From assembly GCA_020536535.1 (NCBI GenBank), contig JAHLWZ010000193.1, forward strand, positions 51,596-115,595: 64,000 bases of DNA. The letters run 5' to 3'. Shown here in pieces: positions 1 to 64,000 of this stretch (position 1 is the first letter of the stretch; each line of letters begins with the position of its first letter). The stretch is from Pelomyxa schiedti. Lineage: Eukaryota > Protista > Evosea. The notes below the pieces were generated by a model. The model ran no database searches. It saw nothing but the letters and a program-made list of their open reading frames with translations, and was not told the DNA's origin. Made by a program: the position numbers and the translations under genes.

Positions 1-859
1 CAACTGGTTATATTCCCATAGTATGCACAGTCCTTAATACTTGCGCAGTTATACAACCGCTGTTGATGTGTGGAGCTTGGGTTGCATATTTGCAGAAATG
101 CTAACTCAACAGATTTTATTTAAGGGAGAATCTCGAGGCAACTCCCCTCACTTTTTCTATTCGCGGCTCATCTCTTATAGTGGTGCGGCAGGCTGAGAAG
201 ATTTTTCAAATTCTGGGGACACCTAGTGAGGAGATAATAAATAAAATATGTGGCAAGCATTCTCGGGTAAGTCTGAAACACTGATGTTCTTATCCAGTTA
301 ACCAGTTTACAGTGGCTCCCACAGCTTCAAGTTCTTCCTTTTTACCCGGCTACTCCACTGGAGAGTTGCTTTCCAAATGTTCCTTCAGAAGGTATAATCA
401 CTCTTCTTGCAGAATAAACTAACTTGCCATATGGTACTGGATAGCCATCAATCTTCTCCGAATGATGCTTGCTATCAATCCAGCTGAGAGAATAACTACA
501 ACAGTAGCCCTAGCTCATCCATACTTTTCCAAACTTGTGAAACTTCCCAGTGATGAAAAACCTCTTGTGTGTACAGTATCAACCACAACCCAAATCAAAC
601 TAAATTCTCCAGAAACCAGCACCTGTTGATGTTCCTGGCGTGGCCACTTCCCCCCAAATTCTAAAAGGTAAATACTCCTGTATGGCTCTTGGTTTGAGCC
701 CAAGATATTTTTTAATCATAGAACTTCACAAAGTAACTTTTTCCCTTACCAGAGATGCTGTATCAGGAGTGTATAACAACGGCAGCAGTAAGTACAGCGG
801 CATTCAGAAGTATGACGTCAGCATCCTGTTGGTCATCACTGAGCCTCAGCCACTCCTGA
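1..859 (+). CDS. MAP kinase-like (CMGC) Ser/Thr kinase, 3' part, truncated at window start, spliced
   Basis: Exons translate to [57 protein letters not shown] and a MAPK-type tail ILKEMLYQEC, ending at TGA 857-859. Confidence 0.8.
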
Positions 860-1187
860 CACCACAGGGTAGATAAGGTTGTGTTAGTAATTTTTGTCTT
901 TTTGTAGAAAACACCGACACACCTATGTAATCCAAATTTAAAACATTTTCATTGGAAAAGAACAGACAGGATTTTCCTGTCGGGAAGCGACCGCATCTAA
1001 ACAAAAAATCTATTTTTTTTTCCCTTTTGATTTTTCGTGCAACAACAGCATTATTAGAAAGAAACAAAACAAAACCACACGAGCTCAATAACTCTCGGGT
1101 GCTACGCGCGCCAACCACCACACAACCGGCACCTACTGTATATTAATACGTCGCCACCCACCCATACTACAAAAATAAACCCCAAGC

Positions 1188-4100
1188 ATGCACACGCTTT
1201 TCAAAAAAAAGAGTAGCAGCAGCCAAAACAGCCCGACGTCAGCAGCGAATGGTGCTAGTTCCTCGTCGTCGCACCACTCGATGTCCTCGTCGGCCAACTC
1301 CATCAACATCGCCAGCGTGTCGGCGTCCACCTCGTCGTCGTCGTCAGGCACGCTCTCCGCCTCGGCCCTTAACGCCACTTCGTCCCCGGCACCCCCCACT
1401 TCCCCAACCATTGTCTCGTCCTCGGGCATCACTATCCCAAAGCTCCAGCTCCCCGCCTCTTCGCCCTCAGCCCCAATCCCAATCTCCTCCTCCTCGTCCT
1501 CCAGCAACCCTGCGACTTCCTCGTCGATCTCGACGCCGTCGCAGGCCGCGCACCCCAGCAAGTTCCTCAAGCTGCCCCACTCGCACTCCAACAGCAACAG
1601 CGGCAGCACCAGTGTGCCGGCGGCCACGTCGCAGCCCAACTCCCCGACGCTGCCCCCCGCGGCCTCCTCGTCGTCGTCGCCGGGCGGCGGTGGCAGCAAC
1701 ACACCCCAGTCCGGATCGCCGTCGCGCCCGCGCAAGGGCCACCACCAGGGCAAGACATACTCGATGGCCGGGGCCGACGGCGTGCCGCAGCAGGTCACGA
1801 TGCCCAACACGGCGCGCGGCTACCACCGGGGGGAGGAGGAGGCCTGGGGGAGCTACGACCAGCAGTCGCAGTCGCCGTCGCCGTCGCCGAGCCCCCCACT
1901 GGATATGCCCAGCCCCCGGCGGGGCCCGTCCAGCACCACGCCGCCTACGTCGAAGAGCCCCAGGGACCGGGAGCGAGACAGGGCGAGGAGCCCGCACAGG
2001 CACAAGGGGCCTCCTGCGCCGACCGAGCCGATGGTGGTTCTCACACACTCCACGGGGTGCCTGCCAATGTCCGACAAGGAGGGCAGGATGTCCATGTCGT
2101 CTTCTGGCAGTTCGAATGTGGACGCTGGGATGCTGTCGGCTAGCATGGGCACTGGTGTCATGGAGAGGCCAATGAAGCACAACTCACACCATCACCATCA
2201 CCGCCACCACACAACAACCAGGCACGGCAGTGCCAATGTTGGGGAAGACAGCGGCAGTGGCAACAGCACCCACCCGCGGCGGCGCTCTTCTTCTTCTGTT
2301 GTTCCTCCGTGTCTGTCGCCGTCCATGTTTGTTGGTGCGGATAGACCTGGTCAAAACCAGTCTCTACTCCCGCCTTCCTTAGCTCTCGCTTCAGCTTCGT
2401 CACATGACAGACACAGTGGATCCAAGAGTATGAGATCAAAAACTGGAAGCAGCAGAAGAGTGAGTGTAGGACGGGAAATGGGAGAAGATACTGACTCTGG
2501 AGCTGATATTGAGATTGGTGACCCTGAACAAACCATTTCCTTCCTGGACAAACTTGGTGGGAATTAGCTTCATTTATTTACTCTTTGTTCACACCCAGTA
2601 GGAGAAGGTAACTTTGGTTCCGTTTGGAAGGCACAACATGTCTCCGGAAAGATACTTGCTGTCAAGAAGGTATTGCACCACCATCCAATCACAGTAACCA
2701 GTCCACAGGTTCCTCGAGATGAAGCTCTTGAAATTACCAAGGAAGTCGATTTCATGAAAGACCTCAGAAAGAGTTCTTACCTTGTAAGGTGAGATTACTT
2801 TTTCTCCATCTTCTTCTAGACGTAAAAACAGGTACTATGCGAGCTGTAATGTGAAGACAGAACTGTGGATTGTGATGGGTATAACATATATTTTTCACTC
2901 GTTCTTGTGGTTAATGCCTCATTCTAGAGTATTGTGCTGCTGGCAGCTTACGAGGAATGATGAAAATTTGTGGGGTACCCTTCCTTTTTTTGGTTTTTTA
3001 ATTCAACGTCACTTAGCGAAACCTGTCTGAAAACGAGATTGCTGTTGCTACATGTCATATGCTGAGGGGTTTACATTGTCTACATGCCTCAAATAAGCTA
3101 CACAGAGATATAAAGGTAGTTACTTTTGTATCTATTTTACATTTTTGATTCGTGAGAGGCTGCCAACATTTTGGTTGATGGGAATGGGATTGCAAAACTT
3201 GCTGATTTTGGTGTGAGTGGTAATGGCAAACAACATCACACCATGATTGGAACACCCTTCTGGATGGCCCCTGAGGTTTCCCCATGCTCCCTGTAGTTGC
3301 CTTAACACGTCAAAGATTATTCAAGACCTTGGATATGATGAACATGCTGACATTTGGTCTCTGGGAATTACATGCATTGAATTGGCTGAGGTAACGAATC
3401 GTGGGTGTAAAAAATGTTCCAACCTGTGCCAAGGGAGAGCCCCCGCACTTTGACGTTAATCCTATGAGAGCAATGCTACAAATACCCAAATGGGATCCGC
3501 CAACACTGACACACCCAGATAAGTGGTCCCCAGCGTTCAATAACTTCCTTGCTCGATGCCTCGTGAAAAATCCTCACCAAAGGTCGTACCATTTACTCCC
3601 CTCTTTGTACTCACCTTTCAATGAAGACCGCTAAGTGCTGATTTACTGATGGACCCTTTTGTGAAACCTGCAGAAAATTCATCTCTTCTTGGTGAATATT
3701 TACTTCCTCAGTAATCTATTTTGACTCCAATCAGAACTAGTACAACTACAAGAACAAATGCGCCCATTGCAGGCACCGGAGCCAACAACGCCTCAACCCT
3801 CAAAGGACCCCGGTAATCTTGCCTCTTCACATGGGTCAAACTCGTCGTCATCATCCATTCTTGGAAACAAAGGCGGCAGCGTCATGTCTACTCCAGTAGG
3901 CGACAGTGATGCCGACCTCGACATGAGGGGGCTGAGTGGAATTTGGAGCAAGTTTGTGCTAGATAACCCAGCACTGGTGGGAGGAGCAGATGCGGAAGGT
4001 GAGGGTGATGATGAGTTGGAGGTAGGTGACGAAGCGGAAGATGGAGGCACAACAACAGAGGGTCAGAATTCTGACCTACAGACACCACGCCACTCCAGCT

Positions 4101-4474
4101 GCCTCGAGTCAACCACTCCACAACACTCCTCGTTCGTATCCACGCCAGGAAGCGGCGGGGTGACACCCCTGAAGCCAACCTTTATTGACCTGCGATCCGG
4201 ATTCACATCACACCAGCCCCAGAACAACGCAGCGACTCCTGGCACGCCGTGCTCACAGTGCGAAGACCTAAAGCGTGAGAACAGTCAACTCAGAGCCGAA
4301 CTGGACAAAGTTATGAAACTCAATTCGCAGCTGACACAGAGGCTGGAAGAAGCCGAAGAAGAAGTTCTAAGCGCAAAGGCTGATGCGGATAGAATCCGTG
4401 GCGAATTTCAGGCCTACAAGAAACTCGGCAATTCCCTCGCCTTCAACCATGAGCCCACCATCTTACGATTGTAA
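1188..4474 (+). CDS. STE20/GCK (MST/Krs-like) Ser/Thr kinase with long Ser/Pro/His-rich N-terminus and C-terminal coiled coil, multi-exon
   Basis: Spliced motifs [80 protein letters not shown]; heptad region [15 protein letters not shown]. Confidence 0.92.
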
Positions 4475-4645
4475 ATTGACCTTGGTATACATGGTTAAAA
4501 ACAATAGAAAGTTTGTATTTTTGCCTGAATAAGGCAACAACGCTCCTGGGTTGTCGTCCCTCTTCCAAATCACGGGTGGACCTTTTTGCCTTGATCCACG
4601 GAAAACAAGGCAACTGGAAAAACAAAGAAAAAGGAAGGCCAATGC

Positions 4646-6291
4646 ATGGCGCAGAACGAGGACGCCGATGATTTGGGAACTGGATGGAAGCCAGTGCACA
4701 GGGGTCCCGTCCCCGATAAGATAAGGGTCCCACCACCGAGGCCTAACGAGCCCCTCTTCGAAGACGAGCCCGCGGCACCCCCCGGTAGCCCCCTGGAGGT
4801 ATCGGGGCTCCTCGGCAAGCCCACGCGCACACCCGCGCCCGCCCAGCCCCCCGCTGTGGGACCGGCCACAGACGCCCCCACGGGGCTGGTCACAGCAGAG
4901 TGGAGCGGCAGAAGCGACACTCGCTCGGACAACGGGGACACGTACTGCGGGGAGTGGGTGCAAGGGAAGCGGGACGGGTGGGGAGAGCAGCTCTCGGCCC
5001 GCACGGGCAACTGGTTCGAGGGCCTGTGGCGCGCCGACGACCAGGTGATTGGGACGAGGTGGAACTTCGACAAGGAAAGGGGCGTCGTCGGTGTGTACGA
5101 GGGCGAGAGGGGCCATGACGAGAAGAAGAGGTTCAGCCAGGGCTGGGGCGTCCTGAGGGAGCATGTTTGCACCCCAGAGGAAAAAATTGCCTGGCAGACG
5201 TGGCGGGAAAACCCCCCACCGGCAGAATTATCGCCGCCTACTGCATCGTGTGCGGAACCTCCTTACAGAGTTTCTCGGAAGGACCTGGTGACGGTGTATG
5301 AGGGAAACTGGGAGAAAGGGAAAAAGCATGGGAAGGGCACGTACACAGACCCAAAAACGGGTGATACCTATGTTGGGAATTTTGTGATGGACCATAAATG
5401 TGGCGAAGGGAGGATGATGTTCCAGGATGGTGGGACTTACATCGGCTGGTGGGACCGTGACAAGTTCCATGGGAAGGGTGTCCGTCTGTTTGCTGATGGA
5501 CAGAGACAAGGTGGACTCTGGGAGCATGGTAGGTTTTTGTACCCTGAAGCGGACACTCCAGGGCTTCCGGGCCAAGAGGTTCATATTACCTTGTGAATTT
5601 TTTCTCCCCACTCTTTCATGATACGTCACACACCTGTTCAAGTCAAGTAATAATAAATACCTCTAGCCGTTGGATACAAGATCACAAGACACCACACGCT
5701 TTGATCCCAAAAGTTTTTGTTCCCATCCCGCACCCAAAGTTGCATCTGCATTGACATCGTCACCTCCATTACCTACTACCTCCACTGCTACAGGCTCCCC
5801 ACAGCCGTCGACACTGGCTCCCCTAAAAATAACACCCCCACAACACAATACACTCCCGGTAATTCCCGCAACAGAGCGGCATGCAGCCCAACTATCACTC
5901 TCACCAATATTTCAGCGGCCACCTTCAACATCGACAGAATCAATAGACAGCCTTGGCAGTGGCAGCTTTGTGTTAATGAGTCGGCCATCCTACCATTAGC
6001 CTTATCTAACAACTAGTGCAGAGCGACTCAGTATTGTCGCTGAAAACCACGGGGAATTTTGTGTCAACCTCACTGATGCCACAATTCCAGGACTCAAGAG
6101 CACAATACAGCAGAAGTTGAGTTTGGCTGCCAACCAAGAGATAACCAAGGTAAAATGAGAAACACTTTGGAAAACTAAGGGAATACCAGCTGGAAAAAGA
6201 CACTCAAAGACATCAACGGGAGCTCCTGCAAAGTGACAAAGACATACAAAGATTGGAATCTGGAGCCCGCGTCTATGCACAAATACATTAG
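4646..6291 (+). CDS. MORN-repeat protein with S/T/P linker and C-terminal small beta-grasp-like domain, spliced
   Basis: MORN repeats YEGNWEKGKKHGKGTY, YVGNFVMDHKCGEGRM, YIGWWDRDKFHGKGVR. An in-phase intron at ~5578-5666 joins ORF 5670-5999 and later exons (AERLSIVAENHGEF...ESGARVYAQIH*). Confidence 0.75.
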
Positions 6292-6662
6292 TTATTCCCT
6301 CATGCGTCACCCCCATAACAACATTCTCTAATTGGCACTGAAAAAAAAAGACAACAATGTCCCTATCTTTCTAATTTCCAAATCCAATGCAGAAACGAAT
6401 CACAGAAAAATGTCACTGATTCATCACCAACCTCGGAAAGATACTGTCGTGTTCCTGGGCCTTCTAACTTCCGCTCTTCTTCCTGATTGGAGGTCTTTCC
6501 TCTTGTCTGCTGTAAGTTCTGTGGGGTCCCTGTTACTCCAAAGGGCGATCTACAGACTTCAGTTGCGTTCCCCCTTCAGAAGGAAGGAAAAAAAAAACCG
6601 AAGTAGAAAACCAAACAAAAAAAATAAGGCAAAAAAACAATCAAAGGTGATAGGCACAGGAA

Positions 6663-8405
6663 ATGAAAAAGCAACAGGAGGAGAGGTTGCAGCAACAGTT
6701 GCGTGACTTGTTGCAATTGCCCGAAAACAAAAAATGCATGGACTGCAAGATGAAGGTAAGGAACCGCTTGCTGTGCTTAATGACATCGGGACTTTTGTTT
6801 GTATCCTAATTTTACATTACATAGGGACCGGTATATGCGGTGCTAGACTTTGGTACATTCGTGTGCACCACATGCAGTGGCATACAGTTTGTTTTTTAGT
6901 CTAGGGCTGGTGATAGTTAATTGGGTGGGAGTATTGAAAGCATGGTTTGACTGTTTCTAGCCGCGAGTTTTCTCACCGTGTCAAGTCTATTTCTATGGCC
7001 ACCTTTAAACCTGAGGAAGTGGAAAAAATGCGAAAAATCGGAAACGCTGTGTGTATCTCTAATCTTCCTTGGCTCTGGTAATGACAGTATTCTTTATTTC
7101 AGAATGCTAAAAGAATATGGTTGGCGAATTGGTCGCCTTCCGATTTTCCTGAGCCTGAGGCCAGTCAAATTAGGCAAATAAGAGAATTCATGGAATTAAA
7201 AGTCCGTCTTAATCGTGCTACCCTTTCTGACTTTTAGTAGTATAAGTCAAGGAGGTGGTTCAGTGCCCAAGCTCTGGCATCCATTGAAAAAGGTGATGTG
7301 CCATCGTCGCCTTCTATACAAAAGGTTCTTCCTTTTTCCTTTCTTCTGTTATTGACTCTGTTTAGGCCCCGGAACCAGTTTCTGTGCCCCCACCAGAACC
7401 CCTCACAACCCTTTTAGGTCCACAAATACCCCCAATAGCGGTCAATCCCGTGGAAAAGGTTAGTATCTCACACATTTCCTCCCTTGGTGACAACTTTGGT
7501 ATTACTAGACAATGTGGGTGGAATCCCCAAAAACTGCGCCGCCGCCACAGAAAACATCTGTGGACATTTTTTTCCAGGTTTTTCCTTTCTGTCTGTTACA
7601 CTTTTAATATGGATTTTGATTTACAGGGGGGAAGTACAACTCAAGGAGACGACCTTATCACACAACAGAAGCAACAAGAAGAGCTTGCCCGGCAACAGGC
7701 TGAGGAGGAACAAAGGAAGCGGAATGAAATCATGCGTGCTTTCCAAACAACGCCAATGACCACTCAAACAATGTCCATAACCCCAAACCCAACAAATTCT
7801 GCCTCTGCTGTATCCGCACTTCTTTCCCCCGGCCCCACAATGTCCACCAATCCCCAAATGCAACCCGGTGTGCAATACATGATGCAGCCTGGTGGTGGCT
7901 ATGTAATGGCACAGCCAGGAGGTTATATGATGCAACCTCAGCCTGGTGTCTATATGATGCAACCCGGTGGTGGTTACATGATGCAACCCGGTGTTAACAT
8001 GCAACCTGGTGTAAACATGATGCAACCCGGTTTAAACATGCAACCCGGCGGTGGTTACATGATGCAGCCTGGAGTAAACATGATGCAACCCGGAGTAAAC
8101 ATGATGTCACCCGGAGTAAACATGCAGCCTGGCGGCTATGTCATGTCCCCAAGTGTCAACCTCCAGCCAACCTTAAGTACACCAACTCCTCAACCAACTC
8201 CCACCCCCGCCAAACCAGACCGTATGCTTTCTTTCTTCCTTCCTCTTTCATTACTTAACACCTCCCAGTTTTCGCGAACCTGGTACCTAACCTCTCGTCA
8301 GCACCAGGTTTCCACTCTTTTTTCTCCATTACTTCTAACTGTGTATTAGCTGCCCGAACCACTCCGCCAGCAAAACCAGCCAGTGGAAGTGACCTCCTTT
8401 TTTGA
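6663..8405 (+). CDS. ArfGAP (AGFG/SMAP-like) with Met/Gln/Pro/Gly repeat region, multi-exon
   Basis: Spliced LLQLPENKKCMDCKMKGPVYAVLDFGTFVCTTCSGIHREFSHRVKSISMATFKPEEV shows the CX2CX16CX2CX4R ArfGAP zinc finger; ends SGSDLLF*. Confidence 0.9.
7857..8150 (+). repeat. Coding tandem repeat (M)MQPG(GGY/VN) within the ArfGAP gene
   Basis: More than ten ATGCA(A/G)CC(C/T)GG units visible in the DNA. Confidence 0.9.
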
Positions 8406-8507
8406 AAAACACACCACCAATAGAACATTACATGAAAACAAACCACTGTATGAAGGCTGAGGAACAATATGATGTACTTAGAACAATCAAATTCTTTATT
8501 TTACACT

Positions 8508-11500
8508 TCAAAAAAAATATGTGAGAAGAGGAAGTAGTAGAAGAGCGACAGTGATTGCCGTTTGCGTTCCACTACTAATAGAAACCGACTGCGAGGTGGG
8601 TTCGGATTCGGATTCGGTGCCGGAGGAGGACAAGGATGCTGAATCAGACTCTGATTCCGACTCGGACTCGGACTCGGAGGTCGATAGTGACTCCGACTCT
8701 GATTCAGATGCAGATTCTGATGTAGACCTGGAAGTGGATCGTGATGTGGAGGTGGACCGTGAAGTGGATTCCGATTCCGACGCCGACTTCGATTTCGACT
8801 CTGACTCTGACTCGGAAGTCGAAGTAGACTCAGATGTGGACGATGAGGAGAAAGAGAGCGACGTGGACTGTGACTTTGAAACAGATTGGGAGGATGAAAT
8901 GGAAGATGACATAGAGGACGAAGTCGACGATTGGGAGGAGGAAGAGATAGAGTTGGAGGAAGAAGAAACCGAGGAAGAAGAAACTGAGGCAGAAGACGAT
9001 TGTGACGCTGACGAGGAGTCGGAGGATGAAGATTCTGATAAAGAGCTTGAAATGGAGCTGGACAACGAATGTGACGACTGAGAAGACGAGTACGAGTCGG
9101 ACGACGAAGATGTAGAAGACGATTGAGAAGACGACTGAGACTCCGAAGAAGAGTCCGAGCTCGACGCCGATGATGACAGTGAAATCGAAGAGGACTCTGA
9201 GATAGATGACGACTGTGATGAACTGGTGGATGTAGACCCCAAAATAAAGGAGTAAATGCTGGTCGACTCTTCAGCAAGAACAAAATCTGTTATGGTTACA
9301 GCATCCACAATAACTTCTACATCCACCATATCTAGTGGTAGCATGTCAGTCATCTCTCTAGGAAAAAAAAGGTTAAAAAGGTACGGAAAAGTGAATGTTC
9401 TTACACTAAAACCTCCCCAACAACAGTAGAAAGATCTGCGGAAGCAGTCGTAAGGGTGTGGTTTGACATAGGGTGGTACTGCCAAAACGTCAAAATGGAA
9501 AACCATTTAAAAAGTGGGAAGATACCAAAAACGAGAGGAGTGAATGGTGGGTACTTCTGGTACTTTTGGTACCAACAGCAGTTGCTTTACTAAGCCGCAC
9601 ATGGTTGATATATTCAGGTTTCAGAAGGGCCGGGACAAAGTGAGCGATTTCATCTTCGCTCATTTGGTGTAGAACATTATCGGAAACAGATTTGTCCTCG
9701 GAAAGAATAAGACCACTTATAGAAAGAGAGACATTAAGGACTGGTTGAACACAAGGTGGGCCTGAGAACCCATGGACTTCTGAATCCACGCCGTTATGTG
9801 TGATGTAGAGTGCAGTGCCGAGCATGCGGTTGAGTAAGGGGCTACAGCACCCCATTTGTTCATTCCATTTGTCTAAAATCGGTTTGCATGTAGACGATAC
9901 GACATGAGTGTATTCACTGGGGACTTTCCCCATTCCCGTAAGCATAAGCAAGCAAGTGGAAGGAATAGAATCGGCCAAACTATAGAGCCAAACATCATAT
10001 AACCGGTGGTAACAAGAGCTGCACGGGTTGTCACTTCCCACATTAGAAGTTAATCAAAACACACTAGTTGTAAGCAGGATGGTACGAACACTCGAAGTCG
10101 TAAACTATTCCCATATTTTCTTTATTTAAAATTTCAGCCACACACGCAGTGCACATGGGAAAGTCCAGAAAATCAAATTGGGTTCCCTGATCCACCACAT
10201 TTTGAATAAGCTGTTTGAAACATTGCGACCCTAGGTACTTTTCAGTAATTATTTTAAATTGAGTGTGGAAACCTGTTTGTCCAGTACTGTAATTAGCTGC
10301 ACAGATTATCTGCGGAAGAGAGATCATTGGCTGGAAGACATCAGCAACTTCTTGGGGGTTGCAAGCATTCAAAGCGGTAGTCATAACGTTATTCCAGATA
10401 TTAATAGAGGCAGGTACACTTTTTCAAGTTAGAGAGTGAAGGGAAAGTGGGAACACACCAAGGGTCTGAGTAGGTCACCAGAATATTTTGGAGAGCCATG
10501 TAGGCACTCACTTGAGAATTCCAACTTAACAAAAACGTTAGTGGGCTACGTATGAGCTCGTGTGAACATACCATACTGACCACACTATAGACGTGTAATT
10601 GGGAGGATTTGAAATCATGCCACACATCTTCATTGTATATGTAACCAGAGTCCACATCACACAAGAGGACCAACTGGGCGATGTAAGAGGAAACCCAGTG
10701 CAATTCACAGTGGCAATGTCCTCCACTGTGCGATTGGTTTCGTTTCCATCCACCTGATAGTGTAAGTGCGGATTAGATGCAACTCAAGGAGGCGAGTGTA
10801 CACACCCTTGGTGAGGAAGCCGACCACACGGGGTAATCAAGCCAAGTTGAGGTTGAACTGCATGGGGAACATGTCTCAGAAGGAACTTGAACCAAATCCA
10901 GCCATTTCCCCATTGTTTCCGGTGCCATAGAAGTCGCCAACCAGGCGCTAAGAGTGTCTAAGTGCAGCCCTGTTTCAGTTTCCCAGGTAGGCAACACCTG
11001 GTGCTGCACTGTGACAGGGTGCATCAACCCCCAAAGTTGATCTTGGGCAGTAATATCACCAGTAAGACCAGAAGGAGAAAAACTTGGCATCATATTGCCA
11101 TACTCTCCATTTAGTAATATACAAGTACGGTCTACGTTCAAACAAACTGCTGGGGTCCTAGACCTGAGATAAACGCCAATCATCACAGCAGCGGCGTCGG
11201 AATTAGACTTTATCTGCTTCTCAAATATAGCTCCCCACAAAGCAACTCCAGTCGCATTAGAAGCAGTATAACTGTAAATATGTTTTGTAAGAAGCATAGA
11301 TATAACGGTTTTCAAATACCCCAGAGCAATCAAAGCCAGTGTGTTCACAGACAAACACTTTCCGCATACGGTGGCAGTGCGATTGCAAGATTCAGAGGTC
11401 GCAGTCGGACAAGTGGAGGTCGTGGGGGGTCCTTTTTTGAGAGCCGAAAGAAAGGACATGTATCCGGTTGTGTTGTCAACCTTGGGTGACATTACCGCGT

Positions 11501-11781
11501 CGAAAGACCTCGTGAATTGGAGCCACCCTTGCCCGCTCCTCGTGCGCATGTAGTCCATTTGTCTTGTAAACCAAGACGTAGCATCGGGCCCACAATTGGG
11601 TGTCTCGGCTCCTATTTTGTTGTCATAATTAATGGTTGTCGGGGTTTTGGATTGTGGCAAGGCACTGGTGGTTCCACGATTATTTATTTTGAAGTGCGAG
11701 TCGACACGCACCAGAAGAGAGGAGAGAAAAACAAGTAACCAACGCCACCCCGAGCACAAGCCAAAGGTGGTGGCCAACCAT
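8508..11781 (-). CDS. Secreted, probably GPI-anchored Cys-containing surface glycoprotein with Ser/Glu-rich stalk, multi-exon
   Basis: ATG at 11781 gives signal peptide [25 protein letters not shown]; a short intron joins ORF 10773-11777. ~230-aa Ser-rich tract (SESESE) and hydrophobic C-terminus [16 protein letters not shown]. Confidence 0.7.
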
Positions 11782-11961
11782 GATGTTTTTTATTTTTTGT
11801 TTTCTTTCGGGTCTTACAAACTGCAGTCACAGTTTCCAGCTTCGGAGCGAGTACGTTTCCTCTAACACAACATCACGGAAACCTGAGTGCAACTTTCCCG
11901 CAGTCGCGGAAATCAATTTCCACCCAAAAAAGCACCTTCTAGGTACAGGAATACCGCAATC

Positions 11962-14900
11962 ATGCGGTCGGGTCTTCGAACCGACGGGGAAGGACTGCAG
12001 CCCAGCAGACGAGCAGGGCTGAGGTCAGCGAGCCCTGCATCCACGTTCCCCGGCGGGGACTCCCCACGAGGGGCGGCCATCTTGAGGCGGGGATCAGGGG
12101 GCCGCGACGCCCGCACAGGGGGGGACGCAATGGATGCTGACTACGTCTCTGCTACCGCTGTTGTGGTCGCCATGGCTCCTCAGGAGACTGGAGCGCGTGT
12201 GGGTGGCGACCCCGGTGCTACTGTAGAGAACGGCGATGACGAGGACCAGGATGAAGATGAGGATGAAAGTGGGGAAGAAGAAAGGAGGGAAGGGTTGGGC
12301 GGCGGCACAATTATGGGAGGGATGCCGCTTTCCGGGAGGATTGTTTTCGACGATCCTGATGAGAGAGGCATGATGGGGAGATTATCTCTCTTTTTTTGGT
12401 GTTTTAAAAAAGACTAATCTATGGAACCACGTGTAGCTATTTCTGAATTTCCATTGGAGGAGCAACTCGCATTATACCGTAAGCTTCTTGCACGTAAGGA
12501 TGCCGAAGTACTGCAGGGTGCCATGGTCGATAATCTCTCTCGATCCCACTGCTTGGTTCTGATCATTTTCGTTTTTCCAGGCAATTAAATCGGAAAGGGA
12601 AAGTTTTGACAAGTATTCTGCTAAATTCCGTTCCAGCATTCAGAACCTCTACTCTGAATTTGCTGTTTCTGCCGCGGTACTGATCCCCCTTTTCGGGCTT
12701 AGGAGTGCATTACATCTTACTTCGTTTTGAGGCAAAAGAAGAGCAAATCAAGAAACTCACTGGCCTTCAAGCTTCCATAACACAAAATCAGGATAGGATT
12801 AACAAATTTGAGAAATATTATAAATCTCAAATTGAACAATCTATGGTAGTATACATCTTCTGGTTCCCTTTTCATTATTCTCCAGTCTTATAGTGCCACA
12901 CATACCTGCAATGTACGGGCAGTCATCGATGGTGGTAAATTGACCCAGCTTGTAGTGTTACCCCCGACACAGCTAGAAGAAGGTAACGAGGGATAAAGTT
13001 CATAAAATCCAAATAACTGGAGAAATGCAATTCCTGGAGAACTACAGACTGTACGAAATGGTGTTGAATCTGCAGAGAATGCTTGTACCTTACTAGAGCA
13101 CAACATTCACACTGCTGAAGATACAGGTTTGTGTATTCTAGAATTGTGTTCCACTTACACCTGTGCAGCATCTCAGCTTTCAGTAAGGTCGGAGCTACTG
13201 CGTAGTGCACACGATCATTTACTGCAGGATATTTCAGGAGCAAAAACGAAAATTGCGGAACTAGAAGCATCAATTGAAAAAGTATGAGTTCCTTTGAGTC
13301 AACTTAAATTTTCCTCAACAACTCAAAAAGGTAGTACAGAGCCTTGCAGATATTCCACCACCTTCATTACCATCTATTGGACAGAATCCTCTCCCACCTC
13401 CTATGCCCCTTGCACCAGAATCTGGCACTGTTGCATTCCCTCCAGAGACTCCTCCAAATTTGCCTGCACCGCAGCCAGAGATCTCAAAATCATCTTTGAG
13501 AACTCGGCCTGCACACTTCAGAACACATTCTCTCCCACCCACCAAACTATCAAATACCCCAGTTCATATCCCTCCACTTGGGAGTCCAAGTCCTCTTCAC
13601 CGCACCAAAAGTATTTTCCCCTCTCTGGCATCTAATGTGAGCTCTTTCTCTCATTCCGACAATTCGTCAACCGATGCGGCACCCTCTGGTGAGGCAATGA
13701 AAAGAGAGGTATCTATGTCACAACCTGGGTTGGTTACATCTCCAGTTCTGTCAAAAACAGAAATCAGTAAGGATGTGCTGTGAGGTGCCTTAAACCTAAC
13801 CTAGGATGACTAGAAAAAATACAAGCAGCTCGTGCTGGAGATCGTAATGTTCGTGTAATGGAAGCTTCGTTTGAGACTCGTACGATATGTGTGCTTTCTT
13901 CTGTGCAACGCACATCATTTCCTACAGTAATCTCATAAAAAACAGCTGCAGACTATGTTACATCAATTCTACAACAGTTGGAGACTTCAGTAATGTTTGT
14001 TGTACCATACATGCAACTTACCTCATCTCAGAAAGGACGCCTTAATAAATCTGGTACATTAGATGCCCCGGCAACAACAGTAACCCGGCTCCCATCCTGC
14101 GTTTCAGCTATTTGTGCTGTCTCCCTGAGCTCTGTGTGGGCTGGATGTACCGGTGGTGTTATCAAACTTCTTTCGGTAGCCCATTTCTAACAACAATAAC
14201 AATAATAAAAGCACCATTGTCTTACTGAGAATAGGCTGGCACAACTATCATGAAACTTGTACTGGAATCTAAGTCTCGAGTATTTGACATAATACCCGTT
14301 GACTCACAAGTGTGGGTTGCTTCAATGGACTCTGCTCTCACACTAATAAAACCTGTATTCCTTCATCCCGCCATTTGCGTTCTGGACTAATTTTTTCCCA
14401 GAATAGCTCCTATCAGAGCTCTACTCTAAAAGGGCATGCCAAAGGTCCAATCTTAGCACTCATGAGAATAAAAGATATGGTTTGGAGTATTGGGGCAGAC
14501 AATACTTTGCGCTCTTGGGACATCAAAAAGGTGTCTTCTTTGTGCTGGTTGTTAAGTTTGAAATTTTTGCAGGGCAGACTCAAGAAAACACTCCAATTCG
14601 ATGTCAATTTAACCTGCATGATGCTTGTTAATGGACATTTCTGGATTGGGTCTACTTCCTCTATACGCGTAGTTGATATGAAAGTACTTCCTCGAAATGC
14701 AATTGATGCAACATCTAACCTATTTCAGACACTGCAAATTCAGAACTCCAAGAATTGTGAATCCACACTTACCCAAATGAAGCAAGTTGGTACAGACAAT
14801 GTGTGGACCCTGCACACCTCCGAAGGTACAACACCAATTCGCGGCTGTGCCAATGTATGGGACGCATCTTTCAGGCACCTAGCAACTATAGTACTTACTG

Positions 14901-15464
14901 GGGCAGAGTGCTTCACAGTTGCAGGCAAAATGGTCTGGTTTGGTCTCTCTGATGGCAGCATAGTGATTTACAATAATCAGGTTATTGCGTGCATTACTCC
15001 CTTATAAATATTTTTGTCCTCACACATTGATTTCAGTGACTCTAACCAAACACCAGACAATGGAAGTTATGACCAGAATTCTCAATGCCCACGACTCGGC
15101 AATAAAATGTATTACGTGCATTGCTTCCTTTGATCCCATACTGAATTCCTACCCCATGCACATTTATAGCGGTACCAACCTCCCTTTTTTTTAATTGGTG
15201 ATTCACTAAACAAAATAGGGACACAAGCAGGTCAAATTTCTGCATGGGAAACGAACCAACATACCCACAACCTAGTGCCACACAAATACTCAGGGGGAGG
15301 TGTTTGTGTAGTATGTTGTAAGGAGCTGAAGAACTCATATTTGATATGCAAGCGTAAGAATCACTATTCAATTTTCATAAACTAACAATGCTCCAGAGTG
15401 TCATAGTTATGCTGTGCATGATGAATGCCAGCAATTTTCAACATGCTCTGAATGCACATCCTGA
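11962..15464 (+). CDS. Coiled-coil + beta-propeller (WD40-like) + C-terminal C1-type zinc finger protein, multi-exon
   Basis: N-terminal coiled coils; propeller blades (GHAKGPILALM..VWSIGADNTLRSWD, AHDSAIKCI..YSGTQAGQISAW); last exons give HNLVPHKYSGGGVCVVCCKELKNSYLICKQCHSYAVHDEC...CTS*. Confidence 0.7.
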
Positions 15465-15506
15465 ACTTGGAAGGAGGGGTTTGGCCAGTGTGATGTGTGA
15501 CCTTTC

Positions 15507-17132
15507 CTATGGCTTCTTTTCTCTTCTTCTTTTCTGGGGCAATGGAATTCGTTCTTGTTCTTGTTCTTCTTCTTCTTCCTCCATAAGCCTTGTTTTACTG
15601 ACTAGAACTTTCTTTCTGCCTCTGGTATCAGCTTTTGTGGTGGTTTTTTTTACTGGCTTTTTCAGGGAAGTGCTCTTTGTTGTAGTCTTCTTGGAGGTAC
15701 TAGCACTTGGTTTGCTGACTGTGGAGGTTAAAAGTGAAAGGAAAGTGGCACACATTTACTTATCATATCCAGTGACACAGAGACTGAGGAAGGGAATGTG
15801 GGTAATTGGTATCCTGGAGAAAAACTGTTGCACTCGAGGTCCACCCGTTCAAGGTTTGGAAGGAGAGCAAGTTTCTCTGACACCTGCATTTGGTAAAAAC
15901 AAAAAGTGAAGGAAGTTAGCTTGTGTACTTGCGAGAGTTGGTTGCCAAAAAAGAGAATCTCTTTGAGATGAATAAGGGATATAACTTCGTCAGGTACTAC
16001 TTCCAGCTGGTTATGGCTCAAATCAAGGAAAAGCAGAGGCATATTAACTGATGGGAATGAGGACAATTGGAACAGTGGTGATCATACCGATTTGAATTGG
16101 GAATTCATGGAACTTATTTGCAGACAAGTCCAACTTGATGAGGAAACTCAAGCGACTGAACTCTGGGGGCAAAGCAGAAAGCTCATTCCGAGCGAGTCTC
16201 TAGAAGAATGAGAAAGGTAGAGTGAGTAGAGTCCTACCAACGTGTGTATGTTAGAGAGAAGGCAAATATCTGGAACAATCAATGTAAGGCTTTTCCCTGA
16301 GAAATCCACAGCTGTTACTCCAGCACTTACCGCCTTTTTTATTTCGTCAGTAAGAATTTCCCTGCACAACTTTGTAAGATGTTAGGAAATAAAGAAAGAA
16401 TTACTTGGTCCAAAGCCTTAGCTTTGAAGGTTCGTAATCGAGGTTCCTCCTTTCTTCCTCCGCTCTGCGTTTAAGCTCTAACAAAAGAAAACATTATAAG
16501 AGTTTCAATAAGTGGGGAGGGATCAACTACCCTCAAGTGTCATTCCAGGGGATAACTTTGCAATCAACTCTTCCAATTGTGACACGGTAGGTGGCACCCA
16601 CTCCTCCTGTTTATTAATTAACGAATCTTTGCAGGGTATTACTGTGGATTCAGTACGAAATTACCTGTGGGCCGTCATCATCATCCTCGTCCTCATCGCC
16701 AACGGCGTCGTATTCTGCCCTCCTTACTGGATCACTTAGAACAGAGTAGGCCTTTTGAAGCTTTTGGAACTGTGCAGTCACTTCCTGTGATAGGAAACGT
16801 CGTGTCAAAAGCCACAACAACCAAAAAGCAAACAAGCAGGCCAGGCTGTCCCACAACCCACAATCACAACCACGCACGGGTTTTCCTGGGTTCTTATCGG
16901 GGTGGAGGCGTAGGGCGGCCTTGAGGTAGGCTTGCCGTATCTGCGCCGCGGGCGCCGTAGGCGGCACCCCCAGCACCGTGTAGTACTCCCTCACTCGTGG
17001 CTCCTCTGCTTCCCCTGGTTCCACTCGGGATCGGCTGTTCGCGTCCACCCCTTCAGTACTTCCTGTGGTCTCCTTAGCCCCTGCACCCGCGCTGCTTGTG
17101 CTCGTGGTGGAAGTGGTTGTCGTCGACGCCAT
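15507..17132 (-). CDS. J-domain (DnaJ) protein fused to leucine-rich repeats with basic C-terminal tail, multi-exon
   Basis: YYTVLGV...IRQAYLKAALRLHPDKNPG...FQKLQKAYSVLSDPVRRAEYD; LRRs LLFLDLSHNQLEVVPDEV, LKEILFFGNQL, LERVDLECNSF. Confidence 0.85.
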
Positions 17133-17189
17133 CCCTTCCGCGCTTGCCAATCAAAAAAGAGTAGATCTGGATTTCTTTCCTAGGACGAA

Positions 17190-20100
17190 ATGCAAGGCCG
17201 GTCGCCAGCAGCGCAACCAGTTTCTACGCAGCAAGGCACCGCCGCGACGCTTCCTGCCTCTCCTCGTCATGGGGCGCCGTTGGTCTCCACATGCACTCCC
17301 ACTGAGGCGCACGGGGGAACGGCTCCGAAGGAGCACGGAGCCGCGCATGGAGACCAGGCCCTGCCTCGCGGGGAACCCGATGTAGTAGGGTCGGACCAGC
17401 TGCTTCGCCTGCAATTTGCCAGCCCCGTCACCATGCCGCGTGCACCCGCCCCACAGGCCTCGCCCTCTGTTCCCCCCCTCTCCCTCACACCCACGCTCCC
17501 GCTCCCCCTGCAAGCTGCACCGGCGCCTCCGCCGCGCACCCCCGCGCCCCTGCCGCACCACCACCCCCACCACTCGCAGGCCACCCTCGGGCCCGCGCCC
17601 CCGCCGCCGGAACCACAGCACTTCCGGTGCTGCTGCTGCGGGGAGCCCCTGTGCTCCACCGACTCGTGCGACGTGGGGCCTCAGCCTCCCGCCGTCGGCA
17701 GTAGCACACACATCAACAGTGCCCCAGCGCCGCCTGAGAAACGCCCCAAATCCCCGGTGGCTGTAAAGGCCAATGATTCCGGCGGCAATGCCAATGCCAA
17801 CGGCAATAGCAATAGCACAGGCACGCCTGCGATTTCTGATGAAAGGGGAGACACTCTCCTTCCAGAAGGGTTGGGCACTAGAAAGAACAGTATTGGGGAA
17901 GCGTCCCATGAGTGGGGGCAAGGTGACTTATGTTTGTGGTCAGAGCTTCAGACACTCCTGCAGCAAGTTTATCGTGAAGCCTCCCCCTCCCTTTCTGTTG
18001 AACATCTATCTGCAGCTTTCCACAGAGCGTTGTTTTTTTTTCTTTTCCTCCCCCTTTCTTTCTTTCGTATCTTCCTCTTACTATGTTGCAGTCGCATGGC
18101 TGTCATTCGGCTCTGCAGTATTAGCCCAGTGGAAACCTTCCTCAAGGTTGATGAAGAATCGCGCCTCTTTTTGGATAGCATTAGGCGTCATTTGACACTG
18201 TTTGTTACTAATGCCAAAGTTCGGCACTCTCAGACATGTCAACAGGGAGCTCACACAATGGGCCAGAGTATGCTTGTCATATCTTGACTTCTGGTCATCT
18301 TGTAGCCTTAGATTTTAAGTAACAATGAAAAGGATCCTTAAGAATGCTTTTGTCCCTTCTGGCTAAATACTTCCAAAATCTATTGGTCGCCACGGAAGTA
18401 CTTCACAAACATATACTTTCACCATTAGAGCACACGTTACTATCCAAGTTTGACACAACCTTTGTTTCTCTCAATAAGGTCTCCCTCTTTCTGGAAGGTG
18501 GAAGCCCATAATTTTCAACAGGGTCTTTTCTATGACATTGTTTACATGGATACCACAATACAATCGGCTATACCCCAACTAAAATCACTTCTCATGCATC
18601 ACGAAAGTTATCCTGCCTTGACCAATTTTATGCAATTTGAGACAATAGAGAAAGATTTTTCTGGAAGGTGTGGTCTTTGCACCTTTACAGTAAGAAAATG
18701 AAACTCCCTTCCTAGAGGGAAAAAGGTATTGCATTCCATTCTCGCGAAAACAAGTGATGCACCCGTAAGCGATGTTCGCAATGAAATGGAATCTCCCCAA
18801 CAAGGAGATATTACATCTTCAGTACTTCCCTGTTTTGTATGCCCACGATTTACTTAACATTAGACAAGCGAAAAGGACACTGTGATCCACCTTTCTGTCG
18901 AGTCTGATAGTGGTCTAGCTCAACTTAAGGCACACACACAAGCTGACATTAGTAAAGAAGTATTCGCTCTTTCTTGTTGTTTCGTTTATTCAAAATCCTA
19001 GCTGTCTGCTGCCCTTGCTGCGGCCTTTTCTCCTGAAGGTTTTCTTGAAGCTTGCGCTACTCATGGATTAGTTCTTGGGAATTCAAGTTACCAACAAAAT
19101 GACCCAGTTCGTCAGCACAAAGACTCCCGCAATAGAGGACAGCCTTTGAAACCACAACCAACGCAATCGCATACATCATCAGAGCCAAGTGTCCCATTTA
19201 ATTCCACCCCATTACCTCCTGAGCCGCCCAACCTTCCCCAGGAACCATCTTCAGCCTCAGTATCTGCCCAAGTGCAATTGCCACATACGAAACTACAACT
19301 ACCTCAGAAACTCCAAACTCAAGGCCACTTAACAGTAGATGGGCAACCATTTACCGAAGAAAGCCTGTCTGTACCACTCTCTGACATTCCTCGAATGCGG
19401 CAACTTCAAGAACTCTATGAGCAGATGGCAAGAGATAATTTTGCTAGCAATCCTTCTTTTGTCGAGCAGCTCAGTCAAATAGAACGAACCTTCGGACCTA
19501 TTTTGAACAAGTCACCACCATGTGCTCAAAATCGTGAAAGTGGCAACAGTCAGCCCACTGCCAACGACCTCGCAAAAACCCCTACTGACAACGAGCTCAC
19601 AACCACACCAGCGCCTGATTCATCACTCCCTAGTAGTACCAATCCACATTGCCCAAAAGGAGGCACGATGGGAGCAACGTGCAAAAAGTGTCTTAGTCAA
19701 CCCAGTTGTAATTCTAAACCTGAAGGAGCATATGGAAACGCATCTGTTGTAAGTGAAAAACCCCATGTGGAGGCAACTTGTAAAACCCTATGCAATCACA
19801 CCCACGAGTACTGGGGTGAACTTCAACAAGTGGTACAACAAGTATATCGGGAGTCATCTATTGTTTCTCGAGAGGCATTTGCTCCTTACTCTCATCGAGT
19901 GTATGAAGGATAACATCGCAATTCATTCAGTAATGCTCATTTACAGGTCTGAATTGATTACATATTTATGTGACACGGATCCTATTTTGCTATATAACAA
20001 ACTTGAAGCTGAAGGCGTTGCTTGGATGCACAACATCAGATGCAATCTAAGGCAGTTCTTGTCCACCTGTACTCCACTGCGTCACAGTAATATGCCCTTC

Positions 20101-22745
20101 CCCAAAAAAGTCCTTACTGGGAAAAAGAAACAGCAACCGAGTTTATAGCTCTACTGGATAAACATTTCACCAATCTCCAGAGCGCTGTTGATTTACTGCA
20201 AGGTGTTCTCACACCTTTGCAAAGTTGTTTGCTTGACAAATTCAGCACCAACTTCGCAGATGTCAACAAAGTTTGCACAGTTTTTCTTTTTCTCCCATAA
20301 ATTGTTCTAGGCACTTTTTTATGAGATTGTATATGTTGATCCCGTTATACAGACAGCACTTCCTGAAGTGAGGACCCTTTTAAAAAGAGTCTACAAACTC
20401 CCAGGAACAGATGTCTTTTACTATTCCCGCTATGAACCGGAATTGCAATATCTAGCGGAGAAGTAAGTACTACACGAACTTTGTTCCATTCATCACGTCA
20501 ATGTAGATGGAGATCTACAAATGAAGCAATCAAAAGTTATTCACTGTCTACACTCGTACGTCCCAGCAAGTCGTTCCCTGCGAGCAATTTAGACACGACT
20601 GGCCTGTCAGAAGAACCAGTTCCTTGTAGTGGGGACGATGAAGAAGACGGGAATTTTGATGACACCTGCAATCTCGACACAGAAGCCAATGCAAACATGT
20701 TGTTGCATTCGGCAGAACAGGTATTTTATGTTACTTTTCTTGTACCCTTACTTTGATAAGGTTACTGGTCAGGAAACTTCCCCACCACTAACACGGCCAC
20801 CTTGCACTCCCATGGCTGCAGCAGTTATTCATGTTTCTGTAGAACCAACTACTGGCATTGCTCAGTTACATGCCTTCAAGCAAAAAGCGATCAGTGATGA
20901 GGTATGAGGCGCACTCTTCCCTAAACTTTAACATTTCGTGTTAGCTCTCTGCTGCATTGGCTGCCGCTTTTTCACCTGACGCTTTTATTGCTCATTACAG
21001 TACCAAGGCGAGTTGTCCAATTCTCATAACTTTTGTCTCATGCACAATAAGGGAAAACCAGTGGACCCTACTGCGCAATTGCCCTCAAATCACTCTGAAA
21101 GCAAACTACAACCTGATATGTGTCAAAGAATGGTGGCAGAAGGCCGCCCTGGAACTCTGACGTCAGCGGACACTTACAGCAACGCATATTTCATCACGCC
21201 GCCTCATGGGATACCAGAACCACTCTCTGATTATGAAAGTGGGGAAAGTGGAGATGACCTTGCCGAGAGCAACGCAGATGAAAAAGAGAGTGAAGGCAGC
21301 TATGACGAGGCCTTTCCAGAAACCAAAGATGACAGTTGTCCATGCAGGAGTGCTAGTACTGAAAGTGAGCAGCAAGATGAAGGGGACCCAAACCTGTCCT
21401 CAGAAAGCCCGGCCCTTACACAGATAGATGATGCGCTTCCAGGTATTTTTGCCTCCATCTCTCTTATGGCTCTCACAGCTGCTGTCCCTTCCAGAAAGGC
21501 ATCACAAGTCAGCGGGAGCACAACCACCAAGTATATGAGACCTTACTTTTTGCATTCTAACGTGGCTATAGATGGTCCTTGTAAACGGTGCAATTCTCTT
21601 TCTTGTGCTTACTGCGCCCTTTCTGAAGTTGCAAGTTTGCCACCTGCCATGCAACAAACGGCATCTAACCCAAATATCCTCTAGGTCCTTACCATCTGGC
21701 TAGGGATAAGTTGAGGTTAAAGCTAAAAGGCATAAAGGAACGGAAGCATAAAGGTTTAACCATCCAAGGTTTTACACAGACCAGCCCTCCTTTCCTTACA
21801 TTAGTAGGCCAGTCACAATCCAGATTACAGGACCACCGTCCTGTGAACCAATTAGTTGAATTCATTGAAGGCAAAAATAACCCTGGCTCTCTTAACAGTG
21901 CCAATAGCACCCGGTCACAGCATCCCAAAACCAAAAAAGGGAAAGCAACTACGATTTCAAATACAAAGCCACTGAAAAATGACACCAAACCCAGAAACAA
22001 AGTACTTGAGTTCCCAATCACCAACAAAGATCTAGAGGCACAAACCCCGCCTCGTCAAAGCCGACCATCGCCATCAAGACACCAGACCACGTCCACTGCT
22101 CCAGTGCCACCGTCCACCCAATTTCAAATCAGAAAACAGGCCCCCAAAACCCAGCAACTACCACAACATAACCACCAGCACCCTCAACAACAACAACAGC
22201 AACAGCCAAAAGCTGCAGCCAACGAAGAAAACAGAGAGCAGGAGCCAGAAACACCCACAGAAGAAATAACCGCGAACACCACAGAAAGCCCCCCACAGGG
22301 CACCACAAGTGCCACTAACACCAGTCACCAAAGCCAAAGCATCAGCACCCCAAAAACTAAGAACCACACCGGCAAGAAACCGTACCATCGAACGGGCACG
22401 TCCTCCCCCAAAGACGAAGTTGCTATTCCCACGGCCAAGTCACCAGTCCCCGATGATGCTGACGAAAATGACACAGGCGAAACAGAGGAAGACCGCGAAG
22501 TGGACGCTTTCAGATTGACGCTGGAAAACTGCTCCAAACACGTAACTCTTCTTCAAATTGGGGACCAACTAACATATGTGCAGGCACCAAAGAAAAAATA
22601 CAAACCGAACCCTTTGTGGTCTGAAGCGTTGGTTAATATGTGCAAAAATTCGTTGAATACAACAAGTACTACTCCTGTAGCATCACCTGTGCCCCGGCAA
22701 AACAAGACTTCTAAGAAGAAGGAAAAGCAGGGGAAGAGGGTGTAA
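17190..22745 (+). CDS. FAM193-like large protein with an internally duplicated helical module, multi-exon
   Basis: C-terminal motifs resemble the FAM193 family: CxxC/CAYC, LRLKL, DHRPVNQLVEFIEG, EEDREVDAFRLTLE. Two copies of a W-x-ELQ-xx-QQVYRE module. Confidence 0.6.
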
Positions 22746-22794
22746 TCCAGAAGAAAAAAACAGTGTTAATTTTTACATGTACCAAATAAGCTCA

Positions 22795-24129
22795 TTAGCT
22801 TTCATCTTTCTCTTTTCCTTTACTGTCTGTTTCTTCCTGGGGAACAGAGTCAACAGGCCCACTTGGAATGACTTCGTTTTCTAGTTGCTTTTTCTGGTCT
22901 TCATCTTCTGGAACCTTGGCAACCTGCAGGGCTTTGGCATCCTCCAGCCGGTGGTAGTTCATCTGGATGTAGAAGAACACACCCACTGATATGGCCAGGC
23001 AGGTGAAAAACAGTGTATCAAATGGAACAATCACGCCAAGAGCTATTTTGAATCCTTTGTCAGCCGCGGCTTCAAAATCAATCCAATTCACCAAAAGAGG
23101 AGACATTGTGGTGAAAGACTCGTTGTACTCCGCCTTGGAAATGGCTATAAGGTACTCTTCACAAAAATCAGAATCAATGTTTGGGCACTGTGTATGCGAT
23201 ACAGTCCACTCCTTAATGCAGTCGTTTGTTGCCAGTCCCAGTTGTTCACTACAGTTGCTCTCAGAACCCCCAGCAATCGTGCAACCAGCATAAAACGTCA
23301 ACTAGCGTTGATTAGGGAAAAGAAAGGTACAAATGCCGTACGTTGTTTGTTGGATCCTGGGAGACTTGTGCAACTAAAGGTGCCACACAAATGAGGTCGG
23401 TATCGGACACTGAACCGGTAATGAGGTTTGTGGCTACCATTGCATTGGTGAATTCAAATGACTGGGCAACTTCAGCATCATCAAGGTTGAATATAGCCTC
23501 ACCAGTTACACTAGAGAAATTGACTCCCACTGGTGTGAAATGCTCTGAATACCTGTGTTATTTTAAGCAGTACGGTTTCGAATTTCTACATTATTTTTTA
23601 TTCCAAGCCCCCCTTTTTTTGGTTTGTAATCAAGAGAGTTCCTACCAAACAGTGCAGTATTGAGCTAAGACAACGGAGATAGTTATAGTAAAAGCAATAA
23701 ACGCAAGAGAGCATATCCCAGCAAGAATCATAAAAGCCGGTGACAAAAAAAGGGGATTGGATTGGCCAATCTAGTGGAGTTAAATTGCAGTACGAGTACT
23801 AGGCAACCTACCACAAGAAGTAGAACAAACATTCCAATTATGACACAAAGTGGAACTACGGCAGAAACAATCGTAGCAGCAATTTTTGAATCCAAGCTCA
23901 AGGTCAAAGTACCACTTCGAAAGGGGTTAAAAAAAAACCAAAAAAAGAGAAATCACCTTTGCACAGCAGCTGAGACACCAAACATAATCAACATGCAGAT
24001 CACCACAAACACGCGTTCCCCTCTTTTCGACACAAGGCCTTCAGTAATTGTGCTACTGCCCTGTCCCAGAACGCCAGTTCCCTTAGACGCAAATACGGAC
24101 GCCACACTATCGATACGTGCCGCTGCCAT
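22795..24129 (-). CDS. Multi-pass membrane protein of unknown function, spliced
   Basis: ATG 24129 (MAAARIDSV...); several hydrophobic segments (VFVVICMLIMFGV, IVSAVVPLCVIIGMFVLLLVVGCLVLVL, FMILAGICSLAFIAFTITISVVL), a Cys-containing loop, a final TM (LFFTCLAISVGVFFYI) and an acidic tail. Confidence 0.65.
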
Positions 24130-24275
24130 GCGTGGTGCACCAGATCTTCGACAGTTCAGAGAAATGCCTGGCCGAGGAGTTGCATTTGATTAATTAATTA
24201 AACATCGCTCAACAAAGCTCTATTCGCTGTGTGGTGCACCCGTAAGTCAGCACTCACCGGACGCACCAGAACAAA

Positions 24276-25294
24276 ATGTGGGCGAAGAGAAACCCAGCAC
24301 CGCCTCCAAAGAAGGCTGACGCCGAGGAAAAAGAGGAGGAAAGCGAGGACAACGAGGAGGAAGAGGAAGCGGAAGAGAAAGAGAAAGTGAAAGTGAAAGA
24401 GGAGGAAAACGATGACCAGGATGATGGCGAGGCTGGAGAGAAGGAGGGAAACGAAGAAGAACATGAAGAGGAAAGCGAAGAAGGTGAAGATGACGACGAA
24501 AGCGAAAGCGAGGAGGAAGCAGAACTGGTTGAGGAAAACGTAGAAGAGGAGGACGAAGAGGACGACGACGCTCCCGTGAGTATACTCGATGTTTATTGGT
24601 TGTGCTTATGTACTCTGTTTTTTAACCAAAAATCAGAAAGCCGGGAAGAAGCGTAAGGCTGCCAAAAAAATTGCATCGGCTTCCGCACCGAAAGTATCAA
24701 AATTTGACAATATCAGTAGCAGGCAAGTGTTTGTCGGCGAGTTAGACACTACGGTTACGCAGGAGGATGTTACAGAGGCGTTCTCTGGATGTCCTGGCTT
24801 CCAATCATTTAAGCTTCGCCTAACCAGACATAAGCAATCCAAATGGTACAGCCTCCTGTTCCCTTTTCCAGTACACTTACAGTTCCACAGTGACGGTTTT
24901 GCTAATTTTGACACTCCCGAACATGCCCAGGCGTGTGTCCCTGTAATGCACGGGAAAGAGTTAAAGGGCAAGACTATCTGTGTCAATATTCCAAGGCAAC
25001 TAAGTATGCTATTCTTAGTCATTAGTTTTGTCTTAAAATTCCCGTTATTCAGGTACAGAAGAACTTGCAGAAGCCAAAAAAAAGAGGCTTGAGGCTTCTG
25101 GCCAAACCCCAAGAGAAGGGAAGAAAAGACGCCGAGGAAGAAAAGGCAGATGGCGAGGACGAGGTAGGAAAAACGGGCGAGGAGGACGGGGAGGCAGGCG
25201 GCGCGAGCGAGGAGGGAAAGAGAGTAGCCCCAAGGGTGACGACTCGGCTGGCTCCCCTGACTCTGCTGCTGACTCTGGCTCCAGCTCGGAGTGA
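24276..25294 (+). CDS. Nucleolin/Nsr1-like RNA-binding protein (acidic tract + RRM + RGG/basic tail), spliced
   Basis: Long E/D tract; RNP2 QVFVGEL and RNP1 GFANF; last exon RGRKGRWRGRGRKNGRGGRGG...SSSE*. Confidence 0.8.
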
Positions 25295-25415
25295 AGGCAG
25301 AGAGGAGGCAGAACTTTCAGGGGAAGGGTTGTGGTGAGGTGTTGTTCCCTGCTCTACGGGCAATTAAAAACGCAATAAGAAGCATTGCTTCTTTTTCTTT
25401 TTTTTTTTTACACCT

Positions 25416-26634
25416 TTACAATGTTCCTAAGAAAACTTGTGAAAGTAGGAGTAAGAGAACAACTGGAGTGAGGGGGAATGGTGAAGATTGAGAAGTGCTG
25501 CTGCTTTGGACCCAACTAGTCTCAATTTCGTTTTGAACAGACACACGGTGGCCTGACAAATCCAAAGCAGAACTTTGGATGAATCTGGCTGTGGGTGGAA
25601 TGGTAACATTGATGAAAATGAAGTTGTAGTCTGCGGAGGTGTGATCCGGGTTGAAATCAGATGGTTGTATGAGGATCCCATCTTGCAGTGGGTTATCCAA
25701 GTCAATTGCGTTGTCCGTTGCAAGTGTAAGGGCATCGAAATCGATGCCCTTAGAGTATACAACACCACCAGAGGAATCCAAAAGTCTCAGCTCTATTAAG
25801 TTTAAATCGAGTTCATTTGCACTCTGTGATGCCGAGAGTGTCACATTCATTTCATTCGGGCCACATGAGACCTGGTCCCCTATTCCAGCGGTATGAGAAT
25901 CCACGGTGTCTGTGTAGGGAAGATATTTCCAAGGATTGACACAATTCTTCTGGTAAAGGCCCCCTTCCCTGATTTCAAAATGCAGATGTGCAAAGCCTGA
26001 AATACTAACACCTGAGAGACCAACAATTTGGCCTGGCATTATTGTCTCCCCAACAGCAACCTAGTCGCAATAAAGCGTTAGTAACATGACTGGATGATTT
26101 ATTCTCGTTGCACTATCTACATACTGAGCATGTGTTCATGTGTAAATAATTTATATATAAAATCGTTCCATTGACCGAGCACCTGAAGGCATACGATGTT
26201 GGGGAACGGAGGAAATAGAGAATATACACCTCAGCTGTACCAACAAGTCCTCATAATTTGGGTCAGCTCCAGATTTGTTCACAGTACAATTATATGGAGA
26301 CACAGACAAGCAGCTAGTCCCCACTGGGGTTGGAATATCCACTCCTCTGTGCCAGTCATACCTGCATTGCACTAAGCAGTGCACTTTTACTATGACAACC
26401 CTCTAAATAAATATTACAACCATAACCTCCAAATTATATACACCTGAACCCCTCGGATGCCTTCTGCCTTGGCCCAAACGGAGAAGACTGGGGTAAGTCT
26501 GGTGACACTGCGCTTCCAGAAATAGGCCAAATGAACCCCGTTGCGCCCCTCATTATTATGGGTTGTTGGGGTGCGGCATTACAACAGGTCAATACCCCCA
26601 CTAGCACCGTTAGGGACAACCCACGGGTTCTCAT
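25416..26634 (-). CDS. Secreted M23 family metallopeptidase (peptidoglycan endopeptidase-like), spliced
   Basis: Signal peptide MRTRGLSLTVLVGVLTCCNA; WPISG..SSPFGPR; HRGVD (HxxxD); YLHM; HLHFEIR (HxH); NPWKYL; hydrophobic C-terminus. Confidence 0.9.
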
Positions 26635-26690
26635 TCGGCGAATGTTGCAAGTTTTGATTGAGTTTATTGACAGCGGTATCGGCCGGAGAC

Positions 26691-29600
26691 TCACAGCTTT
26701 GTGTGAGGGGTGGGGTCGAATGCTTCTGTGTCTGGATGGTAGTGGACTGAGGAAGGAGTGAGGTGGAGGCTATCTAACATATCAGGTATGGTGAATGGGG
26801 TGCCTGTTTCACAGTTGGCTGCTAGTGGGTGTGTTCTCACAGCTTCCAGAACCTCCTCACACCACGAGTACCACTGTTTAGTTTTGGCGAATAGTTGCTT
26901 GTCTTGTGCTTCGGTTTTCTTATTAGAGGTTAGGAATATCATAGGAAGGGTTATGTTAATGTACATGCGATTTCAGTTCTTGTATTTGTTGTTGCAGATG
27001 CAGTATTTTACTCTTTCTCTGCTCAATTTCCTCTTCCATTGTCAGTGGTTTAGACTTTTTCTAGTTGTATCTCAGTAATTAAGACGTTGTTAGCAAAGAC
27101 TGCTACATATGGCACAACAAAGGCCTGCTTATGCAAGCGGTTTTGACCAGTTGAAACTGTGGGTGCGAAGTTTGTTCTTGTAGAGACCACAGCCGGTGAC
27201 TTTGAGCATGTCTTAGTCGTTGTCATGGATGCAGCAGCCATAGGTGAAGATTTAGCCCAAGGGGTAACGAAGCCGTGCTTAGATGATGGCTTCACCGTAG
27301 AAGTCACACTTGGGGTTCTAGACGGTGCCGTGGCAGCGGTTTGCATGTACTGCTGTGAATTACTACTTGTTGCAGATGATGATCCCTTGGGCGATTCTGT
27401 AACGGCAACGCATGACAAACAAGAAGTAGTGTCTGAGGTTGAGGCTTTCAGCACAAGAGGGGGAGAAATCGGAGGTAATGGGGATAGTGGTGGAGGCGGT
27501 GGCGGTAGCGATGCGCCCCATTCAATAAGAATCATCCAGGACTTCGACTTGACAGCCTCAAGACACACGGCAGGAATCGGCAGTGTGAACGTAGACAGGG
27601 TCCCTTCCTTGACCATCTCGCAGAGGCACTCATGCACAGCGCGCCGTGATATCTTAAAACGTGTCACATCAACTCAAACACGGCCAACACAAAATTAGGT
27701 CTGTCTAATGTAGTTGTAGTTGTAGGTGTCGTTCCCTTGTGCTCACTTGATCGCCATCGCCCTGTGCGTTTCTTACAATGAGGACCAAGTCCTGGCACGT
27801 GAATGGCTCCTTGTACTTGGTGTACGTAGCATTGAGTGTGCCGCGTATCAGGTCCATTTTTTTGAAGTTGATGTATTGTTAAGTGCTTTTACGGAAGAAC
27901 GAAGTGAGTGTAGTTTGGGTTTTGGAGCTTGGTGGCGGTGGTGTCTTGGTGCCGCGTGCCTTGTATTTCTTTTGTGAGGGTGGCTTAAGTTCGGGGTCTG
28001 ATGGTAGTGTTTTGTTCTGGTGGTGACTCTTGGAGGTCGAGGTTGTGGTATTTGCACCACCACTGAAAGAGGGGGACTGAGGGGAGCCGCGAATGTTGTT
28101 GCTTGCTGCCGCGGATTGTAGTGGCAGTGGTGAGGGTGTTGTTGGAGTAGACGGTACGGGGGGTGTTGGTGGCGAGATTGCACCATGGAGTGGTGGGGTG
28201 CGTTTTTGGGCTGGTGTTACAGGGACAACTTTTTTGCCCCTCTTGGCTTGCTCCCAAAGCCACTGTTGTTCATGTATTGCACGCAAAGTGGCGGAGCTCT
28301 GAGAAGATGCCGAACTTATATCAATTTGTTCACAAGCTAACATCAAAGCAGCAGTGGAGTCAATGTTCTCTCCACATGTGGTTAATACTCTGCTTGATGT
28401 ATCTGGACTCGGCTTTGGTGTGCTTGGCATCTGTGTGCTCCGTGATGTCTCCATTCTTGGTTTTGGTGGGCTTTGCACTGATGTTGCATTGCCAATGGGG
28501 ACTGGTGGAGTGGTTGCAGTAGAACTGGCGGTAGTATTGGACGGTGGAGCGTCAGTGTTAGGGTCGTCAATGTCGTCCACTGAAATTAGGTCAACTACAG
28601 CATCGAATTGTTGGTCATCTGTTGGATCCGGCGTATCGGAGTCTGAAATAAACGAGCTTTCATCCTCTGTTGTATTGGAGCAAGGCAGTGCTACAATGTT
28701 GGTGTGCGTTGTTGTGGTACTACAGTGCGTTGCACTGTCTCTAGTTTGGTCGAATGGTTTCGCACTAGTTGTTACATCTGATAATTGGCATGGCGAAGGT
28801 GAGACCTTGTTCAAGGAGCTCGTGGTAGTAGTAGATGTTGAATGCCTACCAATACTTGGTGGGTCTTCAGACACGGCGCAAAAAGGTTCTGTGGCAGAAA
28901 AATTCGAGAAAAACGTCTGAATATCACTTTGGTGAGAGTCCACTGCAACAGGGGCAAGAGTGTTTCGTCGGAAAAGGTTGCACAACGTTGACTCAATCTG
29001 AGTTTTTGTGTCGCAATTCACTGTCGGAATGACTTTTGTTGGCTGTAACCATTTAATAAATTGCCTAGTAGAATTCCTGAGGCATTGAGAAAAGAGGGTG
29101 AAGGTTACTGCAGTTCAGCATAAGAGCAATGTTCACTGTAGGGTACTCCATAAATAGTGCATATGCCACTTTTTTTTGTGGTCAATTTGTTATAATGACC
29201 TGATACAGCCCAGCCTGTCGGTTGAAATCCAACTATGCGTTTGTAATGACCTTTAAAAAAATTCGCGAGCTGGTACAGCTAATGAAAAAAGGTTAAACAA
29301 TCCAAGGTCAATATATAAACCTTGTAAAAATTAACGCTGTTCATAGGTACTACATGGACATTGGACTGAGACGGGTCAGTAGTGAAAATGGACATATCCA
29401 GAGCAAGGTGTGTCAAAATATTGTATTTGTCGGTTGTTACATATATCTTGGTTGCACAAGACTCAGCCACCTATCCTGCATTATATGCTTTGCTTCTTTC
29501 CTCTAAGGGTGTGCTTTAAGGTCACCTTGAGTAGGATTCGCTCTTTCCCAATTGAATATGTACCAATGAGAAAAAGTACAGAGTTATGTATATCCCGCTT

Positions 29601-30488
29601 GATAATGTTAACGACTTGCGAAATAGTGGAATCCTGCACAGAGGGTGAACAAAAAGAACTTATTCAGGATCGACCTGTAGGGGGAAATTGTACTGGGGAT
29701 CACAGAAAGTGGTGTCCAAGTAAACAGAGGACAGTTTGACTGTGGAAAGACAGGAGTAACCCCTCATTTCTTTGCAAAACCGGAAGTCACCAGTATGGAG
29801 ATGCCAGTCCCCATTGGAGTCATGCACTAAGAACATAACCTTAAGGAGGCTCTTTGGTAAGCTTTCGGTAAAACAAAGAATTATGTCTTACCGAGCCGGG
29901 ACAGTGGTTGGCATCCAGAAGGCTGACACTACACCCCCCGATAGTGATAGTGCCACCCACGGGAACCCCATGGACGTGAGACTGATCAATGTGCATGTGG
30001 TGAACCAGTAGGCTGGCGGTAACTTGAGAGCAATAGATAGGGCCAACAGACCAAGACTTTGTTAGACCACAGTAATGGTCACTAAAAGGGCGTTACTTCC
30101 TTTACGGAGGAGTTCACATCGGCGTACCTGTGGAAATGGCTCAAAAGGTACGCCTTGCACCGCTCGTCGCGGTACCGAAAACCGTCCACAATGAAACAAC
30201 CTGTGCAGGTGTTAAACGCGCGCGGAAAAAGGCGTTCGGAACCCACCTACCATCTTGTGATCTGGACAGCATGCACCAACCACCGCTCCGCCGTCGCTCC
30301 TTCCTCGCCCCCTGCCTCGCCCCCGGCCCCTTCCACCACCACCACCTCCTCCACTTCTCCGGCCTGCTGCCGGTTTGTCCTTGGGCCCTGTCTGATCCGT
30401 AATTACGACTAGATCTACTCGGATCTAGTGAAGGAAACGCGTGGCATGACCCCCAGAGCGGGGTCTGTGGAAAATGGGGGGTCGACAT
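26691..30488 (-). CDS. SNM1A/PSO2-like DNA cross-link repair nuclease (metallo-beta-lactamase + beta-CASP) with long disordered C-terminal extension, multi-exon
   Basis: Spliced FIVDGFRY...YLLSHFHSDHYCGL, LLDANHCPGS, HLHTGDFRF, FLIGTYSIGKERI, VGFQPTGW, VPYSEHCSYAEL. Confidence 0.9.
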
Positions 30489-30641
30489 ATTTTTGCACTT
30501 GTTCCTGCAGGGCAATTGGTTGTGAGTGGGGATCGTAATGCCCCTACCATCACATCTCCAAGGCGATTTCTGTGTATCGGCAGTATTTTTTTCAAAAAAC
30601 CACAAACCAAAACAACGGCAAATATCGGGGCAGGGCGGGTG

Positions 30642-33245
30642 ATGCAAGGAGTTACGCTGGCCGCGCGACGCAGCAACAGCGACCTGCCATTCACACCCCG
30701 TGAGTGTGTCCCCTTTTTGCGTTTGTGGGGGCTGCACTTTCCTTGCAAACACGCACGCGCACGGCAAAAACACATGTCGCTACCTTGTAAAATTGTTGAC
30801 ACGATCGACGCCCACTAACGCCGAAGACACTTCGGTACCTTCGCCTTGTTATTGCAGCCAACAAACCAACGAATGTTGCTCCGTCTCCTGGCAAAGCCGG
30901 CGGCAGGGCAACGCCCGTGCAACAGTCACAGTCGCAGTCACAATCACAATCACAACCGCAGCCGCTGCAGCGGTCCTCGCCGCCTCCTACCGCCGCTTCT
31001 TCAACCCCCACAACAGCCGCCCAAACGGCAGTGGCACCAGCAAATAAGCGGGCCAAACACTCCCACCACACTGGTCCACAGGGCGCACAGCCTGTGCTTG
31101 CAATTACTCAACAACAGCACATGACGGCGCAGGGGAATGCATCAATCCCAACGCCGTCGACACCGTCACCTACCACGCCGGCACCCCCTCAGCAATCACC
31201 TGAGGAGGCGGACTATAGCTCATCCCCACCAGTCTCAACTACACCAAATCCCACAACACTTGCTGGAGGGAGTGCTGGTAGTGAACCTTACGGCAATTCT
31301 TCACCTCCTTCACTCCTGGAATGCGAGCCCAATGGTGACCGTCAGCGGCTCAGTTCAGGGGCGAGGCGTGATTCGTCCTCTTCCTCTACTGCTGCAACCA
31401 ATTGTAGCACCCCTACGGATATATCACGCAAAACTTCGAACTGCTCACCAGTGCCTAATAGCTCTGGTGGGAATGGCACAATACTAAAGCGTCACCCGCC
31501 TCAAACTGCATCAGCTTCGCAGCCAATCAATGGTGTCTCAACACCCCTCAAAACCAGGACATTTTCAACTCCTACCACTTACCACTCAAGTAACATTCCA
31601 ATTGCTCCCAATACACCTATTACAAATGGAAATTCTATGAACAGTGCCACTACCACACGTCGTACCCAAGTATCTCAAGTGAATCACAGAGTATCTGCAC
31701 TGCCCTTATCAAACTCCACGGGAGATGGCTTCTCCCACCATACACAAAACTTTCACCATAGTGGAACCGGCGCTAACACTGTCCAACGTCTCAAAGCTGA
31801 ATTATGTTCTGAATTGGGGTCAAACAGTGCCAAGTACACGGACACGGTCAAGTTATTCCTCACTGCTAAACTGACAAAGAGAGAATTCGACATAGAAATT
31901 CAGGAACTATTAACCAAAGAACAAGGCACTTGAAATCATGCCTAACAGTTCATTAGCCTTGAATTAACCTTACCCTAGTTCAACTTCACAACTTGTTGAT
32001 GATGACTTTGCTCCAAAATGCTCACTCGGCTTCTTTTCCTCAACCAGGAAGTTACAACTCCAGTGGGCAGCAATGTACTACTCAAACATCGTCTCCTCCA
32101 GGACGTAATCAGTCCCACACACATCTTCACCACACGCCCCCATCTCACAGCATTGATCAAACACTTAAGAAGCAACCACCATCTCCTCTTATGACAGACC
32201 GCCACACTTCTAATAATACTCTCCCCCCATCCCCAACAAACGTTTCATCACCGCAATACGTGCCACCTGAGCCATCTCATCATGGCAAAAGGACAGCACT
32301 TTTGAACAAGCACAAGGTATCGATAAGTACTAAAAGGTCATTTCCTGTGTAATGGTCATTCAGGATAAAAAATCCGGCCCCAAAAAACTCAGAACATCGG
32401 CACTTAAGTCATCTCCGCCTACTTCACCTGTGCCTATCTATCCACTACCTACCGCAAATTCCAACATGACTGTACCACCATCAACAGGAACTTCACTTCG
32501 AGGCACGTCTCCCCACAGGAAAAAGAAAAGAAGCACAAGTACTAGTTTGTTACTTCTCTCACTCTTCTAAATCATGACTTATTACGCAGCAAAACAGAAC
32601 AAGTCCGTCCCAAAGAGCACTGCAAAAAAACCCAACGCATCCCCCGCTCTTCTTTGTATGTCTTTTTTTTTTCGTACCCCTTTCTCATAATCATTTCCTC
32701 CAGTTACTCCGGGAAGTGCAGCATCACCACACTACCGGTACATGAAGCTCATAGCAGCCAAATGCGGTATAACAGATGTGAGTAAAGAAGCTGTTGCAGC
32801 ACTTTCATCAGCTGTGGAGGTGAAATATTTGTCCCACTGTTCAATATTGACCGGTTTTTTTCAGAAACACCTTTCGGACATCCTTTCCTGCTGTACTCCC
32901 ACTGCTCGAGTTATACGAGATCGTTCAAGACCACCTCATAGCACAACACCCAAGTGCGAAAGCAACCAACACCCCGTTAAGTCACCCGCCGGAACTGCGG
33001 CACAAGCAACCGTGGAATTGTTGGGTTCACATCCCTTTTCGGTGCGCTACCCACTATTATCCCCTCACTCTCACAACTTGTTTGTTAAAACCGGCTCCCA
33101 GGTGGACGATTCTGTAGATACACCAAACACTGCAGTCATCAAACACCAAGGGCTAACAGCAAGAGATATACTTCTGGGAATTCAAACTCACCCCCTCCTT
33201 GCTGGGAATCAGAACCTCACACAAAAAATGCTTGTGATGTTGTGA
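30642..33245 (+). CDS. SAGA complex subunit Ada1/TADA1-like protein (5' end uncertain), multi-exon
   Basis: N-terminal Tad1 motif LKAEL...YTDTVKLFLTAKLTKREFD...LHNLLMMTLLQNA; histone-fold segment MKLIAAKCGITDVSKEAVAALSSAVEKHLSDIL. Confidence 0.75.
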
Positions 33246-33319
33246 TATTATTTTGTGTTTAGCGCACACCCTTATTCCTGAGAAAAAAAAAACTTTCAAA
33301 CAAAATTAAACATCAACCA

Positions 33320-34927
33320 ATGCAAAAAGGGGTGAGGGTTGATGGCGTGGAGTGGAAAGGAAGAAAGGGTGGGGTGATGAGGACCGAGCACCGACGTGCC
33401 ATCGTGTGTTATTATTTCCATTCGTTGTGCTTCTACTTCGTTGTTTTGGTTTTGGGTCAGGGAATAACCCCAGCGCAGTGCGCCGAGTACCGAGTTGTGA
33501 GGGATGAGTTTCGTAAGTACAGGCGAGATGTCAAGCAATACATGGGTTTGTGCCCGCTCTGGTTGAGAGTGGCCTCCAATCACGCAATGAAATCACCATA
33601 TTACGAAATAAATGAAACTTACCAAAGATTAGATGCCGTTGCTAGTGGTGTGCCCATGCACCTACTACGGGTCCCAAGAATCAGTGTTGAGTATGTTGTG
33701 TGCTCTTGGTTTTTTTTTTTCAAGTAGCACACAGATCGAGACCAGTTTGGACTGACACAGAGATAACTATTTTTGAAAATGTTTATGCCCAGTACAAAAG
33801 TTCTCAGGATGTGGTAGCCTTGGTGCAAAGCAGGATCCCGTATCAACACTCGTAAGTGAGTCCTCTTTCTCCCGCCAGTAACCATAGATTCAAGGTACTC
33901 TATAAAGAGATTAATAGAAATCTATAAAGAAGCGGGGTGGTATGTGGGTATGCGACGTCCCTCTCTTATAGAAACCAGGTATTCTTTCTCTCTTATAAGC
34001 ATTTATCCAAATCCATTAGAACTGCCCCAAGACCTCCCTATCGGAAACCCCACAGGGTTAATACCAAAGTGCTCTCCCATAAGCCAGTGGCCAAAGTTCC
34101 GGCTCCTCCAGTAAAGGATAAATCAGCCCAAAAGAAACGTATCACACTTGCCAAAAAAGTAGGGGAAAGCAATGCTACAAAATGTGCCACTGAATGTACC
34201 GCACCTACAACAAGCCAGAGGTTGCATTCTCTATTGGACGAGGATGAAGAAGTCCAAATACCCTCTAAACGACCCAGTCAAGTAATAGTCCCCAAAAAAG
34301 GTTGGCTGCTCTGATAAAGAAGCGCTCTAATTCCCACAAGAAAAATGTGATTCTCCCAAGAACGGTGCCTTTGTCTTGGTAAGAGAGCGTGGCGCATTCA
34401 CTTCCACGGCACTTCAGCGACCAGAGATGGGTAAATCCATAGCAGAGTCAGATACAGATGAAGAGAGAGATGACTCCGAAGAGGAGCTAGAGCAAGAAAA
34501 TGGACACGAGCGAGAACAAGAAACACAACGAGAACAGGAGCTAGAGCAAGAACTTGAGCGCGAGAGGGAGTTAGAGCGTGCAGGGGAACTTGAACTAGAG
34601 CGCGAGTTGGAACGGCAGAGAGAGCGCGAAAGACAGAGGGAGAAAGAGCGCGTGAGGGAGCGGGAGCGCGCGCGTGAGCGCCAGCGCCAGTGGGAGCGAG
34701 AGCTAGAGCAAGAGGAAGCGGAAGAGCAAGAATACAACGCGCCAGATGACGAGATAGAGCAAGATAGGAGCACAGAGGAATCTGAGTATGAAAGCGATGA
34801 CGATGACTACAGTTTCTTGACTCAACCAGTCCAAAAAAGGGCCCGCGGGCCAGAGGGAGTGCTCTGTACACCTTTATCATCACATACAATTCTACGTATC
34901 CCCAAACGTGAAGCTGATTCCCCTTAG
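33320..34927 (+). CDS. SANT/Myb-like domain protein with E/R-rich charged C-terminal tract, spliced
   Basis: Exon ~33733-33851 reads RPVWTDTEITIFENVYAQY (SANT helix 1 pattern); ELERERE repeats at ~34480-34730. Confidence 0.55.
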
Positions 34928-34995
34928 TTGAGCCCACATCAGAATTCCCTTGTTGTATCTACTATCAAAAAACAGTTTTTGTTCAACCGAAAAAA

Positions 34996-36179
34996 TGGAG
35001 GTCAGGGTGTCAAAGGATGAAGTCCATTTGGTTGTTTCCAGACAACCACTTGTGCACTCAGTCCCTAGACTCACACTGCATTATGGGCCAAGCGAGGCAC
35101 GTAATGGAGCGCATTGTTTAATTTGTTCTTTGGACTACTACAACTACTTACAAGACAACAGGCAGACAAGATGGTACCTGCAGTCAAGGCTGCTGGTCGT
35201 ACTGACTTGTTGCCTTGTCTTCAGGTTCCTGGTGTGGGAACCAGATGGCAATCATTTGTCACCTGGCTAAAATGTGAGTTCTCTTGAATGATTCTATGCA
35301 ATTCTCACTTATTTCTTTCACAAGCTTCTCCTTCAGTGCCAGAGGGAGACTGTGAACGTGCACTTTTCTTATATGCAAATTTCTTGGGTAGGGTTATTTC
35401 ATACAGGTTAATATCTTATTTGCAACTTATCACACGCGTGGCCTGATGTTACTAAGGGCACTGAGTCTTACAGACGAACAGTTCAACGTGATAACTACAA
35501 ATAACACAATATGGCCCACTGGGAGATTGCGGGTACAACTCATATTTTCTTTCCCTCTCTTAATGAACCAAAGGCAAGTGATGAAGCAATTTCACGAATA
35601 GTAGAGAAACACGGTACACACAAAGTTGCATATGCACGCCTATATATAGGAATGGGTCTACTCCCACTCGATCCCTCCCTATCACTGCATGATGACGCGG
35701 AAACTGCTGTGTGTATTGGCTCTGGATATCTCGCACCAAATAAGTCAATGTACCATTCCTTTGCCCCAACCACAAACAAAGCAAATCACAACCCGAACCC
35801 AAATTATACCACAATCCAACAAATAGATCCCCTATATATCAAAACACAAAACACTCACTAACTCACCCAATATCATAACAGCCACGTGATGCAGCTTGAT
35901 GTTCCTCTTATTGAAACACTTGGATACCGGGTTGGGGACCTGCACCGCCCAGGAACCCCCCGATGGTTCGACTTCAGTGATGTGTGGTTTGACAGTGCCC
36001 TGGAACGCACCGAGCGTTATGTACTCTATGAGATACCATTCTTCTCACAGCGGCTACGCAGTCTCGTCAAAATCCCTACCCTCAGCGCCGCCAAGGAATT
36101 CATCGCCCCCTTCAAACGAGCCCAGCTCCTTGCCAAAGAAGCCTATGACAAATCCCACCCCAAGGAATCCTCATCATAA
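34996..36179 (+). CDS. Hypothetical protein, multi-exon
   Basis: Exons join in phase (MEVRVSKDEV...VPGVGTRWQSFVTWLK...ASDEAISRIVEKHG...KESSS*) if a GC donor at 35097 is used; no family recognised. Confidence 0.5.
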
Positions 36180-36222
36180 AACGTGTCTCTTCACGGAATT
36201 TCCTTTTTTTTTTGCCCTTGAG

Positions 36223-36716
36223 ATGAACAGCACAGGGGAGGGTCTAGGCAGTGTACTCAATGATGGGATGTACTGGTGCATGGAGCTGCGGGGACCTAAT
36301 GAGCTAGTGCTTCGTAAGGACAAGAAACTACTGGGCAAGTACACGAACACAAGCACCCTACCTCCCCATGGCGTGGTGGCTCGCGTCGAGTGCTGCGGCC
36401 TCTGTGCGAGCGACCTCAAGTTGATCCGTGCCTTCGACAAGCACCCCCGCAAAGCACCGGTCAGCAGGCTCCTGGCGCCCTCGCTGCCCTCGGGCCGGGT
36501 TGCTGCGGCTCTTGGCTGGGTACAGGCGGAGCGGGAGGGCCCAGGGGAGGACCCGGGGGCCAGAGGCGGTGCGGTGCGGTGTGGTTCGTATGTACCTGCG
36601 ATGGAGCCGGGGGTGCCTGGGCACGAGGCTGTGGTGAGAATTGTGGGCGTGGGGAGTGCGGTGACTGGGTACAGGGTGGGTGAGAGGCTGCTGGTCGAGA
36701 CTGATTATAGGTGCTC

Positions 36717-36747
<31 letters not shown>

Positions 36748-38334
36748 CTTTTCTTCTGTGAATGCTTGTTGTCTGTTTTGGAATAGATTCAATAGATTTG
36801 TTTGCGTCGGTGCTTCTTTCACTGACCGGGACGCTCTACATTATATTTTAAAAGGGATTTGCTGACAGAGACATCGAATGCAGCTTTTGGATATAACTTT
36901 GAAGGGGCCTTACAGGTTTATAATCTTCTTTTGCCTTTTAAAAGAGGTTTTTGTTAAACTCGTTGGTAGGAATTTATTTTGATGGATGATAGGATTGTTA
37001 TACATCCTTCCGGTGAGAAGTTTCTAATCCCCGCTGCTGATCACCTCAGTGCCAGTTCAGTTGCTTTAGTAGAACCATGGGCTTGTGTAGAAAATTCCTT
37101 TTCTTCGTTGGAGCGAGCTGGACCTGTTAAAGATGGAAGTTTACTTATTGCCGTCGAATGCGGCATGGCAGCAAGCATTGAGTGGCTTCCTAATCTGAGG
37201 AATTTCTATTTTCGGCCAGAAATCTGCCCGTCCCAGGCCACAATATACCTAGAGGAAGAAGCAACTCGTGAGATTATCCACAGCGCTTTAGTTGGCGTTG
37301 GAAGTGCGATAACGTTTACCTCATCGCCTGAACTTCTTACGCCACAGAGCTTTGATGATATCGTCTGTGTTGGTACACCTTCAAAGTTTGTTACACTTGC
37401 CTCATCCCTTCTTGCACCTGGTGGTATCTGCAACATTGTGCAATGCGGTAGGAAATTTCCAGGCTTGATTCCTATCGATATTGGACGCATTCACTATGCC
37501 GCAACGAGATGGATCGGTACAACAACAAGTAATCCCGCAGACTCTTTTCAACGCATGATACCTTCTGCGAATACTGACATCCGGGATGGTGACAGAGTTA
37601 ATATTGTTGGAGGTGCTGGCCCAATGGGACAGATGCATGTACAGCGCTGCCTGTGCTCTGGCAGAAGAAATATTTCCATTTCAGTTGTGGATGCGGCCCA
37701 AAGCAGACTTGACTCACTGGCTCCCAAAGTCTGCGATTTGGCTACCAACAAGGGCATCCCAGTATCTTTCACAGCCAAAAAAGAGAGCTCCGTTGATCCC
37801 ACTGATACAGCAACCCTCTCAGGGTTTACATATTACATCGTAATGGTAGTGGACCCCACATTGGTATCCAAAATTGTTGACGTCTCCGACGCCAATTCCA
37901 TCATCAACGTCTTTGCCGGAATCCCCGTGGGCTCCGCCACACCCCTTGACCTCAATGCACTCATAGCCAAAGGCACATTCATATTCGGAACCAGTGGCTC
38001 CGTTGCACAAGACATGCATACCATCCTGGGCAAACTCAATTCTGGAGTGCTAGACACAGACGCATCAGTGTGCGCTGTGGGTGGGCTGGCATGTGTGCAG
38101 GAGGGACTTTCTGCCATGAGCCAGCAGAGGCTCACGGGTAAAGTAGTAATTTACCCCCAGGCTAAGAGCTGTACTACACTCCTGCACCTCAACTCCCATT
38201 CCCATAATTCCAGTGGCAACAGCCCCTCATCCTCCACATCTTGCTGCCCCTGGCCCACTGTCTGTGCTCTGCTGGGACCGCGTGGGCTGTGGAATGCCCG
38301 CGCCGAGGCGGAATTCCTCAAAGTAGCCACCTAA
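36223..38334 (+). CDS. Zn-dependent MDR dehydrogenase, L-sorbose-1-phosphate reductase (SorE)-like, two introns
   Basis: CGLCASDLK, PGHEAV, AFGYNFEGALQEF, ALVEPWACV, Rossmann motif IVGGAGPMGQMH, FGTSGS, GKVVIYP. Confidence 0.85.
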
Positions 38335-38445
38335 AAAAATTACTTGTGGGGTGACCCACAACTAATCAATCACCACTGGAAAAAACTTGCAAAAACAAAA
38401 AAAATCATCATTAAACGACACGACAAAGCGACAAAACAGAACGAG

Positions 38446-40119
38446 ATGTTCTCCCGATTTTTCAATAAGAAGAATACCACACCGGACACAGCGTCTACGT
38501 CGACACCCTCCACCACCACGGGGTCATCGACTTCGTCAACCACCACTAACAACGAATCGCCCTCGCAAGCACCACCAGTCACCTCAGTTTCCGCATCCGC
38601 ATCCCCGTCCCCCTCCACGTCACCCCCTCCCACCACCAGTACCACTGTTTCACCTTCACTTACACCTACTCCTACAACATCGCACCCCTTGTCGTCCTCG
38701 GGGTCTAGTGTCAGCAGCACCCACACGTCCCCGTATTTCAGCAGCAGCAGCACTACCGGCCTTGGCGGCGGGTCGTCCTCTGGCTATGCATCCGGGTCGA
38801 TGTACACGGGTGTCCAGATAGTGGCGGCTCCTCCTCCTCCTCCTCCCTCCACCCCCACCTCCTCGTCTTCCTCTGTGCCCTCGTCGTTATCATCACCATC
38901 ATTCACGCCGTCATCCACTGTATCACCAAACACCGCCACCAACACCTCGTTTGTAGTCACTGGGCCCGCGGTCACCACAACGCCGACCACCACGACGCGG
39001 CCCACGTTGCCCCACCTGCCCCCGGCGTCGTCGACCACGTCGGCGTCCTCCCCGTACCACTACTCGTACGCTGCGGCGGGGCCCGCTGTGAGCCCCCCGG
39101 CGTCTGGGGGCTCGGTGACCAACCAGCAGCAGCAGCAGCAGCAGAGGAGCGCGTAAGGGCCACAGCCATATGGGTCGCAGGTGCAGCGCCCCGTGGCAGC
39201 TGCTACTCCTGCTTCGTCGTCGTCCTTGCCGCTGACGCTCGGGGGGAAAGGTGGAGGGGCGAGTTGTGAGTATGTGCCGCCGTTCTGGGAAATAAGAACA
39301 ACCAAGGAGGGCAGAAAGTGCGCGGTGTGGCTGGTTACGTGGTGTTGTGTAGTGCCGCAGTTGGATTATGGGGGCAGGGGCTTCTTTTTTTTTTTTTTAA
39401 TCTTACCCTTTTGATACCTTGTTTCTGTTGTTCTCTTATTAGATTCGTTGTCTAATACTCCCAGGTATTATGTGGACCACACATCAAAAGCCACTCATTG
39501 GCGTGTACCTTGGTAAGTGTTTTTCTAATTTGCATTGTCCTTTCACCACATTTTCCTCTTTTCAACTAATATATGTTGCCAGGATGCCTCCAGACTGGGA
39601 AATGTGGGTGGATAGAGGAAGGAATTTGCCTTTCTATGTGAATACCCGGACAAAAACCCCTCAGTGGAATCCACCAGTTCCCACCGGCTGGCGTCTACAG
39701 GTTTCTTTGTTTTGCACCAATGAGAGCCACTAATCTACCCAACACTAGTTCAACCCACAAGGCATTCCTTTTTACCTCGATGATGACAGCAATGTACACA
39801 ACTTTCATCCACTTAACCCTGCCGCTCCGCCAACGCCAGAGAAACCTTCAACATCCAACGCAGAGGCATCTTCGTCATCTTCATCTGGAGACACTGTAGA
39901 TGCATCAGCCGACATTGAAACAGTAAATCCCAATTCTCATGTTCATATTGGAATTAAATTGCCAAACAGAGTTGCAAGATATGCCTTGACCGGCCTGTCA
40001 ATGTTGTACTTCTTCGATGTGGACACTTGTGTGTATGCTCAGTATGTGCCGCTGTATTAAGAGACTGCCCCATATGCCGACAGAGAATTCAGGAAGTTGT
40101 GAAGGTGTTCCGGGCTTAA
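38446..40119 (+). CDS. WW-domain + C-terminal C3HC4 RING E3 ubiquitin ligase; contains an in-frame TAA at 39154
   Basis: WW motifs VPPFWEIRTTKEGRKYYVDHTSKATHWRVP and MPPDWEMWVD...FYVNTRTKTPQWNPP, plus a third WW-like unit; RING CKICLDRPVNVVLLRCGHLCVCSVCAAVLRDCPICR. Confidence 0.85.
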
Positions 40120-40174
40120 TTTTGAAAATGCAAAAATTTGTATTTACTCATTCATTCCAACTGTTATGTATTTC

Positions 40175-42562
40175 CTACACCAACAAAGTGCTTTTTTTTC
40201 TTGGCTTCAATGGCCCCTTCCCCTTTGGCTTTGCACTGCGAAGTGAGGTGCACCAGGAAAAACTTGAGGCATTTGTTGTGGTCCCAGCGGGGTATACGTG
40301 AATTGTGGGTATGTTGGTGGGTACAAAAGGGCCACACGAGAGTAGGGATTTGTGGGCTGCTGTGCTTGTTGTTGCTGGGATGCGCCAAGAGTGGAATCGG
40401 GAAGAATGGTGTGTGGAACTTGGAGTGGTAGCTGGACTGGGACTGGCCGGAAGGAGCACAGTCTGGGGTCTTGTTGGCTAGTTAAATTCGGAGATGGAGG
40501 TGAGCGGTAATTAGGGAATGCGGCGAGGTTCCACTGTGGTTGTGAGTACAGAAGCGTGTTGTCAGGTTGTGGTTGAGTGCGGGGTGAAGTGGTTGTGGTG
40601 GCTGCGGTACCTTCTGGGTAGCCTAGTATAAGGGGGGAAGCTCCGCGGAAGAATGAGTACTGGTTGGGGTTGGTGGGAAGGTGGGGTGATTGGGACTGAA
40701 GTTGTAGGTGCGGTGATTGGGTGCTGGCTGGAGTGTAGTCGGGGGGTTGCTTGCGGTCTACTGCTTGGTATTGAGCCTGAGAGGGTTTCAGTGAATCCGG
40801 GGAGGGCCGCGCCTGTAATGACGTGGAGTGTGAGGTATCGAGTTGTTTCTTTTGCGGTTGATTTTTGTCTGCTGTGGCTATTGAAGAGGTAAGACGGAAG
40901 CCACTGAGGTTTGTGGATTCCTTAGTTCTCTGTGAGGCATACTGAGGTGGTGAACTGAAGCCACCTTGAGGGAAGTGTTAATTTGGCACGTGAATGAGAG
41001 ACTCCACACCAACGGGACTTGAGCTTGGAACTGTACGAGATTGTAATAATTGGTTTTGAGATTCCTGTTTGCCACTTTCCACCCTTATGGGGTTGCAAGG
41101 ACCAGGAGATACAGGAGAATGGGTTGGTGATTGAAGATATGGTGGCGATACAGGTGAATGTGAGGGCCAATTTGGAGATATAGGTGAGGATGGTTGACTG
41201 TGCCTGAGAGGTGACACAGGTGACTGAGGGGGGCTGTTATCTTCATTTTCTGAAGGGTTCATGGGAAGGGTGTACTCAGGGGGAATCTTGGAATTGGTGA
41301 ATATATTCTGTTGGGCGGGTAAAATTTGGCTCATTATTTGATTTTGGGGATCAAGTAGGGACTTTTGGTACGCAAATGGTTTTTGTGCTTGCAAAACAGG
41401 ATATTGTAGCATAGTGAAGGGTACAAAGATATCGTCCTGCTGCATTAAATGAGGTAGAAGGTACTGGTCTTGTATCTATAGAAATTTGAGTGAACAAAAA
41501 AAAAAACTCGTTCCAACCTGTGGAGATTGTGTCTGTACCAGTAATTGTGGCTGTGATGGACTCTTGGATTGTGCAATTAATGAAGGGGATTGCGTGCTGG
41601 AAATCTGAGACTGTGAATGATGTGGCTGGAGTTGAGGTTGTTCCTGTTTCTGTGGTTGAAGACTCTTTGGTGATTGCCTTTTCGAGAGGTCATCTGATTC
41701 GTTGTTTAGAATAGGGTTCTTTGTGTTTAGTTCTTGTGGTTTTTTTTGACCTTCCTCTTGCTTTAGCTCCGCTTCCAGCAGAACCTACAGAAGTTACAAG
41801 CTTCACAATTGCCAAAATACCAACCTTTTTGAGAGCACAGAATAGCTTTGCTTTATTACCTTTAAACTTTTCTAGTAGCTTCTGTAGTTGTGCTATTGGT
41901 TTATCAAAAAGAGCAATACTGATTTAAAAAAAAATACCAATTTTTTCACTTGAATCCAAAGCAGATGAGTTTTCAGCCCCTCCTTGTGCGGCGTTCTCTC
42001 CGCCCTTCCCACAGTTTTCATTCCCATTAGTTTCGTTATGACCCTCGGCAACCAAGTTTTCGCCTTTGTGGGCCTCCTCGTCACTCCCACCCGCACCCGC
42101 ACCCGCACCACCGGCCCTTGTTCTCGATGTGGCACTGCCAGTCGCCTCGCCGTGTTCCCCGCTCTTGTCTCCCTGCTTCGCTTCCGTCTCCTCTGCTCCC
42201 TGCGCCCCATCCCCGCTCGCATTGCCGCCGTCCCTCCGTGTTGTCTCCTCTGCCCCCTTGGCTGCCTCCTCCTTCTCCGTTGCCCCATCGCCTCCCCTGC
42301 CCCCCGTGGCCGCCGCGCCCTTGCTCTCGCTCGCTAGGTCGCCGCCGTCGGCTCGCCCCCCCTCCCCTGGGGTGTTGCTCCGTTGTTGTTGTCGTTGCTG
42401 TTGCTGTTGCCTCATAGACGCCATCTGCAGTCTCCTGGCCTCGGCTGCGTGCCTCTTCAGTTCCAGCGCGTGCTCCCGTACCATATACACCACCGTGGCT
42501 CCTGGTGCTGTGGGTACTAGCAGCGCCCCGCTGCCCCCATGCCCCCGCCCTCCCTTACTCAT
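40175..42562 (-). CDS. Hypothetical low-complexity (Q/P/S/T-rich) protein, multi-exon, 3' end uncertain
   Basis: Consecutive minus-strand ORFs (41924-42562, 40978-41445, 40175-40459) separated by GT-AG introns with poly-T tracts; no domain recognised. Confidence 0.55.
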
Positions 42563-42630
42563 TCCCGCGGCTTCTCACTTGGAGGTTTTTTTTTTTTGTT
42601 TGGAAATCGGCAATTTTTCTTTTTTTTTTT

Positions 42631-43613
42631 CTATAGAATAGTACAACCACCACCGCCGCAGTCACAACCGCCACCGCCGCAGTCGCCGCCGCCGCAGCCG
42701 CCGCAGTCGCAGTTGCCGCAGTCACCACAGCCATCACAGCTGCCGCAGTTGCCACAGTCACAGAGTTTCCCACAGTCACAATCACAGTTGCCACAGTCAC
42801 ATTTTCCACAGTCACCACAGTCGCACTTGCCACAGTCTCCACAGCCATGGCAGTCACAGCACTTGCCGCACTCGCAGCAGCCGGCGGATCCACAGTTTCC
42901 GCAGTCACACTTGCCGCAGTCGCCGCAATCGCACTTTCCACAGTCGTGGCAGCACCCGTCCTTGCAGCATCCATCCTTGCAACAGCCATCCCGGCAGCAC
43001 TCTCCCTTGCAGCAGCCATCACAGGAGCAGCCAGAACAGTCACAGTTGCCGCAGTTAGTGTGTTTGCAGCACTCGTCACAGTGGCAGTCACAACAATCAC
43101 CCCCTTGGCAACATAAGTCCCCGCCGCAGTTGCACTGGCAGCAGCCGGATTTGCAGCAATGGTCGCAGTTACAGCAGTGTTCATTTCCTGAACAGTCACA
43201 GCAGCATACGCACCTGGTTTCCAGTTTATTTGTGGTTTTTTTTTTTGTTCACTCAAATTTCTATAGATACAANNNNNNNNNNNNNNNNNNNNNNNNNNNN
43301 NNNNNNNNNNNNNNNNNNNNNNNNNNNNNNNNNNNNNNNNNNNNNNNNNNNNNNNNNNNNNNNNNNNNNNNNACACATACCCAGGATCACTGCCCTTTGG
43401 GGTACAAGGTCCACAGTAGTAGTAAGGGCCGTAACAGTAACAAGGAGAGGAATCACAAACACAAGCGGTCCCTCTCTTTTTATGTACTAGGGTGGCACTG
43501 GGCGCGGAGTTTGTACTAGTATCGGGACCAGCACTAGGGGCCGTTGTAGTGGTATTGGGATCGACGTTTGTGTATGTCATCTCTACGGCCACGGGCATTG
43601 GTTGTACCTCCAT
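42631..43613 (-). CDS. Ultra Cys-rich metallothionein-like protein with C-terminal CaaX (CTIL), two exons, ~271 aa
   Basis: Exon 1 (43613-43381) ends at a GTATGT donor in phase 2. Exon 2 (43213-42631) reads CVCCCDCSGNEHCCNC...CGKCDCGDCGKCDC...GGGGCTIL*. This frame is not in the ORF track. Confidence 0.8.
43273..43372. other. Assembly gap (100 N) inside the intron of the Cys-rich gene
   Basis: Run of N. Confidence 1.
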
Positions 43614-43685
43614 CGTTGCTGTGGGGTACACGTAATTTACGGTTCCTGTGCCCTACTTGATATCAGTACATTACGTTGTTCGACC

Positions 43686-45709
43686 ATGGGTAAACCTCTG
43701 CGGCATACACCACCGGTTGTTCAACCATTTTTCGCCAAATTTTTTCTGAAGGAAAGTAGCAACTCAGACTCGCGCCAGCTAGTGTCGCAGTGGATCCACT
43801 TTATCATACTCTCTCCAGTGAACTCCTGTATTTGTTTCGGCCAGGTTGCTGGGATCGCCAGTCGGGGATTTTGTGGCGAGTATTTTTTTTCTTCTCGCAG
43901 ATGCGCCGGGTAACACACCCCGAAGAGCAGAAAGAAAGATACACAGACACCACTAGTGTCGGGAAGCGACGTAGTCATTGGCCTGTGGAGAGGGAATCGT
44001 ACCTTGAAAGCAATAGCCGGGACTCCGTATCGAACTCAGTCGGCCTTATTATTGTATACAACATCAACATTCTTACTTCGAGGCTGGTGTTAATGTGGAA
44101 TTGTAGGCTGTTTGGATAGCCAATGTACTCATGGACAACTACATCAATAAGGGGAAGTTGGTGGACTTCTCCCTACTGTGGTACCTGTTAGAGGACCTAC
44201 ACATTGCTTGTGCCTTGAATGTAGCTTTCTTCCTCTACACATTGTTGGCATGTTATACCTTGGTCAAGCTCATTGCCCACGGAGTCATAAGAGGTTTCAA
44301 CTGGGTCGCCTACACACTCTATGCCATTCTCCAAGTGACACTTATTGCGGTAGTGATTATCTCTTTTCAGCTTTTCTTAATTGCGTTTTGAAGGGTCCCG
44401 TATTTGTCCTTTACTTGGTGAATCCCGATTGGCGTCCTCTTTGCGCAATCTCATCTACAATGCAAACAGCCGTCTTCAGCATGAAAGCACATTCATATTT
44501 TTTTACCAATCGGCATATATATGAGTACATTCATGCCCTCTCTCGTACAGACAGAGACATTGGGCCTCCTGAAAGACTGGGACTGAAAGGAGTGATTTTC
44601 GGGCAAAAGCTATCCACGGTAAACCATAGTGATTTAGAGATTATTTCACATTACCCTAAATTAGGTTGAACGAGCAAATCGCTTCAATGGCATTACAAAA
44701 TTCAGGTATTTCCCTTTTCAATCACAAGTGATTTATGTATGACAAGCTGTTTCTGGAAGTTCATGATTTATCCTACATTGTGCTATTATTTGGAGTATCC
44801 TGTACTAGAGCATATCTCCAAACGGAAATTGGTGCTTCATGCATCACAATCCGCTGTTTCCTTCTTTATTTCCTACGTGTGTCTGGTTAATGTTTGTATT
44901 CCTGCATGGAGAACAATTTTGGACAGGCCAGTGGTTGCACTTGTTAGAACCCTAATACCCGGTGTGCAACTCTCTACCTTCTTGGAATCTAAATGATGTC
45001 TAGGCTTTGTCATCTGGATGTCAATGTTCTTTGGGGTCTTCCATGGGTTACTCAACTTGGTTGCTGAGGTAATATCTCTTCATTGGCACTTCAAGTTTTA
45101 ATCATTTTTACAAATCCAGATTGTACGTTATGGAGATAGACGTTTTTATGGGGCCTGGTGGGAATGTCGTGATATGCAAAGCTGGTGGAAGGAATGGAAC
45201 TGCTGTGTTTCGTATAAGAACCCTTTTGTCTCCAAAGACGAACTTACTTTGTAGGGATTGGATGCGACGACACATGTATTTCCAGAGTATTCAAGTTGTT
45301 TAGTTTCCATGTATGTGGTTAGCTCATCTTTACGACTCAGGACGCCAAATTCACATCATGGTGGGCCATGTCATCTGTCTTCACTGTCAGTGCACTGTGG
45401 CATGAAGTTGTCCCTTCACACAACCCAAGCTAATTTTCTTTTATTTAGTGGATACTTATGTTAGCTCTGAGGCAGCTACGGCCCATTCTGTCCTCTCTTA
45501 TTCTTGGACAAATAGTACTCATTGCAGTTACAAGTCACCCGATTTTCCGAAACACTAGGCTTGGGAACCTTGTCATTTGGTTTGCATTTGTTGTTGGCTA
45601 CCCCCTCGTTCTGAACTTGTATGCCTTTTCCTGGTTAGTGAGACCTCTCTTTTTTCATTTTTCACCAAACAAAAGGTGCTACAGCAATCCAACTATTTGC
45701 CACTCCTAA
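43686..45709 (+). CDS. MBOAT sterol/diacylglycerol O-acyltransferase (ACAT/DGAT1 family), multi-exon
   Basis: MKAHSY, FMIYPTLCYYLEYP, FHGLLNLVAEIVRYGDRRFYGAWW, WWKEWN..VSDWMRRHMY, SALWHE (catalytic His), LGNLVIW. Confidence 0.92.
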
Positions 45710-45852
45710 ACCCATTTGCACAAAACGAAAAACTCCATTACCCTCCCGCCCTTTCACTGTTATTCTGTCATTCTTGTTCTCGCTCTGAGAGCCTCGGAGG
45801 GAATGCCTCCAAATTTAGTGCGGAAACAGACCATTCCTTGTAGTTGATTTTC

Positions 45853-46968
45853 CGGCAAAACATTTCGTTTTGCCCTTTTTTCTGTTTTTAGTTGCTCTCC
45901 AAACTTCAACCTTTTTAATGCGACGTTTCTTTCCCAAACCTCAACAAAAAAATGAGTCGAGGTAGTGCCACATTGTTGAGGGTACCTGCTTACTTCTGTC
46001 CTCTCTGCAACAGGTTGATGGAGAACCCCACAACGGCGAGCGACGGGTTCACCTATGAGAGAGATGTGTTGGACAACCATCTCCGACATCACGGAAAGAG
46101 CCCAATGACGGGTGAAGATTTACACCCGTATATCATGATCCCCAACAGAGCTCTACGGTGCGCCATCCAGAGCTATCAAGAAAAGAGAACGGGGATTGTA
46201 GATCTAGGCGATACCCTTATTGCAGCTCGGCGTTTACTTCAGCTTGAACACGAAGAATACATGCGCTGTCTTGCAGCCAAAGAGTTTGATGCTGCGTTGG
46301 CACTCTTGCACAAGGTGCATGATGAATGTGAAGACAAACACCGACTCTGTATCATGCTTGGAGAATTCGTTGCGGCCCAAAATCGTCTACTTGCTCTACG
46401 GGAAGAAGGCCTGGAACATCTCTACTCTGGCAGAACTGACGAAGCTCTGGCAGTGTTCCACCAATTTTTGAGTGAGAAACCAGAAGATGCTTATGTTCTC
46501 GCCTATGTCGCTCAAGGGTATGAAATGAGAGGTCAATACGTAGAAGCGATTCAGTATTACGCCGCGGCGCTATACATGGGTATGCACAATCCAAATTCAC
46601 ATTTACTTAAATTACGATACTAACAAGGTTTTACAAAGCAGCACAGTTAGGCTCCGGCGGACATCTTACCGCAACAGAGGTACACTCTTTGCTCCAAACT
46701 TTTTATACTAACGTGAACAAGGGGAACCTCGAAGTTCCTCCCCCTACAACAGTTGGGAGGTGGAAGAATAAGTGTGATCTTTTGTTGGAGAGGTGCAAGT
46801 GTGATTCAGAGTTCACGCAAGCCCTGTAATAATTACGAAACATGTTGAAGTGTTTTTCACGGGGAATTAAACTGTAGTTAGCCTGGCATCCTTGTGCAGG
46901 GTGCCGGGGTTACGAAATTCCCATCACAGCTATTTATAGGGAAGAGGGCAAAACGAAATGTTCCGCCG
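45853..46968. repeat. Inverted repeat pair flanking the U-box/TPR gene (exact 18-bp core, 24/27 when extended)
   Basis: AACATTTCGTTTTGCCCT at 45859-45876; its reverse complement AGGGCAAAACGAAATGTT at 46945-46962. Confidence 0.85.
45952..46829 (+). CDS. U-box + TPR protein (E3 ligase-like), spliced at the 3' end
   Basis: VPAYFCPLCNRLMENPTTASDGFTYERDVL...SPMTGEDL...IPNRALRCAI; TPR-like GLEHLYSGRTDEALAVF and AQGYEMRGQYVEAIQYY. Confidence 0.85.
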
Positions 46969-47016
46969 ACGTGAAAACACATAAGTTTTTCTCTTGGCAA
47001 ACTACAACAAAAACAA

Positions 47017-50000
47017 ATGGGACTTTCCCTTACCGTAGTATCTCTGTGTGCAGTCCTCGTTCACGCTTCATCAGTACACTGGAAAGAGGACAAAGCCTTT
47101 GGATTATGGACTGATTCTTCGAAGTAATTAACATCAAATTGAACAACACTAACGCTCTCAGTTGGGAAGGAAACGCGGTGCCTGAACCGGGTGACGATGT
47201 GATAGTTTCATCTAACGCCGATATCGGTCTTCCTTACGAGCATATCAATGTGTGGTCTCTCACTACCACAAATGGACGTGTACGTGTTTCCAATGGGACT
47301 CTGTATCTGACTGAGGTCCTCCCTCCTTCATAATTATCCTTAGTGTTAATACAATAAAGAACTTGTCTATTCAAAGTACTTCTAGTCTAGTTGTTGTTGC
47401 GGCCACAGTCCACAGTGACTATACGGTAATCAATGGAACACTCAGCGTGTATAACGGTTCTCTGGAATCCAGTGTTACACTGTCACTCTCTGCTCATCTT
47501 GATTTGCATGGAGCTCTTCTGCAACCTTCCCTCCTGTCGTACGGGAACACATCTTGTGACGCCTCTTTCATCGGCAGTGCAACCAATTTCCATTTAATGT
47601 CTGGGAATGGGTGCCGTTTTATCTCGCTGACCAACTTTGGCTCTCTATATCTGGCTGGAAACTATTCAATGACTCTCTTGTATCAACATGGTGACTCTTT
47701 GGGTCCAGGCTATCTCATTGCTGAGACCGCTTCTGTGAGTACTGGAAGTTTTCATTCAGGATTTCTAGCAGCCCAAGTAGAAATTACAATGAAGTGCAGC
47801 ACCCACAATAGGTCGCTAATAGGGGGGATAGATGGTGGGCTGCTAGAAAATTTTGGATCTTTGGAAATAACTGAAAGGGGGTATCTGACATCTGTTACAA
47901 TCCATAACTTCAACACCCTGGCCATTGCGCAGGATGCGGTATTGACTGGCTCTACTTTGATAAACTCAAATATTACTGAAATTGGCCAAAGCTCCAGTAT
48001 TGCTTCTTCCATCATTGTCAATCAGGTGGGTTGTGTCCTCTCCGTGATATCGGCTTCTTCAGAAAGTTCTCAAATCCACAATTATGGGCTTCTGACAACT
48101 ACTGGAGAAACGTATCTTTCCTATTTAGCAAATAATGGCTCTGTGCAAATTTTGGATGGAGTGCTGACGTGGAATGGAGAAAATAATGCTGAGGTACACA
48201 TCGTAGGTGTTTTGAAGGGCTCAGTCTCTCTCAGAAATAACTCTATTGTCGATGGGCCAGGGCTCCTTTCCTTTACTAGTGTCAGCGTACAGGCTGCTGG
48301 TTTATGTTTTTCTCAACTTCAGATAATATCTTCCTCAATTGTTGTTTCCACAAATTGGAACTTATCTGGATCCGTCGAAATCGTGAGCTCAGATCTTTCA
48401 GGCGGGGGTCTTGTACTGATTCCCAGTGATCTTTCAATTGAAACTTCTGCCTTAAGTGTTGATATGGTATGTCAAGGAAGTTCTTACTTACAGGGGGAGA
48501 TCACCATTTCACGGACTATAGCTTGCTCCGAGCAGTGCACAATGACTTTAGATTCTGCTTATCTGAAAAGTGGTAGCTCTAATGGACAGATTATTTCTAA
48601 TGGGACAGTTCAACAATTGCTTCCCTGCGATTCATATTTTTATGTGCCGTTGTACGGCACTGGATCAGTTCACGTTCAACACGGAAACCTTTACATTGCT
48701 TCCGGTGGCATATGCCATCAAATCAATGTGGATATTGGCATCGATGCTGAGCTACATATCATCTCGGACTGCAGCCTCTTTGACTCCAGTATTAGTGGGC
48801 AAGGCCGTATTCTTGTTGCCTCAGCAAGGTTTTATTCCGTTAATGTTTCGTGTAATATGGTGAATACAGGCACACTTCTTCTATCCGTAGTGCATTGTTT
48901 TTATCCAGTCACTCTTAGTGGTATCTATCAAGGAATGGCCAATAACTCCATCCTTATTCTTCATTCCGGAGCCTCCATTGTAGCTTCAGTGCGATTCTCT
49001 GAAATCTCTGTAACAAACTTCGGAACTTTAACATATACCGCTGGGAATTTTATTCTACAACGGTCTCAAGTGAATAACTATGGGGTGCTATCCTCCTCAA
49101 GCACCATTGCACAGCTTGGGGAAACCAGTAAAATACTGAATATTGGGACCTGCAAGCTCTGGTCTTCCTATATACAGTGTACATTTGAAAATCCCGGACA
49201 AATACTTGCTGAAAGTGGCAGCTCTTATATTTCCGCATTAATATCCACTGGAATTGTTGATGTTAAGGCGAAGGCATCTCTTGAACTGGTCAGTGCAAAT
49301 CTTAGCAGTACCAATACTCTCCGTGGAGCTGGAAGTGTCATTCTCACTGGGTCTAAGACTTTATTCTCCGGAACCACACACATCAGCAGTGCAATTTTAA
49401 ATTCCTCTACAACCATTGCTAATATCACAATTTATTCTTCTGTTGAATGGGGAGGAGGAAAATTAAGTGGACTGGTGGTTACCTATGGTGACCTCCGTTT
49501 GGTTGGTGACAACCACGAATGCCTCAACTGTACAATACTGATTAAAACTGGGTCCCTTCACATCAACGGTTCCTTTACTCTCTCTGGGTACAGTCATATT
49601 TATAATATTGCTGGCATATTGGTTTTGAATTCATGCATTGTCAGCAACCCAGATAGGACTGCAAGCATAGAGAACAATAAAACTATTGATATCCCTGTTG
49701 GTGTCTCTGCAGTAGTTAATGCACTACTTATTAATAATGGGACAATCAACATGCAAGGGAATGCTACTTTTGGAGGAGGAGGCATAAATAAGAATGCGTG
49801 CCGGCTTTCCAGTAATTCTTACCTCTCTATTTTGGGTAGTACCTTCGTGTTTCAAAATACTTCTGCCCTGACCGGCGGCGGATTTTTCATTGTGGCTACC
49901 TCTTGCTTCTTAAGTGGTCTGGTATCTGTTCAAGTGCAAATACACTCATATCTTGCCGTTTCAGGGGTGTATTTTTTAGATAAAGTTCTTTTAATTACTG

Positions 50001-53000
50001 GTGCCATGGAAGCTTTGGATAGTAGGCCCTATTTCATTCCCTGGTTAGAGGTCAAGGGAAAAAGTTCCTGTTCTCTTTCCAACATCTCCATTGTGACAGA
50101 ATATTTCCTGCTACAGTCTGGAAGTCTGAAGTTATCCAACTCCCACCTGGAAATTGCAGTTGATGGCAATTTTATTTCTACAGCAACCACTATTTCCGGT
50201 GACGGAATTATAGCTAACTATGGGACGGCAGTTTTCAATTCAGCCACTACCTTTTTCATGGATGTTACATTTCAAAATAATGGCACAGCCTTGATTCAGA
50301 AAGGTGATCTCCTTTTAAGAGGAGGTGGTTTCAACGCAGGCAATTTAACCATAAGTGTTGGCTGCCACATTCGAATCCGGCAGTTTTCTTTACTCAATTC
50401 TAGTTTTATCCAAGGAAAAGGTGAGGTGGCCCTAGAAAATGGGATATACAATATAGCAGGCATTTCACACTGCCCTGTTGTACTTGCTGGTGGCACAGTC
50501 AGTTGTCACAATACTTTTATTACTGAGAAACTCCAGTTGCTCTATGGCTCATTAGAATCTGGCTACTTACAAAGTCCCTGTGTTCAAATAGGGCCCTCGA
50601 ATAGTGATCTTCTTCTCTCTGCGGTGACAGTAACTGCACTGACTGAACTGAAGATCAAAAACGCAAGCGTCTTTGTTGACATATCTACTATAAACAATTA
50701 TGGACTCCTTTATTGGGAGATGGATCATGGACTCTGGAGCTCGGGAGTTTTAGTTAACTGGGGCACAATGTTGTGGAACAGCTCTTGGCCATTTAAGGTG
50801 AACATTGAGTCATACGGCTTTATATATGGCTATTTCAAAATGGACACCCGATCCGTTGTTATTCATTCTGGTATCATTGAAATTCACGACTCGATCACCG
50901 CAGATTCTCTTCAAGTCAAAAACGGTTCTTTTACAGGGAATGGCACTTGTCAATTTGCCTCTTTGTATGTCGCTCCAGAAGGATATATTTCTCCAGGGTT
51001 TCCTGGTCATCCCTTTGGGTTTTTTTCTTTCGGAAATTTCTTGGTTTTTGAAGGAACTTATACAATTCAAATTGGCGGAACTAGCAAGGGTGACTATGAT
51101 AGAATTTCCGCCACAGCATTTTTTGCTGGCGGATTGAGTGCGGAATTTCTACCGAACTTTATACCGGTTATTGGGGACAAGTTTGAAGTCGCTTATGGCA
51201 GTCTCAGTTACATTGACTATAATATTCCTGTTAAGTATTCTGGAATCGACCCACAGGCAGTAGTTGCTCATGCCAATGATACTAGTATAATTCTGGAAAT
51301 TATAGGTTCCCAATTTTTCCCTTTATAATGTTGTCTTAGTCAGTTAGGATGTACAGAAGGTTTTTACAACATTACCTCTTGCCGACCTTGCGGAACTGGG
51401 CATTATTATAAGAACTACTCTTGCTTTGATTGTCCTCTAGGAACATTCTCTAATACTACAATTGCATTTGAGTGTAACCTATGCCCATCTGGAACTTTTT
51501 CTAATTCCTCGGGAGCTTCTTTCTGTACACCCTGTTCTGACAATTCATATACTCTTGAAATAGGAGAAACGTATTGCTCTCCATGTCCGGAGGGTTATGA
51601 AAAAACCGGCAAGTTATAGTATTTACATGTGCTGTTACTAATGTATCTTAGGAAACGAAATTAATTGCACTGCCTGTCTTCCTGGCCAGAAAAACTCAAT
51701 TCCAGGAGGATACTGCAATGTTTGTCCGGCTGGTACTATCAGTAATTCTACAGGTGCCTCGGAGTGCTGGCCATGCCAGAGTGGAAGTACACCCAACGAC
51801 TTGCACACTCAGTGTTTAGAGATTAACTACTCCCTTTCTAGTTCTGGAACATCACCCCCAAGTATTTATACTTCTTCCTTAGAGCAGACATCCACGAAAT
51901 CTTCCAGTCTGTCACACAGCATCAGTGACAGCTCGGAATCAATTCCTCTGTCTTCACTCTTTTCTTCAAGTAAAAAACTCTCCTCTTCCTCGGATCCCAG
52001 TGAATCGTATTCGGTAGATCCAAGTTCAGTCTCCTTTACCTCTAGTGACCCATCCACGTCCTTATCTTCATCTTTACCGTTGTTGTCTACGTCATTATCA
52101 TATTCATCTTCACCGTTTGTATCTTCTTCATCTCCTGAAAGTTCCAGCAGTATAATACTGGAGAGTTCCTCGCAACTGAGTCTTCAACAATCCCCAGAAA
52201 GTACAATGACAAGTACTTTGTCGCAAAGTTCCTCGATTCCCTCTCTTTCTGTTTCCTTTTCATCACAAGATTTGGAAAGTCAGTCTTCTAGTCAATCTCC
52301 GGCAAGTTCCCGAGTTCCCTCCAGTTCGTTGCTCAGCTCAGAGTTCCTTTCCTCTTTAGTATCATCTGAAGTCATTCTAAGCGGCAGTGAGCCCAACCTT
52401 ATTTCAACTGCTTCATCCAGTGGTAGTTCATCGTCCTCTGATGGTGAGTTTCCTTCTCTTTAGGCTAACATTTACACTCGAAAATAGACAACAATCTGGT
52501 TTGGATTTCTGTTGTACTTCTTGCTCTTCCAGGGTTATTATTAATTGCGATACTCTGCAAACGACGAAAGAGCAAAAAGCCAACAGTGCTCTTTGGGAAT
52601 CCCAATCAACCTTTGACATCTCCGGTCGCCGGTGAGGAGAATGAAATGCCTACATTACAACAGGCTTCCCTCGACCCTTCCACTGACGGTACCACCTTCC
52701 CATCAGCGATTTGTGGGGCTTTTACCAGTCCCCCAATCCCTCTCAGAGATTTATCAGGGGCATCCAAACCAGATTTACCAAGTGAACCAGATGACACCCT
52801 GCCTACAACTATGCCCCAGTATATCTATGATGCAATGCTATCTTCATTGAGGCATCTTTCGGAGCCGCAAAACAGAGAGATCAATACCACTCAGGTTACT
52901 TCCGACTATCTAACATCTCCTTTGAGTTAATTTTAGGCAGATTCCCGAAATGCAGAAAGTAGTTTCGAGCATGCCGGATGACACACAGTGCAAGCCACTC

Positions 53001-53258
53001 GGTGATCTACAAAAGAAATCACAGAGTGAGCTGGAGAACGAGTACCAAAAGAAATTGCAACGAGCCAAGGCGGAAAAACGATCAGCACAACTGGCTAGAC
53101 AAATGTATGAAGAAAAGGCTCGGGAGCTTCAGGAATACATGGATAAAATGGAGCAAGACAGACTTAACGACAGAATTACTACGACACGGGAAGACAAATC
53201 TGGAGTAAATGGCGGCTCCAGGGTATCTTTCTCCCAACCACCACATCTCTGGATCTAA
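47017..53258 (+). CDS. Large type-I membrane adhesin-like protein: signal peptide, beta-helix repeats, Cys-rich (GCC2/GCC3, ephrin-receptor-like) repeats, Ser-rich stalk, TM, cytoplasmic coiled coil
   Basis: MGLSLTVVSLCAVLVHA; W..SSNW.GNAVP.PGDDV; recurring xNxGT beta-helix repeats; CPLGTFS, CPSGTFS, CPAGT repeats; Ser-rich tract; TM IWFGFLLYFLLFQGYY. Confidence 0.75.
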
Positions 53259-53424
53259 CACCCTCAAAGGTTGTTCACCACCTCGGCACTGGGCTTGTGC
53301 CCTTTGTCATCCCATTATCTCGGTCGGGACGCCCATCAGGATACCTGCTGTAGTAATACCTGGTATCATGAACGAGCAATTTGAAAATATTTTCCATTTT
53401 TGGGTTTTGTGGAGAAAAAGAGCT

Positions 53425-55875
53425 TTATTCGTTTTTGTCGTTTATCACAGTCACAAGGTTACTAGACAACATATCACAGTTCATCAAATTGGCGTAGCCC
53501 GGCACTGTGTTTGCAAAATACATAGCAAGAAGTGCAAATGCTTGGTCCGACGCTTGTGTGGAAAAACTGGCTGCAGTTGACTCCAATGCTGCTGTGGGCA
53601 CAGATTGAGTATCAGTGACAAACAGCCGAAGCGACACTACGCCAGTTTCGTTGACATCTTCATTGTCTGATGATTTGGGAGTCAGTCACTCTTGAACAAC
53701 AGATGAGCAAAATTGTTTACCAGAGGCGAAATATTTGGATTCCAGGTGATCCACGTTTGGGAGGCATTTCATCAGTGTTTGTATGTGAACGAAAATCATC
53801 AACCACTGCTGTTCTCTCATTTCAACCTTGATCCATCGTACAACTTGGTAGGCTGAGAATGTGGGAGAGAGTGTTACGTAGCATACATGTAACGTTGTCC
53901 TGGTTTTCCATGTGGGGTGTCCTGTGAAGTTGAGGGGGACTATCTGTCGATAGACCTTTGTTTGTTGGGTGAGGTTCTATCTCTTGGGTCTGCAAGCGTG
54001 CGTGAAGCTTTTTTATTTCATTGTCGAGGAGGCTGAAATTTCTTGCTACTTTGTCAGGTGAAGACACAACCTGGCCTATGGCAGGAATTGATGGTGGTGG
54101 AGATATGTGCTGTCTAGATGTCTGTTTACTGGTTTCAGTGCATGCACGCTTGGGTGCTGGTTTGCTAGCTACAGCAGGTTTTATTACTATTGTAAGGCTA
54201 TATCACATTGTACGTTTTTTCCGGGCCCTGAGAACAAAGGTCGGAGAGACAACAAAGAGCTTGGGTGCTAGACGGTACTCCATCACAAGGGTAGATTTGA
54301 GGTGATCCCTGTAAAAATCATTAGAACGTATAGTGGGGAAAAAATAAATGATACCTTGAACTTGAGCAGTTGCTCTTCAGGGTAAACTGATATTGCTCTG
54401 TTTTGCCATCCGAAGAAAGCATCTTTGGGAGAACCCCTGTTACAGCTACAACACTTTTGGAGGGGCAGCAGATGTTGCAAACGGTTGGTTCTAAATCTGT
54501 TTTAGTGCAGATTTTTTTTGGTTCTTTTAACCTTGGCTGTTTCCAATTCGCCGACATTGAGCACCTAGGCCAGAATTTCTGATTTCTTGTTCCGTTATGT
54601 TCATCATTTTCCGGTATTCTGTTGCTATGTCTAATTGCATCTGTAGGGAATAAGAAGCAAATAAAATACGACGATAAGTACCCAATAGGAGCCATATTTG
54701 TATATTTTCGTTGATGAAAGTGTAAGAGATGCTTTGCACTCGGACATAGGTATAACAGGATATTCATAGGCATCATATATTCCAAGGAGAGCTTCTTGTA
54801 GCCCACAGGGAGATTCAGTACCAGGGGGAATGGCAAAGTGGGGAGTTAATGGAGCATTGACGTGCACAAGTTTGTTTTTCATAGAATTTGCTCTTGATGC
54901 TCTATCGTCCCTCCGTGGACTTGAACCAGAACCAGAAGCAGTGGTGTTCTCTGTGCCTTGTCTGTCGGCAGCCTCCAACAGATGAGGTCTTGTTGACAAC
55001 AAAGTGTTTAGCATTCCATCACAAGAAACAGAGCCATGTAAAGCCGTTGTGCCGCACACCAATCCCCCCTCCGCCACGGCCAGGCACTCCCCAGACGACC
55101 GCGATCGGGGAATCCTGGCCACAAGGGCGCCCCCACCTCCGTCGTCGCTGCCCATAAGCTGCGACGACAGCGACGGCATCGACACGGAGCCCTTGACGCT
55201 CGTGTAGGCCGCCGCACTCGCACTCGCGCCTCCCCCCGTGCACACGCTTGCATTTGCACTAGCATTTGCGTCTGCTGGCACCAGGGGCGGGGTCAAGGAG
55301 CGCAGGTAGTCTTCCAGGCGGGGCAGCCCGCGCGGCGGGGGGGACGGCGACCGGTACGTAGGGGTGTCGCCGGGGGACCACGATGGTGGCGATGTAGAAG
55401 GGCACGCGGAGGCGGGGCAGGAGAGGGGCGTGGTGCGAGGGACGGCGTGGTGCGCCGAGTCGTGCGGGAGGGGCACCCCCACGGCAGCCGAATCGAGGTT
55501 AAGCATCGCCAGAAGAGAAGACGGCGACAAGGGGTCGCCAGAGGTGGGGACCGAGGGCGAGGTGGCGAGGCCGGGTGAAGGGGGCGGGGGGAAGGGGAAC
55601 CGAGGAGACGGGGGCCGGTGGCGCCGCGAGGAGGTGGGGGAGGTGACGCGGAGTGTGGTGGGCGATGACGACGGCGACGTCGAAGGAGAAGTAGGGAGGG
55701 AGGAGGGGGTGCTCCCAGTGGACGCCGACGCCGAGAGGGACGAGGACGAGGAGGACGACGTAAGGAAACCGGTGGGGGAGGGTGACCGCGAGCGCGAGGA
55801 GAATGGCTGCGGCGTCTGCGGTGATTGGAGGGAGTGCGAGAACGAACCGCCGTACCGAGGCAACCGTTCCGTCAT
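53425..55875 (-). CDS. CudA-like transcription factor (Amoebozoa-type DNA-binding core) with disordered termini, spliced
   Basis: Core KLVHVNAPL...VCNICCP...YQFTLKSNCSSSRDHLKSTLVMEY...FVLRARKK. The CxxC and CSSSRDHL motifs resemble the CudA family as I recall it; not verified by search. Confidence 0.5.
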
Positions 55876-56153
55876 CCGATGTATTGGTGTTTATTTGTTT
55901 TCTTTCCGATTTTGTCGGTTCCTTCTTTCTTGGAACTGTGCGGCAGAGTTCTTTTTTGTGGAACTCTTTGGGCTTTTTCCTGCCCATATCTGGTAACCTT
56001 CATTTCACCTTCCAGGTTCCGGGGTTCTGTCTTCACGTGAATTGTGTGGACGCTCTGAATTCAAACCGCGTTTCGTCGTGGTCACCGGGGGACCCCAATC
56101 TGGCAATGATCGAAATCTCTTGAGTTTTTTTAGAAAATACAATACAGAAGGGT

Positions 56154-59100
56154 CTATGGTAGGGTGATTGTTGGAACAGGAGGGGTGGGAGAGGGGATAG
56201 CAGGGGGCGTGAATGTTGGGGGTGCAATGTTGTCAGGGGGTGGCGGTGGAATCGGGAGTGTCGAGGTAATGGTAATGGAATCCTGTGTGGCGCTTGGTGT
56301 GGAATGAGTGGAGTCTGGTGGTGTGGTGTCGGTGGTATTTGGTACTGCAGTGGCAGGCTGTTGCGTTGGGGAACTGGAGTCTAAGGGGTTGGAGCAGGAA
56401 TTGACGAGGGGAGTGCTGGTCAGGGATGTGGAAATGGATGTCTCTATGTTACATTGTGTTGTCTGGATATCAGTTGGAATAGGGGATGTCAGTGCCGGTG
56501 GTGCCGCTTCTGGTTCCGTGACCGTTGCCGTTGCCGTTGCTGTTGCTGTTGCTGTTGCTGTTGCAGGGATGGGGCTGGGACGTGGTGATGAGTTGTGTTC
56601 AGAGGCAACTATATTGTTACTCTCGGAAATGGCAATGGTGTCATTCGATATTGGCGGTGTGATGCTTGTTTCCATGCATGATAGAGGGGATTTTTGAGGG
56701 GCAGTTGCTTTTGGAGGTGTGGTTAAGTTAGGCAAAGAGGAAGAGGTTGTTAGCTCCGAGTTCTGGGGGGTTGTGGAATTTGGGAGAGGCAGATTCGGCA
56801 GCGATACAGAATTTGTTAGACTGGATGGGTTCATCTTGGCCACTGCTTTAAGTATAGTGTCCTGATGAGTGGTATCCGTTATTCCAAGTACCTCCATATC
56901 AATAGGTTGGATGGAGCTAATGCTGGTCATGTCGAAGAACCTTTGAAACGGTAAGGAAGCAGGAAATTTTAGTATTGGTACCCATTTTCCAGAAAAGTGG
57001 ACTGATACTGTGGTAGTCCCAGACCATCCAACCAAGTTTTAACGACATTGGATGGACAGTTGGTTATTTGTGCTGTTGCGGAACAAGAAAGAGAAAAGAG
57101 GGAAAAAACAGAAATAAAACGTTAGGAGGCGAAGAGGGTGTCTCTAGTTTAGACACGGCGATTATTATTCAAGACAGGATGCGGAACATGCATGGGGGTG
57201 CCCTGATTTCTTTACGGTATGTAGCATGCTCAGGTGCCAACTTGAATATGAGTGCCTGAATATCATCCATAAAATCGTCAGAGAGGTCTTCTATATCACC
57301 CTCTGTCATCAAGTCTGCAAGTCGTACAAATCTCCAGTGATTTGGGAAGAGAGTAAATAATCTCTGCAAACTAATAAGTACGTCACTTATGAATGTTCAT
57401 TCTTTCACTTGTGCCACTTCGACGGGGGTTCTAGGGTCTTTCTCACTGTGTACCATTAGCACGGGGCACTTGACTTTAGGAGCACTCTTAGTGTTATCAA
57501 AAATATCTCCAGAGAAAGGTCTGAAGTGCTGCTTTTGAAGGCTTTTAATGACACCCTGGGGAATGTTAAAAATGAACACACATGAGAGGGGGGACACAAG
57601 TAGTATGACGGCAGCAGCGGAGGTTTTTCGAGGAGGACCTGGGTCACTACCTGTCCTAAATAAAAGAAGAGAGTGCCTTTTCTTCGGTTGTATCGGTTCG
57701 TCTTGCAGCGTACTAGCAAGGTGCAGTGCAGGCGCCGTTCCCAAACCACATCCCATTCTATTATACCAGAGATATTAGTGTGAGAAAGTGTAATATAACA
57801 TGCATTATGATTCTCTCAGAAGGTATATTGTGTTCGGTGAATAGATAGTCATAGGCAGAACGTGCATCTGCATACCACTGCTGCTCTATGGCATTGGTTG
57901 GTTCAACAAATGAACTATTTGTATATGCACAACAGAGGACATCAGCCTATGAAAATGTGAACATGTGCAGGAAATTTTTTGTTGTTTCGGTATACATGAG
58001 TCATCTGTGAGAGCAATTTCATCCAACTCATCTGTGATTTGAGGGTTTGACCAATATCGACGAAATAAAGTATAGTGAAGTATGCTGGTGTTTGTTCTTC
58101 AGCTTCTTTCTAAGAATGTATAATTTTGTCAAAAAAAAAAAAAAAAGGGTGAAATCTTGGATGTGAACCTCAAAATACTTATACAAACAAACATCAACGC
58201 CTTTCACAGTGTGATCAAAGGTCATATAAGGTAGAATCTTTTCATTTTCTGACTCTGATTTTGGGTCACTGCCAAATAGACTACACCCAGTCTGAACTTG
58301 TGGAGTGTTCTCTGTCAGAGGTTTTGTATTTTTTCCTGTGGGGTTGTCTTCTGCAGGACTTGGGCAAGGGCTTGGAGTCAGATTGCATGTGCTCTGCGGT
58401 GCCTGTACAGGTTTTTCTGTTGTCTGCTCTACAATAGGATCTGCAGAGATTTGCAAGGGCCTTGGAGGTGGGTGAAGAGGAGGAGGGTAGGACATAATAA
58501 ACGCTGAGGAAGGATTCTGTTTCAGGAAGGAAGCTTCACTCCGAGAGTGCTGGTGAGAACGCTTTGGTGTACTTTCCACCTTGAGTGGTGTGCTTTGAAC
58601 ACCAGCACTCGTTGGCAGTGTGGCGCCACTGCTACCTGACAGAGTAGGAGAAGGCGAAGGCGTTGGCGCCTCATGTGCCGGAACAGGAGGCATGATAGCC
58701 ATAGTACCCAAAACCTGGTCCACTTGCCCAATACTCAGAACGGTCGGGCTTCCGTTTCCACCAACAGTGGCAATAAACACCAGCGGTGGCGGCGGAGGAG
58801 GCAGCAAGTCAACAGCAAGAGTTGGAACCACGACCGGCCTGTTTCCCCCCACCATCTCGTGATCATCCGCACACCCCTTCCCCACGGCCTCCCCCGACGT
58901 AGATACCAGCATCTCTGCAGTATCCCTCGGCGGCTTCGGCTCTGTCACGTGTGCCAGCTCAGCCGGAACCGGGGCCAGGGTAGTAGGCGACCCCCGGTGC
59001 AGCAGGCGCTCCAGCTCCGCCACGGCAGGGAGGGCCCCGTACAGAGGGGGCGGGGGTGGCGGCGGCATGTCCATCGGCAGCGCCTCGGGTACGGGAAACG

Positions 59101-59404
59101 CTGCGGAATTGGCATCGCTGGAGCCGGGCACCGCCGAGTCCAGAGAGGAGGCACGGGGCCGGGGCCGCGGGGGGGCCACAGACACAGACTGCACTGTGAG
59201 TGGAGGAGAAACAGTTGCGAAGGCAGTAGGAGGAGGAAGAGGAGGCTGGGAGCCGGACGTGTCGGCGGAGCAGGAGGATCGTGCGAGGGCTTCGGCAGTG
59301 GGATCGGACGCGGGCACAGCGCAACACAAGGCCCCTCCAGAGAACTGATTCAGAGGCGTAGCGACGAGACCTCCCCCACCAACACCACATGTTGCCGCCA
59401 TCAT
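56154..59404 (-). CDS. ABHD17-like alpha/beta-hydrolase (degenerate active site) + SAM domain, multi-exon
   Basis: YADARSAYDYL...ERIIIMGCGLGTAPALHLAS; DIFDN...KVKCPVLMVHSEKD; SAM VKTWLDGLGLPQYQSTFLENG...DMEVLGIT..HQDTILKAV. Confidence 0.8.
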
Positions 59405-59533
59405 CACCAACATTGGGGGAGGGAGAAAAAAAATTGGTCCGTGGAATGTGCACGAAAAGCACAGTGCGATTTCGCCGTTCGAAGGGCATCAACACAGATC
59501 CTCACGAACGCAGATCTCGAGGGAGCGCGCCGA

Positions 59534-62500
59534 ATGAACACCACAAACACAACAGCCGCTACGCCCACAGCAGTAGCAGCAGACGGCGGCGTGCACCCAA
59601 CCGGAAGCGGGGCCTCAGCGGCGCCGGAGGAGTGCGGGTCGTGTGGGCAGCGGTTCACGCTGGCCAGGTGGCGGCACCGCTGCGGAGCGTGTGGGGCGCA
59701 CGTGTGCCGGGACTGCTCCTCGCATCGGGTGCCCCTGCCCAAGCCCAAGGCGGCCAATGGGGCGGGAGACGGCGTCCTGGGCCCTAGTGGTAATTTGCGT
59801 TTGTTGTTGTACTCGATGAGACGAGTAGATAATCGTTGGGTGTAGGTGGGGCACAGGAATTGCAGAGAGTGTGCTTGGCTTGCTACAACGTGTACTACAC
59901 CATTTCTGCTGATGAGGCTAGTGTGCACTCCCATAATTTATTTTGTGATAAAATCCTCACTTTGTGTGGCTTCCTTCATATGAACAGGGTTAGTGGAAAT
60001 AACTGCGGGAAATTGCACTCCAAATTATCGTGGGTTGGTGGTGCTCTACGAACAGGGAAGGAAATGTGCCCCAATAATGGTGGTGGGCAAATACAGACTG
60101 TTCTTTTTTAAGCGACCCCTCCCTGGTGCCAAAAAGACAAAACTTGAGGTTTCCTTCACTACTTTACTGTGTATTAACAAATTTAATAGCCTCTAACAAA
60201 CTTTCATTTGTACAATTTGATGGAATTATCACGTGTTGGACACTCACTTGAGGCAATTCCACATTTTAACAGATTCAATCTCATTTTTTCCCTTAACCAG
60301 CGGTTACTGATAGTCTTTTGTGAAGCAAAAAGCCAAAAAAGACTGGTTATTGCAAGCCCTGAGGTGATTGGGGAACACCAATGAATTTCTCAAACATTGT
60401 GCAGATCCCAAGAATTGTCTTTCACATTAGAAAAGCGTATCGATGCATAATGCCTCAAGGCATTCCAGATGAACGAACTCTTCTTAGAGTTGACCTCCCT
60501 CAAGAAATGTATCGTTTTGATAACCATTTTCCCTGACTTGATTTAGGTTAATTCCGATTGAGCCTTTGGGTATTTTCTTCACCACTCTCAATTGTGATTT
60601 ATCAAAAGATGGACTGCTGATATTTATTAGGCCTTGCTAAAGCTGGTGGGTTTTCTGAAACCTACAAAGCACAGTGCGATTTTCTTGGGGTTCCAATATC
60701 TCCTGAAGTTTTGTCATGTCTCTCAATTCTTTGTCGGGTATATCTGAAGTTAGAGTAGATGTGGAAGACACTGATAAAAGACAAAATCCTTCAGAATTTA
60801 ACTTCAATGATATCCCAGGTGATTACCCTCTTTTCCCATTTTATCTTTAATGCGGCAAGGATTTGAGCAAAACTCAAAACTTTCTTGGGATATTCTTCCC
60901 GTGGGAACAGCCCTCTTTCACAATCCGTTTTTCCAATCACTTACAGTTTCTTTTGTACAAAGAAAGGTTCAACATTATTGAGGGTTTACTCATTGGGTGA
61001 GTATTGCAGATCTTACTCAAGTTAGGATATTATTCCCATGATATCTGGGATCTTCACCTTCAACAAGACAATAACAAAACTTGTTATCAATAATATCAGT
61101 GCTGGGATCAGGGCTATTGCTGATCTCATGCACTGTTTAGCAAAAAATCAACAAAATATCATTCAGGTGATTGATTTTTCTGGTTTGTGGTCCTATGAAA
61201 TTTGATAATATTGACTATGAACCAGGTTCTCCACTTTCTGTGGAAATTGTTGACAAGATTGCTTTTACTCTAACCACCTTTAATCATGGACTACTCGGCC
61301 TCTATTTAGCAAATTGCAGGTATTTCTTTGAAGCAACTAAAGTTTTACTCTCACTAGAATGCAAGACAAGCAAGTCATCACACTTATCCGAAATGGATTG
61401 ATGAAAAACATAGCAGCCTCTTCTGCAATTGAGGACTTCGACCTTGCATTTAATAGCTTGGATATTGGAAGCTCCCAGATACTTAAAGAATGGATGACCC
61501 AAATGGTTGAGAATGAAGTCTATCTGAAATACTTATCTTAAATAGAAAGGTCATTCACATCTACAGCGAATAAATTTGAGTGGTTGTCAAATGCCTATCG
61601 GTCCTTTTATGCTTGCTGTTGGAACCCTACCCAGCTTGCATTTACTTGATCTCTCATACAACAAATTCGACTTACCTTCCTGCCAGTGTCTGCTTTCAAC
61701 TATCCCTGTCATATCAAGTACCACATTTTGTGAGATGAAACTTTCACATTGCTGCTTCCCTCCTTCTCTGTGCATTGACCTTTCCACCTCTCTCCTACGG
61801 AAGGCTATCAGTCCGGAAAGTATTACGTACCTTGATATCAGTAGCAATTTCGTTGATGATCAAGCATTAGACACCTTTGCATCTGTAAAACTTTCCAATT
61901 TTCGGGATCAATTTAACACCCCTCTTCAAGTTTTTAGACACCAGTGAAACTCATACTTTCAAATTGGACTTATCAGACCACCAATTTAGTGAAAACTCCC
62001 TCATACATCTCATCACTTCCTTACGGAAAAATGGGAAGGTTCAAAAGTTGTCATTGAATTCTATGAGCACAAAGGTTAATTGAACCGAATTGCCTTCGGT
62101 CTAATTTAAGAACAGTTTACTCAAAACGGCGAGGGTCACATTGTTGAGGCCCTGCAAGACCTTGTTGATAACTCCACAGAATTATTTTGCCTCTCTTTGG
62201 CCGGGTACGTAACTTATTCCTTTCAAACTGGAAACATTAATCCATTTCGTAGTGGCTGGAGTTCAAGTGTCTTGGGATTATTTCTCGAAAATTTATCAAC
62301 TAATACCCGCCTCAGAGAGGTAATTGGTTTTTACTTGGAGCTTCTCTCACTTCAGGACTTAAGCTTGATGTTTCACATAACAATCTTGGTCTCTTTGGTG
62401 GTGGCAGATCCCTTGGCCACTGCCTAAGATTTAATAGTTCCCTATTATATCTTTGTGCTGATTGTGTTCATTTACCCACTTCCACATGGCATTCAATAGC

Positions 62501-63591
62501 TTGTGGTATACTATAATAATGTGACCCACCTTTTCGTAATTCGTCATTTAGATATACAGTCCAACACCGTTCTTCAGTATTTTCCGTTTCCTTGGCACGA
62601 TTTCAATGAGTGTGCTTCCACCTGTACTCCAAGGTAATCCATTCATTACTCCCCCCAATGAACAATCACAAAAAACAAGGCAACTGGACCAGTTTAGAAT
62701 ACATCTGCTTGAAATTCAATCTTCATGCCTTCGAAACAGGAATATGGCAAAGCAGACAAGACAACCTCTTTGGCAATCACAACTACGCCATCTACCCTTC
62801 CGGCTTCCAACTCCAACTAACTATGTGGCATCTCTCGTACATTTCGAGTAGATCTGAAAACTCCTTGTATTAACTTACTCTATCATAAGGGAATCACTAG
62901 CTTCCACTTCAGAACCCAGAGAATTACCTCAAAATGACACCGCACCGATGGCAGATATTAAACCTGAACAGGTCCCAGGTAACTCCTTTTTACAATAAAA
63001 CCCAACACAAACCCCTAAACATCTACAGAAAATCCCTCTCCCCCCAAGCTTCCCGACAGGCCCCCACCACAACAGCCCAGCACCACACCACCTACCACCA
63101 CAACCACAACCACTACCACAACAACTTCATCCACTCACACAGCACCCATCCCTGCACAACCACTTGCACCTCCGCCTCCTCCACGAGATTCCAAACCAGA
63201 TACACCAAGTCCACACACAGAATCTGTTCTGGAAGCTCCTGCATTATCTGTGGCTGCACCCCCTCCACCCCCACCTCCTCCAGCACTGCCACCCAGGCCA
63301 TCTGGTGCTAGGGGAACACTACTTTCTGATATACGGGGATTTACACTGACGAGCCTCAAGAAGACTGAGGATATTGTACTGGGAGGGGACCTCACTGAAT
63401 CCCTGGATGGGGAGGATGATAACGAGGATGACTGTGCCACAATGCAGGCACTGTCAAAAACAAGGGAGGTGGCATTGAAGCAGGCCAAGCACGCTGCAGG
63501 GCCTAACTCCCATCAACCACAGAACATGGGTGCGCTCCTCACAAAGGTCTTGGCCAAAAGAAGAGCCTACATAGAAGACGACTCAGAATAA
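59534..63591 (+). CDS. FYVE + PH-like + CARMIL-type LRR + polyproline + WH2 + C/acidic-tail protein, multi-exon
   Basis: FYVE CGSCGQRFTLARWRHRCGACGAHVCRDCS...RVCLAC; IMVVGKYRLFFF (CARMIL PH-like); LRRs LDLSYNKF, LDISSNFV, LDVSHNNLG; PPPPPPPP; RGTLLSDIRGFTLTSLKKT; GALLTKVLAKRRAYIEDDSE*. Confidence 0.8.
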
Positions 63592-63629
63592 CAAAATCGC
63601 TCCACCATCACAACAACAATAATTTGCCT

Positions 63630-64000
63630 TCATCTAGGAAGATAAACCAGTGAATTTAGTTGGTGTTGTGTTTGCAGTCCCAACATTATGCCCATGCCTT
63701 GGTCATTCTGCTGCAAATCCCATTGCTCAAAAGTACCACCTGAACAATACCTAGCTTTAAATGAGGTTCTCCAAATGGTTCCTTGTGCCGCACAAGGCAC
63801 AGTACAGTAAAAAAGAGTTGTGTACCACAAATGTAAGAAGGAAAGAGGAAAAAAGGTAAGAGGGGTAACCACCAAAACAGGCCACGCGTGGCCTGTTTTG
63901 GTGGAGAAGGAGATGGGTGAGTGAATCAGTGGGGGTGAGGGTAGGGTAAGGAAGGTGAGTGCACATTGCCAGAAGAGAAAAGACACTTTGGAAGGGTTTT
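63630..64000 (-). CDS. 3' end of an unidentified spliced gene that runs off the window
   Basis: Minus-strand pyrimidine-rich introns and an open terminal frame ending LVYLPR* at 63630. Confidence 0.4.
   Translation of the reverse strand, partial: NPSKVSFLFWQCALTFLTLPSPPLIHSPISFSTKTGHAWPVLVVTPLTFFPLSFLHLWYTTLFYCTVPCAAQGTIWRTSFKARYCSGGTFEQWDLQQNDQGMGIMLGLQTQHQLNSLVYLPR
63869..63904. repeat. Perfect 36-bp palindrome CCACCAAAACAGGCCACGCGTGGCCTGTTTTGGTGG
   Basis: The sequence equals its own reverse complement. Confidence 0.95.

Follow-up and report, generated by a model that had tools for sequence, protein, structure and literature searches.

Part of a contig from the amoeba Pelomyxa schiedti reads as an open frame in more than one way, and it also contains an assembly gap. 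The question is whether this locus holds a gene, and if so, on which strand, in which frame and for what kind of protein. An earlier note, made from the DNA letters, had proposed a hidden two-exon gene on the minus strand, coding for a giant metallothionein-like protein that ends in a prenylation signal. This proposal was followed up here. The window is the whole stretch of DNA that was analysed, 64,000 nucleotides long, and positions are counted from its first letter.

The first part of the question can be answered plainly. The locus is a two-exon gene on the minus strand that is transcribed and spliced, with a product of 271 residues; gene, structure and product are established. The coding part of exon 1 (43381..43613, minus strand) starts with the ATG at 43613-43611 and, in translation, holds 77 codons plus two bases. 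It is followed by a GT..AG intron at 43214..43380. This intron is 167 bases long as assembled, 100 of which are the N gap at 43273-43372. A glycine codon is split by the junction; exon 2 (42631..43213) opens with its last base, continues with 193 codons and closes with the stop codon TAG (42633-42631).

The read data used cover 41000-45000 and comprise three single-cell RNA-seq runs (X1, X2 and X3) and a DNA-type run (X4). The three RNA runs belong to a single study and derive from a single sample, and the RNA evidence consists of contigs. In X1 and in X2, one contig each joins 43211 to 43379, skipping 167 bases. With the cut moved by two bases this becomes 43213/43381, which is exactly the junction that had been predicted from the letters. 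The shorter side of the joint is 179 letters long in X1 and 235 in X2, and there are no letters between the two sides. Read on the plus strand, the joint has CT..AC at its ends, equivalent to GT..AG on the minus strand. The same joint was looked for in the DNA-type run X4, where it is absent. The junction in the RNA contigs settles the strand of the gene, and it shows that the gap falls within the intron over its full length.

Exon 1 is covered by RNA contigs over 43379-43557 in X1 and 43379-43613 in X2. For exon 2 the coverage is 42631-43211 (X1), 42796-43211 (X2) and 42631-43214 (X3), with zero letter differences.

The gap is the sole N gap in the whole 64-kb window, and it is entirely intronic. 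Given that the exons are joined in RNA, this means that the coding sequence is continuous and that the true length of the gap is irrelevant to the protein. Extra exons inside the gap had been named in the earlier note as something that could overturn its model. The X1 and X2 junction contigs have none, and because nothing stands between the joined exons, a hidden extra exon is excluded for these transcripts.

Five nearby introns in the same RNA contigs measure 41-53 bases, versus 167 as assembled here. The edges of the gap (43229-43272 on one side, 43373 on the other) both adjoin runs of T. One X4 contig starts at 43373 with 17 loose letters, eleven T's and then GAGTCA, which are absent from the window. 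Homopolymer runs inside the intron are probably the cause of the gap.

Open frames alone decide nothing at this locus. The same stretch is open in an Ala/Thr/Val-rich frame on the minus strand and in a Pro/Gln/Ser-rich frame on the plus strand, the two that the earlier note had called decoys. Such extra open frames are to be expected, given that the repeat is rich in TGY codons. The frame that begins at ATG 43613 is nevertheless the only one that is open through both exons. Scripted exon-wise translation takes it to the final TAG, giving 271 residues with 79 cysteines. Of the other minus-strand frames, the second is broken by 3 stops in exon 1, the third by 19 in exon 2. Together with the RNA junction, this open frame bears out the strand and the phase of the proposed two-exon model.

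The repeats themselves tell the same story. When internal windows of 30 bases were compared at an identity of at least 80%, 154 pairs passed, and all 154 lie at offsets divisible by 3. The tandem-repeat periods are likewise all multiples of 3. Differences between the paired copies fall on codon positions 1, 2 and 3 in the numbers 28, 31 and 86 (chi-square p = 2.6e-10), and among the six frames the synonymous share of these differences is highest in the cysteine frame. The third-position bias argues that the repeats diverged under selection for the cysteine protein frame. For annotation this locus is a warning: what hides the real frame is a pair of longer frames, also open in this repeat, together with the gap in the assembly of its intron.

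The transcript ends are somewhat less sharp. The X2 contig leaves the genome at 43613 and continues into other letters, which we take to be a cDNA-amplification primer tail followed by a Nextera adapter. This puts the 5' end of the mRNA at 43613 or slightly within it. The ATGG that the genome has at 43613-43610 might just as well be the last letters of the primer. Translation may therefore start at Met1 (43613) or at Met6 (43596..43598, minus strand), which is the first AUG if the mRNA begins at about 43609-43613; the product would then have 266 residues. Further upstream, there is an in-frame stop at 43655-43653.

At the other end, the RNA contigs of X1 and X3 reach as far as 42631, where the stop codon finishes. 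The genome continues from there with an A-run on the minus strand (A11 G A5, 42614..42630). No RNA contig of X1-X3 covers 41804-42607. Either the 3' UTR is very short or the contig ends reflect oligo-dT priming on the A-run.

Upstream lies an intergenic spacer of about 280 bases (43614..43892), common to this gene and a divergent neighbour on the plus strand, with RNA from 43893. The spacer contains no MRE-like (TGCRCNC) or AP-1-like (TGANTCA) site, although this lineage's own motifs may differ from these.

The surroundings yielded some further observations. The plus strand neighbour spans 43893-44962, and its RNA contigs reveal GT..AG introns at 44054-44106, 44349-44392, 44618-44663 and 44704-44744. 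Its exon products resemble a multi-pass membrane protein. An assignment as a sterol/diacylglycerol acyltransferase was dropped, as Pfam and PDB searches on single exons gave nothing. Here run X2 departs from the window twice, with G>T at 44294 (depth 3.3) and an extra T behind 44497 (depth 12.6), which may be errors or alleles. Further along the plus strand, Pfam places a U-box domain and then TPR repeats in a 223-residue frame at 45952-46623, which looks like a CHIP-like E3 ligase.

On the opposite side, 70 bases past the stop of the cysteine-rich gene, there is a 212-codon Gly/Ala/Glu-rich frame (41924-42562, minus strand) with no RNA contig and no Pfam match. Within the same region, 31-letter contigs of X4 at 42382-42410 reach a word depth of up to 575, versus about 15-21 elsewhere. 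This is a CAA/CAG-type simple repeat, which must be frequent in the sample. Beyond it is a Pro/Ser/Gln-rich gene around 40978-41732 (minus strand), again with no Pfam match. It hosts a 42-base minus-strand intron at 41476-41517, seen in the X3 RNA contig 41299-41732.

So what kind of protein is this? The exon 2 product has 193 residues, 73 of which are cysteines (37.8%), accompanied by 45 Gly, 28 Asp, 11 Lys, 9 Asn and 6 His. There is no Phe, Trp or Tyr in it. Counting overlapping motifs, it has 15 CC, 21 CxC and 30 CxxC, and the spacers between the cysteine clusters are made of Gly, Asp, Lys, Asn and Ser. Exon 1 encodes a head of about 47 residues that is rich in Thr, Ser and Pro and free of cysteine, and then a short part containing six each of Cys and Tyr. 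In the protein as a whole, cysteine makes up 79 of 271 residues (29%), there are 32 Asp, Lys outnumbers Arg by 14 to 2, and the net charge is -22.

Much of this had been read correctly by eye. A hand count of about 73 cysteines in about 193 residues turns out to be exact, and the ending GGGGCTIL before the stop is indeed what the translation gives. The strongest 19-residue hydropathy window in exon 1 scores 0.15, which amounts to no signal-peptide-like or membrane segment, and this agrees with the reported absence of a signal peptide. The statement that the protein lacks aromatic residues holds for exon 2 (0 of 193) and fails for exon 1, with its six tyrosines.

All 79 cysteines sit in the roughly 224 residues after the disordered head, and they do so in two repeat styles. 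The CC-type half (exon-2 residues 1-90, 42943..43212, minus strand) has 37 Cys, 13 CC pairs and 5 His. Within it are the CCRDG/CCKDG pentapeptide repeats (42946-42999) and a tandem repeat of period 15 (42949-43020). The CxxC/CxC-type half follows (exon-2 residues 91-189, 42646..42942, minus strand), with 36 Cys, 17 CxxC, 11 CxC, 32 Gly and 16 Asp. It is built from CGKCDCGD/N-like units, with Gly-rich CGGGG units at the end, and shows tandem repeats of periods 24, 39, 21, 15 and 9. The pattern C-G-x-C-D-C-G matches five times in this half.

AlphaFold was run on exon 2 with no alignment, and gave a mean pLDDT of 40 and no fold without metal. This prediction agrees with a metal-dependent fold and is not proof of one.

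Known relatives would be the shortest route to a function. The exons were searched separately, and exon 2 was used for the large protein libraries. In Pfam, neither exon matches any family at E <= 1, and this includes metallothionein, HMA, Fer4, G-gamma, J and GTPase domains. A word-indexed library of 5.8 billion proteins returned 4384 candidates for exon 2, with zero at E <= 1e-3. HMMER on 1.84 billion representative proteins found no true relative. It did produce two matches, a DAGRLD-repeat protein and a DCGTAPKP-repeat protein, which were set aside as unrelated low-complexity repeats. For each exon, the ESM Atlas gave no usable match and the PDB sequence search nothing meaningful.

In a protein search of its own genome the gene matches itself alone, which makes it single copy. 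Pattern matches on contigs C80, C562, C597 and C974 proved to be other frames of Gln/Pro/Thr-rich repeats, not cysteine-rich genes. By these searches, the gene is an orphan without detectable relatives. It follows that conservation can be assessed neither for the cysteine pattern nor for the CaaX box.

That box is the sequence CTIL at the C-terminus (42634..42645, minus strand). It is preceded by a GGGG linker, and there are further cysteines at positions -9 and -11 from the C-terminus. The rule for substrates of geranylgeranyltransferase I (GGTase-I) is Cys-a-a-X, in which a2 is aliphatic and X is Leu, Ile or Met (PMC10541624), and CTIL conforms to this rule. In a yeast reporter it was also one of the few sequences that human GGTase-I modified to completion (PMC10541624). 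The host genome has three Prenyltrans loci, whose best PDB matches are GGTase-I beta, RabGGTase beta and FTase beta. There is also an ICMT match of 55 bits and a weak Rce1-like match of 31 bits. The statement that a CaaL ending is a geranylgeranylation signal is supported here: CTIL is a good substrate, and the enzyme is encoded in the genome.

How easily could such a tail arise by chance? Composition by itself would put a cysteine at -4 in 38% of cases. The aliphatic part is another matter. Ile and Met are absent from the 190 residues that precede the tail, and Leu occurs there twice and Val once, so that an ending in Ile-Leu departs clearly from what the protein is otherwise made of. As a rough estimate, an ending of this kind has a chance of 0.2-0.5% for a random tail, and of about 1e-4 given the protein's own composition.

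The CCKDG repeat occurs once more in the genome. A pattern search found it at G000:C4:29199, at the start of a gene for a choline-transporter-like (CTL/SLC44-type) protein (L016:1483-1887, which is G000:C4:29199-29603). There it forms part of a 62-residue N-terminal extension with 28 Cys. A Choline_transpo domain lies at G000:C4:30669-31690, on the same strand as the CCKDG-tailed frame. Residues 56-127 of that frame align with residues 2-72 of human CTL1, including the first membrane helix (E = 1.9e-6). The CCKDG tail ends in GCCCC, and in the alignment this stretch falls on the GCC at the N-terminus of human CTL1, immediately ahead of the helix.

The CCKDG stretches of the two genes are identical at 14 of 18 residues (pairwise E = 6e-5). 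Common descent of the two is not established by this match, because it is short and of low complexity. In the choline-transporter-like protein the cysteine repeats are an N-terminal tail of a multi-pass membrane protein, whereas here they are the main body. The N-terminus of CTL1 is cytosolic. In both genes the CCKDG module is predicted, judging by sequence, to lie against the cytosolic face of a membrane.

Taken together, we give an even chance to the explanation that this is a geranylgeranyl-anchored, metallothionein-like metal-thiolate protein. GGTase-I would lipidate the cysteine of CTIL, after which the last three residues would be removed and the new C-terminus methylated. The lipid would then keep the protein at a membrane, on the cytosolic side, and there its reduced thiolates would form metallothionein-like clusters with Zn(II), Cu(I) or Cd(II). 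Going by the ratios of Cd7Cys20 and Cu12Cys20, the predicted capacity per chain would be about 26-28 divalent ions or about 45-47 Cu(I). Lipidation, membrane location and metal binding are what we infer; the gene and its product are observed.

How well does the protein fit the usual description of a metallothionein? Its cysteine content is in keeping with the customary 15-35% or so, at the 29% and 37.8% given above for the whole and for exon 2. The CC, CxC and CxxC clusters are present, as a CC-rich half and then a CxxC/CxC-rich half. As for aromatic residues, which are absent or scarce in metallothioneins, exon 2 has none and exon 1 has 6 Tyr beside its 6 Cys; some functional snail metallothioneins do contain aromatic residues (PMC7084494). 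At 271 residues the protein is not of low molecular weight, but with accepted metallothioneins of 257-399 residues this criterion is no longer strict. Similarity to a described family is lacking in Pfam, in the 1.84 billion representatives and in the PDB. The metallothionein-like clusters, the excess of Lys over Arg and the build from internal duplications would all fit a role in metal binding.

Several things count against the lipid-anchored metallothionein-like reading. A net charge of -22 is not what one usually sees in a metallothionein, and it would not favour contact with a membrane face that is itself acidic. The six tyrosines of exon 1 are no help either, and a cysteine at -4 comes cheap in a protein with 38% Cys. 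The missing homologs, the missing Pfam metallothionein match and the lack of an upstream metal-response motif weigh on the same side.

Of the other explanations, the main one is a cysteine-string-like, heavily S-acylated membrane protein. The prenyl group would merely recruit it, the CC pairs would be palmitoylated, and the protein would shape or mark a membrane domain. A tail that carries both a prenyl and a palmitoyl group is a classical layout known from Ras proteins, and the cysteines at -9 and -11 before the CaaX box would be laid out in this way. A palmitoylated scaffold had already been offered in the earlier note as an alternative. It gains some weight from the fact that CCKDG repeats also make up the first 55 or so residues of the choline-transporter-like protein, by its first membrane helix, with the palmitoylation itself still something we infer. 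Known acylated strings, however, are short and not acidic, which is far from 79 Cys, 32 Asp and a net charge of -22, and the C-terminal half, with its CxxC and CxC among Gly and Asp, has the style of metal binding and not of a CC string. We judge this explanation unlikely, with the proviso that S-acylation and metal binding are not mutually exclusive. It is also conceivable that the CTIL tail is not used, having arisen by chance after the last repeat, and that the protein is a soluble cytosolic metallothionein-like buffer. The frequency with which composition puts a cysteine at -4 speaks for this, and without a homolog conservation of the tail cannot be shown. Against it, an Ile-Leu end three residues after a cysteine and behind a Gly linker is improbable by chance, and what it forms is an efficient GGTase-I substrate (PMC10541624) in a genome that encodes the enzyme. 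This makes the soluble buffer quite unlikely.

The remaining two explanations leave metallothioneins behind. The host is an anaerobe of sulfidic sediments (PMC8887013), and dense CxxC motifs can also hold iron-sulfur clusters or persulfides. The protein might then be a thiol-redox, sulfide/persulfide or iron-sulfur carrier for anoxic life, and not a buffer for Zn, Cu or Cd. The ferredoxin-type spacing CxxCxxCxxxC is absent though, as is any match to Fer4 or another Pfam family, and the composition is nearer to that of metallothioneins, all of which makes such a carrier very unlikely. Finally, there might be no selected protein function at all. The frame would then be young and specific to this lineage, transcribed, and born from expansion of a TGY-rich repeat; an orphan of single copy and low complexity, with no predicted fold, is what one would expect to see. 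But the repeat copies diverged mostly at third codon positions, 271 codons were kept open versus 19 stops in another minus-strand frame of exon 2, the intron is spliced in phase, and the non-repeat tail makes a functional-looking signal. An unselected frame is highly improbable on these grounds.

The lipid-anchored, metallothionein-like protein that we prefer can be taken one step further. P. schiedti belongs to the Archamoebae; it is an anaerobic amoeba with methanogenic and syntrophic endosymbionts. It is possible, if rather doubtful, that this is the first natural lipid-anchored metallothionein: a high-capacity layer that stores or hands over Zn, Cu, Ni or Co at the membranes of vacuoles or around symbionts, with the CCKDG modules as a small lineage-specific set of thiolates at the membrane face. 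Metallothioneins are treated as soluble buffers. One that a lipid ties to a membrane would confine the storage of metal to a defined surface, and if this is true here, that surface would be near transporters, vacuoles or endosymbionts. As an example of how such proteins arise by repeat expansion in a single lineage, it would also be simple and testable.

Proteins with some of these features are known from elsewhere. In cysteine-string proteins (CSP) and Ras-type tails one finds CC in dense runs, and cysteines a short way ahead of a CaaX box. The dense CC runs here, and the cysteines near the CaaX box, are like those of such dually lipidated proteins. The known strings are unlike it in being short (about 14 Cys) and not acidic, and there is no J or GTPase domain here.

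Plant type-C G-protein gamma subunits (AGG3, DEP1, GS3) also have a C-terminal region that is long and very rich in cysteine, and in AGG3 it has a putative CaaX box at the end (PMC3718340). What sets these subunits apart is a G-gamma domain at the N-terminus, together with a central membrane helix that is predicted; exon 1 has neither.

Plant HIPPs (heavy-metal-associated isoprenylated plant proteins) share the working idea. They are described, in the part of the literature consulted, as metal-binding proteins with a C-terminal isoprenylation box that are linked to cadmium tolerance (PMC10606507). Cytosolic metal binding combined with such a box is also what is predicted here. Unlike this protein, HIPPs are plant-specific and have a folded HMA domain with one CxxC, and no cysteine repeats. 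The HMA domain by which HIPPs are recognised is absent from both exons in Pfam at E <= 1.

The nearest comparison is with the giant metallothioneins. These include TmMT of Tremella mesenterica, with 257 residues, the 9md-MT (287 residues, 81 Cys) and 10md-MT (319 residues, 90 Cys) of Alinda biplicata (PMC7084494), and the 399-residue metallothionein of Oikopleura dioica (PMC7084494). The Cd-MTs of Tetrahymena reach 193 residues and 54 Cys (PMC4862169). With the giant forms the protein described here has in common its length, the tandem duplication of short cysteine modules and the CC, CxC and CxxC clusters. Its total of 79 Cys and the implied capacity are similar too, and, as far as exon 2 goes, aromatic residues are few or absent in the cysteine domains. 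The excess of Lys over Arg, 14 versus 2, is also shared, and this asymmetry is common to all reported metallothioneins (PMC4862169).

The differences are just as clear. There is no sequence similarity, and the 38% Cys of exon 2 exceeds the 16-32% of standard and ciliate metallothioneins (PMC4862169). The protein is far more acidic, and has a Cys-free Thr/Ser/Pro head with Tyr nearby. A CaaX end is reported for none of the giant metallothioneins, and among the top-ranked literature on metallothionein and CaaX, as far as it was covered, no natural prenylated metallothionein is described; what comes nearest in that literature are the plant HIPPs and the type-C G-gamma subunits. The earlier note knew of no metallothionein family that combined such a size with a CaaX box. 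Published lengths of 257-399 residues do away with the part about size, while for the combination no precedent was found in the literature covered. The size of this protein is not new; its lipid-anchor signal is the new feature.
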